A stretch of 64,000 bases of DNA, taken from assembly GCF_026571515.1 (NCBI RefSeq), contig NW_026859122.1:124001-188000 (forward strand), read 5' to 3'. Below, in pieces: positions 1 through 64,000 of this stretch. The DNA comes from Ruditapes philippinarum. Its lineage: Eukaryota. The number at the start of each line of letters is the position of its first letter. The stretch's first letter is position 1. The position numbers were made by a program, and so were the translations under genes. Below the pieces are notes generated by a model. The model saw nothing but the letters and a program-made list of their open reading frames with translations. It was not told where the DNA came from and searched no databases.

Positions 1-3000
1 TCAGGAACAATAAAGAATGGGTCTACTGGACATTTCGGTCTTCCTGCTTGATCTCTATATAAATCAAATCAACAAATATTGACATAACTGAAACCTAAAC
101 TTGCATATAAATAACTTGTCACCTCCTTTATAACATTGGGCATGAAATTTGTTAAAATATCAAAAAGAATAAATATAGAATATATATTAATTTGAAGACT
201 GTAAAATTACACATCATTTCCAAATACAAGAGGGCCATGATGGCCCTGAAGTCGCTCACCTGTATTTAGGCCCCCAGAGCGGGCCAGTTTAAACCCCAGG
301 GCTTTTATTTGAACAAACTTGATAGACACCCATTAGAAGATGTTTCATGCTCAACATCTAAGGTTGAGTTTTTTAAAACTAGAAATGTGTCATCATGCCA
401 CGGATGCCCCCGCATGCAGCCAAAATTTCAGATGGTGCATTAATTATTTTTTTCATTTTAAGTTCAAAGCCCTTAAAACTTTTCAATGTTAACACAAACC
501 ATTTTCATACAACGTTCAAGGCACTGAAATTATTCAGTCTTAACCTTTTATAAATAGCATATTGCATATTTGTAGCCAAAATAATGGCTAAAAGTACGAG
601 TGCTGAAACTGAAAGTTCAAAATTTTTCCAACATTCAGGAAAGATAAGTTTGTCTAAAATCATTGAACCACGACCAAATTCAAACTTAAACTGCTTATTC
701 CTAAGATGTATCTATATTATTTTCAAAGTGAAAGGGACATAACTCTGCCAAAAAATCATCAAACCATGACCAAATTCCAACTTGACCTGCCCATTCCTTT
801 GACATATCCATATGTCAAATTTAAGTTGAATACTGTGTAACACTGTTGGGTAGATAATGAACAGAAACTGTAAATTTCATATTATTTTCAAAGTGAAAGG
901 GGCATTACTCTGCCAAAAATCATTGAACCATGACCAAATTCGAACTTGGCCTGGGTATTCCTGAAAAAAATTTCAAAGTAAAAGGGGCATAACTCTGCCA
1001 AAAATCATCGAACCATGACTTTTATTTGAACAAACTTTGTAGACACTCACTAGAAGATGTTTCATGCTTAGTATCTAAACTCTAGCTATTTGGGTTTTTT
1101 CAAAGAAGATTTTTTTTTAAAGTTTTTGCAATACACATATAAGGAAAATCAATGACCCCAGGGGCAGGGCCAATTTTGACCCCAGGGCTCTTATTTCAGG
1201 GTTGCCAGCACTTTGGTGAAATAAAATTCCCTGACTTTTCACTGACCAATTCATGTTTTTCACTGACCAAAATCGTCAAACACATAAACAGCCTCCTGAC
1301 CTCCCCTATAGCCGTTCAATCCTCCCATTATATTTTTGCATGTAAACTTGTATTTATTTTCCAAAATATAAAACATTTACATCAAAGTTATGATTCAAAC
1401 ATTGTGTTCTACTATTCTTAACTATTTTCTATTTCAAACACAGTGTGACATGTTTTGTCAATGAAACATATGACATGAAAATCAAAAGAATCATAATATT
1501 AAGCATCTGTATTAGAAATTCAGATAAGTCACTCGGCCTTCCTAGTAGTAACTCATAAAACACCAAGACTATTAAGAGTAATACTTGAATGACAAAACTT
1601 AAAATTCAAACATCTCTAAAACTATAAGAACAAATAAACATTTAACACAGTTAACTTGTATAAGGCATCATTGCATAAACACTGATTGTGAAAACAAGAA
1701 CATAGGGCTCATTTGGCATATCATGAAATAATCACTATAAAATTAAAGGACTTTTGAATGAGTGAAGTAAGTTTAGTGGTAAGAAAAGGTTAGTGTGAAA
1801 AAAACATAGCATTGCATAATTTAACCAGTTTCATCATGTTTGCAAGACATACATGTATCCTCTGGTACAATTTCTTAGTGTCAAAGCAAAAAGCAAAGAA
1901 GGGCTTTTAATTACTAACAAAATCAAGTCAGTATTACATGTTATACCAAACTACTATATTGGCATATAACCTGCTTTGCTTTTTGCTTTGACACTAAGAA
2001 ATTGTACAAGAGGATATGTCTTGCAAACATGATGGAAACTGGTTAAATTATGCAACAAAAATTACATATTTAGTCAGCTCTGGAGCAAGGGTTGAAAAGC
2101 CTTTCAGTCTTTAGGCTGAATGATGTTCTAAAGGTAAATAATGGGTATTATAATCACTAAGTTAACATATAATGCTTCTTAATATAACATTTTTACTGTT
2201 ATTTGAATTTAATGCTTAACTGTGAGAGTGATAAAGTCAAATATTAAATGCTTAAAGACTGCCATAGCCAAGAAAGACCTTTAATGCGTATATTTTTTTC
2301 GACCTTTGAAATAATTTTTCCCTGACTTTTCAGGATTTTCATTTTTCACTGACCAAATTTCAAAATTCCCTGACAATTCCCTGACCTTGAAAAAATACCC
2401 AATTTCCCTGACTTTTCAAGTCCGCTGGCAACCCTGTATTTGAACCAATTTGGTAGACACCCAATAAAACATCTTTCATGCTAAATATCTTAGCTCTAGC
2501 TCTTTGGGTTCTTTAAAAGGAGATTTTATAAGTTTTTACTATATGCATATAGGGAAAATCAATGACCCCTGGGGCCTGCCAATTTTGACCCCAGAGCTTT
2601 TATTTGAACAAACTTGGTAGACACCCATTAGAAGATGTTTCATGCTAAATATCTTAGCTCTAGCTCTTTGGTTTCTTTAAAAGAAGATTTAAGTTTTTAC
2701 TATATGCATATATGGAAAATCAATGACCCCCGGGGCGGGGCCAATTTTGACCCCAGGGCTTTTATTTGAACAAACTTGATAGACACTCACTAGAAGATGT
2801 TTCATGCCAAATATCTAAGCTCTACCTCTTTGGGTTTTTTAAAAGAAGAAAGTTTTTTCTATCGGTTGCCATGGCAACCAGAGTTCTGCATGGAATTAAA
2901 TTCTTTGAACAATTTTTAAAGGTGACCACCAAAGGAACATTCCTGCGAAGTTTGGTTGCAATTGGCCATGTGGTTTAGGAGGAGATGTTGTTTGAAAAGT

Positions 3001-5551
3001 TTGACGCCATTTTTTGAAGGACGCACGACAGACGCAGAGTGATGACAAAAGCTCACTGACACCCTTGAGCACTTTGTGCTCAGGTGAGCTAATAAAACAA
3101 TTCATCTATCAAAATTAATTTCTCAACATGCATTTTAAATGTAAAATTTTCTCATTAGGTGTTGACTCAATAATACCATCAAATTACCATTGTTTCAAAA
3201 GAACAAGCAAACAAGCACTTCTGATCTTAGAAATAAGCTAAGTTTTGCACTTATAATATTTTAACATCAAAGAAGGAACATACGTGTTACATTTCCTGGG
3301 CAGACTGTACCCCTCAAGACCCGGCTTGACAGCGATGTTGTTTACAACATTACGACAACTACGGCACTGGATAGACAGATATGTTGCCTTCGATCTGATG
3401 GCAGATGCAGCAATGACTATCCCAGGAATTTTAACCAGCTTTGCCATTTGCTCCGACTGAAAATAAGAAGCTAAATCTACAAACATTCTAATGATATCAT
3501 ACTTGATCCATATATCAAATTATGTCTATTATGTATCATATAGTACCTATTAACTGTTTCAAATCTGAAAACAAAATTAATTAATTTCTTTAAAAACAAA
3601 TCAGTATAACTTACTATCTTAAGTCCATCTAATTATCACCATAATATAGACAATAATTTATGTATTCCTACATAGATCTGATTGCACTAACCTTGAGTGC
3701 TCGTATATTACAGGCATTTTCTTTTGAAGTAAGCATTATTTGTATATCCTGAACATCCTCGTCTCCTTCTGGGCGGGGCTTCGTTATTTCATCTGCAATT
3801 TCCTTGGCTGCATCTTCAAACTAGACAAATAAAAGAACATTTTAATGTTGGGTTTAACGTGGCACCAACACAGTAGTGGTTGTATGGTTAATTTTTTGCT
3901 ATGAAGAGGCCTTGAGTAGAAACACTGCCATTTTGTAAGCTTCCTGTCATAAAAGAATTCAGTGCCTCTGGTTAGGGGTAAGTGGTTTGAAGTCAAAGAC
4001 ATTTACCACTCGGCAATGGACGTTCCTCACATGCAATAATTGTCATACCTTTATAAATAAGTATCAAGAAACTAAACAGGAATGATCTTGACAGCTTGGT
4101 CATAATATTGATTCTTAAATATCATCATTTCAATGATTTAAATGTTGAAATAAACACATAATAGGAGGCGACAAATTCATTTCTAAACATACAAGTCAAT
4201 TCATCTTCCAGCAATTTTTTTCTTTCAATTTTTGTCCTTCATTGTTTGAATTTTTTTATAAAAGCAAGATATGTTGTGTTAAGAGCAATTACTATCAATG
4301 CCCAATTATTTATAAATGAACATAGCGATGAAAAAAAATACTGCTTCCAGGAGAATGCCCCTTTTATTACAAAATTTTATGTATTAGAACGTATTGCCAC
4401 AATAATTAAAATTTTATGTCGATATATATATTTCATCTGATTTCTGTGACAGTCCCGGACATTATGGCATGTATGTAAAAGGTTAATGTGTAATGAAAGC
4501 AAAATTATACCAGAGGTAGATGCTCTGTGGGTAGTTTATACAACTTTTCAGCAAGAGTTTCATCAAAGCTGGCTACATCCTCGACATCTACTTCTAGAAA
4601 ATACTCTCCAAGATTATAATGGCGTTTTAGTTCATCTCTGAAATACAATTAAGTATATATTTTGTATGTTTTTTGTTTGTTTTGGGTTTCACGTCACATC
4701 AACACAGTATCGGTCATATCGCGGCATTTCATCTTTACTGGTGGAGGAAGACCTCAGATGCCCTTCCTTGCATTATTTCAGGCATGAACGGGCACCTGAG
4801 TAGAACCACCGACATTATGTGAGCTAGCTGGATAGCTTCCTCACATGAAAGAATCCAAAGTCCCTGTCGGGATTCGAACCCACAGCGGTGAGGGGCAAGT
4901 GGTTTGAAGTCAACGACCTTAACCACTCGGCCTATTTCGTATGTAAATAGGGATAACATACTTATATTCTTAATTTATAATTAAATTTTGCCAGATCAGT
5001 GATCAGTAACCGGAGAGGTTTGGGTTGAAGAGGCGAAATGTAGCTGGCCAGACTTTTTGTCTATATCTCTTTCTTTTGACCTATCCAATTTCTTCTAACT
5101 TTCTTGACCTAGCACCACCCGTCGCGTTAAAATCAAGTGTGATTTCGCCGACGTACGATGTAGTTTGTAAAAAATCACGGCGGGTAGTCGGTCACAAAGG
5201 GTATTCGATCAAAAAACTTTTTTGCCCTGAAATGCCTATGCCTTACATAGAAATTATACTAGGAAATTGCGGCCAAACCAGACCATTTAAGTGACATGTA
5301 CTTTATAAAAGTAACTTATGAACAGATGAATTGTGTCTATCATGCTCATTTTCTTTTCTTTCTTTCAAATCAGTATGCCAAAAATTATGTCACCTGTAAC
5401 GATATGAGAAGTTTCCTTCATGAAATTGTCGTATGAAGTCTTTAAATCTTTTCTTTACTTGTGTCCTGTTTATTTGATCTTCATTATTTTGGTCTTCTGA
5501 ACCAAAGTTATCGCTGAAAAATATTCCTGGGTCATCAAAGCCAGTGTCCAT
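1..5551 (-). CDS. MCM5: DNA replication licensing factor MCM5, 5' portion (exons 5394-5551, 4511-4637, 3692-3820, 3284-3456, 1-54; continues beyond the window start)
   Basis: Spliced translation with GT-AG junctions and consistent phases: [20 protein letters not shown]...[17 protein letters not shown]|[43 protein letters not shown]|[30 protein letters not shown]...IRALK|[34 protein letters not shown]...[13 protein letters not shown]|[17 protein letters not shown]. This matches the MCM5 N-terminal and zinc-finger region. Confidence 0.97.
226..3092 (+). mobile_element. Helentron-associated interspersed element (HINE-like) with internal ~140-bp tandem repeats, interrupted by nested insertions
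   Basis: 5' ACAAGAGGGCCATGATGGCCCT hairpin followed by GCTCACCTG; 3' hairpin TGAGCACTTTGTGCTCA followed by the inverted subterminal CAGGTGAGC; repeated CCCCAGGGCTTTTATTTGAACAAACTTG units. Confidence 0.7.
1197..2436. mobile_element. Non-autonomous DNA transposon with 13-bp TIR and 5-bp TSD (hAT5-like)
   Basis: TIR CAGGGTTGCCAGC...GCTGGCAACCCTG; TATTT duplicated at 1192-1196 and 2437-2441; subterminal TTCCCTGAC repeats; internal inverted repeat at ~1812-2055. Confidence 0.85.
3845..4025 (-). mobile_element. Degenerate, internally deleted copy of the same SINE
   Basis: Shares GGGGTAAGTGGTTTGAAGTCAA...ACCACTCGGC and GGGTTTAACGTGGCACCAACACAGTA with the 4671-4932 copy. Confidence 0.7.
4671..4932 (-). 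mobile_element. tRNA-derived SINE (V-SINE/RUDI-like), near full length
   Basis: Minus strand head GGCCGAGTGGTTAAGG (A box)...GGGTTCGAATCCCG (B box), body ending GAGGTCTTCCTCCACCAGTAAAG and an AAAC-type tail. Further copies occur in the window. Confidence 0.85.
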
Positions 5552-5589
5552 CTTTCTTTTTTGTTTGTTTGTTCACGTGGTGTACTAAC

Positions 5590-5612
5590 GGCGGGAAATC
5601 TTTCGCGGGAAG
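5590..5612. promoter_or_regulatory. Tandem E2F-type sites in the MCM5 promoter (probable bidirectional promoter)
   Basis: GGCGGGAAA at 5590-5598 (TTTCCCGCC on minus) and TTTCGCGGGAAG at 5601-5612, about 40-60 bp upstream of the MCM5 ATG, in a locally CpG-rich patch. MCM genes are established E2F targets. Confidence 0.75.
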
Positions 5613-6420
5613 GAAATCGCTATGTGCTCTTCACGATGAAGGTAACCGGTGTTTATAAACAAAAGTTGCTAAGTCGATATTGACATATTGACAGGTTAAA
5701 ATTTTATCATCCTTTCGTTGTATTTGCTGCATTTAATAAGAAAGCACGATTTTACTTGTAAATATCTCTATTTTATATATTGTTCTTAAAAAATTGGGTC
5801 TGGTTTCCAAGCTAATATTTTAACAAAAAGTGTTTTATCAAAAATTCGTGTTTTCGACCCAAAATGTTTCGACCCAAAGAAATTAACCTAAACTTAACGA
5901 TCGTAACTCTTTAAATAGGAGGGGAGGGTGAGGGCTACACCATCAACTTTCTTTTAAATAAAGCCTCTGTGGTTAGTGAAAATGCTCACAAATCCTGAAC
6001 CTTAGGTTTTTTATGTTTGGACACAAGTTCCCGGTATCGGTCCAATACCGAATTGTAACTTCGTAAATTACTGTTATATACTATTCTTAAAATACCAGTA
6101 CTGGATTTGATACTTTTGTTTTTTTGTAAAAAAAAATAGAAATAGTCTATATGTCGAAAAATTAGAAGATTTTCAAATAAAAGCAATCCAAGAACACGTA
6201 AAACAATCTATGTACTCTTATTATCATGCGGCCAGTATGGCCTTCTTGGCAAAGTTGGAGTTTGCGGTGCGGGCGATATGTTATATAAGTATTTTGCTGC
6301 TCATGTTCAAGACAATGTGACTTTCCAAGGGACCTTTAAAAAAAGGTCACATATGACAGGGCGTCTCTTAATTAATACAGTCGCAAAGAAAATCAAAATT
6401 TTAGAACAATCTATATTAAA

Positions 6421-6831
6421 CCATACACCGATAAACACTTTCCCCAACTAGCAGACGACAGGCTATTCTTTTCAGTAGGTTTTCGAGGAAAGATAACCGG
6501 TTGCGTATCTCAATATATAAATCGTATGTAAAATGGGCTGACATATGGTAGGTTTAACAGTTAATTTAAATACTTTGGTGTCAAAAGATATGTAAAATTA
6601 TATACTGTGACAAAGCTTAGATCCCAAGCTTTCCATTGATGTAATAATTTTTAAAATCGGACATTTAATCACAACAAACAAGCGGTTTAAAAATGGCTTA
6701 ATTTGTATTGTCTTAGCGTATGAGATACCAATTTTACTCGAAGATAAGGGAAACAACTCGTATTTTTTCACTCGATATACCTCGGTTATTTACCTAGTTC
6801 ATATGAAAAGTGTTTATGGGTGTATTGCGAC
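6421..6831. mobile_element. Degenerate MITE with inverted ends, TTAA-flanked
   Basis: TACACCGATAAACACTTT (~6424) is inverted to AAAGTGTTTATGGGTGTA (~6808), with TTAA just outside both ends. Confidence 0.55.
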
Positions 6832-7094
6832 TTAACATACATAACTGTGTGAAGGAATAATATGTAACCAATTGCAATTACACATAGGTACTCTTTATGT
6901 ATTTGATGTAAATATAATAAGAATGCCTTTAAAACAAATATAATTATTATATTCATATATAGGTTTTTATAAGAAATTTATTGGGGGAAAAATTAGCACT
7001 TCCATTTTACTTTGACACATTGTGAAAATCAACTGATAAAGTTTGACTCATAGAAATTCTACTGTATTTAGATATGTTATTTTTTAAAGGAGCC

Positions 7095-10000
7095 ATGGAG
7101 GGTGAAACAGCCATAGAAAGATCAATAAGAGAGTTTGTATATACAAAGATACAAGAACAGGTATTCCTAGATGTTTCCAAGAGCAACACAATCACAGTGA
7201 AGCATCGGTCAAAGCATGGATCAACTGCTTTAGCTATGTTTTGGTTGCGGGTATTAAGACATAAGAATAATTATCCGATGCCGAAATTTCCATACAAGCA
7301 ATTGTATGATAAGCATGGCAATGATAAGGTAAAACTTTCTTTGAAACTTTTAAGCCTTTATTTAAATTAGCTCTTTTGAATACAAAGTGTCCATCCACTT
7401 AGCTTAATATGGAAAGCATTGGATTAGTAATACAGGGGGTCGCTTGCTCAATTACAATTGCTCATAGCTGTTTTGTTTTAACTGTCATGATTCATGTGGA
7501 ATTAGTACTCAGTCACTTTTGACAGTCAACTTATGACAAAGAGATATGTTAAAATTGGCGTAAAACCCAGAGAAATTTGTTAACTTAGTTACTTAATATC
7601 ATCCCAAGGCAGATATGAACAAGATATTTTCTGGATATTTCCCAGAGCATATCTCCTATATGCATATCTATAATGCCCACATCTCTGTCAAAACCTTTTG
7701 TGACGGGCGTATCTTGCCAAAGTGTTGCCCTTGTTATGTTGTTTAGTAATATTAATACAAAAAAGTGATCGCGATCGCCAGTTTTGGGTTTACCAGTTGT
7801 TGTCAAGTAGTCCTGATACATGATGTTTTATACACTTATAATTAATGCCTACATGTTAAATTCATTTCTTTATTTGTTCTTCTTTCAGTCAGTTTCAGCC
7901 CTAATATGTACATGTATTGTCGTTTGTACTGTAACTATTATAAGTTAATGTTAAATGATTATATTTGCAGGTAATATTGAAAGTTGACAGTGTTACCCTT
8001 ACAACATTTATGAGCACAGGTACTTTGATGATTCAAGGACATTTTGTTCTGGAATGGTTTATAAACACATTTCCTAGTATACTGTCAGCATATGATGCTC
8101 CAATCAAAGATCCACAGCGTCTGAGTACATGTTATTCCCAGTATACTGAAAGTTGGAAACAGTTGATGGACGATGATACACTGAAGAAAGGTATGCTGAT
8201 TACAATTTTGATTACATTATAATTTGATATAATGCTGTCAGAAATATAACTTTTGTTTTAGTACCAGTTTATATATAATATGTAAGAAAGTGAAACTGTG
8301 TTCAAGTCCAGAGGTATCAGCAGCTGAGTAATTTATAACAGAGAGGAAGCTGTCCAGCTATGGACTACATATGTCTACTGGAATATAATTGTACCTTCCT
8401 GATCAAGTCCCATAACTCAAGCAGGGTTTTTGTCAAATTATTTCCCTTTTTGAGCTTTTTGAATTTCTGGTTAAGGGTCTGCAGGGAAGTTCTACATGAT
8501 ACTACTTAAGCTATTTAATAGAAATTTAACAAATGTTTCAGGATCATAACTGAAGGACACAGACCAAGATCTTTTATAAATAGCATGGCCTTTTCTGTCT
8601 TTTCTCTGAATTATCCCCCTTCCTTGGCTCATAAATAGTGAAATATAGGTAAAATGTTAAGTAAAGATATCTTTTAAAGAGCAGAAAGTTAAAAGGTTCC
8701 AAAAATTACCAGAATAAAGAATGGTGAGTTGATTTTTTTTAAAGCATCAGAAGAAAAAGAAGTACGAGAGAGAGAAGATAATGCTATTAAAGTCGCTGAT
8801 GATTTAGATACAGTTCTGGATACAGTTAACACAGAGGTGGCAAAGTTTGATATTGAAAATACTACAGTTACAGAGACAGGTATATTTAATACAATGTTTT
8901 ATTGCAATCTTACGTATTGTAAATTCTTTTTAGTAAAATGTGTTAAAAGAAAGATTTTATTTTAAAATGGTTGTTTGAATATAAGCGAACTTTAGCTACA
9001 ATGTATATTTTCCAAATTGTATGTACTTCAATATATTTGAAATTATTTGGAATTAGAAATATGTTCTTACAATAATAAGTTCAAGGTCATGTTTAAGGCA
9101 AACCTTGAGCTTAATTTAAAGTGTATAAAGCTAGTTCTCATGAAATATTATTTTAAAATTAATCATTAGTAAAATTATATTGTTCAGTAATCTTATGTTC
9201 CATTCTTGAAAGAGTTGTAACATAGAATGTCTCTGTAATTTAACATACATTTTATTGAAGTAAAACAGAATAAAATGTGGCAGAACAAAATATTTTTCTG
9301 CTATTTTAAAACGGGTTTTATCCATTTAGCAATGATTTTGCAATTTAAAGTGACATTATGCCTATCCAATGGTATATAGTGAGTGAACAGGTGAATATCA
9401 AAATAAGTTTTCATTTTGCCATAAATACTTTTAATTAACTTCCCATAAACAATAAATTATGCACTTACATAAGTAAAATTACTGTAAAATTAGAATTTAC
9501 CTATAACGCTCAGTTTATAAAAAGAGTGGGGCAGTCTTTTTATATTTTAGGCAGATTTATAATTTTATCCTGAACGTTTTCCAATATCAACTGTTGGTCA
9601 AACACCATTTTAACAGTCAATCTTTTGAAATATAAAGTCAATTCAGCTAAATTTGACTAGGAAAATATGAGCATAATGTCACTTTAAGATTAGAAAAAAT
9701 AAGGCAATTTACTACCATATCTATTTCATACAAACATCTTGGAAGTACTTTTTTTTAAATTGAAAGTTTTGCAGCAAATATAAAGCTTTAGACACTTTAA
9801 ATCTGCATGCTTCCAGGAAATAGAATTTCTGGCAATTTTATTTTTCCAGAATTTAAGTATTATTCAAAATGATTTTTTTATTACATATTGGAAAACGCTA
9901 TACTATTTATAAGTTCTAACTACATGTACATGTATATAGATAAAATAACATTTTCTGCTGGTTTAAATTACTACTTATGTTTTATTTATTTCCTGGTTCA

Positions 10001-11949
10001 TTGGGTGCTGTACTTTTCATTTTCTTTCTACTCTGTAATACCTTAAATTCTTTTTGAGCCTCAGACACTGATTTAACTTGTCCTTTAACATCTATGGCAT
10101 CAGGGTTACCATAATAAAAACTTGTTTAAATGTATCCCTTTTGCTGGCAATAAACACAAAAATGTTGTCAATATATATAGTTATTGTAATTCTATGGTAA
10201 CAGGAAAGGAAGGAAGGTGGTACCAAACAGTGTTACACTTTTACACAGAACTTTTGTATAAATGTAGATAAAAGAAAACCAGTTTGATTAGTTTTATATT
10301 TTAGACTGATTGTCAGATGATTTAATACAATTCCTGGGACACAGTCAAAAGTCTTTCCAAAACTTTTGTCCCATCTGAAAAATTCATTTTAGGATTTTCG
10401 TCTGTGAATGCTATTTTCATTTACTATGCTTACTTTGTCAACTAGTGAACATACAGAATGTATAAGAATATTGTTGTAAATTTACTTGTTGCTATAGAAA
10501 CATCTACATTGAGGGAGAGGTTGAAGATAGCAGAAGATTCCATGGCCGACCAGTTGGCAACTGAGCTTAAACTTATCTCTCTAGATGTAGTATGTAGTCC
10601 TTCTTTTTTGTTGTGTAAATTTATGTGGCTTTTTTTATCTTAAAAATGAATATTATATAGTATGTTTAATGTAACTGTAGATGTATGTTCGAAACTTTGT
10701 TTTAACATAGTTCTTTAACTGTAAGCTACAGTATAATATTGTCACCAAATGACTGAAGCATTTTAGAGGGTACATCAAACAACAAGAACTATAAGTCTGA
10801 CTCACCTTCCTTTTACCAATGATGTTGACATTATTATTTTACAGTATTATTCTAACATAACATCCATGTTGTTTCTGTTTATTGAAGAAGCATACAGCAC
10901 CAATTTAGTTCTTTCCCTTTCTTTAAAACTATTCACACTAACACAGAGCACTTTTTGAAGTTCTTTCCCTTTCTTTAAAATTATTCATACAAGTTTTTTT
11001 GTTTTGAAATAATTAATGTGCTTAGGGTGTGTATCATTGTTACATTGCTTAGAAAAAGAGAATATATGCTTGTGCACAAAAACTTTCATTGAGTGAATGA
11101 TACTTTTACATTGTATCTTGCAATAATCTACCCTTTCTTGAAGTTGGAGAGTAATAATAATAATAAAGCCTTTATTTAAAGAGGCAACATAGTAAGGCAC
11201 TTTTGATGTCAAGTTAATTGATGCTCAAAATAGGTTTCTGTATTGCATGATACAGTTCTGCTTGTAGCAGCGCTATTGAAATAGTCTTATAACAAAGTTA
11301 AAGTCTTTAAACAGTCTTTTTATTTCATTACCTTTTTTTCTAAACCAAAGATTTATGATATTATATAACATTTCTCTAATAAGACAGTTTATATTTACAG
11401 TGGTCAGGAGATACATTAACGGCACAGCTTGATAATCTACGCACCGGCAGTGTACGGGATGGTTCTACATTTATCTACACACTCTGGAAATCTGTACTAC
11501 ACCACTGGTTCAGTGATCCTGACCGTAAAGTTTACATTGTTACGCCATTTCTCGATTCCTCCCGACTTGTTGACGTCTGCAACATCATCCTTGAGCATCG
11601 TCTTGAGGCTAACCTTGACGCGTTTTATGTGCGTCAGAAATGTGACCATAATAGGGATATATTTGAAGTGAAGCAAAATGCATTAGAAAAGTATGACGTC
11701 AAGGACCAGGTTTTTATAGAATACAAAATATTCAACAATATTATATATCCACTGAAAAGGTTTCATGCAAAATTTATTGCTTGTATAAAAGGAAACGAAG
11801 CAGAAGTGCTGATCACGAGTGCCAACTTTCATGGCGACCATTTTGAATATAGCAACATGGACAGTGTACAGTTTCAGACGATGTCAGACGTAGAATTTAT
11901 CTCAAGGTTTCTGGCACCAATCAATGCTTCAGTATTAGAAAAGAAATAA
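7095..11949 (+). CDS. Uncharacterised 409-aa protein: N-terminal TBP-like domain, acidic helical linker, C-terminal single-HKD PLD-superfamily nuclease-like domain (exons 7095-7328, 7971-8190, 8745-8879, 10498-10589, 11401-11949)
   Basis: gccATGG start context and five exons with GT-AG junctions whose phases (0,1,1,0) join to 1230 nt with no stop. The last exon carries KVYIVTPFLD...RFHAKFIACIKGNEAEVLITSANFHGDHFEYSNMD (HxK + SxN + distal acidic residue). The exon 3 acceptor could alternatively be 8751 in the same frame. Confidence 0.85.
9349..9683. mobile_element. Kolobok-like MITE (TTAA TSD, AG termini)
   Basis: TTAA-AGTGACATTATGC ... GCATAATGTCACT-TTAA. Confidence 0.75.
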
Positions 11950-13971
11950 GGGAACACTGACATATCTAAATACATATGACTCTGCTAGATTATGTAACTT
12001 AACATGCATCATAGATTTAGATATGATTGTAGGGAATTATATGTTGGAAGTTTGAGTTACCGATAATATTATTGAATTGTTTTAGTATATAGGTATGAGG
12101 TAGATGCTATAATAACAGTACTTTTTAGGCATTTGAACTATACTGAAAAATATTCCATTCTAATAAATCTGTATTATCTATGAAACACTGTTGAGACATT
12201 CAAATTTTAAAAAAATATATATACCGGTATATATTTGGAGATGCAGTGAAAGGAAAGATGATATGCAAAATGGAGACATTTTTCAGAGTGATCAGGAAAC
12301 TAATTTTTATGTCTGTGTTTTTATTAATTTTTCTTTGTTAACTAGTTGTGATTTGGTTTTGCAACTTATAAGATCAGATAAGAAAGAAGGGACAGATTGC
12401 TTTGATTGTTTATATATTGTTGTAAGTTTAGCTTTTTAAGTTAGTGCATTTTAGAATAGATTCTTGCCTGTGATATATCACTTTACCATAAATGTTATTT
12501 TTTAGATTTTCTTTATATACACATTGTTTACTTTTTTAACATGGTTTTATGCTAGTTTTATATGTACATGTTAGAGGAGATTTTTATGTGTACACTTTGA
12601 ATGAAGTACAATATCATTATTAATTTTGTTTATCTATGTTACATTGTCATTAACATGTGATCTATTTAAGTATTTTTTAATTGACTGTGATACGAAATGA
12701 AAAGAGTTAAGATTTTATGTTAATGAATGCAAAGGAAATTTTTGTAAAGATTTTGGTTGACTATTTTGAAAGGAATTTTTCATAACCACATTGTATTGTT
12801 GATATACATGTATGGGTTATCCTTGTTTCATATGATAATTTTTTATTGTCTGTTGACCCCTTTCTATCTACAGCAATTAAACTGCTTTATTAAAAAAGTT
12901 CATAAGTATGTATTATATATACAAAAGCTAGAATTCCATTTTATATATAAAATCATTGTACTCCTACAAAGTTTGAAAGAAATGGTATTTTTTTTCCAAG
13001 ATAAGGGTATATTTTGCATTTATTCTCGATGTGCCTGTATTGGCAGCATTGAAAATTTTGTCACTCATTTTACAGTATTAACACTCTTTATTTAGCTTTC
13101 TAGTTTTAACATATTTTATTGCATTAAATACATGTTTACAAACATATTATACAAATAATGAGTATATATCAAAATACAAATGGGTTGGGCAACAAGTTCT
13201 TACAACATTAGATTTAGCCCTTCTTTTTGCTTTTGTGATATTAATATGTTTGTTGGTCATCATTATCTTCAGTTGATTTATACAACGTCTTGTCCTGTCG
13301 ACAATATGGATTATGATCAAACTTGCATGAATAATCCCCAAGGTGGCCCTCTACAAATGATAAAATGGTTCAAGTCTGATTCACAAGTAGAAATAAGACT
13401 ATAAAACTGAAATTAAAAAAAAAAACGTCACAAAAACTACAAGTACAATGCCCAGAGTTTAGATATTTGGCTCATAGAATTTTATAATACCCTGAGGACC
13501 TCTACAACAGATATATGGACCATGCCCCTGGGATCAAAATATCGACTTGTTTTATTAGTTTACATAGACTCGTAAACATGTTTTAAAAGACCTCACCTCT
13601 GAAACTACAGTGCTCAGAGCATTGATACTTGGCATGAAGCATCGATTTGTGGCATGAAACATCGATTTGTTGTTGTATAAAAAGTTTTTTTTACAAGTAT
13701 TGATAATGCCACTGTCAAAACTACTTTATTTTTACCTGTTTGGAAACACATTTTAATGTTAGGGAAACTAAATGTCTAGAGATTAGATATTTGGTATGTA
13801 GCATTTTGTCAAGGGAAATTAAAAAAGTCACGCTGTTGGGGTCAAAAATAACGCACCAAATGTGATCTGTTTGTTTCTTTCTGCAGTGCAGATTTTTTAA
13901 CAATGCATGTTAGTTGAGCGATGTAAAGCCATCATGGCATTCTTTTTAGTGAAATTTTGTAATGTGTTTTT

Positions 13972-14969
13972 TATTATAGGGTTAACGCACGTTTTTCCGT
14001 GTTATAACGTCTGCAGAGTCCCGAGGAACGGTTGGTGCCCGAGCCCGGTAGGGCGAGGGCTCCAACAGTTCCGAGGGACTCTGCAGACTTTATAACACGA
14101 AATAAACGTGCGTTGACGCTATTATAGCATAAAATTTTCAAACAGATTCGTGATGTATAGTTTATACAAAACACAATTACATTAAAGTCTTGTGCTTGGA
14201 CGGTATTTATCCAATTCTATGTTTTACGTATGCGTTTCATTTTTCCGGACCAACAACTTGGAAAATTCTCGGAACCGAACGAAATTTTGAATTTTAAATG
14301 ATTTAACAAAGCTTGGCCTTTGGAGATTTATTATCTCAAGAAAAAAACGTTACATTACTCTACCCTCTACCCAAGACAAAACATGACCCTCAGAAATTCT
14401 TAGAATGATTTCAGATTGACGGTAGAAAAAAGATCAGTGACATCAGAATCGGTTTTTTTTTTAAACAAACAAGTTTATAAAAAAATCAGGCACTAAGCAT
14501 TATTCTCTCAAAGAAATATAAAGAGCATTTATCAACATTAACATAAATAAAAAACATTTTCTCATATTAATTTTGTGTTATCTAGTTGTGTAAGTTAATC
14601 GGAGTGTTAAACTGAATGACAGGTAGATTAGAACTACTGTATTTGTTTACATTGACAACTGTCCGTTTCTTAGAAAGGGCGACAACCAAGATTAGCACCG
14701 ATGTCTATACGCCGTTTTTCCGGCATAGTTACTTAAATATGCGACTGAGGCCCTCGAATTAAATAAATTTCAATATAACAAGAGCGCATGACTCTTCGGC
14801 AAACAGGCCAAATCGTCATTTTTTGTTTGTTTGTTTACTGGGCCCTGTATGTATTGCGCATAGGTGAAACCGGGCTATAACAAGAGCGCGTGACTATGTT
14901 AACACATGGTTTTGGTCCCGTTATAACATGGGCAAAAGAGGGAAAAATAGCCGATTTTATGCTATAATA
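13972..14969. mobile_element. Non-autonomous element with a long terminal hairpin and an internal/terminal inverted repeat (Crypton-like, tentative)
   Basis: ~147-bp GC-rich imperfect palindrome at 13976-14122, then TATTATAGCATAAAAT (14120-14135), which is inverted at 14954-14969. Confidence 0.55.
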
Positions 14970-16422
14970 TTGTTTATTCTATTGTTCATACACTAGTTGT
15001 TGATTGATATACATGTATTGGAAAGTAGTAAAAGATTTTAAAACACTTTTATGAATTATGTTATTTGTTATTGATGACACAATCATACACAGGTAGTTTA
15101 CAGTATCTGATATGGTGTATACACCTACCTTGTACATTAATCACATAGGGAATTTGTTGTGTGTGTAGAAAATAATTCATCGTCCTGAGACTAATCAGTT
15201 GTATACCAGTGAAGGTCATCATGCAAACCAAACTGTTTCACACACCATTATATAGCACTACCCAAGGCCTATATCTTGCACAGATTTTTACAAAATTATG
15301 GTCGTATGTGAACTAAAATATTGTTGCCCTGGGACCTGAAATGATCTCTTGTCCCCGAGTCGTCAGCAAAATTTGTTGGGACGGCACTCTGGAATTACAG
15401 AAAATAAATTTATTTTTTAATTTGAGACGTTTCAGAAGAAATTGGTTGTGTAAACTGAAACAAATACGTTCTTTAAAGGTTGAAACACTTTGACTTGTAG
15501 TTTAACTGTAAATAACTGCCATGCACTTATATTTTCTAGGCAACGATCTCAACTTGTTTTTGTAAAATAATTATATATTTAGTAAGAATAGATATGAAAA
15601 ATGTCTTACAGAAAAAAGTCGAAATCAGGCCACCATTCGTACTTAAAAAAACAAAAAAAACAACAACAAAAAACACACTTGTCGGAAGTGTTTCACTTTG
15701 CGCCGGTCTTCCAACATCATATAAGTTGTTAGCGACATACATTAAGCATAGAAAAGCTAGACAGTTGATATCATTTAATTCGCGACACACATCGTATAAT
15801 ATTTAGTGACATATGTTGAAAATACTTATTTACCATTAAAAATTATTTGCGTAGGCAAGTATCATAATTTAGCTTTATCTTACACAAAATAAGGATGGTT
15901 ACCACTTATAAAGCTCATAAAATAAATTCATGTACAAGATCGATATTGATTTTCAATTTCAATACAAATATTTGCCCAGGATATAGGTCATTTGATAAGT
16001 GGACAGTCAAGTACAACATATTATAATACCTATCATTATAAAATTGTCAAGTTTCACGACGTATCAAAACGGAATTTACTTTTTCTGCCTGACAACAATA
16101 TTATTAAAAGGTACCCTTTTATACTTAATTGTGGAAATACTTATTTTAATTAAAAAAATCATTTAATGAAAATAACCTCATATTCTTATACAATTAAACG
16201 AAAATTTCTCGAGTGTTTTAGAACCACGGAATCCGAGGAATACAAATTAATTATCTATATGGCTTTATGTGGATTGATATACATTGGGCAAATTTTTCGG
16301 TAGGAAATTTCAAATGTTGATAAAAGCATTCAAAAAAGTTGCATTTGGATATCACCATAAAATATTTCTTGAACAAAATGTAGATCGAGATTTAAGTGAT
16401 TTAGTATGAACATCTATCTATT

Positions 16423-16503
16423 ATAATAATAATAATAACAATAATAACAATAATAATAATAATAAATAATAATGATGATGATAATGATGATGATAATAAT
16501 AAT
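16423..16503. repeat. (AAT/AAC/GAT)n microsatellite
   Basis: Direct reading of the sequence. Confidence 0.9.
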
Positions 16504-16767
16504 GTGTTTTAGAGCAATTTATTATCTGCTATATAAAGATATGCTATAGCCCTACAACATCTTTTTAAAACTACTAAATACAATAAAAAATAATAACTAA
16601 CTGTATTACAAACCTTCCATCATGGACAATTTCACTTTAACTAAGGCAATACCAGTCGTTAAAATTTAATATAAAAAGGAAAATCAATAATTTTTGAGAT
16701 TAAGATATATAAACAACAAGTATAAAACTGCAAACTATTCAAATATGTATAAACTGGTGCCTTTTAG

Positions 16768-17861
16768 ATGGCAGAGAGTGGCAGTGAAGGATTTGAAACC
16801 CTGGATGGTATAGGTGGAGATATAGACGTTGTGAGTATTTCAAAGTACATTTTGATTGCGAGAGTGTAACAGTTGACTCCAGAGTTAGAATTTAAACTAA
16901 CTTGGTAGAGGTTGACTTTCATGTCAAATATCTTAGCTATAGCCTTTATTGGTTAAGCGATGGTATTTAAAATTTTTACAATATACATATTAGGAAAACC
17001 GATAATCCATAGGAGAAGGGTCAATTTACCCCAGTCCTATAATTTGAATAAACTTTGTAATGGTCCAATAGACAATGTTTCATGTCCAATACGTAAGCTT
17101 TGGCAGTTATAGTTCATAAAATATTAGCCAAAAAAGGAGTTTTATTCAAACAATGGTAAAATCAATATATTTATACATTGAGAGCATCGCAACTGCTTTT
17201 TGATTGGATATCTTTAAAGTTAAATAATATATGTATACTCGTATTTCATGTCATAAGCACATAAGTTATCATATACTAGTCTATATACATCCCAGTACGA
17301 TAAATTAACCTTTATTTTCAGTGGGATAAACGTACATTAAAAGAAAAGCTTGGAGACGTTTCTGATGGTGGGGTGTTTCGTGGAAAAGATTTTATCTACC
17401 CGCTCTGGAAGACGTTGCTTAATAAATGGTTGGCGTACAAAACCTCAAAAGTATACCTTGTAACACCCTTTCTTGACGAGCAACGCATGCAAGAGGTCTG
17501 CAGGATAGCTTTGTTGAATGAAGCAGACGATAGAATCGCAAGCTTTTATGTGAGAGAAAAGTGCAATTTCAGTAAATCAATCTCAGATCTACAAGAAACT
17601 GTTACAGGTGAAATAAAGTCAGACGACAAAAGCAAAAAGATGCAGACGCGACTTGAGTCCATATACGAAAAGATTGTGGACCCCGGGAAAACTTTCCATG
17701 CCAAGTTTATGTGTTGTGTCCGTGGAAGCAAAGCCGAAGTTTTCATAACGAGCGCAAATTTTCATGGTTCTCACTTCGATTGTAATAATTTGGATACCGT
17801 TCAGTATATTACAACTACAAAAAAGAATTTCGAAGAAAGATTTTTACAGCCCTTGACATGA
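16768..17861 (+). CDS. Stand-alone single-HKD PLD-superfamily nuclease-like protein, ~200 aa, tandem paralogue of the upstream gene (exons 16768-16830, 17322-17861)
   Basis: MAESGSEGFETLDGIGGDIDV|WDKRTLKEKLG...FIYPLWKTLLNKW...KVYLVTPFLD...FYVREKC...TFHAKFMCCVRGSKAEVFITSANFHGSHFDCNNLDTVQY...RFLQPLT*. Donor GTT/gtgagt and acceptor tttcag/TGG, with the same DV|W phase-0 intron as the paralogue. Additional upstream coding exons cannot be excluded. Confidence 0.85.
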
Positions 17862-18550
17862 TTTTTTTCTACTCCACCTCCAAGTCATTCTCTTGGCAAC
17901 ACTTTCAGCATAAATCAATCGGTTAGCGTGCGCCCGAGCAAAATAAACGTCAGTTCCAGTTTAAAGCCGAATATTAGTAAAAAAAGTTTTAAGTTTTTTC
18001 CCATTCTACTGTTTTAAGACGGTATCACATTTCTCTTGTTGGTATCGGTTGTCGGTTTGTTTTATCGCATTTATAAGTTTGGCAGACGGTAGAGGTTAGT
18101 AATCCCATCGTTCGTCTGCAACTTATCAGTTTCTTTACAATCATAATTATCTACACACATTTTATCTTTTGCGTTTTTCCCCTATTTATATCCCAAATTT
18201 TACTTTTTATATCTTATGTTTTATTTTTACTTTTTATCTTACATTTTATTTTTACTTTTCTATCACAGCTTTTTACAACTGATGACAGCAAATCTATATA
18301 AACTAATATATTGTTTTTATCTATTTAAGTGTATTTTTGTATACTGTTTACAAATTGTATTAAATTATATATACATACAGGTTTATGTTTTATCGTTTAA
18401 TATTTGGAAAAAAAATGTGGGAAAGGATTTTCTTCTGTAACATTGTTAAAGGGCTGTAACGATTGATCTGATATTCACGATTCCAGCTTTGGCGTTTCAG
18501 ATATTTGATAGTCCCAAGTTCACTCAATCGTGATATTCACATCTATATCA

Positions 18551-19065
18551 ACAAGAGGACCATGGATCGCTCACCTGAGATACGTTGCTAGAAAATGGTC
18601 CAAATGTTAATCAGTAATGACGTCATTTTTTACCATGCTGCATAATTTTTAACAAGCTTATGGATGCCTGCTAAGCTCTTGACATTGTTATTTCACAGAA
18701 GACTTTATTTCTTTATTAAATGTGATTTACTATATAAGTCTATATAAACTCAATGAACTCCGGGACAGGAACCAGTTTTGACTCCATGGGCATGATTTAA
18801 ATAACTTTTGTAGAGAACCACAAGGTAATACATGGGCATTGTAATTTCTGAAAAGAAGATTTTTAAAGATTTTATTTTATATCCTGCAAACTACTTAAGC
18901 ATCAGACTGGAACCATTTATAGAACTTGGAGAAAACCACCTAAAAATCGTTCATGTAAAGTTTGGTCAAAATCCATCAAGCGGTTTAAAAACAAATTGTG
19001 GACAACGATGAAAGACAGATACACTGCCATTGCAAAACCTGACTTTGTGCGTAAGTGAGGTTATA
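18551..19065 (+). mobile_element. Degenerate HINE-like element of the same family as 226-3092
   Basis: ACAAGAGGACCATGGATCGCTCACCTGAG start and a decayed ACTTTGTGC..AAGTGAG end. Confidence 0.6.
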
Positions 19066-20644
19066 AATCTAATAACTCTTCAATATCCGTAAACATGTAA
19101 ATATCAACCCACAAAAACGTCCTTTTTATAGTTCAAATTTGTCTTATTTTCAAATCAACACATATAATTAACTATCACATACATATCTAAATGTATTTGC
19201 AAATTGGCTGACACACTCTACATGTCCAGAAATGAAAACACCACTGATTTATATGAATTGTTCAGATATTTATGAACATAAACTGGAATGTTTACATACT
19301 TGACATAGATAATAACACAAATCAAAGTGTGATGCATGTGTTTCATTTAATAACATTTGATCATGTAAATTTACTTCTTTCTTGAACAATTCTGAACACT
19401 TATATGAATTTAAACATTAAGTTTACAAATAAAGTACTAATTATGTAAAAAATAACACTAACTCACACCTTCGAACCTTGTTTACAGGGGTCTGTATATT
19501 TGTCTATCATTATGGAGGACAAAAACTAAAAGTACTTAACATATATTGCTCGTTTTGAGATGGGTTTTAAGTTACTCTGAAACTGTAAATTTCTAGCTAT
19601 TCTGGTGGGTCAAGTTATCCTCTGAGCATTTTTTTCAGGCACAAAGAGCCCATACATGAAAAATATCTGAAGTCCCTGATGTGATTCAAACAAATGGCAG
19701 TGAAGGGAAAAATTTCTTAGCAAAGTTTTCACTAAAATACCTTAGTTATGCCGCCCAAAACATTGTACATAAACATCTGAAACAATAATATATTAACAAT
19801 TTGTTGAGGCGCTACATAAGGAATGTATAGAGGATAATTGTTTGTTTCGGTATTCTTTTGTGACATAGGCTTATTGAGATTTCTTTAATTTGTTATAAAA
19901 CTGTCCATAGACTATATAACAATCATACCCTACAAGCTACACAAGCCTTGATTTATATGCATCTTAATATTTCTAAAAAGCTTAAACTTTAATCAATTTC
20001 ATTTTGATTGTATAACTGGTACCTTAATGAATTATTACCAATCATATAATCGAACATTACAAAATAATGTACCCTTATAATTTGAGTGAGTAATATCTGC
20101 TTAACTGAAATAATTTGACAAAGTTATGATTGAGAATATTTAACCTGTGCCTTGTGATAATTGTGTATTGGACATGTCTGGAATTAAATTCAGGACAGTC
20201 CATTGTGAGTACAAGGAAGTTTAATATCAATATAACAATACTGTGTAGTCAACATTACTTTCAAGTAACACAAAAAACAACAAAAAAACGCCATAAACTG
20301 GTAATAACTTTCACAGAAAACATTGCCTAATAAGAAAGCAAAAATATAAGCATGTACTGTATTTAAAAAGGTGACATCATAAAAAGCTTTTTTTCAGAAG
20401 ATCTGGCAGATTATAAAAATATTTGACAAAAAAATACATTAATTCATTGTACAACAAATAAATCATTACAAAAGAATCAATAATATAATCAATCATTAAA
20501 AAGAAGAAATTAAGCAGCAAGTATAAACATAACAAACTTCATCATTAACTTTGGTTTAACATAATTACATAAATAAATATATACGGGGTGGGCTAATGTG
20601 TATCAACAAGTGTGTATGAAGCTGTCCGACATATTTTTTCTAAA

Positions 20645-20885
20645 TTGCTTGTACATTAGTGCTTGCTTGTACGTTAGTACTTGTTTGTACATTAGTACTT
20701 GTTTGTGCATTAGTATTTGTTTGCACATAGTGACATTAGTACTGGCTTGTATATTAGTACTTGCTTGCACATTAGTGCTTTCTTGTACATAAGTACTTCC
20801 TTGTACATTAGTACTTGCTTGTACATAAGTACTTGTTTGAGCATTAGTACTTGTTTTCATATTAGTATCTGCTTGAACATCAGTA
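20645..20885. repeat. 18-bp minisatellite (ACATTAGTACTTGCTTGT), about 12 units
   Basis: Tandem units are visible directly and produce the 6-aa periodic ORFs in the track. Confidence 0.9.
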
Positions 20886-22807
20886 TCTAAATAATTGTGA
20901 AATGCTGATATGATACCCGAATATAGTCCAGAATGATTTCTTAAAGATCCTGTATGTTTTGTGATTGATATTGTTACTGTGTTTGTATACCACACTTGCA
21001 GAAAATATATATGTACATAATTATGCAAATAAAACAATTTTCAAACATAAAAGAATTTGGAAAATGTGTACAGCAAATATTTGTGCACATTATATTTAAT
21101 CAATAATTTATATGCATTCATTTCTTATGGGAAAGTTTGACTTAGAATTTATAAAAAATAAATTTCTAATTAGCTTCCTTTATTTACATGAAATATTAAA
21201 TTCGGTAATATCTTTATAAATAATGCTTATTGGAACTTACAATATAGAACAAATCTTAATTTGAGCATCATATTTATGAAATAAAACCATGAAAAAAATG
21301 TGTTACAGGATCTTTAAGTCTTAAAATTAATCAAATGATGAGAGTTTTTGGAGTTCATCACACTCGGTAAATCTCTCAGTATTTTAAAGTACTAATTCAC
21401 ACCAGAAAGATTATTTTTCTTTATTTTCTTCTGCAAGTAACATTGACATACTTCAAAGCTGCTAATGTTTATTGTGATAATAAAAAAACAACAGCTAATT
21501 TGTAAAAACCTCAAGTGTACAAACAATAGTTTTACAAATTTAATCCTGTATAAGGCACTTGCTATCCACGGAAATGAACATGAGATGTCCTATCACGTAG
21601 ATATACATGTTGCTCTTATTCTATGAGTAAAGAAGGAATCATATGGTGATAAAAATACTTAATAGTATGTCATTTCACATAAATGTATGCCAATATGCAC
21701 TTGGATTGTGAATATAGATACTTTTCTTCATCTATTCCTATATTTTTCTTCAGTTTGATTTTTTTAAAAAAGATTTTCACTGACCTTTTGGTGTGCAGTT
21801 TAAATCTTTAAAGCAGCATACCAACAGATTCATGTTTCATAAAACAAAATCAAAAATGTATTTTAAAGTAAAATAATGTGAAGTGAACAAAGAATAATTT
21901 ATACATTGTAAACAGCACTTAAATCAACATAAATTACCAAAAAGAGGTCAAAATAAGCAAAAATAGCTCTTAATGAGTTAGTAACACAGCAGAAATATGG
22001 TTACAAAAAATGCAAAATCATTCCCTAATCACACATAACATGTAAATTATTACTTGAATCTAAGATCTGTTTACTTTTCATGAAATCTTAGTACATTTTT
22101 TCTCAAGTTTAATTTTCTTACCATATTAAATTTAGGCTGAATTTTGAGGCATACAGCTTTAATAAATAAATTGCTTATTTAGAGGCTAATGCCAGCCTAT
22201 AGAGATCAACATTTTTGAGATGATAAATCAACCCTTTACCTGCTGACTTTGTGTAATGAATTTGTCTTGATTTAAAGCAGCACGCCTTCAGATTCACACT
22301 AATTTTCATGAAAATTTTGAAAATGTATACGAATGTATAATATTGTGAAGTAACCAAAAGGAAGCAATTTACACACTATCAATGACACTTTCAAACCATG
22401 TAAATTACTAAAAAAAGGTCAAAATATGCATAAAATGCCCTTACTGTGTAAGTAACGCAGTAGAAATGTGGTTGTAAATACTGAAAAATCAGTCACTGAT
22501 CGCACATAACATGTAAAATATTACTTGAATCTTGAAACTTTTTACTTTTCTTAACATCTTAGTACATTTTTCTCAAGTTCGATTTTATTGAAATATTTTG
22601 TCTCATCTGGAGGCATGTAGCTTTAAATTTAGAACACTCTGTTTGAAGTTTAAGAAATTTCAATATCAAATTTCAAAAACTGAGCTGCCAACAGTATAGA
22701 GCCTGGTCAGACTACACAGATGTGATGTGTAAGTTGGCCTGGCTCTATACTGGTGGCAAAGCCTTATCGCAGGTTAACAATTTGCAATCAACAAATGCTG
22801 TAAGTAT

Positions 22808-25800
22808 CTAGGATTGAACTTCATTGTCTGTACCTACAGGAACATCTTGAACTGTCTCATTCTGTAACGTATCATAGTTACCAGCTGTATTCTTGGATAC
22901 TTTTATGTGTAAAATGCTGAAAATTAAATAATAATTAAATAATTTCTGTAATTGATTATAATAATATCAACTTTTTTTAAAAATTTTGTAATTCTTGAAT
23001 TCAACTATTCCTGAATGGCTTCCATACCTCCATCCTTGTCTATGACCGAAGCTGGCTTTGATATGTGGAATGGGAGGTAACATCTGAGGCTTAAAGACAT
23101 AAAAAGAAAATGTCCTTTACCAACATTGCACGTCCCACCAAACCTTTAAGTCATATGGTAACTTTCCAGCTTTACTGGTGGAGGAAGACCTCAGATGCCC
23201 CTAAGTGCATTATTTCAGGTACGAATGTACACCTGAGTAAAATCCCCAACATTCCATAATCTAGCTGGATAGCTTCCTCACATGAAAAAAATCCAAAGAC
23301 CCAGACAGATTCGAACCCACAGCACAGAAGGGCAAGTAGTTTGTGGTAAATAAACTGAACCACTTAACCACGGACATCCATAGCATTATGTAAAAAAAAA
23401 AGATGATAAAATAATAAAATTTTATCTCCCCTAGTCTGGTAGACTACTCACCATGCTATAAATATACATATACCAGAAAGGACAGCTGCCATCAGAAAAC
23501 AAAATCCTGGGTAGAAGTCTATGGTAGCAGTATACACTGTGTTAAACAAACTGGTTGCTGCCAGAGTTGACACACTCTCAAACATACCAATCAAACTGAA
23601 CAACTTTGCTGAAATATGAGAAAATATAATAGAGCCACGTCACGACAAAACCAACATAATGGGTTTGCGACCAGCATGGATTCAGACCAGCCTGCAGATC
23701 CCCGCAGTCTGATCAGGATCCATGCTGTTCGCTTACCAACTCTATTACAAGTATAGAAAGTGATAGCGAACAGCATGGATCCTGATCAGACTGCGCGGAT
23801 GCGCAGGCTGGTCTGGATCCATGCTGGTCGCAAACCCATTATGTTGGTTTTGTCATGACGCGGCTCATATAATATATTAAACTGCAAAACTTTGAAAATT
23901 ACCACATGAAATTAAAAATATTATAACAAGTTGTCATGCCATTATCTATCCATTGGTTTAAATTTTAGTTTAATTTGAACATTTTCATTTCAGCTGATTT
24001 AAGGTTTGGGAATTTACCTTGCTCATTGCTGGAGACCATTCCTGAAGTCATAGATCTGATTCCAGCAGAACTAAATCCTTGCAGAACACCAGATGTGGCA
24101 CCTTTATATAAATGTACAATATATTAGATACAAATGTATGGCATATTGAATTGATGTGATACAATGACTTACTATTATATACATTTTTGTTTGACAGTGT
24201 GTATTTATTCAAACTATGATGAATATATAAAAGTGCTGGTACTGATACTGTATTACTTCCTAAAAAAAGTCTTTCTCATAGATGCGCTTAAATGATAAGC
24301 TGTAAAAACCTGACATTTTCTTACCATTAAAAACAAAAGCAGAGCACTTCACTTTTCTCAGTGCTGTGCAGCTAATTGCAAACTTACTTAATAAAGAGAT
24401 AATTTGAATAAAATGTCATTTTAACCTTGACCTTTGGTTCTTTGACCCTAAACAGGGTACAGCTGAAAAAAACTCATCATGGTGCATCTACACACTAAGT
24501 TTATAGTTCTGTGGTCAATACCAGTTTTATGTTTCATTTTAACAGGTCAACTGACCTTGACCTGACAATAGTTGTGACAGGTACATATACATACAAAGTT
24601 TAAAGTTCCAATGTCAATGCACTTTAATTTAATGGCCAGTTTTATTTTTTCTTATTACACATTCCAGTGACCTTGACCTTTGACCTAACAAGAGCTGTCA
24701 CAGGAGACAGCCAAGCTCGACTAATAAAATACTGGACGCAGTAAGGAGGACAAAACTATGAAAGAAAAATCAATTATGTATAATTATGTATTAAGTTATA
24801 GTAAAAAAATAACATTTGTTAAAATAAATTTCAAGATCAAGGGAAATAATTCTAGAAATAGTCACGCTAGAGTTATGAACCTTGTCACACAACATGTATG
24901 TAATGATAAGAAGTATATATTTGAAGTTTGAAGTAGATACCTTAAAAAGTAACAAAGTTATAATATTTCTTAAAGAAAATCCTAAGTTCAAAGAGAGATA
25001 AATCTGTAAATATTACTTCAAGAGTTATGAACATTGTCACATAAAATACAATTGATTATAAGGAATAAGTATTGGAAGTTTGAGGTAGATACCTTTAAAA
25101 CTAAAAAAGTTATAGTAAAAAATAACATTTTTCTAGTAAAAAAATCTAAGTTGATGGGGAGATAATTCTTGCAATATTGGTGCTAGAGTTATGAACCTTG
25201 TCACATAAGATGGGGATGATGATAAGGTACATTTATTTGAAGTATGAAGTTGATCCCTTTAGAAATAAATAAGTTACAGTAAAAAATAGTACTTTTTAAG
25301 GAAAATTCTAAGTTCAAGGGGAGATAAATCTGAAAATATTGGTGCTAGAGTTATGAACCTTGTCACATAAGATGGGGATGATGATAAGGTACATATATTT
25401 GAAGTATGAGGTTGATCCCTTCAGAAATAAAGAAGTAACAGTAAAAAATAGTATTTTTTAAGGAAAATTCTAAGTTCAAGGGGAGATAAATCTGAAAAGA
25501 TTGGTGCTAGAGTTATGAACCTTGTCACATAAGATGTGGTTGATGATAAGGAACATATATTTGAAGTTTGAAGTTGATACCTTACGAAATGACAAAGTTA
25601 TAGTGAAAAATATTTTACTGCACCAAAACTTTAATCTGGACGCGGACGCCGGGGCGAGTAGGACAGCTCTCCATATACTTCGTATAGTCTAGCTAAAAAT
25701 GGGTGTGGCAGGCACAACTCATCAAGATGCATCCATATACAAAGTTTTAATGTTATCAATTCACATGTTTCCAAGTTAAGACTATTTAACCAAAAAGGTT

Positions 25801-28800
25801 TTGTTCAGAGGAGCACTATACTAGCAAATTACTGGAATTACTAGTATACTTTAAGCAAACAGTTGAGAATCCAAATAAATGCTAGATATTTGGTTTCTCT
25901 GTTGGCATCAGTAAAAGTCCATTAGTGTAATCTATGTATAAAATCAAGATCTACAGTTGTGTACCCATGTTTTTTTTTCTGCTGCACAAAAATGTATTTA
26001 TTTCAAATACATCAAGTGTGTACATGTGTATCTTTTAAAAATCTTTTAGCTAAAATGAAGGACAATACACACTAAACTGTACTTTATTTTGGTGATTGAA
26101 ATAAAATATACCATAATGATTGCTTTTGTGTGCAATACATGTATATATCAATATGCCATAATATGATTTTCAATTAGATAGTGAAAAAAAAAATCAGTGA
26201 AATACAAGTCATATCACACTGTTTGAATTTGAATGAGATATTAATTGTTGGTACATGTATATAATATAATTATATAATACATAATAGTATAAAGATATAG
26301 CGAACAAGAATACATAAAAGACAAACATTTTCAAGATATCATGGATTAAGTCATTTAGTGTAATATAGTGCACATTCACTGGATACAAACAAATGCTCTT
26401 CTGAAAAGATATTCTGTTTACATTGTAAAACAGCTCAAATGTAATTAAGAGTCATAGATAAGATCAGAAAAAGGAAAAGCGTTTTGGTCTTCAGGTTTCT
26501 TATAATAAAAAATAGTACTAGAACTCTGCAAGTCGGATGTGTCGCCTTGTGAACAATATAGTTTAGGAGAAATGGCCAGGACAAAAATGAAATATGAAAA
26601 TTAACAAAGGGCAATAACTCAAAAAATAAGAAGTGCAGAGCAGCAGTTTCTGTGCACTGCTCTTCTTATCAATAAAATCCATCATCCTATGAAGTTTCAA
26701 GTCTATAGCTTTTATAATTTATGAGAAATGGCCTGGACAAAAATAAAGTACGAAAATTTATAAGTTTGAAGTCAATCCGACTTATAATGACTGACTTATG
26801 CTCCAGAAAGCTTAAGGGGATGCCGACACCGACACAGACAAACGTAACCCCTACATATCGCCTTTTTCAAGGCGACACAATAAACATGATAACTATATAT
26901 ATGTACATTAATTACTTACTGAACTGAATATCTTAAACAAACATGTCTGTCTTTATTCCAGACAAACTATTCAGCATTTTTAGGGAAAATTTCAAAATAT
27001 CTAATGACTGAATAGCAAACAGTGCAGACCATGATCAGACTGCATGGATGTACCAGCTGATCTTGGTCTGCACTGTAGTCACATGATATATTCACTTGCA
27101 GCAAGCAGGCTTATAAGCTGTATTAACTCTTAAAAATATTTTTTCTTTAAATCATTGCTGTTATAATAGTCATCACACAGTTTTTAATATAATCATAAAA
27201 TTGTCCAAAGCAATGTACATGCCCATCTTATAATAAAAAAAAAAAATGAAGAAGTCAGCTTTAAGATAGCTTTTTATCTTTATATTTTGATTTAGCTTAT
27301 AATGTCATGGTTGAAAAGTAGATTACATTTGTAATTGAAAATAAAATCAGTAGACAAAAACTTTTATAATCAGTAATGTTGTACCAGAATAAATTCTGTG
27401 TTACTGACTAAACATCATAAATGTTAGTTTTGTTGTCATGGTTAACTGATGGAGGAAGATCTCCAGTATAATTCTGAGCATTATTTTAGGCATGAAAGGC
27501 ACCGGAGTAGAATCCTGGATGTTCCTCATAAGATTAAGAAAGAATCTTAAGTCCCTGTTGGGATTTGAGCCCACAGTAGTGAAGGGTAAGTGGTTTGAAG
27601 TGACCTTAACCACTAAGCCACAAAGGCCCCCCTCCCCTTTAACAACGTCTCAAGGTTTTTTTTATGGAATTATTATAGGAATATATCTGCTAACACCATC
27701 TTTCGATGGCACCCTATCTCAAACCTCCTCTAATATCAAGATAGATCCAGGTTTCTTTCTATTAGAACAGATAGAGAGTGCCACACAGAAAAAGCTATTT
27801 ATGTCTTTAATTCTTTCAAAATTCTTGTCCTTACAATGTATTAGACATACCAGTATAGATTATGTATAGATAAATGAAAACACACTATTAAAAGAGAAAT
27901 ACATTGTAAGTCTAACTCAATATTTTATGTTTTTTACCTTGTTCAGATATTTTATACTGCAAAATATAAAGTTATAAAATATACAATATACATTGTTAGA
28001 TCAAATGAAACAAAAGTGTATTATCTGTGACTGGTATCTTACTGTGATATAAAACATTTGTATCTTTTTTTTGGTTTTATGCCATACCAACACAGTCAAA
28101 GTAAGTCATAATGTAAGACAAATTTTACTTGTGGAGATATACCTTAAATGCGTGTGCATTATTTCAGCCTAGAACAGGCACATGAGTATAATCATAAACC
28201 TTACATTAAATAGCTGAAAATCTGCGTCACATAAGACAATACATAATTCCTGACATGATTCATATAACAGTGTAGCAATACCACGTCCACTCCTATACAA
28301 ATAACTACCAAGGTTATACAAATTGTTTGATTAAACAGCTTATATACTGAAGGAGATACAATATTCTGCTGCAAGCTTATAATTTCCCCCGTAGACTGGT
28401 GCATATACCAAAGAAAATATACCAAAGAAATTGGTACAGAAATAAGATACTAATGGCTATTTTCTTTTTTTCAAATTGAGCATAAGTTGTCTTGGAAATG
28501 ATGCCAAAAATGGCATCAAGGTCACATTGTATTGCTACACTGTATGCTACACTGTGGGGCCTGTGATTCAAGTCAATGGTAACCAATTAACCAGAAACCA
28601 CAGTTATTGTGTTTTGTTGAAATATTTAATCAAAGAAAACAAACCTATAAAAAGCACAACTGTTGATCTTCCCAATCCGAGAACAATGAGGCTAGCTGTC
28701 TTTGAAACAAGTCCTACTACTAGTATCATAGTATCTCTTACTCCAAATTTCCTCTTCAGAAGTGGAAGGAATGTTAGTACCGCTATACCTCGTAGGAATG

Positions 28801-30272
28801 ATTCTAAACCGTCGTACAGTCCTAGAGTTGTCTGTGACCAGTTAAAAGGTCGGTTACGAGTATAAATCAGTAAAATGTCAATCTCACCTACATGAGAGAA
28901 GGGTATAAAAATTGATGTGATAAAAATGTGTAATGTAGCTCCATGATGCCTGCAAAATCATAAAACAAACTGTATAAACAAGAATACACTAAAGGTCATG
29001 GACCTTTCAAGAATCTTCCATTTGTCTGCGTATTTCATAGTGCATTAGCAGTTAGAGCAAAAGTGTAAAACAACACACACACAAAAAAACATTTTTAGCA
29101 CATGTGTTCTTGAATTACAAATCCCCAAATTCTTTAATATTTTTCAAATTATTATCTGGTTAAGCATTATTAAGTCCTTTAAATAATGGATATTATATAA
29201 ACTTAGTAATGTAGAGAAATGATTCTTTAACACTGCATTTATGTTAAAGTTTTATATACCTACTGATACTACATTGTACATGATAATAACTTTTATTAAA
29301 TAATTAAGTTAATGTTTAATGTTTAAGTATATAATTTAACATGTAATAATAGAGAAAACCCGCCAAAATAATTTGTTATTTTAAATTTAAAATATATTGT
29401 TTAATGTTATACATACCTATTGACACCAACATCAGGATAAATATGATAAAAATTGCTAATGCCAGGTTTAAAAAGTTCTCGTTCCTGCGGCTCTGATACA
29501 CGCACATGAATGCATCTTTTATGGTATCAAGAAACAATGATCTGCAACTACTTTTTCTGTCACTGTTAGCATCCAGAGTCTGTTCAGAGGGAATGCTGTC
29601 TACCCAAACAATTGTATATATTAAAGCAAGCATCATTAATCCTGCTAGAAAACTAAACACAAATACATAACTTGTCTTATCGAGGATCACACCTGATATT
29701 GCTGTGCCAACAGTTGCTGACAGGAATATCATACCTTCTAGTATTCCTATCTTTATGGTACGGTAAGACGGAGATGACACATAGGCGATGTAACTATACA
29801 TTGACATTAATGCTGCTATAAAACCTCCAAGAAGTCCATTTAGAAACTGTCCAAATAGTAAATACACAAGAGGTGCATCCATATAAACGGAATTTATCAT
29901 GTTACTAACTGAAACTAAAAATGAACCTACTAAGGGGCAGATAACTGGTATTTTTCTATTAACTGTGTCTCCCCAGGGACCTAGGAACAATACTACACTA
30001 AACAGTGAGGGCAATCCCATAGCAAGGTTATTATATAACAGCCATGTTGATGTTTCCTTCTGTACAACATCCTCTTCTTCTTTATATGTTATATTGCCTA
30101 GTTGTGAACATATTGTTGAATTGTAATGTTCTTTACAAACTTTGTCATATACTAGAGCCTGGAATGTCAAGTTAGATAAGAATACTGTAAACATGTACAG
30201 AAACATCACTGGTTCGACTGTAATTGACTTCATGTCAAACTTGTGTGACCGTATCTTAATAATGTAAGCCAT
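22808..30272 (-). CDS. SLC46-family (proton-coupled folate transporter / SLC46A3-like) MFS transporter, 482 aa (exons 29417-30272, 28645-28887, 24018-24101, 23452-23608, 22808-22916)
   Basis: accATGG start and family motifs ITVEPVMFLY, VYDKVC, EEDVVQKETSTW, LGPWGDTVNRK, GEIDILLIYTRNRPFNWS, IRSMTSGMVSSNEQAKLFS, FNTVYTATIDFYPGFCFL. The exons sum to 1449 nt in frame. The exact orthologue cannot be assigned. Confidence 0.92.
23150..23378 (-). mobile_element. tRNA-derived SINE copy (V-SINE/RUDI-like)
   Basis: CTTTACTGGTGGAGGAAGACCTCAGATGCCC...CTAGCTGGATAGCTTCCTCACATG...GATTCGAACCCACAGC. Confidence 0.8.
23632..23866. mobile_element. Near-perfect palindromic (fold-back) MITE
   Basis: GAGCCACGTCACGACAAAACCAACATAATGGGTTTGCGACCAGCATGGA... 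is mirrored by ...TCCATGCTGGTCGCAAACCCATTATGTTGGTTTTGTCATGACGCGGCTC; arms are about 100 bp. Confidence 0.9.
24688..25698 (+). mobile_element. HINE-like element carrying about 5 tandem ~162-bp units
   Basis: ACAAGAGCTGTCACAGGAGACAGC 5' hairpin; TCTAAGTT recurs at 25145, 25307 and 25469 (period 162); 3' hairpin TATACTTCGTATA then GCTAAAAA. A shorter relative lies at ~41314-41713. Confidence 0.75.
27446..27630 (-). mobile_element. tRNA-derived SINE copy, degenerate
   Basis: GATGGAGGAAGATCTCCAG...GGGATTTGAGCCCACAGTAGTGAAGGGTAAGTGGTTTGAAGTGACCTTAACCACT. Confidence 0.7.
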
Positions 30273-31446
30273 GGTTGAGAAATGGTTCTTTTTTTTTTTA
30301 CTTGTGGTTAAACGTTTCAAATTCTTCAACTTTTTAACTTCTCTCAGAATCTCTGGGACCTGGAAAAAAAGTTAACATACAATAATACTGAAGGCTTGGC
30401 AAGAGTTTTAACTCATATGACATGAAGAAGGAGTTATAGCTGTTTGGCATCAAGCCCTTGATACATCTTATTACAGCTAAGATCATGGCCTATCTGCTGC
30501 ATACTTACTTTCAGGTCAACAGTTCTTTCTTTTTTCATGATCTTGTATTATTAATGAACATATAGTGTAAAATGGATGAAACAAATACCCTGGCTTGCCT
30601 TTTATTTGAGAATTATTATGTTGTTTACAAATGATTACAGACTGTCCTAATAATAACTATACATAAACTTTTGTTGAGGACCACAAGGTTATGCTTAAAA
30701 CAAAATATCTAATTTCTGGGCCATGTTGGTTTTTTCCTCAAAAAAAAAATAATTTTTTTCCTTTACTAGTCTATGTAACAAATGTGATCCCAAGTCTGGC
30801 AATTTTTATCCAAGGGGCATGATTGAAATAAACTTGTGTTGTCCAGAATTAAATGCTTTTAAGTTTAGTCTAAATCTGAAGGAATTGGGGATAACAGTAC
30901 ACAATAGACAATAAGCATTATTAAGCTCTGTTAATTGTAAAATGTTTGAAATTTTCTTATTTTCAATGTTAGAAGTCCCTTCAATTTGTATAAATTTGTA
31001 AGATGTTAACAAGTAAGATTGGTAAGAATTTGCCATTGACTGAAACATACATGTATTTCTATTTCAAGCACTTAATCTGGCCCTAAAAGTTACCAACCAA
31101 ATTGTTCTGAAAAAATCTAATAGAGGACCAACAAATGATATGGCAAGTCTGGTGATGATGCATTTATTAGCTCAGAAATTAATTCTAATTTTAGCTCTAG
31201 GTTCTCATTCAAGTGTTCAACCATCTTATTAGCAAACTTAAAAGATCATTTAAAGATGCTCACACTTAAACATGGGATGAATAATCCTATTACAAAGTAG
31301 ATGGTTATTAAAGATATTTCTAGCTTTAGTTGTAATTTGAATAAACTTGACAGAGGACCATATAACAAGTTGCCTCACACATTTAGTCTCAAAATCACTT
31401 ACCCTACCTTCATTCAACTTTAATCACAATGATATTAAAATATTCT

Positions 31447-31769
31447 CAGGGCCAAAAAACTCTTCTTTGTAGAGGCCGAATATAGGCTGCTTCCCTAACC
31501 AAACTAGCCTCTTTTTTCCCTAGTTTGGGCCTCAAAATTCCCCAGTCTTTTGAAATTTCCCAAAGAATTTAGAACAAAATTAAATGATGGTGTCTTTTTA
31601 CTGCCTTATTAGTATTTCCCAGTGCTTTTTGCTTTTCTATTTCGAAGAACTTGTTAAAAGTTTTAGTTAAATTTGAGACCCCTTTTCCCAAAGTATGCCA
31701 AAATCATGCATATTTTCCACTCAAGAAAAAGGCTGAGGCCCCTTCCCCAAAAGTGGTGTTTTTGCCCTG
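31447..31769. mobile_element. hAT5-like MITE with 5-bp TSD
   Basis: CAGGGC...GCCCTG termini; ATTCT duplicated at 31442-31446 and 31770-31774; internal TTCCC repeats. Confidence 0.7.
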
Positions 31770-32009
31770 ATTCTAAATCTCATGCATTGAAAAAATGGTA
31801 ATTATTCATGTTTTCATTTGGTAATCATCTCATAAACTTTTTTATTCTGATCACAATTTTCATCTTCTGCTGTAGCATATAAAACAGGAAAACTCTCTTC
31901 AAATCTGTTCTTATTTAATTTTATCTATAATTTTGTTTACATAATGCTACTGTTTAGATTTTATAATAAGAAACATTAGCAACCACATTCAACTTAACAC
32001 AGTCACAGT

Positions 32010-33370
32010 TTGGGGGTCAGATTCTGCCCCCCCCCCCCCACATGTGATATGCCCCTGTAAACACTCTATCAAAACTTTTTTATTATTTAAGGTTATTCCA
32101 CTTTGTCAGCCATGTTTGTTTTCACTTAGTCTGTCCAACGTGAAAGTAGGCCAAAATTCATATAATAACAAAGCTCACAATGTAAAATGATGAGCCATTT
32201 GCATGTACACGTCCAGTTCTATGTATAAAGGACTATTTTTAACAAAAATAAAAATGATAACAATAAGAAAATTTACCTTGAATGTGCTAAATTTCTGAAG
32301 ACCAAGTATAATCTGTTGTAAAGTTTTATGCACATATCATGAATGGCAAAATCCAGTTTAAAGTCAGTTTTACTGTGCAGACAATTGCTATTTTTTGCAG
32401 AAAACACAAAAAACTTGCAAAAACTTAAATCTTAGGAAAGTAGTTTATCTGACCTTGAAAAAACATGGCCTACATGCCATGTGAAAAAAAGGAGTACCAT
32501 GAAAATAAACATTATTTACCTATTTCTTGTGTACATGACAAACAGACACACTTCACTGTTACACAATATAAAGGTTAGATTTTAAAGTCTGATTATGTTT
32601 TCATTTTAATTGTACTTCATAAGGCTAAAAATGCACAGGTGCTTGAAACAAACTTTTTAAAGTTTTAAATGGGCTATATACTATAATAAGATATATATTT
32701 TTATATACATATATAGACCGGTTATGTAAAATATTTGATTATGTGACTAGCGCCTGTGTATAAATGGTGATTGTCTTCTTGCACTACTTTTTTACAAAAA
32801 ATAATGGAGGCCATGTGCTTAGAAGGACATGAGATACTGATTTATTTGGAATTAAGTTTTAAAAGATTTCTGTATTTGCTGCAAAAAATAGCTTTTGTTG
32901 GCACTAAAGCAGACTTTAAAATGGATTATGCCATTCATGAAATGTATATAAAACTTTGCAACATAATGTTCTTGGTCTTCAGAAATATAGCACATTCAAG
33001 GTAAATATTCTTATTGATATCATTTTTATTTTGGTTGTTAATTGTCCTTAAAACATAAACCTGGAAGCATACATGCAAATGACTCATCATTTTACATCGT
33101 GAGCTTTGTTATTATATGAATTTTGGCCTACTTTCACTTTTGACAGACTTTGTGAAAACAAACATGGCTGACAAAGTGGAATCACCTTAAACACTAATGG
33201 GACATTTATTGGGACTTGATGGTATATGATATTTTTTCATATATGTAAAAATTGTTTGAAAACCAGTTTTATCGTTGTAATAGTAGTCCCATTCGTGTTT
33301 AAATATTAAAATAGTTTTGAAACAGTGTTTACAGGGGCATATCACGTTGGGGGCAGAATCTGACCCCCAA
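32010..33370. mobile_element. MITE with ~60-bp inverted ends hosting a nested fold-back element
   Basis: TTGGGGGTCAGATTCTGCCCCC..GTGATATGCCCCTGTAAACACT is mirrored by AGTGTTTACAGGGGCATATCAC..GGGGGCAGAATCTGACCCCCAA. Confidence 0.75.
32091..33186. mobile_element. Kolobok-like fold-back element with ~430-bp imperfect inverted arms and TTAA TSD
   Basis: TTAA-GGTTATTCCACTTTGTCAGCCATGTTTGTTTTCAC ... GTGAAAACAAACATGGCTGACAAAGTGGAATCACC-TTAA. Confidence 0.85.
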
Positions 33371-33386
33371 GAGTCTGTCCTGTAAC

Positions 33387-33819
33387 TAAGGCTCCCACGT
33401 TTACAATTTTTTGTAAACGTTTACACGATTGCTAAGAACCGAAACGATACCGTTTAAACGGTGATACCTCTATGTACTATACACATCATGTATTTAAGTC
33501 GACAAATGGTGTCTTTCCTTCTATTTTTTACACATGTACAAATAAAGAATGTTCAGGGCTCATCACGATTGAGTCAGCACACATTTTTTGCATTGTAACC
33601 CCATTTTTTACCAAAAATGTATTTTGTCACGAGCAATTGCTGTGTGGAGGGTACTTTGGAATAAACCACTAGAATTGATAAAATCCATGATTACAGGCAA
33701 TGATTAAGAAATTTTGTAAGACAATGTGGTCATTTCGATTAAACGGTAAACAATATCGTAAACGTTTATGAATGAAAATCGAAACGAACCCGTTTAAACG
33801 TGTAATCGTAGGGGCCTTA
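33387..33819. mobile_element. hAT-type MITE with 8-bp TSD
   Basis: TAAGGCTCCCACG...CGTAGGGGCCTTA termini; CCTGTAAC duplicated at 33379-33386 and 33820-33827; subterminal CGTTTAAACG/TAAACGTTTA palindromes. Confidence 0.85.
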
Positions 33820-36106
33820 CCTGTAACCATCTAGCCTGGCACATTGGTTTGGCCAATTTAACTGGGTAAACGCTTACTAATGAACAATAACCAACTTAGT
33901 ATTTGAAAGAATTTTTTTTTATTTTTTTAATTATTTCATTATGACAACTCTTACAAATGGTTCAGTTCTGTTTTTCAAATAATATTAATTTAATTTACTT
34001 CTTATATTCGGTGGATGGCCTAATAAATTACCTACTTGATTTCTTTTTCTGTTCAAAGTCTCGGGACATTAGATAGGGATAGAACCTGTCTAAAGCCGTT
34101 ACATAATGGCTGACACTAAACTCCGTATAAACGGATTTTTATTACAACTGCTATAAATTATAAACTTTCCAATAGCAGCTATGATCGAGATCGCTGATCC
34201 TCTAGATTAAATACTGGCTAATCATATGTATTAGACATATCTTTCCTGATCAGATAACTGTGTGTACATTATCAGCATAGGACATATAGCCCACTGTGAT
34301 CTGGGACACCCCAGTCAGAGTATACACCCTAGCTACCCCCAAGTCCCAATTACAACCAAATAAAAAAATATGAATAAAAGTCAGTTTGCGCAATAAGTAT
34401 TCATAACAACAATATTAGACAATTTTCAATATACCCCTATTGTATAATTAATTGTCATATCTATATCAAATACTTATCATATTCCATTAGCCTATTTTTT
34501 ATTTTCCAGGTATTTTTCCTTATATATTCCTTATTGTACTTATAGTAACAAAGTTCTGTCAAAATATCAAAAAATGTAAAATAAAGAGGCCATGATAAAT
34601 TGTTGTGAAAACAATACTGTTTCTTTTGGACACTTACAGCTCAGACTTGGCTAGTGCCTTGTCTAGGTTTGACAGCTTTGTACTTGTTCAACAGAATTCA
34701 GTATTGTACTTAACAATGTATTACAACCTCATATTTATCAAACAGATAATAAAGCATGTACATGACTAAGTATATTTTTACAACTTGATTAGCTTCTTTG
34801 TAGTGCATATTACATCTAACAAATTCAAGTCCTTCACAAGACATCTATTGAATACAGTTTGTATAACACCATTCTTCTTGTCCATTTGATTCAGCATATC
34901 AGGTTAAAACTAGTACCAAGACCTCCAACAGACACTTAGGTAGCTGCCCACACATTACTAAAACTGCCGCCAAACCCAGACATTTAACATACAGACAATT
35001 CTTTAAACACAATGAACACATAATGATTTATTTTTATTTTATTGGTATATCTGCAACAAAATGTAGCCAAATTATTCAAATAGCTAGTCGTTGAACAGTA
35101 ATGTAAAGTAATAAAAAGCTCTCTTTCAGTCAACATGTGCTAAAAATGTATGAAAACGGGGTTATTTAATCACAAAAGCATTATACTACAAGTAAGTATA
35201 TACATTTGTACATATAAATATAATAGTATCACAACTACTAAGTCTAGTGTCTAGAAACAGTCATGTCCATTTTGTATCATTTTTGCAAGTGGTATCATTG
35301 GCCAAGAACTATAACTATGTGTATAAAGCAGGAAGCAGATTTGAGAGCATTTTTACTCTTTTATAGTGTCAGGAACAGTTATAAAATACCTATGCTATCA
35401 TTATATAGACATGCTAGTCTGCATGTCTGTGCATTCTGACCAATTTTTAATACTGTCATACTGTATCTTATGCATTGTAAATCTATTTAGGAGAAGGTCT
35501 TTATAAACTCAGCTGTCGGACCCAATCCTTCTACAATAATTCATGCCTGTATTGTGTAAATTAATAATTGGTATTATTTGTATATTATATACTGTGAAAC
35601 TTTTTTAAATAAACTATGTTTAAACTAAATTTTGAATATTGAAATTAAGGTGCAAATTTTCAGCAGGAAAACAATAGCACAATTACAGTATGGTAAATAA
35701 ACTCACAAGTTACTTACAATCATGATAGCTCAATTACAAGAAATTACTTAAACTTATTTTAAATTTTTTATGTATATAGAGCTATATATTTGATTAAACA
35801 AATATTATTTTTATTTTAATTACTTCCAATATACCTGTGTGAAAGAAAAATGTTTATATATTTGAAATTCCTTAACAGCGAATGATGCATGCATAAAGTC
35901 ATTACTAAATCCTACCTAAAATAATAATAATAAGCATAATACTTTATTCCAGAACATTTTATTCTGTGTACATATAATATTCATGTGTTTAAAATTACAG
36001 AGATAGTCTATGCTACAACTCTTTGGAGAATCAGACATTACGTTATGTAAACAATACACTTCTCCTTTAATAAATATATACAAAATGTTCATAACATATA
36101 GCTTAA

Positions 36107-36450
36107 AGGGACTCCACTGAGGTTTTTTGACATGATGGGACTGAAAATATTTTTTCCAGATAATTGAACCATTTGATGTAGGTTAAGACCACTAATCTTT
36201 GTGCAAAATTTCAGATCATTCGCGCACACGGTTTTTCCAGAATAATTATTCAAATTGTAAAAAAATGACCTAAACTGATAAGCGTTTGAACACTTTTCAC
36301 TCAAATTAGGCTAAGAAAAGCATAGAAATACGATTTTCAATTTATTTCAAAGTATATTTCTTAACTATCTTTGTTTAAAGTGCCCCAGCTCATTTATGTA
36401 AGAAATTCAAGTGTTATGTTTTTAGACTTTTAAACCTCAGTGGAGTCCCT
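36107..36450. mobile_element. Kolobok-like MITE
   Basis: TTAA-AGGGACTCCACTGAGGTTT ... AAACCTCAGTGGAGTCCCT-TTAA (perfect 19-bp TIR). Confidence 0.85.
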
Positions 36451-36988
36451 TTAAAGCTTCACAACAACAGATGCGTAAAGAAACTTTTTAAAAAAAAAGT
36501 GAAGAAAAATAACATGGGATTGTTTAAAAAATGTATCAATATATTTTATGCAAGACATGGTAGAATACAAGTAAACTATCATTAAAGTGATAATTCTACC
36601 CCGCTATGTGTGGAATATGGGATCATTTTGCTTATTCTGACATGTTACCAGTAGCTTCTTTTGGAAGTTGATGCCTTTTGTTTTGTTAATTTTGCTTTAC
36701 TTTTTTTATTTCTCAATATTGTTCATTAGCTAACACAATATTAGAATCTGCATGAAAATTAACACAAATCTGAATGCATGCTGCTTTAACCTTTACCAAA
36801 TTATATTTATGCTACAGATTTGTCTAGTTTTGAGTTTGGAATTGTCTTCTGTTAATTTATTCACAATACTAAAAATAAGGAAGCTTTATAAAAAGTCTAG
36901 TGTGACTATCTGACAGAATCAGTGGCAAAGCCTGTCATATCAATTAGCTGTTAATTGGCTCATATGAGTCAAGTTTTGAATTATGCTG

Positions 36989-39900
36989 CTAAAATTTCAC
37001 TTGTATAACATCCCCTGGTTCTATAGAATAATATGAGAGATCTCTCTGATCATTGTCCATTTCTATTTCTTCATTTTTCATCTGAAATATACATACAAAA
37101 ATAATCAAACATAAATCATTTAATTATTATTATGTTATGGACAGTTGAGTTCAAACTAAAGTTCCGACCTTTGTGCACATGGTGTGTGCAGTTTTAGTGC
37201 ACAAGACCAAATGGCAGTTCAGGGTGACACTTCATTTGTTTGATGGATCATTGCAAAACAACTGACCAGCGTAAAGTCATATATTAATTAACACATCATG
37301 TTTCTATTTCTTCTCCAAAACATTGTAAACATTGTTGTCAATTATATTACCTAATCTGACTAATGTCAACAAATGTAAAAAAATTATTGTTAAAAATAAC
37401 TTAATTTGTAGATGATGCTTTAAAGTTATGAAATATAACTCTTGAAAGAAAGTTATTATATTCAAAGATATTGCAATATTTACCCTGCTACTAAGATATA
37501 CTGGTAAAGATATTGCAATATTTACCCTGTTACTAAGATATACCGGTAAAGATATTGCAATATTTACCCTGTTACTAAGATATACTGGTAAAGATATTGC
37601 AATATTTACCCTGTTACTAAGATATACCGGTAAAGATATTGCAATATTTACCCTGTTACTAAGATATACCGGTAAAGATATTGCAATATTTACCCTGTTA
37701 CTAAGATATACCGGTAAAGATATTGCAATATTTACCCTGTTACTAAGATATACTGGTAAAGATATTGCAATATTTACCCTTCTACTAAGATATACTGGTA
37801 AAGATATTGCAATATTTACCCTGTTACTAAGATATACCGGTAAAGATATTGCAATATTTACCCTGTTACTAAGATATACTGGTAAAGATATTTCAATATT
37901 TACCCTTCTTCTAAAATATACTGGTAAAATATTGTGATATTTACCCTTCTTCTAAGATATACTGGTAAAGATATTGCAATATTTACCCTGTTACTAAGAT
38001 ATACTGGTAAAGATATTGCAATATTTACCCTTCTACTAAGATATACTGGTAAAGATATTGCAATATTTACCCTGTTACTAAGATATACCGGTAAAGATAT
38101 TGCATATTTACCCTGTTACTAAGATATACTGGTAAAGATATTGCAATATTTACCCTGTTACTAAGATATACCGGTAAAGATATTTGCAATATTTACCCTG
38201 TTACTAAGATACACCAGTAAAGATATTGCAATATTTACCCTTCTACTAAGATATACTGGTAAAGATATTGCAATATTTACCCTGTTACTAAGATATACCG
38301 GTAAAGATATTGCAATATTTACCCTGTTACTAAGATATACTGGTAAAGATATTGCAATATTTACCCTTCTACTAAGATAAACTGGTAAAGATATTGCAAT
38401 ATTTACCCTGTTACTAAGATATACCGGTAAAGATATTGCAATATTTATCCTGTTACTAAGATATACTGTAAAGATATTGCAATATTTACCCTGTTACTAA
38501 GATATACTGGTAAAGCTATTGCAATATTTACCCTGTTTCTAAGATATACTGGTAAATATATTGCAATATTTACCCTTCTACTAAGATATACTAGTAAAGA
38601 TATTTACCTTTTTGCTTAAATAAGAAAGATTAATTGTATCTCTATCCAATTTAAACAGCCTAGTCACCAGTGCCTTCAGTCTGGATATGTTTATTGTACC
38701 TAGAATAAAAATGTCATTGACAAGTTGATCATATGAAATAGCAAGTACATGAGCATGAAACCAATTACAGTTACACTCTGACACTAATGATAGCTATAAA
38801 TTAGTATTATACAGTGTAACCTTTGCAGAGTGGCCCTCTGTAGAGCAATAACCTCTCTACAACAATAAAATCAAATTGTTCCCGAACTAAGATGTGGCAT
38901 TTAATTAATAAAACCTTTCTAGGGCAACATCTTTCAGCAACCAAAATGTTTGCTCCCCAAACGGTGTTGCTTTGTAGAATATCGTACTATAGCCTAAATA
39001 TAGTGATTCTTTCACACTTCATTTCCCAAATATAAGTTTAGTTTAAAACATACTATTTTTAGCATGATTTGTGATGAAAACTTGAAGTTTATTTGAACAA
39101 CTTTAGAGTCTATCTTCTGGAACTAATATTAGTGTGTCATACAAGGAAATTTGGTCGTGAACCCAGCTTGAACATTTGATCCCTAGGTTGTGAAGCAGAC
39201 ACCTTTACCACCCCTACCACACAATTTTTGGTACCTGAGAAACCTACAAGGGCCCTACAAGCCACCAAAGATATAAACTTGATGAAAATATAATTCTTAA
39301 AATGATGAACCACAAATAGTTTACTAAAGCAAAAAAAAAAAAATTCTGATAAAGAATAAATAATCATTTTTTATTGCTTCTTGGTGAACAAATTCACAGT
39401 GAATGTAAATGTTCAACATCAATTTAGTCAGTTGATTATGTAAAATGTCAAATAACTGTGCATGAAAATCATCAATATTAAAAAAAATGTTTGACATAAG
39501 ATGATACCACACTCTCTAGGCATTTGTTTTAAAATGTGAACAAATTTACATACCAGGCAATTTTTTCTCCATCATTTCTACATCAGGCATGGATGGAACC
39601 TCAAATTTCACAGCTTAAGACTAGAGTTAAAGAATATTTTCTATAAAATTCTTCATAGAATTAAAATAGCTGGCAAATGAAGTACATGTACATGTATATT
39701 TTATTGTCAGAATTATATATGTTTTTTATACAGATTTATAATGACTACAAATCATTCATTTATCAAGAACTTTACAGCCCAGACTTTCTTTAAGCAATTA
39801 TATTATCTAAAGTAAAATAAGTTAACTTAAATTATGGCATGTAAATTCTATATAATTTCTTTACATGTAGTGTGTGGCAATAATGTCAAGGTCATAGCAA

Positions 39901-42900
39901 TATTGTCAAGGTCATATGACAACTTTCCAACTTGTTAATGATAAGACCAAAAATAAAATATTTCATTTTTAGTGGGCACTTTAGTAATAACAACCATCTC
40001 TTTTTAGCTAGATTGATAGCTTCTTTACAAGAAAATACATACAAACATCTCAAACAGAATTTAAAAAGGTGAGAAAAGCAGTAATTTAAAAGTTAGTGAA
40101 TCAATCACTCAACAATGGAGCACTTTGGAGTAACTTGCTTTATGGTTAAGAAAGGAAATTAAAATCCTCAACAAATGGATACAGACAGACGGACAATGCA
40201 ATACCATAATACATGCGGAAAAATCTTCAGGACATGTAAAAAGTAAGTTGAATTTCTCAACAAAAGGATACTGATTAGACCACTTTTAAGTGTTGTTGGT
40301 TTCTTTTCCATCTCAGAGTCCTCAGGTGCTCCCCATTCTGTAAACATATCACATTATATCTATGATTGTCATATTACTCTGTTACACAAAATTTAGTCTA
40401 CGAACAATCTCCAAATACTTAATAAAATGTATATTATTATTTCTAATTTATCATAACTCAATTTTGCATACTTTATCATAACTATAAGTTCATCAATTTT
40501 CTTACATTTTTTGTCATTTCCTTTTGTTTGTTTGTTGGATTGATTGGGTTTTACGTCACAACAACACAGTATAGGTCATATGGCGACATTCCAGCTTTAC
40601 TGGTGGATGAACACCTCAGGTGCCCTCCCGTGCATTATTTCAGGCACGAACGGGCACCCAAGTAGAACCACAGACCTTCCTAAAGCTAGCTGGATAGCTT
40701 CTCACAGGAAAGAATCCAAAGTCCCTGTCAGGATTGGAACCCACAGTGGTGAGGGGCAAGTGATTTGAAGTCAACGACCTTAACCACTCGACAATGGACA
40801 CCCCTTTTCCATTTGTAATGAATTAATATTTATTATCTATTATTTATTTATCTATAATTTTTATATTACTCTATGCTGCAAAAGATTTAGGCAATGAACA
40901 ATCAATTCACAAAATATTATGATTTCTAATTTATTATAACTCATTTTTCCGTAATAAGTCCTTCATGTTTTGTGTGTTTATTGTCATATATAATTTCATG
41001 CAAGATATGCTTGTGTCTTTAATTCTACTGAAAGTTGCTTTTTTATCAATGATATATAAATTCTCATAAAAGATTGTTCAACTTAGAATAAAATATGCCC
41101 ACTTTTCAGAATTTCTTGGAAGCGTGGATGGTTTTTAAGGAATTCTTCTGATGGTTTACTCTTGTTTACATCCTGACTGCCTCCTGATTTCACCCAATCC
41201 GGACCAAATCGCTTCAAGTAATCAATTTCTGCATCTCTTCTTTCCTCAGGTGTTACCTAAATGCAATCCAAAGCAAATAAAGGATATTAAACTCTGAAAC
41301 AAAGACAAAGCAAACAAGAGCTGTCAGTAAGACAGTATGCTCAACTATTCTAAATGCTTGATAATAAAACAAGAGTATGGATGATGTAAGAATTAACAAA
41401 AAGGTAGATTTTTATTTAAAAAAAAAAAAAAACATGACATAGTTATAAGTCAATGATATTGACCAAAGAAATTTGTAAATTCATAAAGGGCTATATTTTG
41501 CCAGAATTATCGATCTTTGAAAGTGACCTTCAATTATCATTTCAATACCTCAATTGTATGAGAAGTTACAAATATCTTTAGTGGTTGTTGTTATATGATG
41601 TTGTACAAAAAAACATACATAACTTTTTTATATTTTTATTAAACAAAGTGCTACAGAGACGCCAATGCCAATGAGCAGAATAGCCCCACTATTCATTGAA
41701 TAGTGGGGCTTAAATTGGTATGATGTACATTGTAATTTATATACAGCAGCTCAAAAAACTCATCAGAAATATTCAACCTCTAAAATGTTGGAAGATAATT
41801 TAACCCAAAGTTGGCACTATAATGTTCATACTTCAATCTATTCATCTACACATTGGAATCAAGTTAATGGGCCATCTAACAGTAATCAAATAGAATAACA
41901 GATTTTATTCCATTTCATAGAATGAGGTGCCATGACCCATTATTTCTCCTGCAATCACCTACAATATATGACTGCAGATAGGTTGATAAACCTTTGTATG
42001 AAAATAGATGGCAATAAAGGCATGTGCATTTAAATCTTTCCCTAAAGTCCTTGTCAATTTGTTATAATAGGTGGCACCTGGATAACTCAAAACATACACA
42101 AGCAATGGTGATGGCTCATAATATGTTACTAAGTGCAATATGAAAACTATCTGGGTTTTTTGTGACAAAAAGATGGGTTCAAACCCCGTCAGGGGCAAGT
42201 CCTTGTTTCCTTGAGCAAGAAACTTTACCCTCATTGCTCAGTACTGGTTGGTTCCAGGAACAGATTCGAAAGTGTGTCTATAAGCTTATAGCTTCCTACA
42301 CAATCGAACTAAAATAATTTCTGTATTAACCAAAAATATGGGTGCTTTGGCCACAAGGGACTGGAAAATAATTACACTTTAGTCTGATGAGATGCATTCA
42401 TTGTTTCATGAAACATTGTTTTTAACTTTTATAAGTCACAGAGGTCTTAATGATACAAAATTAGCAGACTGCAATTAAGGTCACATATAAAATACTAAAC
42501 AGCAAATTTTAAATAAATGTGACTAATTCTTTGAGAGAAGACCTCTGTTGATATTGTATAAAGGACAACTTATGAGATACAAATTTCATAGATTACCACT
42601 AAACTTAACTGTGGATTTAGAGAACACTACATACAGGGCCACATCTCACATATAGTTGTTTCAGACATAACATTTAGAGTGCAATATGCTTTGTGACTGT
42701 CACTGCAGACAGAAAATCCCTACAAAATAAAACAGCATAAAAAAATCAGAAAATTTTCAGTGTTCACTTTCATCATGGAAGGCTTAGACTAATGCTATGA
42801 TTATCAGATACCATACAACAAAAGATTGAATTCCCTGAAAGTGTTGTAAAATTCTAAGAAAAGTTATCCCTATACTATTAATAACATGAATAAACAAGAT

Positions 42901-45900
42901 GATTACCTTAGTTCTGTTAACAACTTTGACATCTTTTAATTTAGCTATGAGCAGCTGTCTAACAGTCTGAGGTTTACTAGAATCCATTATAGGGTTCAGT
43001 TTCAACCGCAACTCCTCTAAGTGAGCTAGTTTGTTCAATTCATTAATACTGTCCCACTGAAAAAATACAAAGAGAAATATGTATATTAACAATGGTAAAA
43101 CATGATTTATTACAATAAATGATCTACATGGTTTCAAAAAAACTTACAGCTCAGAACTAAGATAATTCTAAAAGCCGCATGATCTACCTTCTTCAAAAAT
43201 CTTTTGTCACATGACCATGACAGGTGCTGGCATTCTTAATTCCTGCAAGATCAATACAACTTGTTCTACAACAGAAACATTCTAATTATTCATTATTTTA
43301 TAAAGCTGCTTGCATATAAACACAAGTTGTTAAAACCTCAGATAACTGCATCAGGGAATCAATTTTTTATCTTTATGCTTATGGGTGTTATTTGAATTAA
43401 AATTTGTGCCAAAATTTTATTTAAATGTACATGTATGTTCTTGTCATTAACATCATTGTTCGTAAAAGAACAAATAAGGACAGATTCCTTTTCTATATTT
43501 TAATAATTCTTTCAAAATAATAGAGAAATACTCTAAACTTATAATATCCTGAAAGCAAATGAATAAAAAACAAAAATATTTTGTTAAATCTAAAAAAAAC
43601 AAAAACAAAAAAAGCCTGTCAATTAAAGTGTATAAAGCTACATCTCTCTTGCCTGCAAATTTACCAGTATTTTCTGTTTGATCTATGAAAGAAATATATA
43701 AGAATATTTCCTCGATGGCTAAATGGTTAAAAAAACTACTTAAAAGAGCTTCATAATATTTTGTTCTCGAACATTGTTTTATGTTTATTCACAGTTTTCA
43801 TGTGTGCTGAATAACAGAAACATGCTATCTTGCAAATCTTTCTAGGATCAATAATTAGATTATGGAAACAACAAATTCATTTTATAAAAAATATTTCATT
43901 GGATATAGTTTTATACCCTTTACTTAATGTATCCAACCAATTTTTTAAGACAAATTATTATCATATAGTCCCTTTAAATGTAGAAAACATGGGATAAAGG
44001 ATAACATGCTTACCTCACTTATACTGTTCTGATTGAGGGTCAAAGTGTTAAGCTCCTTGAACAAGTCTGTAGTTGTAGTATCGTTGCTAGGGAACTGTAT
44101 AGTTTGTATACCATTGTCACTTCCTATTAATGTCTTTAACCTGAAAGGTCAAATTTAGTACAAGGTATATCCAGATTTCAATTTTATGCTTGCATGGATA
44201 AGCCACAGTTAAACATTAATCTTATTTGTTTTTTGTTGTTTTTTTGTTGTTTTTTGTTGGGTTTCAAGTTACAGCAACACAGCAAAGGTGTTTCTTTCAA
44301 CTAAACTAGTGCAGAAGACCCCAACTTTAAATGCTATATAATGCATCAGCAGGTACCTGAATAGAACCGCTAACATTCAGCCTATGAAGTCATATACAGG
44401 CAAGGAGATTTCCAAATAATGCCCGGATTCTATGTTATCTTAACAAACTCAAGGTCTTAGGCCTTGTACTTAAAATATGTATTTGTACTTACTGTGACTA
44501 GAAAAAATCACTGTTGCATTAATATATGTACATGTATATACAAGTACAACAAAACTAATTAATACAATGTAGTAAGTTCTAATGATTTAAAAATGTTGGC
44601 TTAATAAACAAAACAGTTGTCCTTACCTAGGTAAGTGTCCAAGTTTTAAAAACTCTGACCAGTCAGAAATTTTATTGGATTCTAAATTAACAAGTGTTGT
44701 ATTTTGTATTTTTCCTTCCACACTGGAGAGTTTCTCTATTTTGTTAAAACAGGCATGTATTTGTTCTAGATTTGGAAACATCTCACAACATTGTAATATC
44801 TGAAAATAAAAAATTAAAATCTCGGTCACACAATTTAAGAGGGCAATGCTACACTCTCATAACAAAATGAATGTAATTTAATAGTGACAACAGTAAATCT
44901 AGTTATGCTTGTTGTCCACCACTTATGTTGCCAATAACATGTATAACTACAGGGTTGCACAGGTGTAGAATCCAGAAAAAAACTCACTAGGAAACTTTCT
45001 ACAAGGAACTTAATACGGAACCCCCTGCACATAAGTAACTGAGGGAATGTGAAAGTGATGCTTAACTCATCAGACCAAACAAACAAATTCTTATGATGCC
45101 ATCTTGAGAAGACTTGAGTATAAATTATGAAATTATTCTTAGTTAAGAAATAAATGTGTACAAATGTACCTGCTCCCATGTATATCCTGTTCTGTTAAGG
45201 AACAGCACTTTAATGTGTGAAAAACTGGACAGCAATGCCTTCCGATCACCTGGTATCTCTAAATTGTTCTCACTACAAAATATAACACTAAAATTTAATA
45301 TAACTTTATTGACATGATTATTTTTTTACATGCGACTGATCTTTGCAAATGTTACACTATATACAGTGCATGAAACATGACCATACAAACTATGATAAAA
45401 TCTTTGAGCATATTACAACACTTTTTGAAAATCACATCCAGATGAAATAGCCAAATAGGTACTCTTGCCATAATGAACTGGGGAAACAACTTGTAAAAGT
45501 ACCAAGGTACCAAAATGTGCCAAGGTCATGAGGCACTGATCTTTTTTTATTATATAAAATCAAGAACTACAACCATTAAATATGTTTAATCTATATAAGC
45601 ATACCTAACATTTAATGAGTTCAGTTTTTTCAGCTGTCTTGTAATTGAAGCAACTTGTTCCCAGGAAGGTAATAGATTCTGTGACAGGTCCAAGATTTCT
45701 ATGCTGGGAACCAGTACAGAAAGATCATGTGACTCTAATGTTCCATAAACAGTCATCCCTCGTATTGCTACTTCCTTTAATGCATCTAGTTTACTGAAGA
45801 AACATAATCACATTTACATAAGATTTTGAAATCTTGCAAAACTGAAACAAAAATGTCTAATAAAATACAGAAAATAAGAATCCCTAAAGAAAGCCCAACA

Positions 45901-48510
45901 CGTCAAAATTGAAAATGTTGCAGGCTCCGTTTTATTGAGCCTGTTCATTGATGGTACTGTCAAGTGCAAACTACCGTCCATGCCCCCTAGCACTGGCTTA
46001 AGTAGAATTCTAAGTTTACAAATGAACTACATGCACATGTAACAAAGTAAAGTAACTTTTGCTTAAAACATTAAAAGTAGCTCTTTCTTTCAAATATCAA
46101 ATATAAATGTTGCCTTTTTGTCAGAAATTTAAAAGTGAGTTCTTTACTGAGACACTGTACCATATACTGGAAAGCAATTACAATACAATTGTTCCATTAT
46201 TTATGAATGTAAAGACCTACTTTTTCACAAAAATGACTTGACGCATCTAAGGATGATACATAGTGCAAGGGGCATTGTTTCCTCATAAGAGGAAAAGTGA
46301 GACAAAGCAAATCACTTCTTATTTCTTTCATAAATGAGTCAAATGGGTGAGTACCAGCACATAATGCAGCCATGCTAAATTACCTCTGTAAATCATTCAC
46401 TTTTCTAGCTCCAACCATTTCCACCACAGTTTGTTTATTTTGTTCATCAACAACAAACAATTCCTCTGTAATCACACCAGCATTTTCATCTTCAATTTTG
46501 CCATACCTGTCTTTGACAGCATTCATAAATGGAACACCAAAAGTTGCTTTCTTCTCACGAATAAATGATCCCGACTTTGGATGCCTGTTCAAAATAGATT
46601 ATAACAATGTACATGTATATGTTACACAGCATAATACAAGATGAACACTCCCTGGTAATTATTATTTCCTTCATTATTTAGCCTTAAATTCCTTCCATAC
46701 TTTGTTATTTTTTAAAATTTAATTTTTTCATATATAAGCTTTTTACAATATCCCCCCCTACTTTGTAATTTTAAAATACATTTTTATTTTCAAATCTTCC
46801 CCCCCCTTTTCTTTTTTTTTTACCCTTTTTAAAATCCCTTTCTTTTCACTACTTTCAATTTCGCAGACATTAAATTCTGATCTGACCAATATTGCCTAAA
46901 TAAATTTAATTTAATTTTATGTTTCAATACAAATCTATATTACTTTTGACTCATGTGCACCAATTTGTACTTAATCTTTATGTAAAATTAGTAAAACAAA
47001 CAGATCCAAGATAAAAGACTCTTTAAATCAACGTGTTGGTATAAATAACAATATGAAACCGGTTAGAGAAAGGAGAATAATTATTGGTCTTGCTAAATGG
47101 TGGTCTTTCAAAATAGTTAATTTTATAGTATATGCAGTTCACTTTGGAAATCATGGTTATCTTTTTATGTGGTCATTTCCTGTAAACAGTGTATACACAG
47201 GTTTGCCAGTATTTTTCTTTTTTGTTGAAAACTAAACAAACCATATCATCTAAAGTTAAATATAAGTAGCTACAAATACTCATAATTTCAGTGAAAGAAC
47301 ATTCTAGTTGTTGATAAAGCAACTTACTTGGTTTTAAAGTATGTTTTCCCTTCATGTGTACCATTATGCTTCCCCCTGTCTGAGTCATCCCATTCTACAC
47401 CAAGCCATATACCTGATATAGTATATCATTAAAGAATATATTATATAAATATTTAGCTGTAATTGATGGAATAGCTGTTGATACTATGATAAGAATCTAC
47501 AAATCAAACTATCATAATTGAAAGAGTAATATTTGAATTATTCATAAAAAAGTATAAAGTGCATTTAACAAATCATCCTTAAACATTACTGAAACAGCAC
47601 AAAAATGTTTTGTTATTTCCATTGTTTGTACTAAATTGATGTGCCTTAAAAATCTTTAGAGGATCAATTGGTTAGTTGTAGGAAATTTCTTCCATATTCA
47701 AGTACTAATTTATTTAAAGTAACATTTAATTTTTTAATCTTCCAAAATTTGGTCCCTGTTACCTAAAACTGATTTTAGAAGACTGGCTTTTAATTCTAAA
47801 CTATCCATACAGCAACTAACTGATACTTTAGAGCAGAAAATTAAATTGATACATGTACATAGGAACATACATAAGTAGAAAATTAAATTGATACATGTAC
47901 ATAGGACATACATAAGTAGAAAATTAAATTGATACATGTGCATAGGACATACATAAGTAGAAAATTAAATTGATACATGTGCATAGGACATACATAAGTA
48001 GAAAATTAAATTGATACATGTGCATAGGACATACATAAGTAGAAAATTAAATTGATACATGTGCATAGGACATACATAAGTAGAAAATTAAATTGATACA
48101 TGTGCATAGGACATACATAAGTAGAAAATTAAATTGATACATGTGCATAGGACATAACATAAGTAGAAAATTAAATTGATACATGTGCATAGGACATACA
48201 TAAGTAGAAAATTAAATTGATACATGTGCATAGGACATACATAAGTAGAAAATTAAATTGATACATGTACATAGGACATACATAAGTAGAAAATTAAATT
48301 GATACATGTGCATAGGACATACATAAGTAGAAAATTAAATTGATACATGTGCATAGGACATACATAAGTAGAACTTATCAATTAGTAAATTACCTTTTGT
48401 AGGAGGGACCGGTCCTATGTATTTAAGAACAGCCTTGTACCCTTCACATTCAAGGCGTGATCCTAGTTCAACTTTGCTGCCATCCTCCCTATATATCACA
48501 TTATCACCCA
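36989..48510 (-). CDS. TBCE: Tubulin-specific chaperone E (CAP-Gly, LRR, UBL), ~536 aa (exons 48394-48510, 47328-47412, 46384-46584, 45605-45793, 45170-45272, 44627-44799, 44014-44140, 42907-43056, 41103-41256, 40272-40337, 39554-39613, 38608-38699, 36989-37081; first base of the ATG probably at 51594)
   Basis: CAP-Gly [49 protein letters not shown]; LRRs ([45 protein letters not shown]); [14 protein letters not shown]; C-terminal UBL ending [24 protein letters not shown]. All junctions are GT-AG and phase-consistent. Confidence 0.96.
37463..38607. repeat. 42-bp minisatellite, about 27 units, in the last TBCE intron
   Basis: Unit AAAGATATTGCAATATTTACCCTGTTACTAAGATATAC(C/T)GGT. Confidence 0.97.
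40522..40804 (-). mobile_element. tRNA-derived SINE (V-SINE/RUDI-like), full length
   Basis: Colinear with 4671-4932 from head to (AAAC)n tail. Confidence 0.85.
42174..42325 (+). mobile_element. Second SINE family (CORE-like), 5'-truncated
   Basis: GGGTTCAAACCCC B box followed by CCTTGAGCAAGAAACTTTACCC (CORE-like); reverse-complement copy at 58696-58912. Confidence 0.7.
47835..48372. repeat. 41-bp minisatellite, about 13 units, in a TBCE intron
   Basis: Unit TAGAAAATTAAATTGATACATGTGCATAGGACATACATAAG. Confidence 0.97.
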
Positions 48511-49971
48511 CTGTAAGAAAATATTACCAACATTTTACTTTCTACACCCAAAAGTAATACTGTGAACTCATCATCATATCAAGCTTCATGTGTGCATCTT
48601 TAACAAAAGCCAGTATGTGCATCTAATATAATATATTTGCCTGTATTGGAAAACATGCACCTTTGCAGGGCCTTTTAAAGCTATTTTAGGAAAACATTCA
48701 AAAGACCTACTGGCTTAAATATGGAAAAATTGTGCTGTATTTTGGGAAAAGATGTTGAATTGTTTAAGGAATGGAGCCTTACATGTATCTAAGCTGCTGG
48801 TGATACTGTGACAATGTCCTGCTTTGGCAGGAGAAACCAAATCCTTTAAAAATTCTATGAAAGCAAATGGAATGAATATATAAAATAAAATTCTTTTAAA
48901 ATGACATTTTCCTGAGTCCAATTTTCCTTTATTGTCCTTAATCATTTGCTTACTTACAATGTGACAACATGATTCTAATGACCCTTTTTTCTTTCTAAAA
49001 TTTATGTCAATGAGATCATGATGAAAACATTTGAGAAACACACAATTATAGACCATTCTATAATCTATGTAATTTTTTTTTATTTTGTAATAAATGATGT
49101 TACAGTATAAATAATCAAAGCTAGGAAAATAACTAGACTCATTAATATGTACAAATATACTTTATCACATCTAAAATTATTAATAAATTCTCCAGCTGTG
49201 GTTTTAAAAGACTAACACCTTTTTATTGACTGGTAAATTATTTATAGTGGTACAGGCCTAGATTGCAAGCCATATGTTAGTCACTTACGACTACCCTATA
49301 GGCACTGTTTAGGCTAGCCGTACAGCACTTAAAATAAATAACCTAAAACAATAATAAAAATATGAAAACTTGTGTTTCTAAAAGAAGAATTTATTGAATA
49401 TCATGAAAACTTTATCAATTACAGAAAACTTTATCTGAATTACAGTAGGTATATTAATTTTTAGCATTTGATGATCAAAAGTATTTTCTTCTGAAATAAC
49501 GGACTTTAATAATTAAAGTCCATGTGAAAATACAAAGAGAAATAAACTGAAACATTAAACATTAAATCATTTCTATGGACAATGTAGATGTAATACATTT
49601 AAAATATAAATTTCATCTCGTACACTTTAGTGGGCATTGAAAATTTCAAGCTGGTTGTTTGCGCACCATTTAAAGATGCAGCGCACCTGTTTTTCATGAT
49701 TGCATAATCTTGGATGCTATCGTCACTTTGTGTCAATCATGGACTTGAATTGACATTAAAGTCTGTGGGTCAATTTCGAGTGATAGTTAGATTATGGCAA
49801 AGTATTTTTAATAATTATGAAATGAAAATAACTCTGGACTTTTCATTGGTTTACAAAAACTATTAAATTAAAGGTGCATGAATTTATTTCTGATAGATCT
49901 ATCCGATATCTTGTCATAATATAAATGGCCGAACATCATCCGTTAAATTTACTTAGAAAAAATATACACAG

Positions 49972-50630
49972 CAGGGTTTTTTTCCAGTATTTTGGGAACA
50001 TGACCCATACCCTTGAGATTGGGAATTTTAGCGGCATTATTTGCAACAATATCCAACTTTTGCACCACTATAATACAACAATTCATACTTCAACTCGTAT
50101 TTGTTGGAACTAAATAACCTTTGATCAGGGACAGGGACAACTGTATCTGACTTAAACTTGTCGCTAGAACTTTACAAACGCCGTGAAGGAACATCATTGT
50201 GTCACCGTTGAAGGCAATTTCTCACTAGTACTTGCAGTTTCATTCGCCGTTACCGTTTTCATAGTACAACTCTTTTCCAAGAGAGTCGCTTGCTTAAATA
50301 TTAAATCAATTTTTCTGTCTTTACCAGTGTTTTTTTTAAGTTTTTTTAACGTTTGAGACATTTTGATTTACTTTCACTTTCGAAGGTCGTCAGTATCGTT
50401 AGACGCTCGATAAACTTTTTATGAGAAATCAAGCGTCTACTTAACACGTGGGTTGTTTAGACGCCGGCTATTTGCTTAATTTTACGTTCCCCAAAGATCG
50501 ATTTTTTAAATTTTTTTTTTTAAGTTTTCGATTGGGAATTTGTGTATCAAAATTGGGAAAAAAAACATACTATTTTCAATTGGGAATATGACCTAATAAC
50601 GGCTATAAAATCGGCCAAAAAAACACCCTG
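49972..50630. mobile_element. hAT5-like MITE with 5-bp TSD
   Basis: CAGGGTTTTTTT...AAAAAACACCCTG; CACAG duplicated at 49967-49971 and 50631-50635; internal TTGGGAA repeats. Confidence 0.75.
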
Positions 50631-50632
50631 CA

Positions 50633-51074
50633 CAGTGTTGCATCTAGGCCGCGCGATTGCGCGATTTGCCCATTTTTCATGCAGATCGCACATTCTAATA
50701 AAGTCAATGCGCGCCAAGTCGCGCATCTGACGATCGTTTCAACTTAATTCAATTTACAATGTATCTACATCGTATCTTGAAGGCTATAAGAGAGACCCAT
50801 CTTGAATGCTTCAGTCATGTTTGTTTTCACTCGTGGTTATGACTAAAGTGCGTACTAAATCACGTGTAACAGTCTGAAGTGGGTCATCTCGCATGTGTTT
50901 TGTAGTATTTGTCAATACTTTATTTTTTCTACTTTTGTTTTTGAGCGGACGATAGCTGTCAAAAATGCCTGAACGTAAAATAAATGTCCCCCACATTTTT
51001 TTTCAAATCCCCCACATTTTTCAGTTGAGTGGGGGACAATCCCCCATAATTTTGAAATTCTAGATGCAACACTG
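50633..51074. mobile_element. hAT-like MITE with perfect 15-bp TIR
   Basis: CAGTGTTGCATCTAG ... CTAGATGCAACACTG; the TSD is not recognisable. Confidence 0.75.
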
Positions 51075-51692
51075 TATATATGTTCATTTTTTGTGAAAAT
51101 GTATTAAATTAAGACATGAAAGTTACCGTCTCTATCTTTGTATTTATTTATTATTGATAAAAATGCTGTACCACAAGCCTTAACAGTGCGTATAGGCTGG
51201 ACATACATGACTCACATAGGCTGGACATACATGACTCACAATCACATTCTACTAGATATTTTGGATGGAAAAGTCCTGGTACTAGCTGTTAGACAAACAA
51301 ACATGAAACTGTTTGTCTGTTCTTAAGTTGTTTGGGGCTGAGAAGTAAAATTCAAAATAAAGTCACTCATTATATATAAAATAATTATTGATCAAATACA
51401 AAAATGTATGAAAAAAGAAATAATTGGTCGCGAAAAGTAATGACATTTATTACTGCCGACAGCAAGATCTAATTAAACTTTAAATATTTTTTCTAATGTA
51501 AGAAAATACTTTGTCGTATTCATAAATGACCGAAAATGCTGTAAAATTAAGAATATATAGCTACTAATACTTATTAACAAAATAAACATTTACTTTTTAT
51601 TCCAGATCCCTAGACGTTTTTTTCTACATAGAAAGTTCAGTTCAATATTGGCAAAACCACTCCAGTAACACTGATCATTGTTTACCTTGGAA

Positions 51693-51726
51693 ACTTCCGG
51701 TTTAAAAGTGTATGTTTCAGCCAATC
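51693..51726. promoter_or_regulatory. ETS/GABP-like site and CCAAT box in the short TBCE / AREL1-like divergent promoter
   Basis: ACTTCCGGT at 51693-51701 (ACCGGAAGT on minus) and CAGCCAATC at 51718-51726, between the inferred first TBCE exon and the ATG at 51779. Confidence 0.5.
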
Positions 51727-51778
51727 TAATTTTGAAACAATGATAACATAAATTGTATTTATCTGAAGCATTCAAGTT

Positions 51779-54700
51779 ATGGAAAATGACTTTAAGCAGA
51801 GTGTCATTATTGGCACAATTGTCATGGGGATATTTGTTTCAATTTACATGATACAAATTGAGAGAAAGGCTGCTGTTGCTGATAGAAAATACACAGAATG
51901 GATTGGGAGTAATCAGTTGTCAGAATTTGCCCATTTATTTTTTGAAGAAGGTAATGGTTTTTCATATTTAATCCACACAAAGTGTAAATTGACACAGGGT
52001 CATCTGTATCACATCTACTTTCTATTCACTACATGTATCCTGGTTGTACTATAATCTACCAGGAATGTAAGCCTTATAAAGGCCCACCATCATATAATAC
52101 AGAACAAATCTAGTATGAAATAGGTATATACTATAGAAGCTACCATTTTTTGATAAAATTAACAATTATCCAAAAGAAATTTTAACTATACAACAAAAAT
52201 ATAGTTCTGTATAGTGGCAGCCATCTTTGTTTTTAAGTACTTAATACCAGGAATTTAACTTTTAAGCAATTAATAAAAAGTTAAAAACGTATGTGAATGG
52301 TCCATTACTGCTAATTATACTAAAGTTCTATTCAATATTTATCAGTTATCACACAGTAAAAGGGTAACAATTTGATAAGCATTTGCACACACATTCAAAA
52401 TATCATGTTGGGTCTAAATCATTAGCAATACTACTGGTTTTTATACGTAAAACACATTTATGTGAATAGGGTTATTAAAACTTTGAACTTTCTTTAAAAA
52501 ATGCTAAATTTTGTATGAAATTAATGTGAAAAACACTTGCATACAAAAGATTTTTTTTATGTAAATATTATTTGTAATATCTGGACATTCCCGGTACAAA
52601 GTACCTCCCGGTATAAAGTACCTAATGAGGATATGTCGGAAGAGACATATGACATGTGACAACTATAATGAGCAGGATTTAGGGGCTCTAAACTGGATTT
52701 TCTTTATTGACTTAAATCAACACCTGTTTGGCACATTGGGTATAAAGAACCCATATAACCCTCAAAATATCAAGCATGTGTCTTTATGATCTTATTCATG
52801 ATCAATAGGGACCTTCATGTATTATTTTACACAATCCTCCTCCCCTGGCAAGTAACCCCCCCCCCCCCCACCCCCCAAAAAAACAAAAAAACAACAACAA
52901 CAAAAAAATCCCAAAAGCATACTCATTCATAAAGCCTGTGTCTTATATGATAAAGATTTTTTTTTTCTCTAGATTTCAGTTTGCATATATTTAGAACAAC
53001 AATTGAGTGTCTTCAGCCTCAGGCATTGAATAAATTTAAAAACACAGAAGGTAAAAGTGCATATTTAGGCACCAACATCGAAATTTCCATCTGCAAATCA
53101 CCTAATCCATTTATAAACAATGTTAAATGAAACAGCAGATTCAACGCAAGCTTCACGTAACTGTTCATGGATTTCCTTTCCCGTTTTCCCACTCAAAAAC
53201 TCTATCTTTATATACACACACTGTTCATCTAGGCTTACCATGGCCATGAGGCTTAAGCGACATTCAAATGACCTCATATATATGTGAATCAATTTCGAAA
53301 TGAAAGGCAAAATTATCATTATCAGAACTGAATGACCCTGGTATTTATATATAATCATAAAATAAATTAATCACTATTTATAGATCAATCAGCGGTCAGT
53401 TGGACATCAACATAAGACAGTGATTTTTTTGGGTTGATTTTGACCTCAAAATAAGGCATCCTCACAATGCCAAAAAACATAAAAAATTCACAAAAATGTG
53501 TAAAAAAGTCACAATTGGCATTTAAAATTGCTTTTCAGTACCAAACAAAATAATGAACTGACAAATGACAATCTTGAGAATTTGATTGATATATTTGAGG
53601 GAATAAAAAGAAGAAAGCTTAAACTATGAACATAATTATTAAATGTATGAATAAAGTGACTGCAGATGATGATTTATTGTTTATTTTTTCACAATTTGAC
53701 AAATTATCGCGTTAAAATTCACAATTTTTGGGGTAGGGGTTGTTGCAAAAAAAGTAAAAAAAACACAGAAATAAAGACAGAAGTTGCTTATCCCATTATA
53801 TTATGTCCCAGATTTCAATGACAGCTTAGTAATACAAGTATGTCTTACAGTTTAAGGTTATATGAAAATATGGTTATAATTTATCATTGTTATTCATTTA
53901 TTACAGATGTAAGTTACTTAGATGCGCTGGTTCATTTTGACATAGATCAAGCCAAATCATTCCAAAAGTTATCCAGCTATGGAAAAGCTAGAATTAAAGA
54001 TGCTCTTGACAAACTGAAACAAGAAACAGTCCTGAAGACTTGGCTCAGAACAAAGGGACTTGCAGAAGACTACATTGATAGGTAAGTACTTTCTACATAA
54101 ATTATTCATTTGAGAAAAAAAAGAATTTGTTTTCTCCTTTTCCCTTCAAAATATTCTGCTTGGTAGGCTGCTCACATTAGATGATTAGAATATTGAAATT
54201 TGAAGTCATTTTGGAGAGTGCTGTACAGTTTTATATAGCCTGAAGTTTTCATGCAAAATGTACAGATTCTGCCATGAAGTTTAACGGTAAAGAATTTTTT
54301 TTTCAAATAGTAAAAGCAAGAATGGCTTAACTGTTAGTTATTTTCACTATCTAGAAATAGTTATTTATGCTGTATGTTTGTTATTGGTCTTTAGAAGAGT
54401 AAAACTCAAATTAGTATTCAGCAGTTAGAAAAATTTCAGTTATTTTTCTTTTACTGAAAAATAAATCTCACCTGGTGGCTGGTAGACTGATGTGTGATAA
54501 TTAAATCAATTTCCTTTATCAGATTTTTAATCCCTGCAATATTGTAGGTTCCAAAGGACTGTCTTTCTTGCTGAAAATTGGTAATTGCAAATTAATTAAA
54601 CTATTTTAGTGCAAAAATTGTATAGATATATCACAGTTACGCTGCTTTGTATTTAAAGCAGTGCATTATCAACTTAGGTGATAACATTATCATAATATTA

Positions 54701-55054
54701 AAATTGAGTTGTTAATAATGTACAATGTAGAGTATGATAAGACAGAGACTGTATGTAAAATTTATTTTGATATTAGTACTTGAAAGACCAATATTTATGA
54801 TTTTTATATATATTTAAACAGGTTACGAGTTATTGGTGTAGAGAATATATGGCGGCTAAGTATACTATCTGACAGTCAACTACAGGCTCTAACTGCACAT
54901 GATGGTACAATTGAAGACTTCCGTGATTTTAAAAGAGGAGTTGCAGCTCTAAAAAACTCTAAACTACGAGATGTTCAGAGAGAAATGCTGATCCACCATC
55001 AGGCTGACATAGTTACACCTGGTTCATACTCTCTGCTAACATTTCTCTTGATGG
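51779..55054 (+). CDS. AREL1: 5' part of a membrane-anchored protein with two SAM-like repeats, probably invertebrate-type apoptosis-resistant E3 ubiquitin ligase 1 (exons 51779-51950, 53907-54081, 54822-55054; remainder not found in the window)
   Basis: Three phase-consistent exons: TM helix (VIIGTIVMGIFVSIYMI), EWIGSNQLSEFAHLFFEE|DVSYLDAL, LKTWLRTKGLAEDYIDR|LRVIGVENIWRL, then the start of a second hydrophobic segment. The architecture recalls the N-terminal extension of insect AREL1 homologues. The filamin and HECT domains are not in view, so the name is tentative. Confidence 0.6.
53070..53241 (-). pseudogene. Mariner (Mos1-type) transposase N-terminal HTH remnant
   Basis: MVSLDEQCVYIKIEFLSGKTGKEIHEQLREACVESAVSFNIVYKWIR*FADG matches the mariner first-HTH pattern (EQR.xIK....GK...EIH..L........VY.W...F..G), with an in-frame stop and no catalytic domain. 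Confidence 0.75.
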
Positions 55055-58000
55055 GTAAGTTAATGTATCTTAAAGCATGAGTAACAAACTTTGTTACCTC
55101 CCTTTGTTCAACACAACTTGTGATATTCTGTGCTATCCACATGTTTCTCTGAATCTGTTATTTGGTGTTGTGACTGTCAGCATCAGCAGTTTTTATTTGA
55201 CTAGTTAGAGAATAGGAAGAGCTATTGTACTGTCTCCAGTATAGGACCCTGTGTCCGCTTTACTGTTACACTTTAAGTTGTTGCCTACAAGTTGGTATCT
55301 CCAAAACTACTGAAAGGAATGAAACTTAACGCATTTGTTCTTTGTTATTACCTAATAAGATGGGCACAGGTTCAATACAGTTTTCATTTACTGAGTCAAG
55401 CCCCTTTTCTTACTGTCAAGCATTGAGAACAGTTGAGCCTGCTGTCTGACGGAATTAGTAACAAAGTCTAATAATAACTTCAATGTCTTCAAATAACTTA
55501 CAAAATACTGATTTTGTTCATTTATGATTTATAATGAATAGATTAACTGACTTTTCATATAAGAGAAATTTAATTTACATTCTTAAATCACATTAAAGAT
55601 CCTAAATGGCTAAATAGGTAAAAGTTGTTTATTTCGAATCTTGCCAGGGATTTGGATGCTTTTATTTTAGGAAGTTATTCAGTTAAAACACATATAATAA
55701 TTATATGATAATCATAATATGTAAGGTGCTAATGGAGGGGCACCAGCATTCTCCCTTTTATCACTTATGTTGGAAAGTTGCCATATGATTGTCTCAGTGT
55801 AATGATGTGACTTAGAACCTGGCCAAAAATTGGGTGGATATAGATTAAGCTATGCTGTAAATTTAAATATTAATGTAATTAATATACATGTATGTATTAA
55901 ATTTTTGCTTTAGGAGAAACAAGATATGGGATTGTTCCTTTCCACACTATTGTCACTAATCACTAATTTTGCAAATTATAAAGTTTTCAACATTGTTTGA
56001 TAGAGCCCTTTAGTGTTGGGGGATGGGTCATGATATTTTTGAATTATCATGTTTAGTATTACTCCATGCATTATAGGAGAACATGCTGCAAGGCTGTGGT
56101 GTGTGTATCAATAAAATATGACATTTAATATAATCTATTATTGATGCTATATTCAACTTGTTTTATCAATTGGTCATCACCATCTGGTGAGAATGCCTAA
56201 TACATTTAATGAAATGTTTCACAGCTAATATTTGTCTTGTTACATGTAGGATTGTTGTATATTTATGATGAACATATATCATGGAGAATTATACTATACA
56301 ATTGATACGTTTCATATAAAGTGATGGTTATAGACAAAATTCAAGAACATGAAAAGATAACTAAAACTGCATTTACTGATTTTACTGAAGTCTGAAATGT
56401 TAATGTTAATACACTAAATATTATTATTGTATTTTGATCGTGTTATAATATAATCTTACACATGCACTACCCACTTCCCACTGGAGTCTTAAGATAATGG
56501 ACAATATGCGCTTGTTTAGACTAAAATTGTTGCTAATTTCAGCAAGTTTCAAAATGAATTAAATATCTGACAGCATGGAGTCTGCCTAATCATGCATGAT
56601 TGCAGACTCACATTTACTTAGGACACAGCTCAGGCAACTTGTTGTTTTTGTTAGCTGTCCAAAAGTTAGTTATACCAAACTGTTGATTTTGTTTCTAATT
56701 ACAACTAGGTTTACACAACACAGGTTAGTATGGAACTAGAGCTATATAAATCATTCATAATATTTGATTTGAATTTTCTGTGAACCTTAAAACAGCTTGC
56801 ATGTTATAAAATGATTTGCCTAAAGTCTTATTTTTCATTTCAATTGTAGAAATATTATGAAATATTCTAATTTATAGTTTTTTAGTGTTATTTTACATTG
56901 GGAAATAACAATTATTGTATCTCTGAATCACAGATAGTGTTTAATTGGTTTAATTAAGACTACTCCAGATAATATTTATGGAAGCCTTTTCATTTATAGA
57001 GACACAGATCCCATGTAGACACTTTAACCGGGTATTTTTTTCTAATCATAATTATGCGTTATTATGTTTGAAATCATTTATAAAGTAATGGTTTCAGGTA
57101 TGTTTCATTTTGTTTTAAAACCCTTGTAGACTCTTTAGGTATTTTGTTTCAGTGTTTTAGTTGTGTTTTCTGGGGGAGTTTTTTGTTGGTGTGTAATACT
57201 AGTACTATAGAATGATTATATTAGTTTAACGCTAGAAAAAGGTGCAAGAATAGAATACTCCTAGTGTTCTTGATTATATTTTGATATACCAGTTTTTGAC
57301 AAAGAATTGGATGGTATCACCTTGCAGATCAGCTTTTCACATTCTTTATTATAATAAATGTATATTACTCACCACCACTCTAAACTGTAGTTTACTGTAG
57401 TTTACCAGGTGATAATACAATGGCTTTGTTGTTCAAAAAATTAAAGTTGTAAAGTACATGAGTATTTATATAAAAAAATACTGTCTGCACTGCTCTTTGT
57501 GAAGTAAATTGCATAATATCCATAATATCCATAAATCTTGGTAATACATAACTGATTGTTGCAATTTATATTATCAAAGCATAGAAAGAAATTTGATGCA
57601 GTGGACATATATTTCATTTTACATTTCAAAGTTGAAAGAAGTAATTATGTTGTTGTATTGAATTACAAGATGCTAGGGATGGAAAACTGCCATGTTTAGG
57701 AGAGACGGATGGAATCCAAACAAAAGTGACAGGAGTTTGATTGAATTTGCTAGGAGTTTCTACTGATCAATGGATTTTAACTTAAAGGAAGTCAGAAGAA
57801 CTCTCAGAATTTAAAGTTTGTAATGAAAGTGTAAATTACTTTTTTGACCAATTTATCACTTCGTCATTATGCTTTCAAAGATATGGCTTGAAAATAAAAA
57901 GAAGAAAAATGTTTTTGTCTGTCTGGTGACCTGTATTGTTTAGAGAGATTTAGCTATAATAATTATGTCAGTCTTAAAATATTGAAATAAACAGGTCACG

Positions 58001-58695
58001 AATTTTCACTATAGATTCCTAGCCTCAAGGTTATTAATTAAACTTATTTCTCAGTTCAGTCTTAAATCTCAGGATTTTCATTGGTCAGTGTACATTCAAA
58101 GCTGAGTTTTGACCAATCAAAAACTGGATGTCTGAGTTTGAGCTAAGAAAAAAAATTCTTTAAAATCTTGGACCAAGGCCTCAAATTTAACACAAGTTAA
58201 GCAAATAAGCAAGTGCCTGTAGAAATTTAAACCCTATACAAAATGTAGTTAAAATGTGCCATTTCAAGTATCGTCACTTATTTTTTCCTACAAATTTTTT
58301 TTTGAATCTGCATGTGATATATAAAAGTACTTCCAATGATTTATTTTACTTATATTGATTACTGCATTGTATTTTTAAAAGTACATAGTATAAATTTTTA
58401 ATATATAGAAAAAATTTGTCTTATCAATGTTTAATTGAATGACCAAATTTTTTGAACTAGCAAATATTTGCGAGTGCAATAAAAAATTAGATTCTAACAC
58501 TGCAGAGTCTGTACATGATTGCCAGTTCAGCTCTCATTGCTGCAGAAACCTTATTTACAATGTTTATGAATACTTACTTACAAGTGTTACAATATTTTGC
58601 TTTTACTAAAAACTCCTGAAAGTATTTTAGATTTCACAAATTTGTTAAAATAATAAGATGTTTGTAGGTTAACAGAAACACACATATGTGATGTT

Positions 58696-58912
58696 TTTAG
58701 TTTATACAAATTTATTTAAGTTTGATTGTGCTTGAAGCTGTAAGCTTATAGAAACACTCTCGAATCCGTTCCTGGAACCAACCAGTACTAAGCAATGAAT
58801 GTAAAGTTTCTTGCTCAAGGAAACACTGGCTTGCCCCTGACAGGGTTTGAACCAATGCGGATTGTGATCATTAGATTACTAGTCCGACGGGTTTAGCACT
58901 CGGTCCGCCGCC
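58696..58912 (-). mobile_element. CORE-like tRNA-derived SINE, near full length
   Basis: Minus strand head GGCGGCGGACCGAGTGCTAA...GGTTCAAACCCTG, then CCTTGAGCAAGAAACTTTAC...CTGGTTGGTTCCAGGAACGGATTCGAG. Confidence 0.75.
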
Positions 58913-61900
58913 ATTCGTGTGATGTTTTGTTTCCATAGCTTCAAATATCTAAATGTCTAAGTGAATATGACTTAATTGGTTGACAACACTCTACACTAGG
59001 TTGAATGAGCTCTTCTCACAAAACATGAACACCAGTAATGATTTTATAAATCATCTCATAATTAACTGACGATCAACAAATGCTGGTGTCATTGGAATAA
59101 ACTTGTTAATAATGTGAAAATGATGACAATATTTATGGCTTTTGTTATTTTAAAATCTATTGATATCTTAATTTATTTGGTCAATATTTCCTTTGTATAT
59201 TGTACTGGTCAATGAATCTTTTAAATTCATCTAATAAAGTCTATATGTATGAATCCTTTTATTATGATACATGTATCTATTACTACAACAAAGATGCACT
59301 TTATGTCTTCATGTATGGAAGATTTGGGGTCTGTATAATAGTGTCAGATGAATCTGCTCCTCTGGACTCTAGTATATTGCTGTTCCATTGATTCGATAAC
59401 CCTTGAATTAACAATAGACTTAAACAGGACACATCTAGGCCACACATAAAAGATTTTTATTTGCCACTTAGTGACTTTATACCTGTTATCTTTGGGGTAG
59501 GTTGATACAGTTATGAAAAAAAAAATGTTTTCAGTCACAAAAAGAAAATTCAATATGTGTGATATATTTTTCTTCAAAATGAAAAAAAATAACAACAAAA
59601 AAAAAACCCCCAAAAAGAAACAATGCAACAAAGCAAAAAAAAACAAAAAACAGAAACATTTCTTTTTCTTAAACCCACCAAAAAAAAAAAAAAAAAAAAA
59701 AAGGACCTGTGAATATACATTATGTATATACATGTATAAAACATGTATAATGAAAAGTTTTGTATAATTGTTGTGTCAAAGAACATTGCTCTATAAGATA
59801 TCGGGCAAGTTGTTATGATCACATTTCTTGTTGTTAAGTGTCAATTATTTACAAAATGTCAGTGACCGTATATCTTAATATATAGGCCTCATGGTGACAA
59901 ATATCAGGACAAACTTCTCACCAATGTCCACAGAAAATCTCCTGTTTTTACGCTCTGCTGTAACATAAATGAGGGCCAGTTATCAGTTGATAATAACAAA
60001 TGAGGACCGTTCTGTCAAACAGAGCTCACTCAACTTCCGCAATTTGCCCCGAAAACCTTGTGTCGCTGAATAAAGAGATAATCAATAAAAACTTGCTAGC
60101 TGGCCTTTCTTTACAGAATATTCATTTGCCTTAGATATTTGTACGAGGGTTAGGGGAGATATTTTTATACTGATGTCACAATGTCTTGTTTCATGCATAA
60201 AAATGAAATAATTCTTGCTCTCTGTAAGCCAGGAGAGATATATCTGACGTTATAGTGAAAATTGTCATCAACAAAGGATTGTCCTAGTTCTGTTTATTTC
60301 TAGTGCAATTAAGTAAATATGAATTATTAACAAAGATAATGGAACTGTTTAAGGTAAGGGGAATATTTATTTTGTTATTTCATTTATTTGAGTTTTTAAG
60401 CACTAGATTTGTGTATGATCTCAAAACTAAACTAAGAAATATTTTATGTTGAATACCAACTAATTTGAACATTCTGTTTATCACATCGGCAATGTTGTCA
60501 TTGCGTAAAGACAGGATTTTTTTATGTGTACATTTTAAAACATACTATCCTCTAAATCAGTGCCAAAACTTCAAATACATTGATGTACATTGCAAGTCTA
60601 AAATCTTAACATTTACATAAAAATCCCTGAAATATATTTTTGGATGCATTTTAAATTTAAAATTCTGAATATTAATTTAAATATCAACTGAAAACAAATT
60701 ATTTTAAATACAATGTTACAAATATCATTCTGCAAAAATTAATGATAATTGATAACTAATAATGGTAATTGATGAATGATGATAAGTAATGATATATGAT
60801 GGCGAATGATGATAATTATGATGATAATAATTGATAATTTGTTTTATTAAGAATAATGGTAAATGTTGATATGTGATGATTTAGTTTTATAATGATAATT
60901 GATAATAATTGATAATTATAGTACATTATTATCCTGATGAAGACCATTAGTGTTTGACCAAAACAGGTTGAAGTTATGTGTAAGCTTAAACCTAATCAGG
61001 TGTTCTTGATGTGCTGTTTTACATCCTTTCCTTGTTCACTTAATTATAATACATGTGTATAATTATGATGGTGAATGATGATAATTATGATGATAATAAA
61101 TGATAATTTAAATAATGATAAATGTTGATAATGTTATGATATATAATGTCTTATGAGAACTGATAATTATAATACATGTATATGAAGATGATGATAAATT
61201 ATTGCAGATGAAAAATATGATTGAAACCTGGCAAAGTATCACAGAAAAATAACTAAAATTCATAGTAGTTCCTACATTATCATGAACAAATTCTTTACCC
61301 AACATGTTATCAAACTTGCTATTTTAAATTGCTATTTGTATGCAATAAAACAGAATTGTGATTTGATATATGAGAAAATATCTGAAATATTTTGTTATAA
61401 CATAAGTTTTTTTATTTGTTTGTTAATTTGGTGGGATAAACTAATATGACAATTGTACTTAATTGACTTTTTTCTTTGTAAAGTAATGGTGATAGAAATC
61501 ATATCCAACTATTTTATCCCCTTTACCTGGTGAATTAAACAGATTTGCCTTGCTTTGAATTTGAAATAATTCAGTCAAAGTTTTAAGGATTTAAAAATTT
61601 TCAATATCAAAATACTAAAATAAAGCAACCTAAAGAATATGGCCAGGTCAAACTTGTGTAGTCTGACCTGGCTCTATTGCTGTGGCAATATGACTTACAT
61701 CACTTTCAGTTCAAGGAAGTTATGTGCCTCATATGTACATGTAGTAGTATGCACCTGTCATATAGTTTTTGGTAGATTTTGGTCTCATTAATTTTGTCAC
61801 AGCCAAAGTTTTCACATTCTATTTAAACAATTTGTATGTTCTAAAATTTGAATTAATTATTTTTTTTGTGAATTTCAGTTTATTTACTTTTTGTAAGATA

Positions 61901-62729
61901 TATATTAGATATCTATTTGATGCTAAAATAACAGAAGTTTCATTGTATTGATGTTAAATAATGTAATCTTTTGTGTAAAAGCATTCTAATTACAGACTTC
62001 TTTGTTCTACATGAAAGACAGCCAGTGATGAAGTAATTAGTTTTCTGGAGACAATATTTGAACAGATTGTATGAATACAGAAACAGAGAAACTTCACATG
62101 TTTTAATAGTACCCTGTGACTCCCCTTTAGATCGCCCTGTTCTCTAGAATGATGATTTAGATAATGACACTAATGTTTCATTAGCCAGTCATTTCCCAAA
62201 AGTCTTTATACAAAACTTTGAAGCATTATGTTATAAATGTTGATGCTAATTTTTCCCTTGCCACACTAAATATTTTAAACAGATTTGTCCAATTCTTTCA
62301 GTCTGGACAAAACCATTCATTATTTCTTTTAGGAAAAATTTCAAAATAGATGTAAGTACTAACTGAAGAAAAACAAAGTTGATTGCAATATGTTGTGTTC
62401 TTGGTCTGCACTGGTTGCATGGGTACATTTCTGCCATCAGATACTAACATATGGTTATTATCTTGTGATTTGTTCATATCATTCCTTTGTTGAAATTTTA
62501 AACTTAAACCTACCAAATTTGAATAATGGATTTACCCTGCTTTAGATTTGGAGCAGCTCATTCAAAGTTTAAGGAATTTCAAGATTCAAAAAATGAAGTA
62601 CCAACAGTATAGTGCCTTGACTTACAGACTTCACAGAAGCTAATGCAGGCTGGCCATGCTCTATACTGGTGGCACTTTTAAGATAAGCAGTTTTGCTTCC
62701 AGCTGGTCTTTTGATTAATTGACTTAAAA

Positions 62730-63185
62730 TGGGGAAATTATTGATGAAATGTATGGACATAATGTATATAGTAAATTGTTGACTAAATATATTTGGTGAA
62801 ATTATTGACGTAATGTATTATGGGGAAATTATTTACTTAATGTATAATTATATACTATTAGATAAATTGTTGGCTAAATGTTATGTTTGGAAATTAATGT
62901 CTTTATGTATATACATTTAGGGAAATTGTTGACTAAATGTATGTGGGGAAATTGTTGGCTACATGTATGTTGGGAAATTGTTGACTAAATGTATGTGGGG
63001 AAATTGTTGACTAAATGTATGTGGGGAAATTGTTGACTTAATGTTTATGGTGGGAAATTGTTAACTTAACATATACCAGGAAAATTGTTGACTTATTGTA
63101 TTGAATTGTATGTGGGGAAATTGTTGACTTATGTATGTGGGGAAATTATTGTCTTATGTATGTGGGGAAAATTAATGACTAAATG
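62730..63185. repeat. Degenerate ~26-bp minisatellite (ATGTATGTGGGGAAATTGTTGACTAA)
   Basis: Best-conserved units at 62937-63040, decaying on both sides. Confidence 0.85.
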
Positions 63186-64000
63186 TGCCAGTTAAGCTTG
63201 AACGTTCATGGTGACTGTTTCCAAACAACAAAAATAAAGGTCAATATCATTATGTTTGGTAAATTCATGAATATTAGCATCAATTGTGAAACATGACTAA
63301 AGAGATGTCATAAAATTTATATAATTGTACACCAAAGACAGTGAAGTGCCTGAAGTTACATACAAAGTTATTAGTGGCCATGGATTTCCTATAATGTCAT
63401 TAATCATTATATTATATTGTATAGGATATGATTGGCTAGAGAGATAGTATAGCTGTAATCATGTATTGTTGCTCTCCTCTACAGGAGATAAGACATTATA
63501 GTGTGGCCACCAATACAATTAGCTTCTATTGAAGGCCATTTAGACACTAATCAATGTAATTTGTCTCAATTCTTCCTCTTCTAATGACACTATATTAGAT
63601 TAATTAGGTCTTTTTTTCGAGTAAGAATATGAAGTGTTTCAGTTAATTTAAAAAATCTGAAAGAGAGATGTTACAGTAGGGAAGTAAAAGCTTCATTTTA
63701 AAATGACATTTATTTGTCTCCAGCGAAACAAAGAGAGTACTTCTTACACTTTAAACTACGGCTATGTGACTGAAAGCTAGAATTTATAATAGGCATTGCT
63801 GCTGATTTTTGACTTCAATCAGGTTATTGACACACTAAATTTTGTAAGAATCAAAATATTATAATTAGACTCACTTTCTTTGACCATCACTAAAAGAAAA
63901 ATCTGTGAACTTTTTTTTAAATGTTTGTTGATGATTCAAACTTGCAACTATGCAGTTTTGTTGTACTTGTAACCACTAGAACATCAGGCCATATTTATGG

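What the first reader, a model, noticed from the sequence alone, without database searches (positions are those of the whole stretch)
7095..8190. Putative TBP-like (RNase HIII-N / RnlA-like) domain fused N-terminally to the HKD nuclease
Seen: exons 1-2 encode ~150 aa containing KVILKVDSVTLTTFMSTGTLMIQGHFVLEWFINTFPSIL, followed by an acidic, probably helical linker (exons 3-4) and then the HKD domain. Known: a strand-turn-strand 'hThx(Y/F)xxTGxhxhQG' followed by a helix typifies the TBP-like fold at the N-terminus of RNase HIII, where it binds RNA:DNA hybrids, and related bacterial toxin/defence N-terminal domains. I also recall a similar motif in ORF1-like proteins of invertebrate LINEs. Inference: a sensor-linker-nuclease architecture that might target RNA:DNA hybrids (R-loops or retroelement intermediates), or a domesticated retroelement domain recruited onto a nuclease. 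I do not recognise this fusion from any characterised protein.
Basis: inference. Interest (0 to 1): 0.78.

Follow-up and report, generated by a model that had tools for sequence, protein, structure and literature searches.

The report
Spiralian TBP-like/PLD nuclease fusion gene
A clam gene with relatives from molluscs to flatworms joins a small domain, likely a diverged cousin of the nucleic-acid-binding lobe of bacterial RNase H3 and RnlA, to a phospholipase-D-type domain that is predicted to be a working nuclease in this clam but lacks its catalytic histidine in most relatives.

The parts
7095..7328 (+). Coding exon 1 (residues 1-78): extra N-terminal helix and strand, first strand and helix of the TBP-lobe-like domain, and the family's most conserved motif (W50, H56, N59, P61, Y67). 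An AG at 7088-7089 suggests an upstream untranslated exon (inference).
7971..8190 (+). Coding exon 2 (residues 79-151): three strands with the T-G-x-L-x-I-Q-G hairpin, closing helix, start of the long linker helix
8745..8879 (+). Coding exon 3 (residues 152-196): acidic helical linker, 64% identical to Mercenaria
10498..10589 (+). Coding exon 4 (residues 197-227): second linker helix
11401..11949 (+). Coding exon 5 (residues 228-409): single PLD-superfamily domain with H349, K351, S367, N369, D381; no Asp at the HxK(x4)D position
16768..16830 (+). Tandem paralogue (gene B), first coding exon, 21 aa, no TBP-like domain
17322..17861 (+). Gene B last exon: stand-alone PLD domain, H-x-K and S-x-N intact, 43% identical to exon 5; the 200-aa product equals Ruditapes philippinarum LOC132755341

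Best explanation
This is a conserved spiralian gene whose product likely uses a diverged TBP-lobe-like N-domain to grip a double-stranded nucleic acid and, through a helical spacer, brings a likely homodimeric PLD-type phosphodiesterase to cut it; the catalytic H-x-K pair is intact in this clam and missing in most relatives. Shown: gene structure consistent with a same-length homologue, the fusion across six spiralian groups, the PLD fold, the intact H-K-S-N set here and its loss in 15 of 24 relatives. Inferred: (1) TBP-lobe ancestry of the N-domain; (2) nucleic-acid binding by its exposed sheet; (3) homodimer formation, because single-motif PLD nucleases (Nuc, Zucchini, BfiI) build one active site from two chains (established knowledge, recalled); (4) cleavage through a phosphohistidine intermediate (as stated for PLD enzymes in bioRxiv 10.1101/2025.07.10.664194); (5) a role against transposon or viral nucleic acid, by analogy with RnlA/TOTE, ZacB and Zucchini. 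Where the His is gone, the protein would bind without cutting or tune an active paralogue; this genome has an active solo paralogue (gene B) and a dead fused paralogue (gene C).
Confidence: 0.45

Rival explanations
1. The family is mainly a pseudo-PLD scaffold, working like FAM83 or MITD1: the PLD domain binds a partner or membrane, the N-domain binds protein, and the intact His here is a relic or serves a minor activity.
Confidence: 0.3
2. It is a lipid-directed or small-molecule phosphodiesterase, with the N-domain a helix-grip/KA1-like membrane- or ligand-binding module rather than a nucleic-acid sensor.
Confidence: 0.15
3. The N-domain was captured from the ORF1 of a CR1/L2-type LINE and fused to a PLD gene in an early spiralian (an origin story, compatible with any function above).
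For: This genome holds a LINE family (45 matches) whose 709-aa ORF1 begins with an RnlA_toxin-like domain (E 0.0066), then coiled coil and GDSL-like domain, followed by endonuclease and reverse-transcriptase frames; its profile matches the N-domain at score 23.3 over 54 columns against 13.9 in 40 shuffles.
Against: Probability only 16%, below the RnlA match; no match between the LINE profile and gene C's N-domain (0.2%) or RnlA (0.2-0.3%); exon 2 is single-copy and does not retrieve the LINEs. Only one LINE family of one genome was tested.
Confidence: 0.15
4. The fusion is an annotation artefact: exons 1-2 and the PLD exon belong to different genes.
For: No exon joint from this species among the listed joints; the Ruditapes protein for this gene was not returned; gene B shows that the PLD exon can stand alone.
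Against: Ungapped 340/409 match to Mercenaria; the same fusion in named proteins of 16 genera and on 8 short Logan contigs.
Confidence: 0.02

Closest known systems
RNase H3 (HIII) N-domain, DUF3378
   Same: Small N-terminal alpha/beta lobe on a linker ahead of a nuclease domain; same strand-helix order; hairpin pattern aromatic-x-x-T-G-T-x-x-x-Q-G in the clam protein; 3vn5 aligned over 68 residues, 19% identity.
RnlA/LsoA (RNase LS) N-terminal repeated domain; TOTE TBP domain
   Same: Best sequence-level lead (hhalign 82%/45%, Atlas 0.88); TBP-like lobe in front of a nuclease effector (PMC3710099, PMC7221094 passages).
   Different: One lobe, not two; effector is PLD, not HEPN; animal, intron-containing, no antitoxin neighbour; below Pfam cut-off.
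Single-motif PLD nucleases: Nuc/NucT, BfiI, SauUSI, NgoAVII-R, Azaca ZacB, Zucchini/PLD6
   Different: No Asp in HxK(x4)D; 10-12% identity; no membrane anchor or helicase; N-terminal TBP-like lobe; His lost in most relatives.
FAM83 DUF1669 and MITD1 pseudo-PLD domains
   Different: 9-13% identity; PLD domain is C-terminal to a TBP-like lobe; His and Lys intact here.
CR1/L2-type LINE ORF1 with N-terminal RnlA-like domain (this genome, L011)
   Same: Similar strand-turn-strand-QG-helix end followed by a helical region.
   Different: Multi-copy, intronless, esterase-like C-domain and ORF2; only 16% profile probability.

Membership tests
TBP-like lobe (RNase H3-N / RnlA NRD / TBP) | Strand-helix-four strands-helix lobe topology | tested here: met
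   AF2 N-domain model pLDDT 90.6, E32-37 H44-54 E67-71 E77-83 E86-91 E97-100 H104-120; aligned over 33-117 to 3vn5 2-69. Canonical order recalled.
TBP-like lobe (RNase H3-N / RnlA NRD / TBP) | Structural match standing above unrelated folds | tested here: inconclusive
TBP-like lobe (RNase H3-N / RnlA NRD / TBP) | Profile-level sequence homology | tested here: inconclusive
   hhalign 81.8% and 45% above 40 and 60 shuffles but on 34 and 20 columns; positive control failed; Atlas 0.88, a lead.
Pfam RnlA_toxin PF15935 / DUF3378 PF11858 | Score over the curated cut-off (27 bits) | tested here: not met
   Best 14.9 and 13.5 bits, in 1 of 43 members.
RNase H3 N-domain | Hybrid-reading residues (Tyr43, Ser45, Ser47, Gly52; Glu27, His28) | tested here: inconclusive
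   By spacing only: aromatic 21/43, S/T 34/43, S/T 26/43, Gly 41/43, all four 15/43; Glu27/His28 not mapped; the Ta sequence was not aligned.
RNase H3 / RnlA as whole proteins | RNase H or HEPN catalytic domain | tested here: not met
   C-domain is a PLD fold.
PLD superfamily, single-motif nucleases | PLD fold | tested here: met
PLD superfamily, single-motif nucleases | Catalytic H-x-K with downstream S-x-N | tested here: met
   H349, K351, S367, N369 in the window gene; H-x-K in 9 of 24 relatives only.
PLD superfamily, single-motif nucleases | Asp of HxK(x4)D | tested here: not met
   Ile356.
PLD superfamily, single-motif nucleases | Homodimer with shared active site | not tested
PLD superfamily, single-motif nucleases | Nuclease activity | not testable with these tools
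   Needs an assay.
FAM83/MITD1 pseudo-PLD | Loss of the catalytic His | tested here: not met
   His intact in the window gene; lost in 15 of 24 relatives and in gene C.
FAM83/MITD1 pseudo-PLD | CK1-binding motif or MIT domain (recalled features) | not tested
   No call addressed it; no such Pfam hit.
LINE ORF1 | Multi-copy, intronless ORF ahead of an endonuclease/RT ORF2 | tested here: not met
   Five coding exons, exon 2 single-copy; no RT frame among window ORFs of 110 aa or more.

The most novel reading that the evidence does not exclude
Spiralians carry an animal counterpart of bacterial TBP-lobe conflict nucleases: a sensor that reads RNA:DNA hybrids (R-loops, LINE priming intermediates) and a Zucchini-like dimeric nuclease that cuts them, tuned by an active solo paralogue and a dead fused paralogue, and sharing its sensor fold with the ORF1 of the LINEs it would police.
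Probability: 0.15. Interest if true: 0.8.

Novelty: new variant of a known kind. Interest (0 to 1): 0.5.

Why it matters
Both parts belong to known folds, but the pairing was not found in the eight literature searches made here, and every named relative is annotated as uncharacterised or hypothetical. It adds an animal PLD family with no Pfam hit beside PLD6/Zucchini, FAM83 and MITD1, old enough to span molluscs, annelids, nemerteans, brachiopods and flatworms, with catalytic loss in many lineages. If the lobe reads RNA:DNA hybrids, it would be a first animal use of the RNase H3/RnlA sensing module and a third route to hybrid surveillance; clam (His intact) versus mussel or snail (His lost) proteins give a natural active/dead pair for one assay.

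Full report
Gene structure. The window is AT-rich animal DNA. Five exons with GT/AG ends, 7095-7328, 7971-8190, 8745-8879, 10498-10589 and 11401-11949, give an open frame of 409 residues. It is 340 of 409 identical, with no gap, to Mercenaria mercenaria LOC123524539 (409 aa); identity is 84-90% in exons 1, 2 and 5 and 64-65% in the linker exons. A tandem paralogue (gene B; 16768-16830 plus 17322-17861) is letter-identical to Ruditapes philippinarum LOC132755341, 200 aa, which points to the Manila clam as the species. Splicing in this species was not observed: four raw RNA runs covered the exon bins at about 0-4x, and none of the 15 joints listed (45 hidden) joined exons. Eight full-length relatives known only from Logan lie on contigs of 1249-3771 bp, five with under 350 spare bases, while the introns here total 3625 bp; I infer they are spliced transcripts.

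Range. A search with the last exon among proteins of 320-2000 aa gave 11 hits of 231 candidates; the N-domain of the Mercenaria protein gave 9 of 72; a profile of the N-domain against 1.84 billion representatives gave 77 hits. All 27 N-domain hits of 280 aa or more also match the C-domain profile, 16 of them found without using the C-domain; shorter hits are mostly fragments or single exons and were not resolved. Names were seen for bivalves (Mercenaria, Mya, Mactra, Dreissena, Sinanodonta, Potamilus, Pecten, Mytilus), gastropods (Haliotis, Patella, Biomphalaria, Babylonia), Tubulanus, Owenia, Lingula and Macrostomum, all uncharacterised or hypothetical; I looked up 20 proteins by cluster, and most fragments are unnamed, so absence outside Spiralia is not shown. 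The linker runs from 40 to 106 residues. The genome holds three PLD exons of this family: this gene, the solo gene B, and gene C on contig C8068, whose first exon matches the N-domain profile (hmmsearch E 4.7e-8; hhalign 93%) and whose PLD domain has no H-x-K.

Does it read hybrids? In T. ammonificans RNase H3 the N-domain sheet uses Glu27, His28, Arg32, Tyr43, Ser45, Ser47 and the Gly52 amide (PMC4132731, passages read). By spacing from the last Gly, with a turn one residue longer as in RnlA, the clam has F91, T94, T96, G101. Across 43 members these hold in 21, 34, 26 and 41, all four in 15. The near-invariant residues are elsewhere: W50 43/43, H56 40/43, N59 41/42, P61 42/43, Y67 42/43, W107 42/43. 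The hairpin pattern is compatible with duplex binding but is not the family's fixed feature, and TBP lobes bind dsDNA, hybrids or act in RNases (PMC7221094, passages read), so hybrid specificity stays a guess.

LINE link. PF15935 searched in this genome found, under cut-off, a 709-aa frame that is the ORF1 of a LINE: RnlA_toxin-like start (E 0.0066), helical middle, GDSL-like domain (E 0.0061), then endonuclease and reverse-transcriptase frames (labels CR1/L2, APE, RT recalled); 45 matches of 58 candidates. Its profile (18 sequences) matches the N-domain at 16%, score 23.3, over shuffles at 13.9, but not gene C or RnlA.

Mechanism. Most likely (0.45): lobe binds a duplex nucleic acid, helical linker spaces it, two PLD domains dimerise and cut through a phosphohistidine; dead copies bind or regulate. 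Rivals: pseudo-PLD scaffold like FAM83/MITD1 (0.3), lipid or small-molecule phosphodiesterase (0.15). Dimer formation could not be tested.

Literature. Eight searches listed no paper on this fusion or family. I read passages only of PMC3710099 (TBP-like domain fused to RNase LS HEPN), PMC7221094, PMC12458937 (TOTE mention), PMC4132731 and bioRxiv 10.1101/2025.07.10.664194; the others only as listings. Aravind, Iyer and Burroughs 2022 (PMID 35609893), which defines TOTE, is not held and, like the unread supplements of PMC3710099 and PMC7221094, could mention animal TBP-like fusions.

Verdict. Real, conserved and apparently undescribed architecture of two known kinds of domain; TBP-like call likely but weakly scored; function open between nuclease and pseudo-enzyme. 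New variant of a known kind, interest 0.5.

Noticed in passing
window 16768-16830 and 17322-17861 (+): Tandem paralogue with a stand-alone, catalytically intact PLD domain (200 aa); relatives in Mercenaria and a Logan contig; same intron position just before the domain.
   Followed up: yes
L003 507-905 and 1450-2004 (G000:C8068): Third paralogue, 317 aa in two exons: divergent N-domain plus PLD domain lacking H-x-K.
   Followed up: partly
L011 2595-7690 (G000:C8864): LINE family whose ORF1 starts with an RnlA/TBP-like domain before a helical region and a GDSL-like domain; 45 matches in the genome. An RnlA-like domain in LINE ORF1 may deserve its own study.
   Followed up: partly
window 5390-5572 (-), further exons near 3290-3460 and 3690-3820 (-): Head-to-head neighbour that reads like MCM5 (label recalled, no Pfam hit for the first exon); its start lies about 1.5 kb from this gene's ATG, so a shared promoter near 5600 is possible.
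   Followed up: no
window 28607-28957 and 29379-30371 (-): Exons of a multi-pass transporter resembling SLC46/PCFT-type MFS proteins (label recalled).
   Followed up: no
window 37307-38493: Tandem array with a unit of about 42 bases that is open in several frames.
   Followed up: no
window 42787-43143 (-): Leucine-rich-repeat exon resembling tubulin cofactor E-like proteins (label recalled).
   Followed up: no
ESM Atlas: The PLD exon's nearest clusters are unannotated stand-alone 160-208 aa phage proteins (0.94-0.95); no sequence-level link was found in phage records or viral contigs.
   Followed up: partly

What the first reader, a model, noticed from the sequence alone, without database searches (positions are those of the whole stretch)
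7095..17861. Tandem pair of spliced animal genes encoding prokaryote-style single-HKD (PLD-superfamily) nuclease domains
Seen: two intact plus-strand genes end in homologous ~180-aa exons sharing FIYxLWK, KVYxVTPFLD, FYVRxKC, FHAKF, AEVxITSANFHGxHF, NxDxVQ and RFLxP, while diverging strongly elsewhere. This points to an old duplication with both copies under constraint. Known: HxK + S(A/G)N + a distal acidic residue forms the half active site of Nuc/BfiI-type nucleases (BfiI H105, K107, N125, E136). Here His-to-Asn spacing is also +20 and the acidic residue is at +32. The HAK/TSAN flavour and the TPF first strand look more like bacterial restriction and defence PLD domains (BfiI, NgoFVII-like, DISARM DrmC) than animal Zucchini/PLD6 (HHK...GSxNW), PLD3/4, TDP1 or FAM83. 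Inference: an uncharacterised invertebrate nuclease family, possibly of bacterial-defence ancestry, acting in innate immunity or genome defence.
Basis: partly seen in the sequence, partly recalled or inferred. Interest (0 to 1): 0.88.

Follow-up and report, generated by a model that had tools for sequence, protein, structure and literature searches.

The report
Uncharacterised clam PLD-fold nuclease-like gene pair
Two neighbouring, spliced Manila-clam genes encode an unnamed branch of the phospholipase-D enzyme superfamily that keeps an intact catalytic motif, is widespread in marine invertebrates and has rare bacterial relatives in a defence island, but whether it cuts nucleic acids is untested.

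Summary

- **Genes.** Gene 1 has five GT-AG coding exons and encodes 409 aa: an N-terminal alpha/beta domain, a helical linker and the PLD-like domain. Gene 2 is LOC132755341 of Ruditapes philippinarum, 200 aa, and is essentially the PLD-like domain alone. Both of its introns are seen removed in contigs of two runs.
- **Active site.** Both copies keep H-x-K, N at +20 and D at +32. A homodimer model (0.60, best control 0.00) puts these residues at the interface.
- **Family.** No Pfam model reaches its cut-off, and all named relatives are "uncharacterized". The family occurs in molluscs, annelids, nemerteans, brachiopods, amphioxus and a hemichordate. Half of its representatives have lost the catalytic residues, mostly among the long forms.
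- **Bacterial kin.** A rare prokaryotic branch (hhalign 98%) lies beside a type I restriction enzyme and Tn7-like genes.

Nuclease activity and an immune role are inferred, not shown. This is a new family of a known kind.

The parts
7095..7328 (+). Gene 1, coding exon 1 (78 aa, ATG at 7095): first half of the N-terminal alpha/beta domain
   Evidence: tblastn of orthologues P0187, P0005 and P0004 (80%, 71% and 46% identity). The donor is AAG|gtaaaa.
7971..8190 (+). Gene 1, coding exon 2: second half of the N-terminal domain (motif TGTLMIQG) and the start of the linker
   Evidence: Acceptor ttgcag|GTA and donor AAAG|gtatgc. 80% identity to P0187.
8745..8879 (+). Gene 1, coding exon 3: acidic helical linker
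   Evidence: 65% identity to P0187 residues 151-196. The AG/GT boundaries keep the reading frame.
10498..10589 (+). Gene 1, coding exon 4: end of the linker (ends ...SLDV, phase 0)
   Evidence: 65% identity to P0187 residues 197-227. Acceptor tatag|AA and donor GTA|gtatgt.
11401..11949 (+). Gene 1, terminal coding exon: the whole single-HKD PLD-fold domain (182 aa plus stop). Catalytic codons: H122 11764-11766, K124 11770-11772, N142 11824-11826, D154 11860-11862.
11950..13975 (+). Probable long 3'UTR of gene 1
   Evidence: Overlapping contig pieces of runs X1 and X2, at depths of about 12-58 apart from one repeat-inflated bin (13101-13300), cover most of 11901-13976. They stop at the repeat at 13976. 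Whether this is a UTR or separate transcription is not resolved.
15901..16110 (+). Gene 2, non-coding first exon (5' end not mapped)
   Evidence: The joint 16108/16110 to 16766/16768 (GT..AG) is seen in contigs of X1 and X2. There is low depth at 15901-16100 and none at 15101-15900.
16768..16830 (+). Gene 2, first coding exon (MAESGSEGFETLDGIGGDIDV, 21 aa)
   Evidence: tblastn of Mercenaria P0002 (76%, E 4e-6). Acceptor ttttag|ATG and donor GTT|gtgagt. Identical to the first 21 aa of NCBI protein P0180.
17322..17861 (+). Gene 2, terminal coding exon: PLD-fold domain (179 aa plus stop). Catalytic codons: H126 17697-17699, K128 17703-17705, N146 17757-17759, D158 17793-17795.
   Evidence: The joint 16830 to 17322 (GT..AG) is in two runs, and raw RNA reads give depth 1-3. 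100% identical to P0180.

Best explanation
The region holds two separate, intact, transcribed genes of the Manila clam. Both encode members of an unnamed, deeply divergent family of the phospholipase-D (HKD) superfamily.

Each protein carries one HxK...N...D half-site. Two chains are predicted to pair through the face that carries these residues, building one symmetric active site. In that site one His attacks a phosphodiester to form a phospho-histidine intermediate, and the other His protonates the leaving group. This is metal-independent catalysis of the Nuc/BfiI/Zucchini type.

The most likely substrate is nucleic acid. Gene 2 (200 aa) would be a stand-alone dimeric enzyme. Gene 1 (409 aa) adds an N-terminal alpha/beta domain and a long helical linker, which probably target or regulate the same chemistry.

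**Shown:** the gene structures; splicing of gene 2 at contig level; the fold; the intact motif; the family's range; a prokaryotic branch.

**Inferred:** dimerisation (model only), catalysis, the nucleic-acid substrate, and any biological role.
For: - **Paralogy and motifs:**
- **Gene models:**. The GT..AG joints 16110 to 16768 and 16830 to 17322 appear in contigs of two runs from two studies. There is no depth in 16901-17300, which lies inside the second intron, and low depth within the first. Raw RNA-seq reads lie on the last exon.
- **Homodimer model:** score 0.60, best of 3 controls 0.00. That mark was reached by 21 of 30 proteins solved as pairs and 0 of 23 solved as single chains. Contacts agree at 98% or more between runs, and pLDDT is at least 87. 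The interface holds residues 119-125, 138-141 and 150-155, and H122 touches D154 of the other chain.
- **Mechanistic precedent:** BfiI has a single active site at its dimer interface, with two His105 in different roles (PMC2853115).
- **Leaning towards nucleic acid:**
  - Amphioxus relatives carry zf-CCHC knuckles above Pfam's cut-off.
  - Prokaryotic relatives carry weak zinc-ribbon-like matches, all below Pfam's cut-offs, and lie beside a type I REase and an Mrr-type nuclease.
  - The recurrent weak profile matches are ZacB, DrmC, NgoFVII and Tyr-DNA_phospho.
  - The best viral structural match is a phage NucT-like nuclease.
- **Constraint:** the PLD exon is the best-conserved part of gene 1 against Mercenaria, at 90% compared with 65-80% for the other exons.
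Against: - No activity has been measured for any member.
- No profile of a known PLD family reaches its cut-off. PLDc_2 scores 16.3 bits against a cut-off of 27.
- The closest solved structure is FAM83A, a non-catalytic PLD-like domain.
- Of 132 family representatives, 67 lack at least one of H, K or N. In the clade that holds gene 1, 36 of 45 do. The fold therefore clearly has a use that does not need catalysis.
- The dimer pass may come from the model's memory of the solved Nuc, BfiI and Zucchini dimers.
- Expression in the sampled RNA reads is low, at depth 1-3.
- The domains are not markedly basic: pI 6.0 and 8.7.
Confidence: 0.55

Rival explanations
1. The proteins are non-catalytic PLD-like scaffolds or ligand binders, as FAM83 proteins are. 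The intact HKN set in the two clam genes would be a retained ancestral feature that is not used for hydrolysis.
Against: Both window genes and their Mercenaria orthologues keep all four residues. In the grade that holds gene 2, 33 of 34 rows keep HKN. No family member matches the FAM83/DUF1669 Pfam model, even at E 1. SauUSI and Nuc, both true nucleases, are within about 1-3 Z units of FAM83.
Confidence: 0.17
2. They are lipid phosphodiesterases or transferases, like phospholipase D, cardiolipin synthase or phosphatidylserine synthase, rather than nucleases.
Against: Lipid PLDs in the match list are two-HKD single chains, whereas these proteins have one HKD. No hydrophobic anchor is evident in the leaders. 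The fused or neighbouring modules in relatives are nucleic-acid-linked: zf-CCHC, weak zinc-ribbon-like matches, and R-M neighbours.
Confidence: 0.08
3. They are housekeeping DNA-metabolism phosphodiesterases, for example a TDP1-like remover of DNA end adducts acting at replication. They are not immune or genome-defence nucleases.
For: Gene 1 starts about 1.5 kb from the divergently transcribed MCM5 gene (N-terminal exons at 5390-5551 and 4505-4648, minus strand), with an E2F consensus at 5591-5598. Weak Tyr-DNA_phospho matches occur in 2 of 41 members and in P0033. The family has few copies per genome: three in this one.
Against: TDP1 has two HKN motifs in one chain, and the matches are far below its cut-off. 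The E2F site count is no more than chance in the window and lies at the MCM5 end. Repeated loss of catalytic residues, and loss of the family from many animal lineages, is unusual for a core repair enzyme.
Confidence: 0.15
4. The second exon is not a separate gene but an alternative last exon of gene 1.
For: Both terminal exons start in phase 0 with Trp, after exons that end in ...DV. Both are on the same strand, 5.4 kb apart.
Against: Contigs of two runs join 16830 to 17322 and 16110 to 16768. This gives gene 2 its own ATG exon. NCBI models of 200 and 201 aa exist in Ruditapes and Mercenaria. Transcribed sequence follows gene 1's stop codon for about 2 kb. Joints from gene 1 exons to 17322 could not be looked for, because the stretch laid began at 11901.
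Confidence: 0.04

Closest known systems
Nuc (Salmonella) / NucT / BfiI catalytic domain: single-HKD, homodimeric, metal-independent PLD-superfamily nucleases
   Same: - One HxK...N...acid set per chain of about 150-180 aa.
That numbering was not checked here beyond His105.
- The predicted symmetric dimer puts the motif residues at the interface, as described for BfiI (PMC2853115).
   Different: - No significant sequence match to any of them, and only 10-14% identity in the structural alignments.
- The family has its own conserved elements: LWKxLLxxW, VYxVTPFLD and a C-terminal FxxRFLxP.
- It occurs in animals with spliced genes.
- Gene 1 adds an N-terminal domain and a helical linker.
- Activity is untested.
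FAM83 family (DUF1669 pseudo-PLD domain; 4urj, 5lzk, 5qhm)
   Different: - No sequence-profile match to the Pfam FAM83/DUF1669 model in any of 41 members at E 1.
- The domain is C-terminal here, not N-terminal.
- The two window genes keep a complete catalytic set.
- The Z lead over SauUSI (12.9) is about one unit, i.e. a tie.
Bacterial defence PLD nucleases: SauUSI N-terminal domain, DISARM DrmC, Azaca ZacB, NgoFVII/NgoAVII
   Same: - These are the only recurrent weak profile hits: ZacB in 12 of 41 members (best 1.1e-6), DrmC models in up to 7 of 41, RE_NgoFVII in 5 of 41.
- A prokaryotic branch of this very family (hhalign 98.1%, E 9e-14 over 154 columns) lies beside a type I REase and a PDC-S02/Mrr_cat protein.
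- Azaca is a PLD-type nuclease-NTPase system that cleaves DNA in vitro (bioRxiv 10.1101/2025.07.10.664194).
   Different: - All matches are far below family cut-offs. The DrmC equivalog scores 14 bits against 133, and ZacB is matched over about 100 of 586 positions.
- No helicase or NTPase partner is fused or adjacent in the clam.
- The direction and date of any transfer are unknown.
Zucchini / PLD6 (MitoPLD)
   Different: The motif flavour differs (FHAKF...TSANF here). No N-terminal membrane anchor is evident, and there is no sequence-level match. It ranks below FAM83, SauUSI and Nuc in structural similarity.

Membership tests
Phospholipase D (HKD) superfamily | PLD-type alpha/beta fold | tested here: met
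   [not shown]
Phospholipase D (HKD) superfamily | HxK motif with a downstream Asn and an acidic residue | tested here: met
   Copy 1 has H122, K124, N142 and D154. Copy 2 has H126, K128, N146 and D158. The acid column is D or E in 103 of the 132 aligned rows.
Phospholipase D (HKD) superfamily | Match to a curated PLD profile (Pfam PLDc_2 / PLDc) above the gathering score | tested here: not met
   PLDc_2 scores 16.3 bits against a cut-off of 27 for copy 2, and gives no hit for copy 1. Only 10 of 41 members match weakly, best E 8.3e-5. The family is a remote member recognisable by fold, not by current profiles.
Phospholipase D (HKD) superfamily | Metal-independent catalysis through a phospho-histidine intermediate | not testable with these tools
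   This needs enzyme assays.
Nuc/BfiI-type single-HKD nucleases | One HKD per chain, with the active site completed by a homodimer | tested here: inconclusive
   A single motif per chain is shown directly. The dimer is a prediction only: score 0.60, best control 0.00, with the motif residues in the interface. The pass may reflect memory of solved PLD dimers.
Nuc/BfiI-type single-HKD nucleases | Cleavage of DNA or RNA | not testable with these tools
   There is only contextual support: zf-CCHC fusions and R-M neighbours of the prokaryotic relatives.
FAM83 (DUF1669) | Match to the FAM83/DUF1669 profile, with the domain at the N-terminus | tested here: not met
   [not shown]
TDP1 | Two HKN motifs in one chain, and a Tyr-DNA_phospho profile match | tested here: not met
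   There is one motif per chain. Tyr-DNA_phospho is hit in only 2 of 41 members, at E 0.017 or weaker.
DISARM DrmC | NCBIfam equivalog NF038319 above 133 bits | tested here: not met
   14.0 and 13.4 bits.
Zucchini/PLD6 | Sequence-level match, and an N-terminal mitochondrial membrane anchor | tested here: not met
   [not shown]

The most novel reading that the evidence does not exclude
The family is an ancient bilaterian nucleic-acid defence module that shares ancestry with a prokaryotic defence-island PLD nuclease.

In this reading, the long form couples a nucleic-acid-sensing N-terminal domain to a PLD nuclease effector through a coiled-coil linker. The short form is a free effector. The many catalytically dead paralogues act as regulators or decoys.

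This would add a PLD nuclease to the list of immune modules conserved between bacteria and animals.
Probability: 0.15. Interest if true: 0.8.

Novelty: new variant of a known kind. Interest (0 to 1): 0.55.

Why it matters
Single-HKD PLD nucleases known in animals are essentially limited to Zucchini/PLD6. Here is a second family that is sequence-unrecognisable and conserved across at least six invertebrate phyla. It has no Pfam model, no name and no paper.

Three features make it worth a closer look:
- It combines an intact Nuc-like half-site with an unexplained N-terminal domain.
- It shows repeated conversion to pseudo-enzymes.
- It has rare prokaryotic kin in a restriction/defence island.

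If the proteins are nucleases, they are candidates for invertebrate antiviral or anti-transposon activity, and one more bacteria-to-animal immune link. If they are not, the family offers a natural series of active-to-dead PLD domains parallel to FAM83. A family profile built from alignment A2 would also let genome annotators name these genes.

Tried and rejected
- **Alternative last exon.** The idea that gene 2 is an alternative last exon of gene 1 is rejected by the joints and the 200-aa public model.
- **Recent tandem copy.** Both genes have Mercenaria orthologues. The best tree puts gene 2 outside the 45-row clade that holds gene 1 (99% SH-aLRT). However, an AU test does not reject the two as one clade (p 0.347). 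The date of the duplication beyond 'older than the Ruditapes-Mercenaria split' therefore stays open.
- **Viral or transposon origin.** The best viral structural match is only a phage NucT-like nuclease (E 2.4e-6, TM 0.59). No transposon genes flank the clam genes. The 994-bp repeat between them is unrelated.
- **FAM83, Zucchini, TDP1 or DrmC membership.** Each fails a defining sequence test.
- **Scans for the prokaryotic branch.** Scans of GTDB representative genomes, IMG/VR and metagenomes with the alignment found nothing. A scan with the single protein found two contigs of one element.
- **Other blanks.** Rfam found nothing in 5000-19000. No paper mentions the LOC identifiers. pI values were uninformative.
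- The exons of the spliced models were searched one by one by reference and were never joined. Public proteins P0180 (the same gene), P0187 and P0005 stood in for the full-length products.

Full report
**Observation.** The window is AT-rich animal DNA with about 31% G+C. Two + strand open stretches, 11401-11949 and 17322-17861, each follow a canonical cag| acceptor and begin with Trp. They are 41% identical over 180 aa (E 2e-51). In both, the His of FHAKF, the Asn of TSANF and the Asp of NxDxVQ are spaced +20 and +32. A six-frame search of the whole 1.4-Gb assembly finds only one further paralogue, on contig C8068. That copy reads S-x-N where the others read H-x-K.

**Gene models.** Each exon was handled by reference, and public full-length proteins stood in for the products.

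- **Gene 1.** Mapping the Mercenaria orthologue P0187 (409 aa) gives five coding exons: 7095-7328, 7971-8190, 8745-8879, 10498-10589 and 11401-11949. All introns are GT-AG. The lengths add up to 409 codons plus stop.
- **Gene 2.** This is a short gene. It has a non-coding exon ending at 16110, a 21-codon exon at 16768-16830 that starts with ATG, and the terminal exon. The result is 200 aa, the same length as NCBI's 'uncharacterized protein LOC132755341 [Ruditapes philippinarum]' (P0180). P0180 is 100% identical over the whole terminal exon and shows the same first 21 residues, which also names the organism.
- **No shared upstream sequence.** tblastx finds no similarity between the two genes upstream of the last exon.

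**Transcription.** On window 11901-17900, Logan contigs of two runs from two studies join 16108/16110 to 16766/16768 and 16830 to 17322, both with GT..AG ends. They leave 16901-17300, inside the second intron, and 15101-15900 uncovered, while the first intron shows low depth.

The RNA status of those two runs is a guess by the tool, but the intron-free pattern fits RNA. Raw RNA-seq reads of a third run cover the last exon at depth 1-3. Only about 4% of that run was read.

Contig pieces cover most of the stretch from gene 1's stop codon to 13976, which suggests a 3'UTR of about 2 kb. Eight differences between the contigs and the reference in gene 2's last exon split into 4 synonymous and 4 conservative non-synonymous changes. 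That is weak but consistent evidence of constraint. Gene 1's introns could not be checked with reads, because the single call was used.

**Fold and active site.** AlphaFold2, run on a 41-sequence family alignment, gives the copy 1 domain a mean pLDDT of 96.5 and pTM of 0.92. Foldseek and VIA-align return PLD-superfamily entries almost exclusively:

|---|---|
| FAM83A (rmsd 2.6 over 144 residues) | 14.0 |
| SauUSI | 12.9 |
| FAM83B | 12.3 |
| PssA | 11.9 |
| Nuc | 11.5 |
| NucT | 11.1 |
| Zucchini | 10.6 |
| PLD3 | 10.5 |
| BfiI | 10.5 |
| TDP1 | about 10 |

A scan of 48,161 representative chains that did not rely on Foldseek, run with a full-length orthologue model, repeats this order. By sequence the domain is invisible to current libraries:
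- phmmer and a family profile find nothing in the PDB.
- PLDc_2 scores 16 bits against a cut-off of 27.
- DrmC scores 14 bits against 133.

A homodimer prediction passes its controls: score 0.60, best of three controls 0.00. The mark was reached by 21 of 30 proteins solved as pairs and 0 of 23 solved as single chains. Contact agreement is 98% or more, and pLDDT is at least 87. The interface is built from residues 119-125, 138-141 and 150-155, with H122 against D154 of the other chain.

This is the arrangement described for BfiI, where one active site at the subunit interface uses two His105 in different roles (PMC2853115). The pass may owe something to the model's memory of solved PLD dimers.

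**The family.** A profile search of 1.84 billion representatives finds 149 proteins with E up to 1e-3, and 36 with E up to 1e-30. The named ones are all 'uncharacterized' or 'hypothetical' apart from one automatic 'otolith matrix protein OMM-64-like' label. They come from:
- bivalves: Ruditapes, Mercenaria, Mactra, Mya, Dreissena, Sinanodonta, Potamilus, Argopecten;
- gastropods: Haliotis, Biomphalaria, Gigantopelta;
- a brachiopod (Lingula), an annelid (Owenia) and a nemertean (Tubulanus);
- amphioxus and the hemichordate Ptychodera.

No paper mentions the gene identifiers. The full-length 'long' form is 370-410 aa. It has a confident N-terminal alpha/beta domain (residues 1-121), long helices (133-208) and the PLD domain (217-390). 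Amphioxus relatives instead carry zf-CCHC knuckles.

Of 132 representatives aligned at the three catalytic columns, 65 keep H-K-N and 67 do not. On the tree, a 99%-supported clade of 45 rows holds gene 1, the long forms and the C8068 paralogue, and 36 of these have lost the set. The remaining grade holds gene 2 and other short, domain-only proteins, and 33 of 34 keep it.

An AU test does not reject gene 1 and gene 2 as sister lineages (p 0.347). The duplication is therefore older than the Ruditapes-Mercenaria split, but otherwise undated.

**Prokaryotic relatives.** Two metagenomic clusters (P0146 and P0147, 413-437 aa) carry weak N-terminal zinc-ribbon-like matches, below Pfam's cut-offs. They align to the animal family with hhalign probability 98.1% and E 9e-14 over 154 columns. 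The alignment includes family-specific elements outside the HKD core.

On contigs L005 and L006, which are one element, the gene follows a type I restriction R subunit, a PDC-S02/Mrr_cat protein and two unknown ORFs. It is followed by an integrase-like gene, TniQ and TniB. This is a single context, so it is thin support.

**Interpretation.** The best-supported reading is that both clam genes encode active, homodimeric, metal-independent phosphodiesterases of the Nuc/BfiI type, most likely acting on nucleic acid. Gene 1 carries an extra targeting or regulatory N-terminal domain.

The chemistry and the substrate are inferred from the fold, the intact motif, the modelled dimer and the company the domain keeps: CCHC knuckles, weak zinc-ribbon-like matches, restriction neighbours, and weak ZacB, DrmC and NgoFVII profile matches.

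The main rival is a non-catalytic, FAM83-like use of the fold. That must be true for many family members, but it is less likely for these two genes, which keep all four residues, as do their Mercenaria orthologues. A lipid substrate or a housekeeping DNA-repair role cannot be excluded. Gene 1 lies head to head with MCM5, about 1.5 kb away. An immune or genome-defence role is untested.

**Verdict.** This is a new, unnamed family within a known superfamily: a new variant of a known kind, of moderate to good interest. The decisive tests are biochemical.

Noticed in passing
window 13976-14969: A 994-bp interspersed repeat lies between the two genes. The first look found 1629 candidates in the assembly, and the 40 scored full-length copies are 95-98% identical. 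Its first ~150 bases also match its own reverse strand at about 82%. RNA-seq depth jumps 10- to 100-fold here, with many reads running off both ends. It looks like a young, transcribed, non-autonomous element.
   Followed up: partly
window 4505-5551, minus strand; 5591-5598: The N-terminal exons of an MCM5 orthologue ([14 protein letters not shown]..., [26 protein letters not shown]...) are transcribed away from gene 1, starting about 1.5 kb from its ATG. A single E2F consensus (TTTCCCGC) lies 40 bp upstream of the MCM5 ATG. The window-wide count of that motif is no more than chance.
   Followed up: partly
G000:C8068:294530-298018 (L003: 507-956 and 1450-2007): This is a third paralogue in the same genome. 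It has two coding exons and is about 318 aa, with P0003 as its 85%-identical relative. It has its own version of the N-terminal domain and a PLD domain that reads S-T-N / TTAH instead of H-A-K / SAN, so it is presumably catalytically dead.
   Followed up: partly
window 7095-8190 (gene 1 exons 1-2); model of P0005 residues 1-121: The N-terminal domain is better conserved across phyla than the catalytic residues. The invariant residues include G43, S44, W51, Y68, G96 and G102, and there is a VLQHxNNYP motif. Its fold is confidently predicted, but no structural relative was identified. A distinct unnamed eukaryotic clade (P0109, P0126, P0135, P0136) pairs a similar 'tLLiQG' N-domain with an HKN-intact PLD domain.
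   Followed up: partly
window 16111-16767: Low contig depth (about 3-10) lies inside gene 2's first intron (16301-16767). This suggests an alternative 5' end or unspliced RNA.
   Followed up: no
L005 4304-5714: Two ORFs of 183 and 279 aa, with no family assignment, sit between the PDC-S02/Mrr_cat gene and the prokaryotic PLD gene, on the same strand and tightly packed. They may form one operon with the PLD gene.
   Followed up: no
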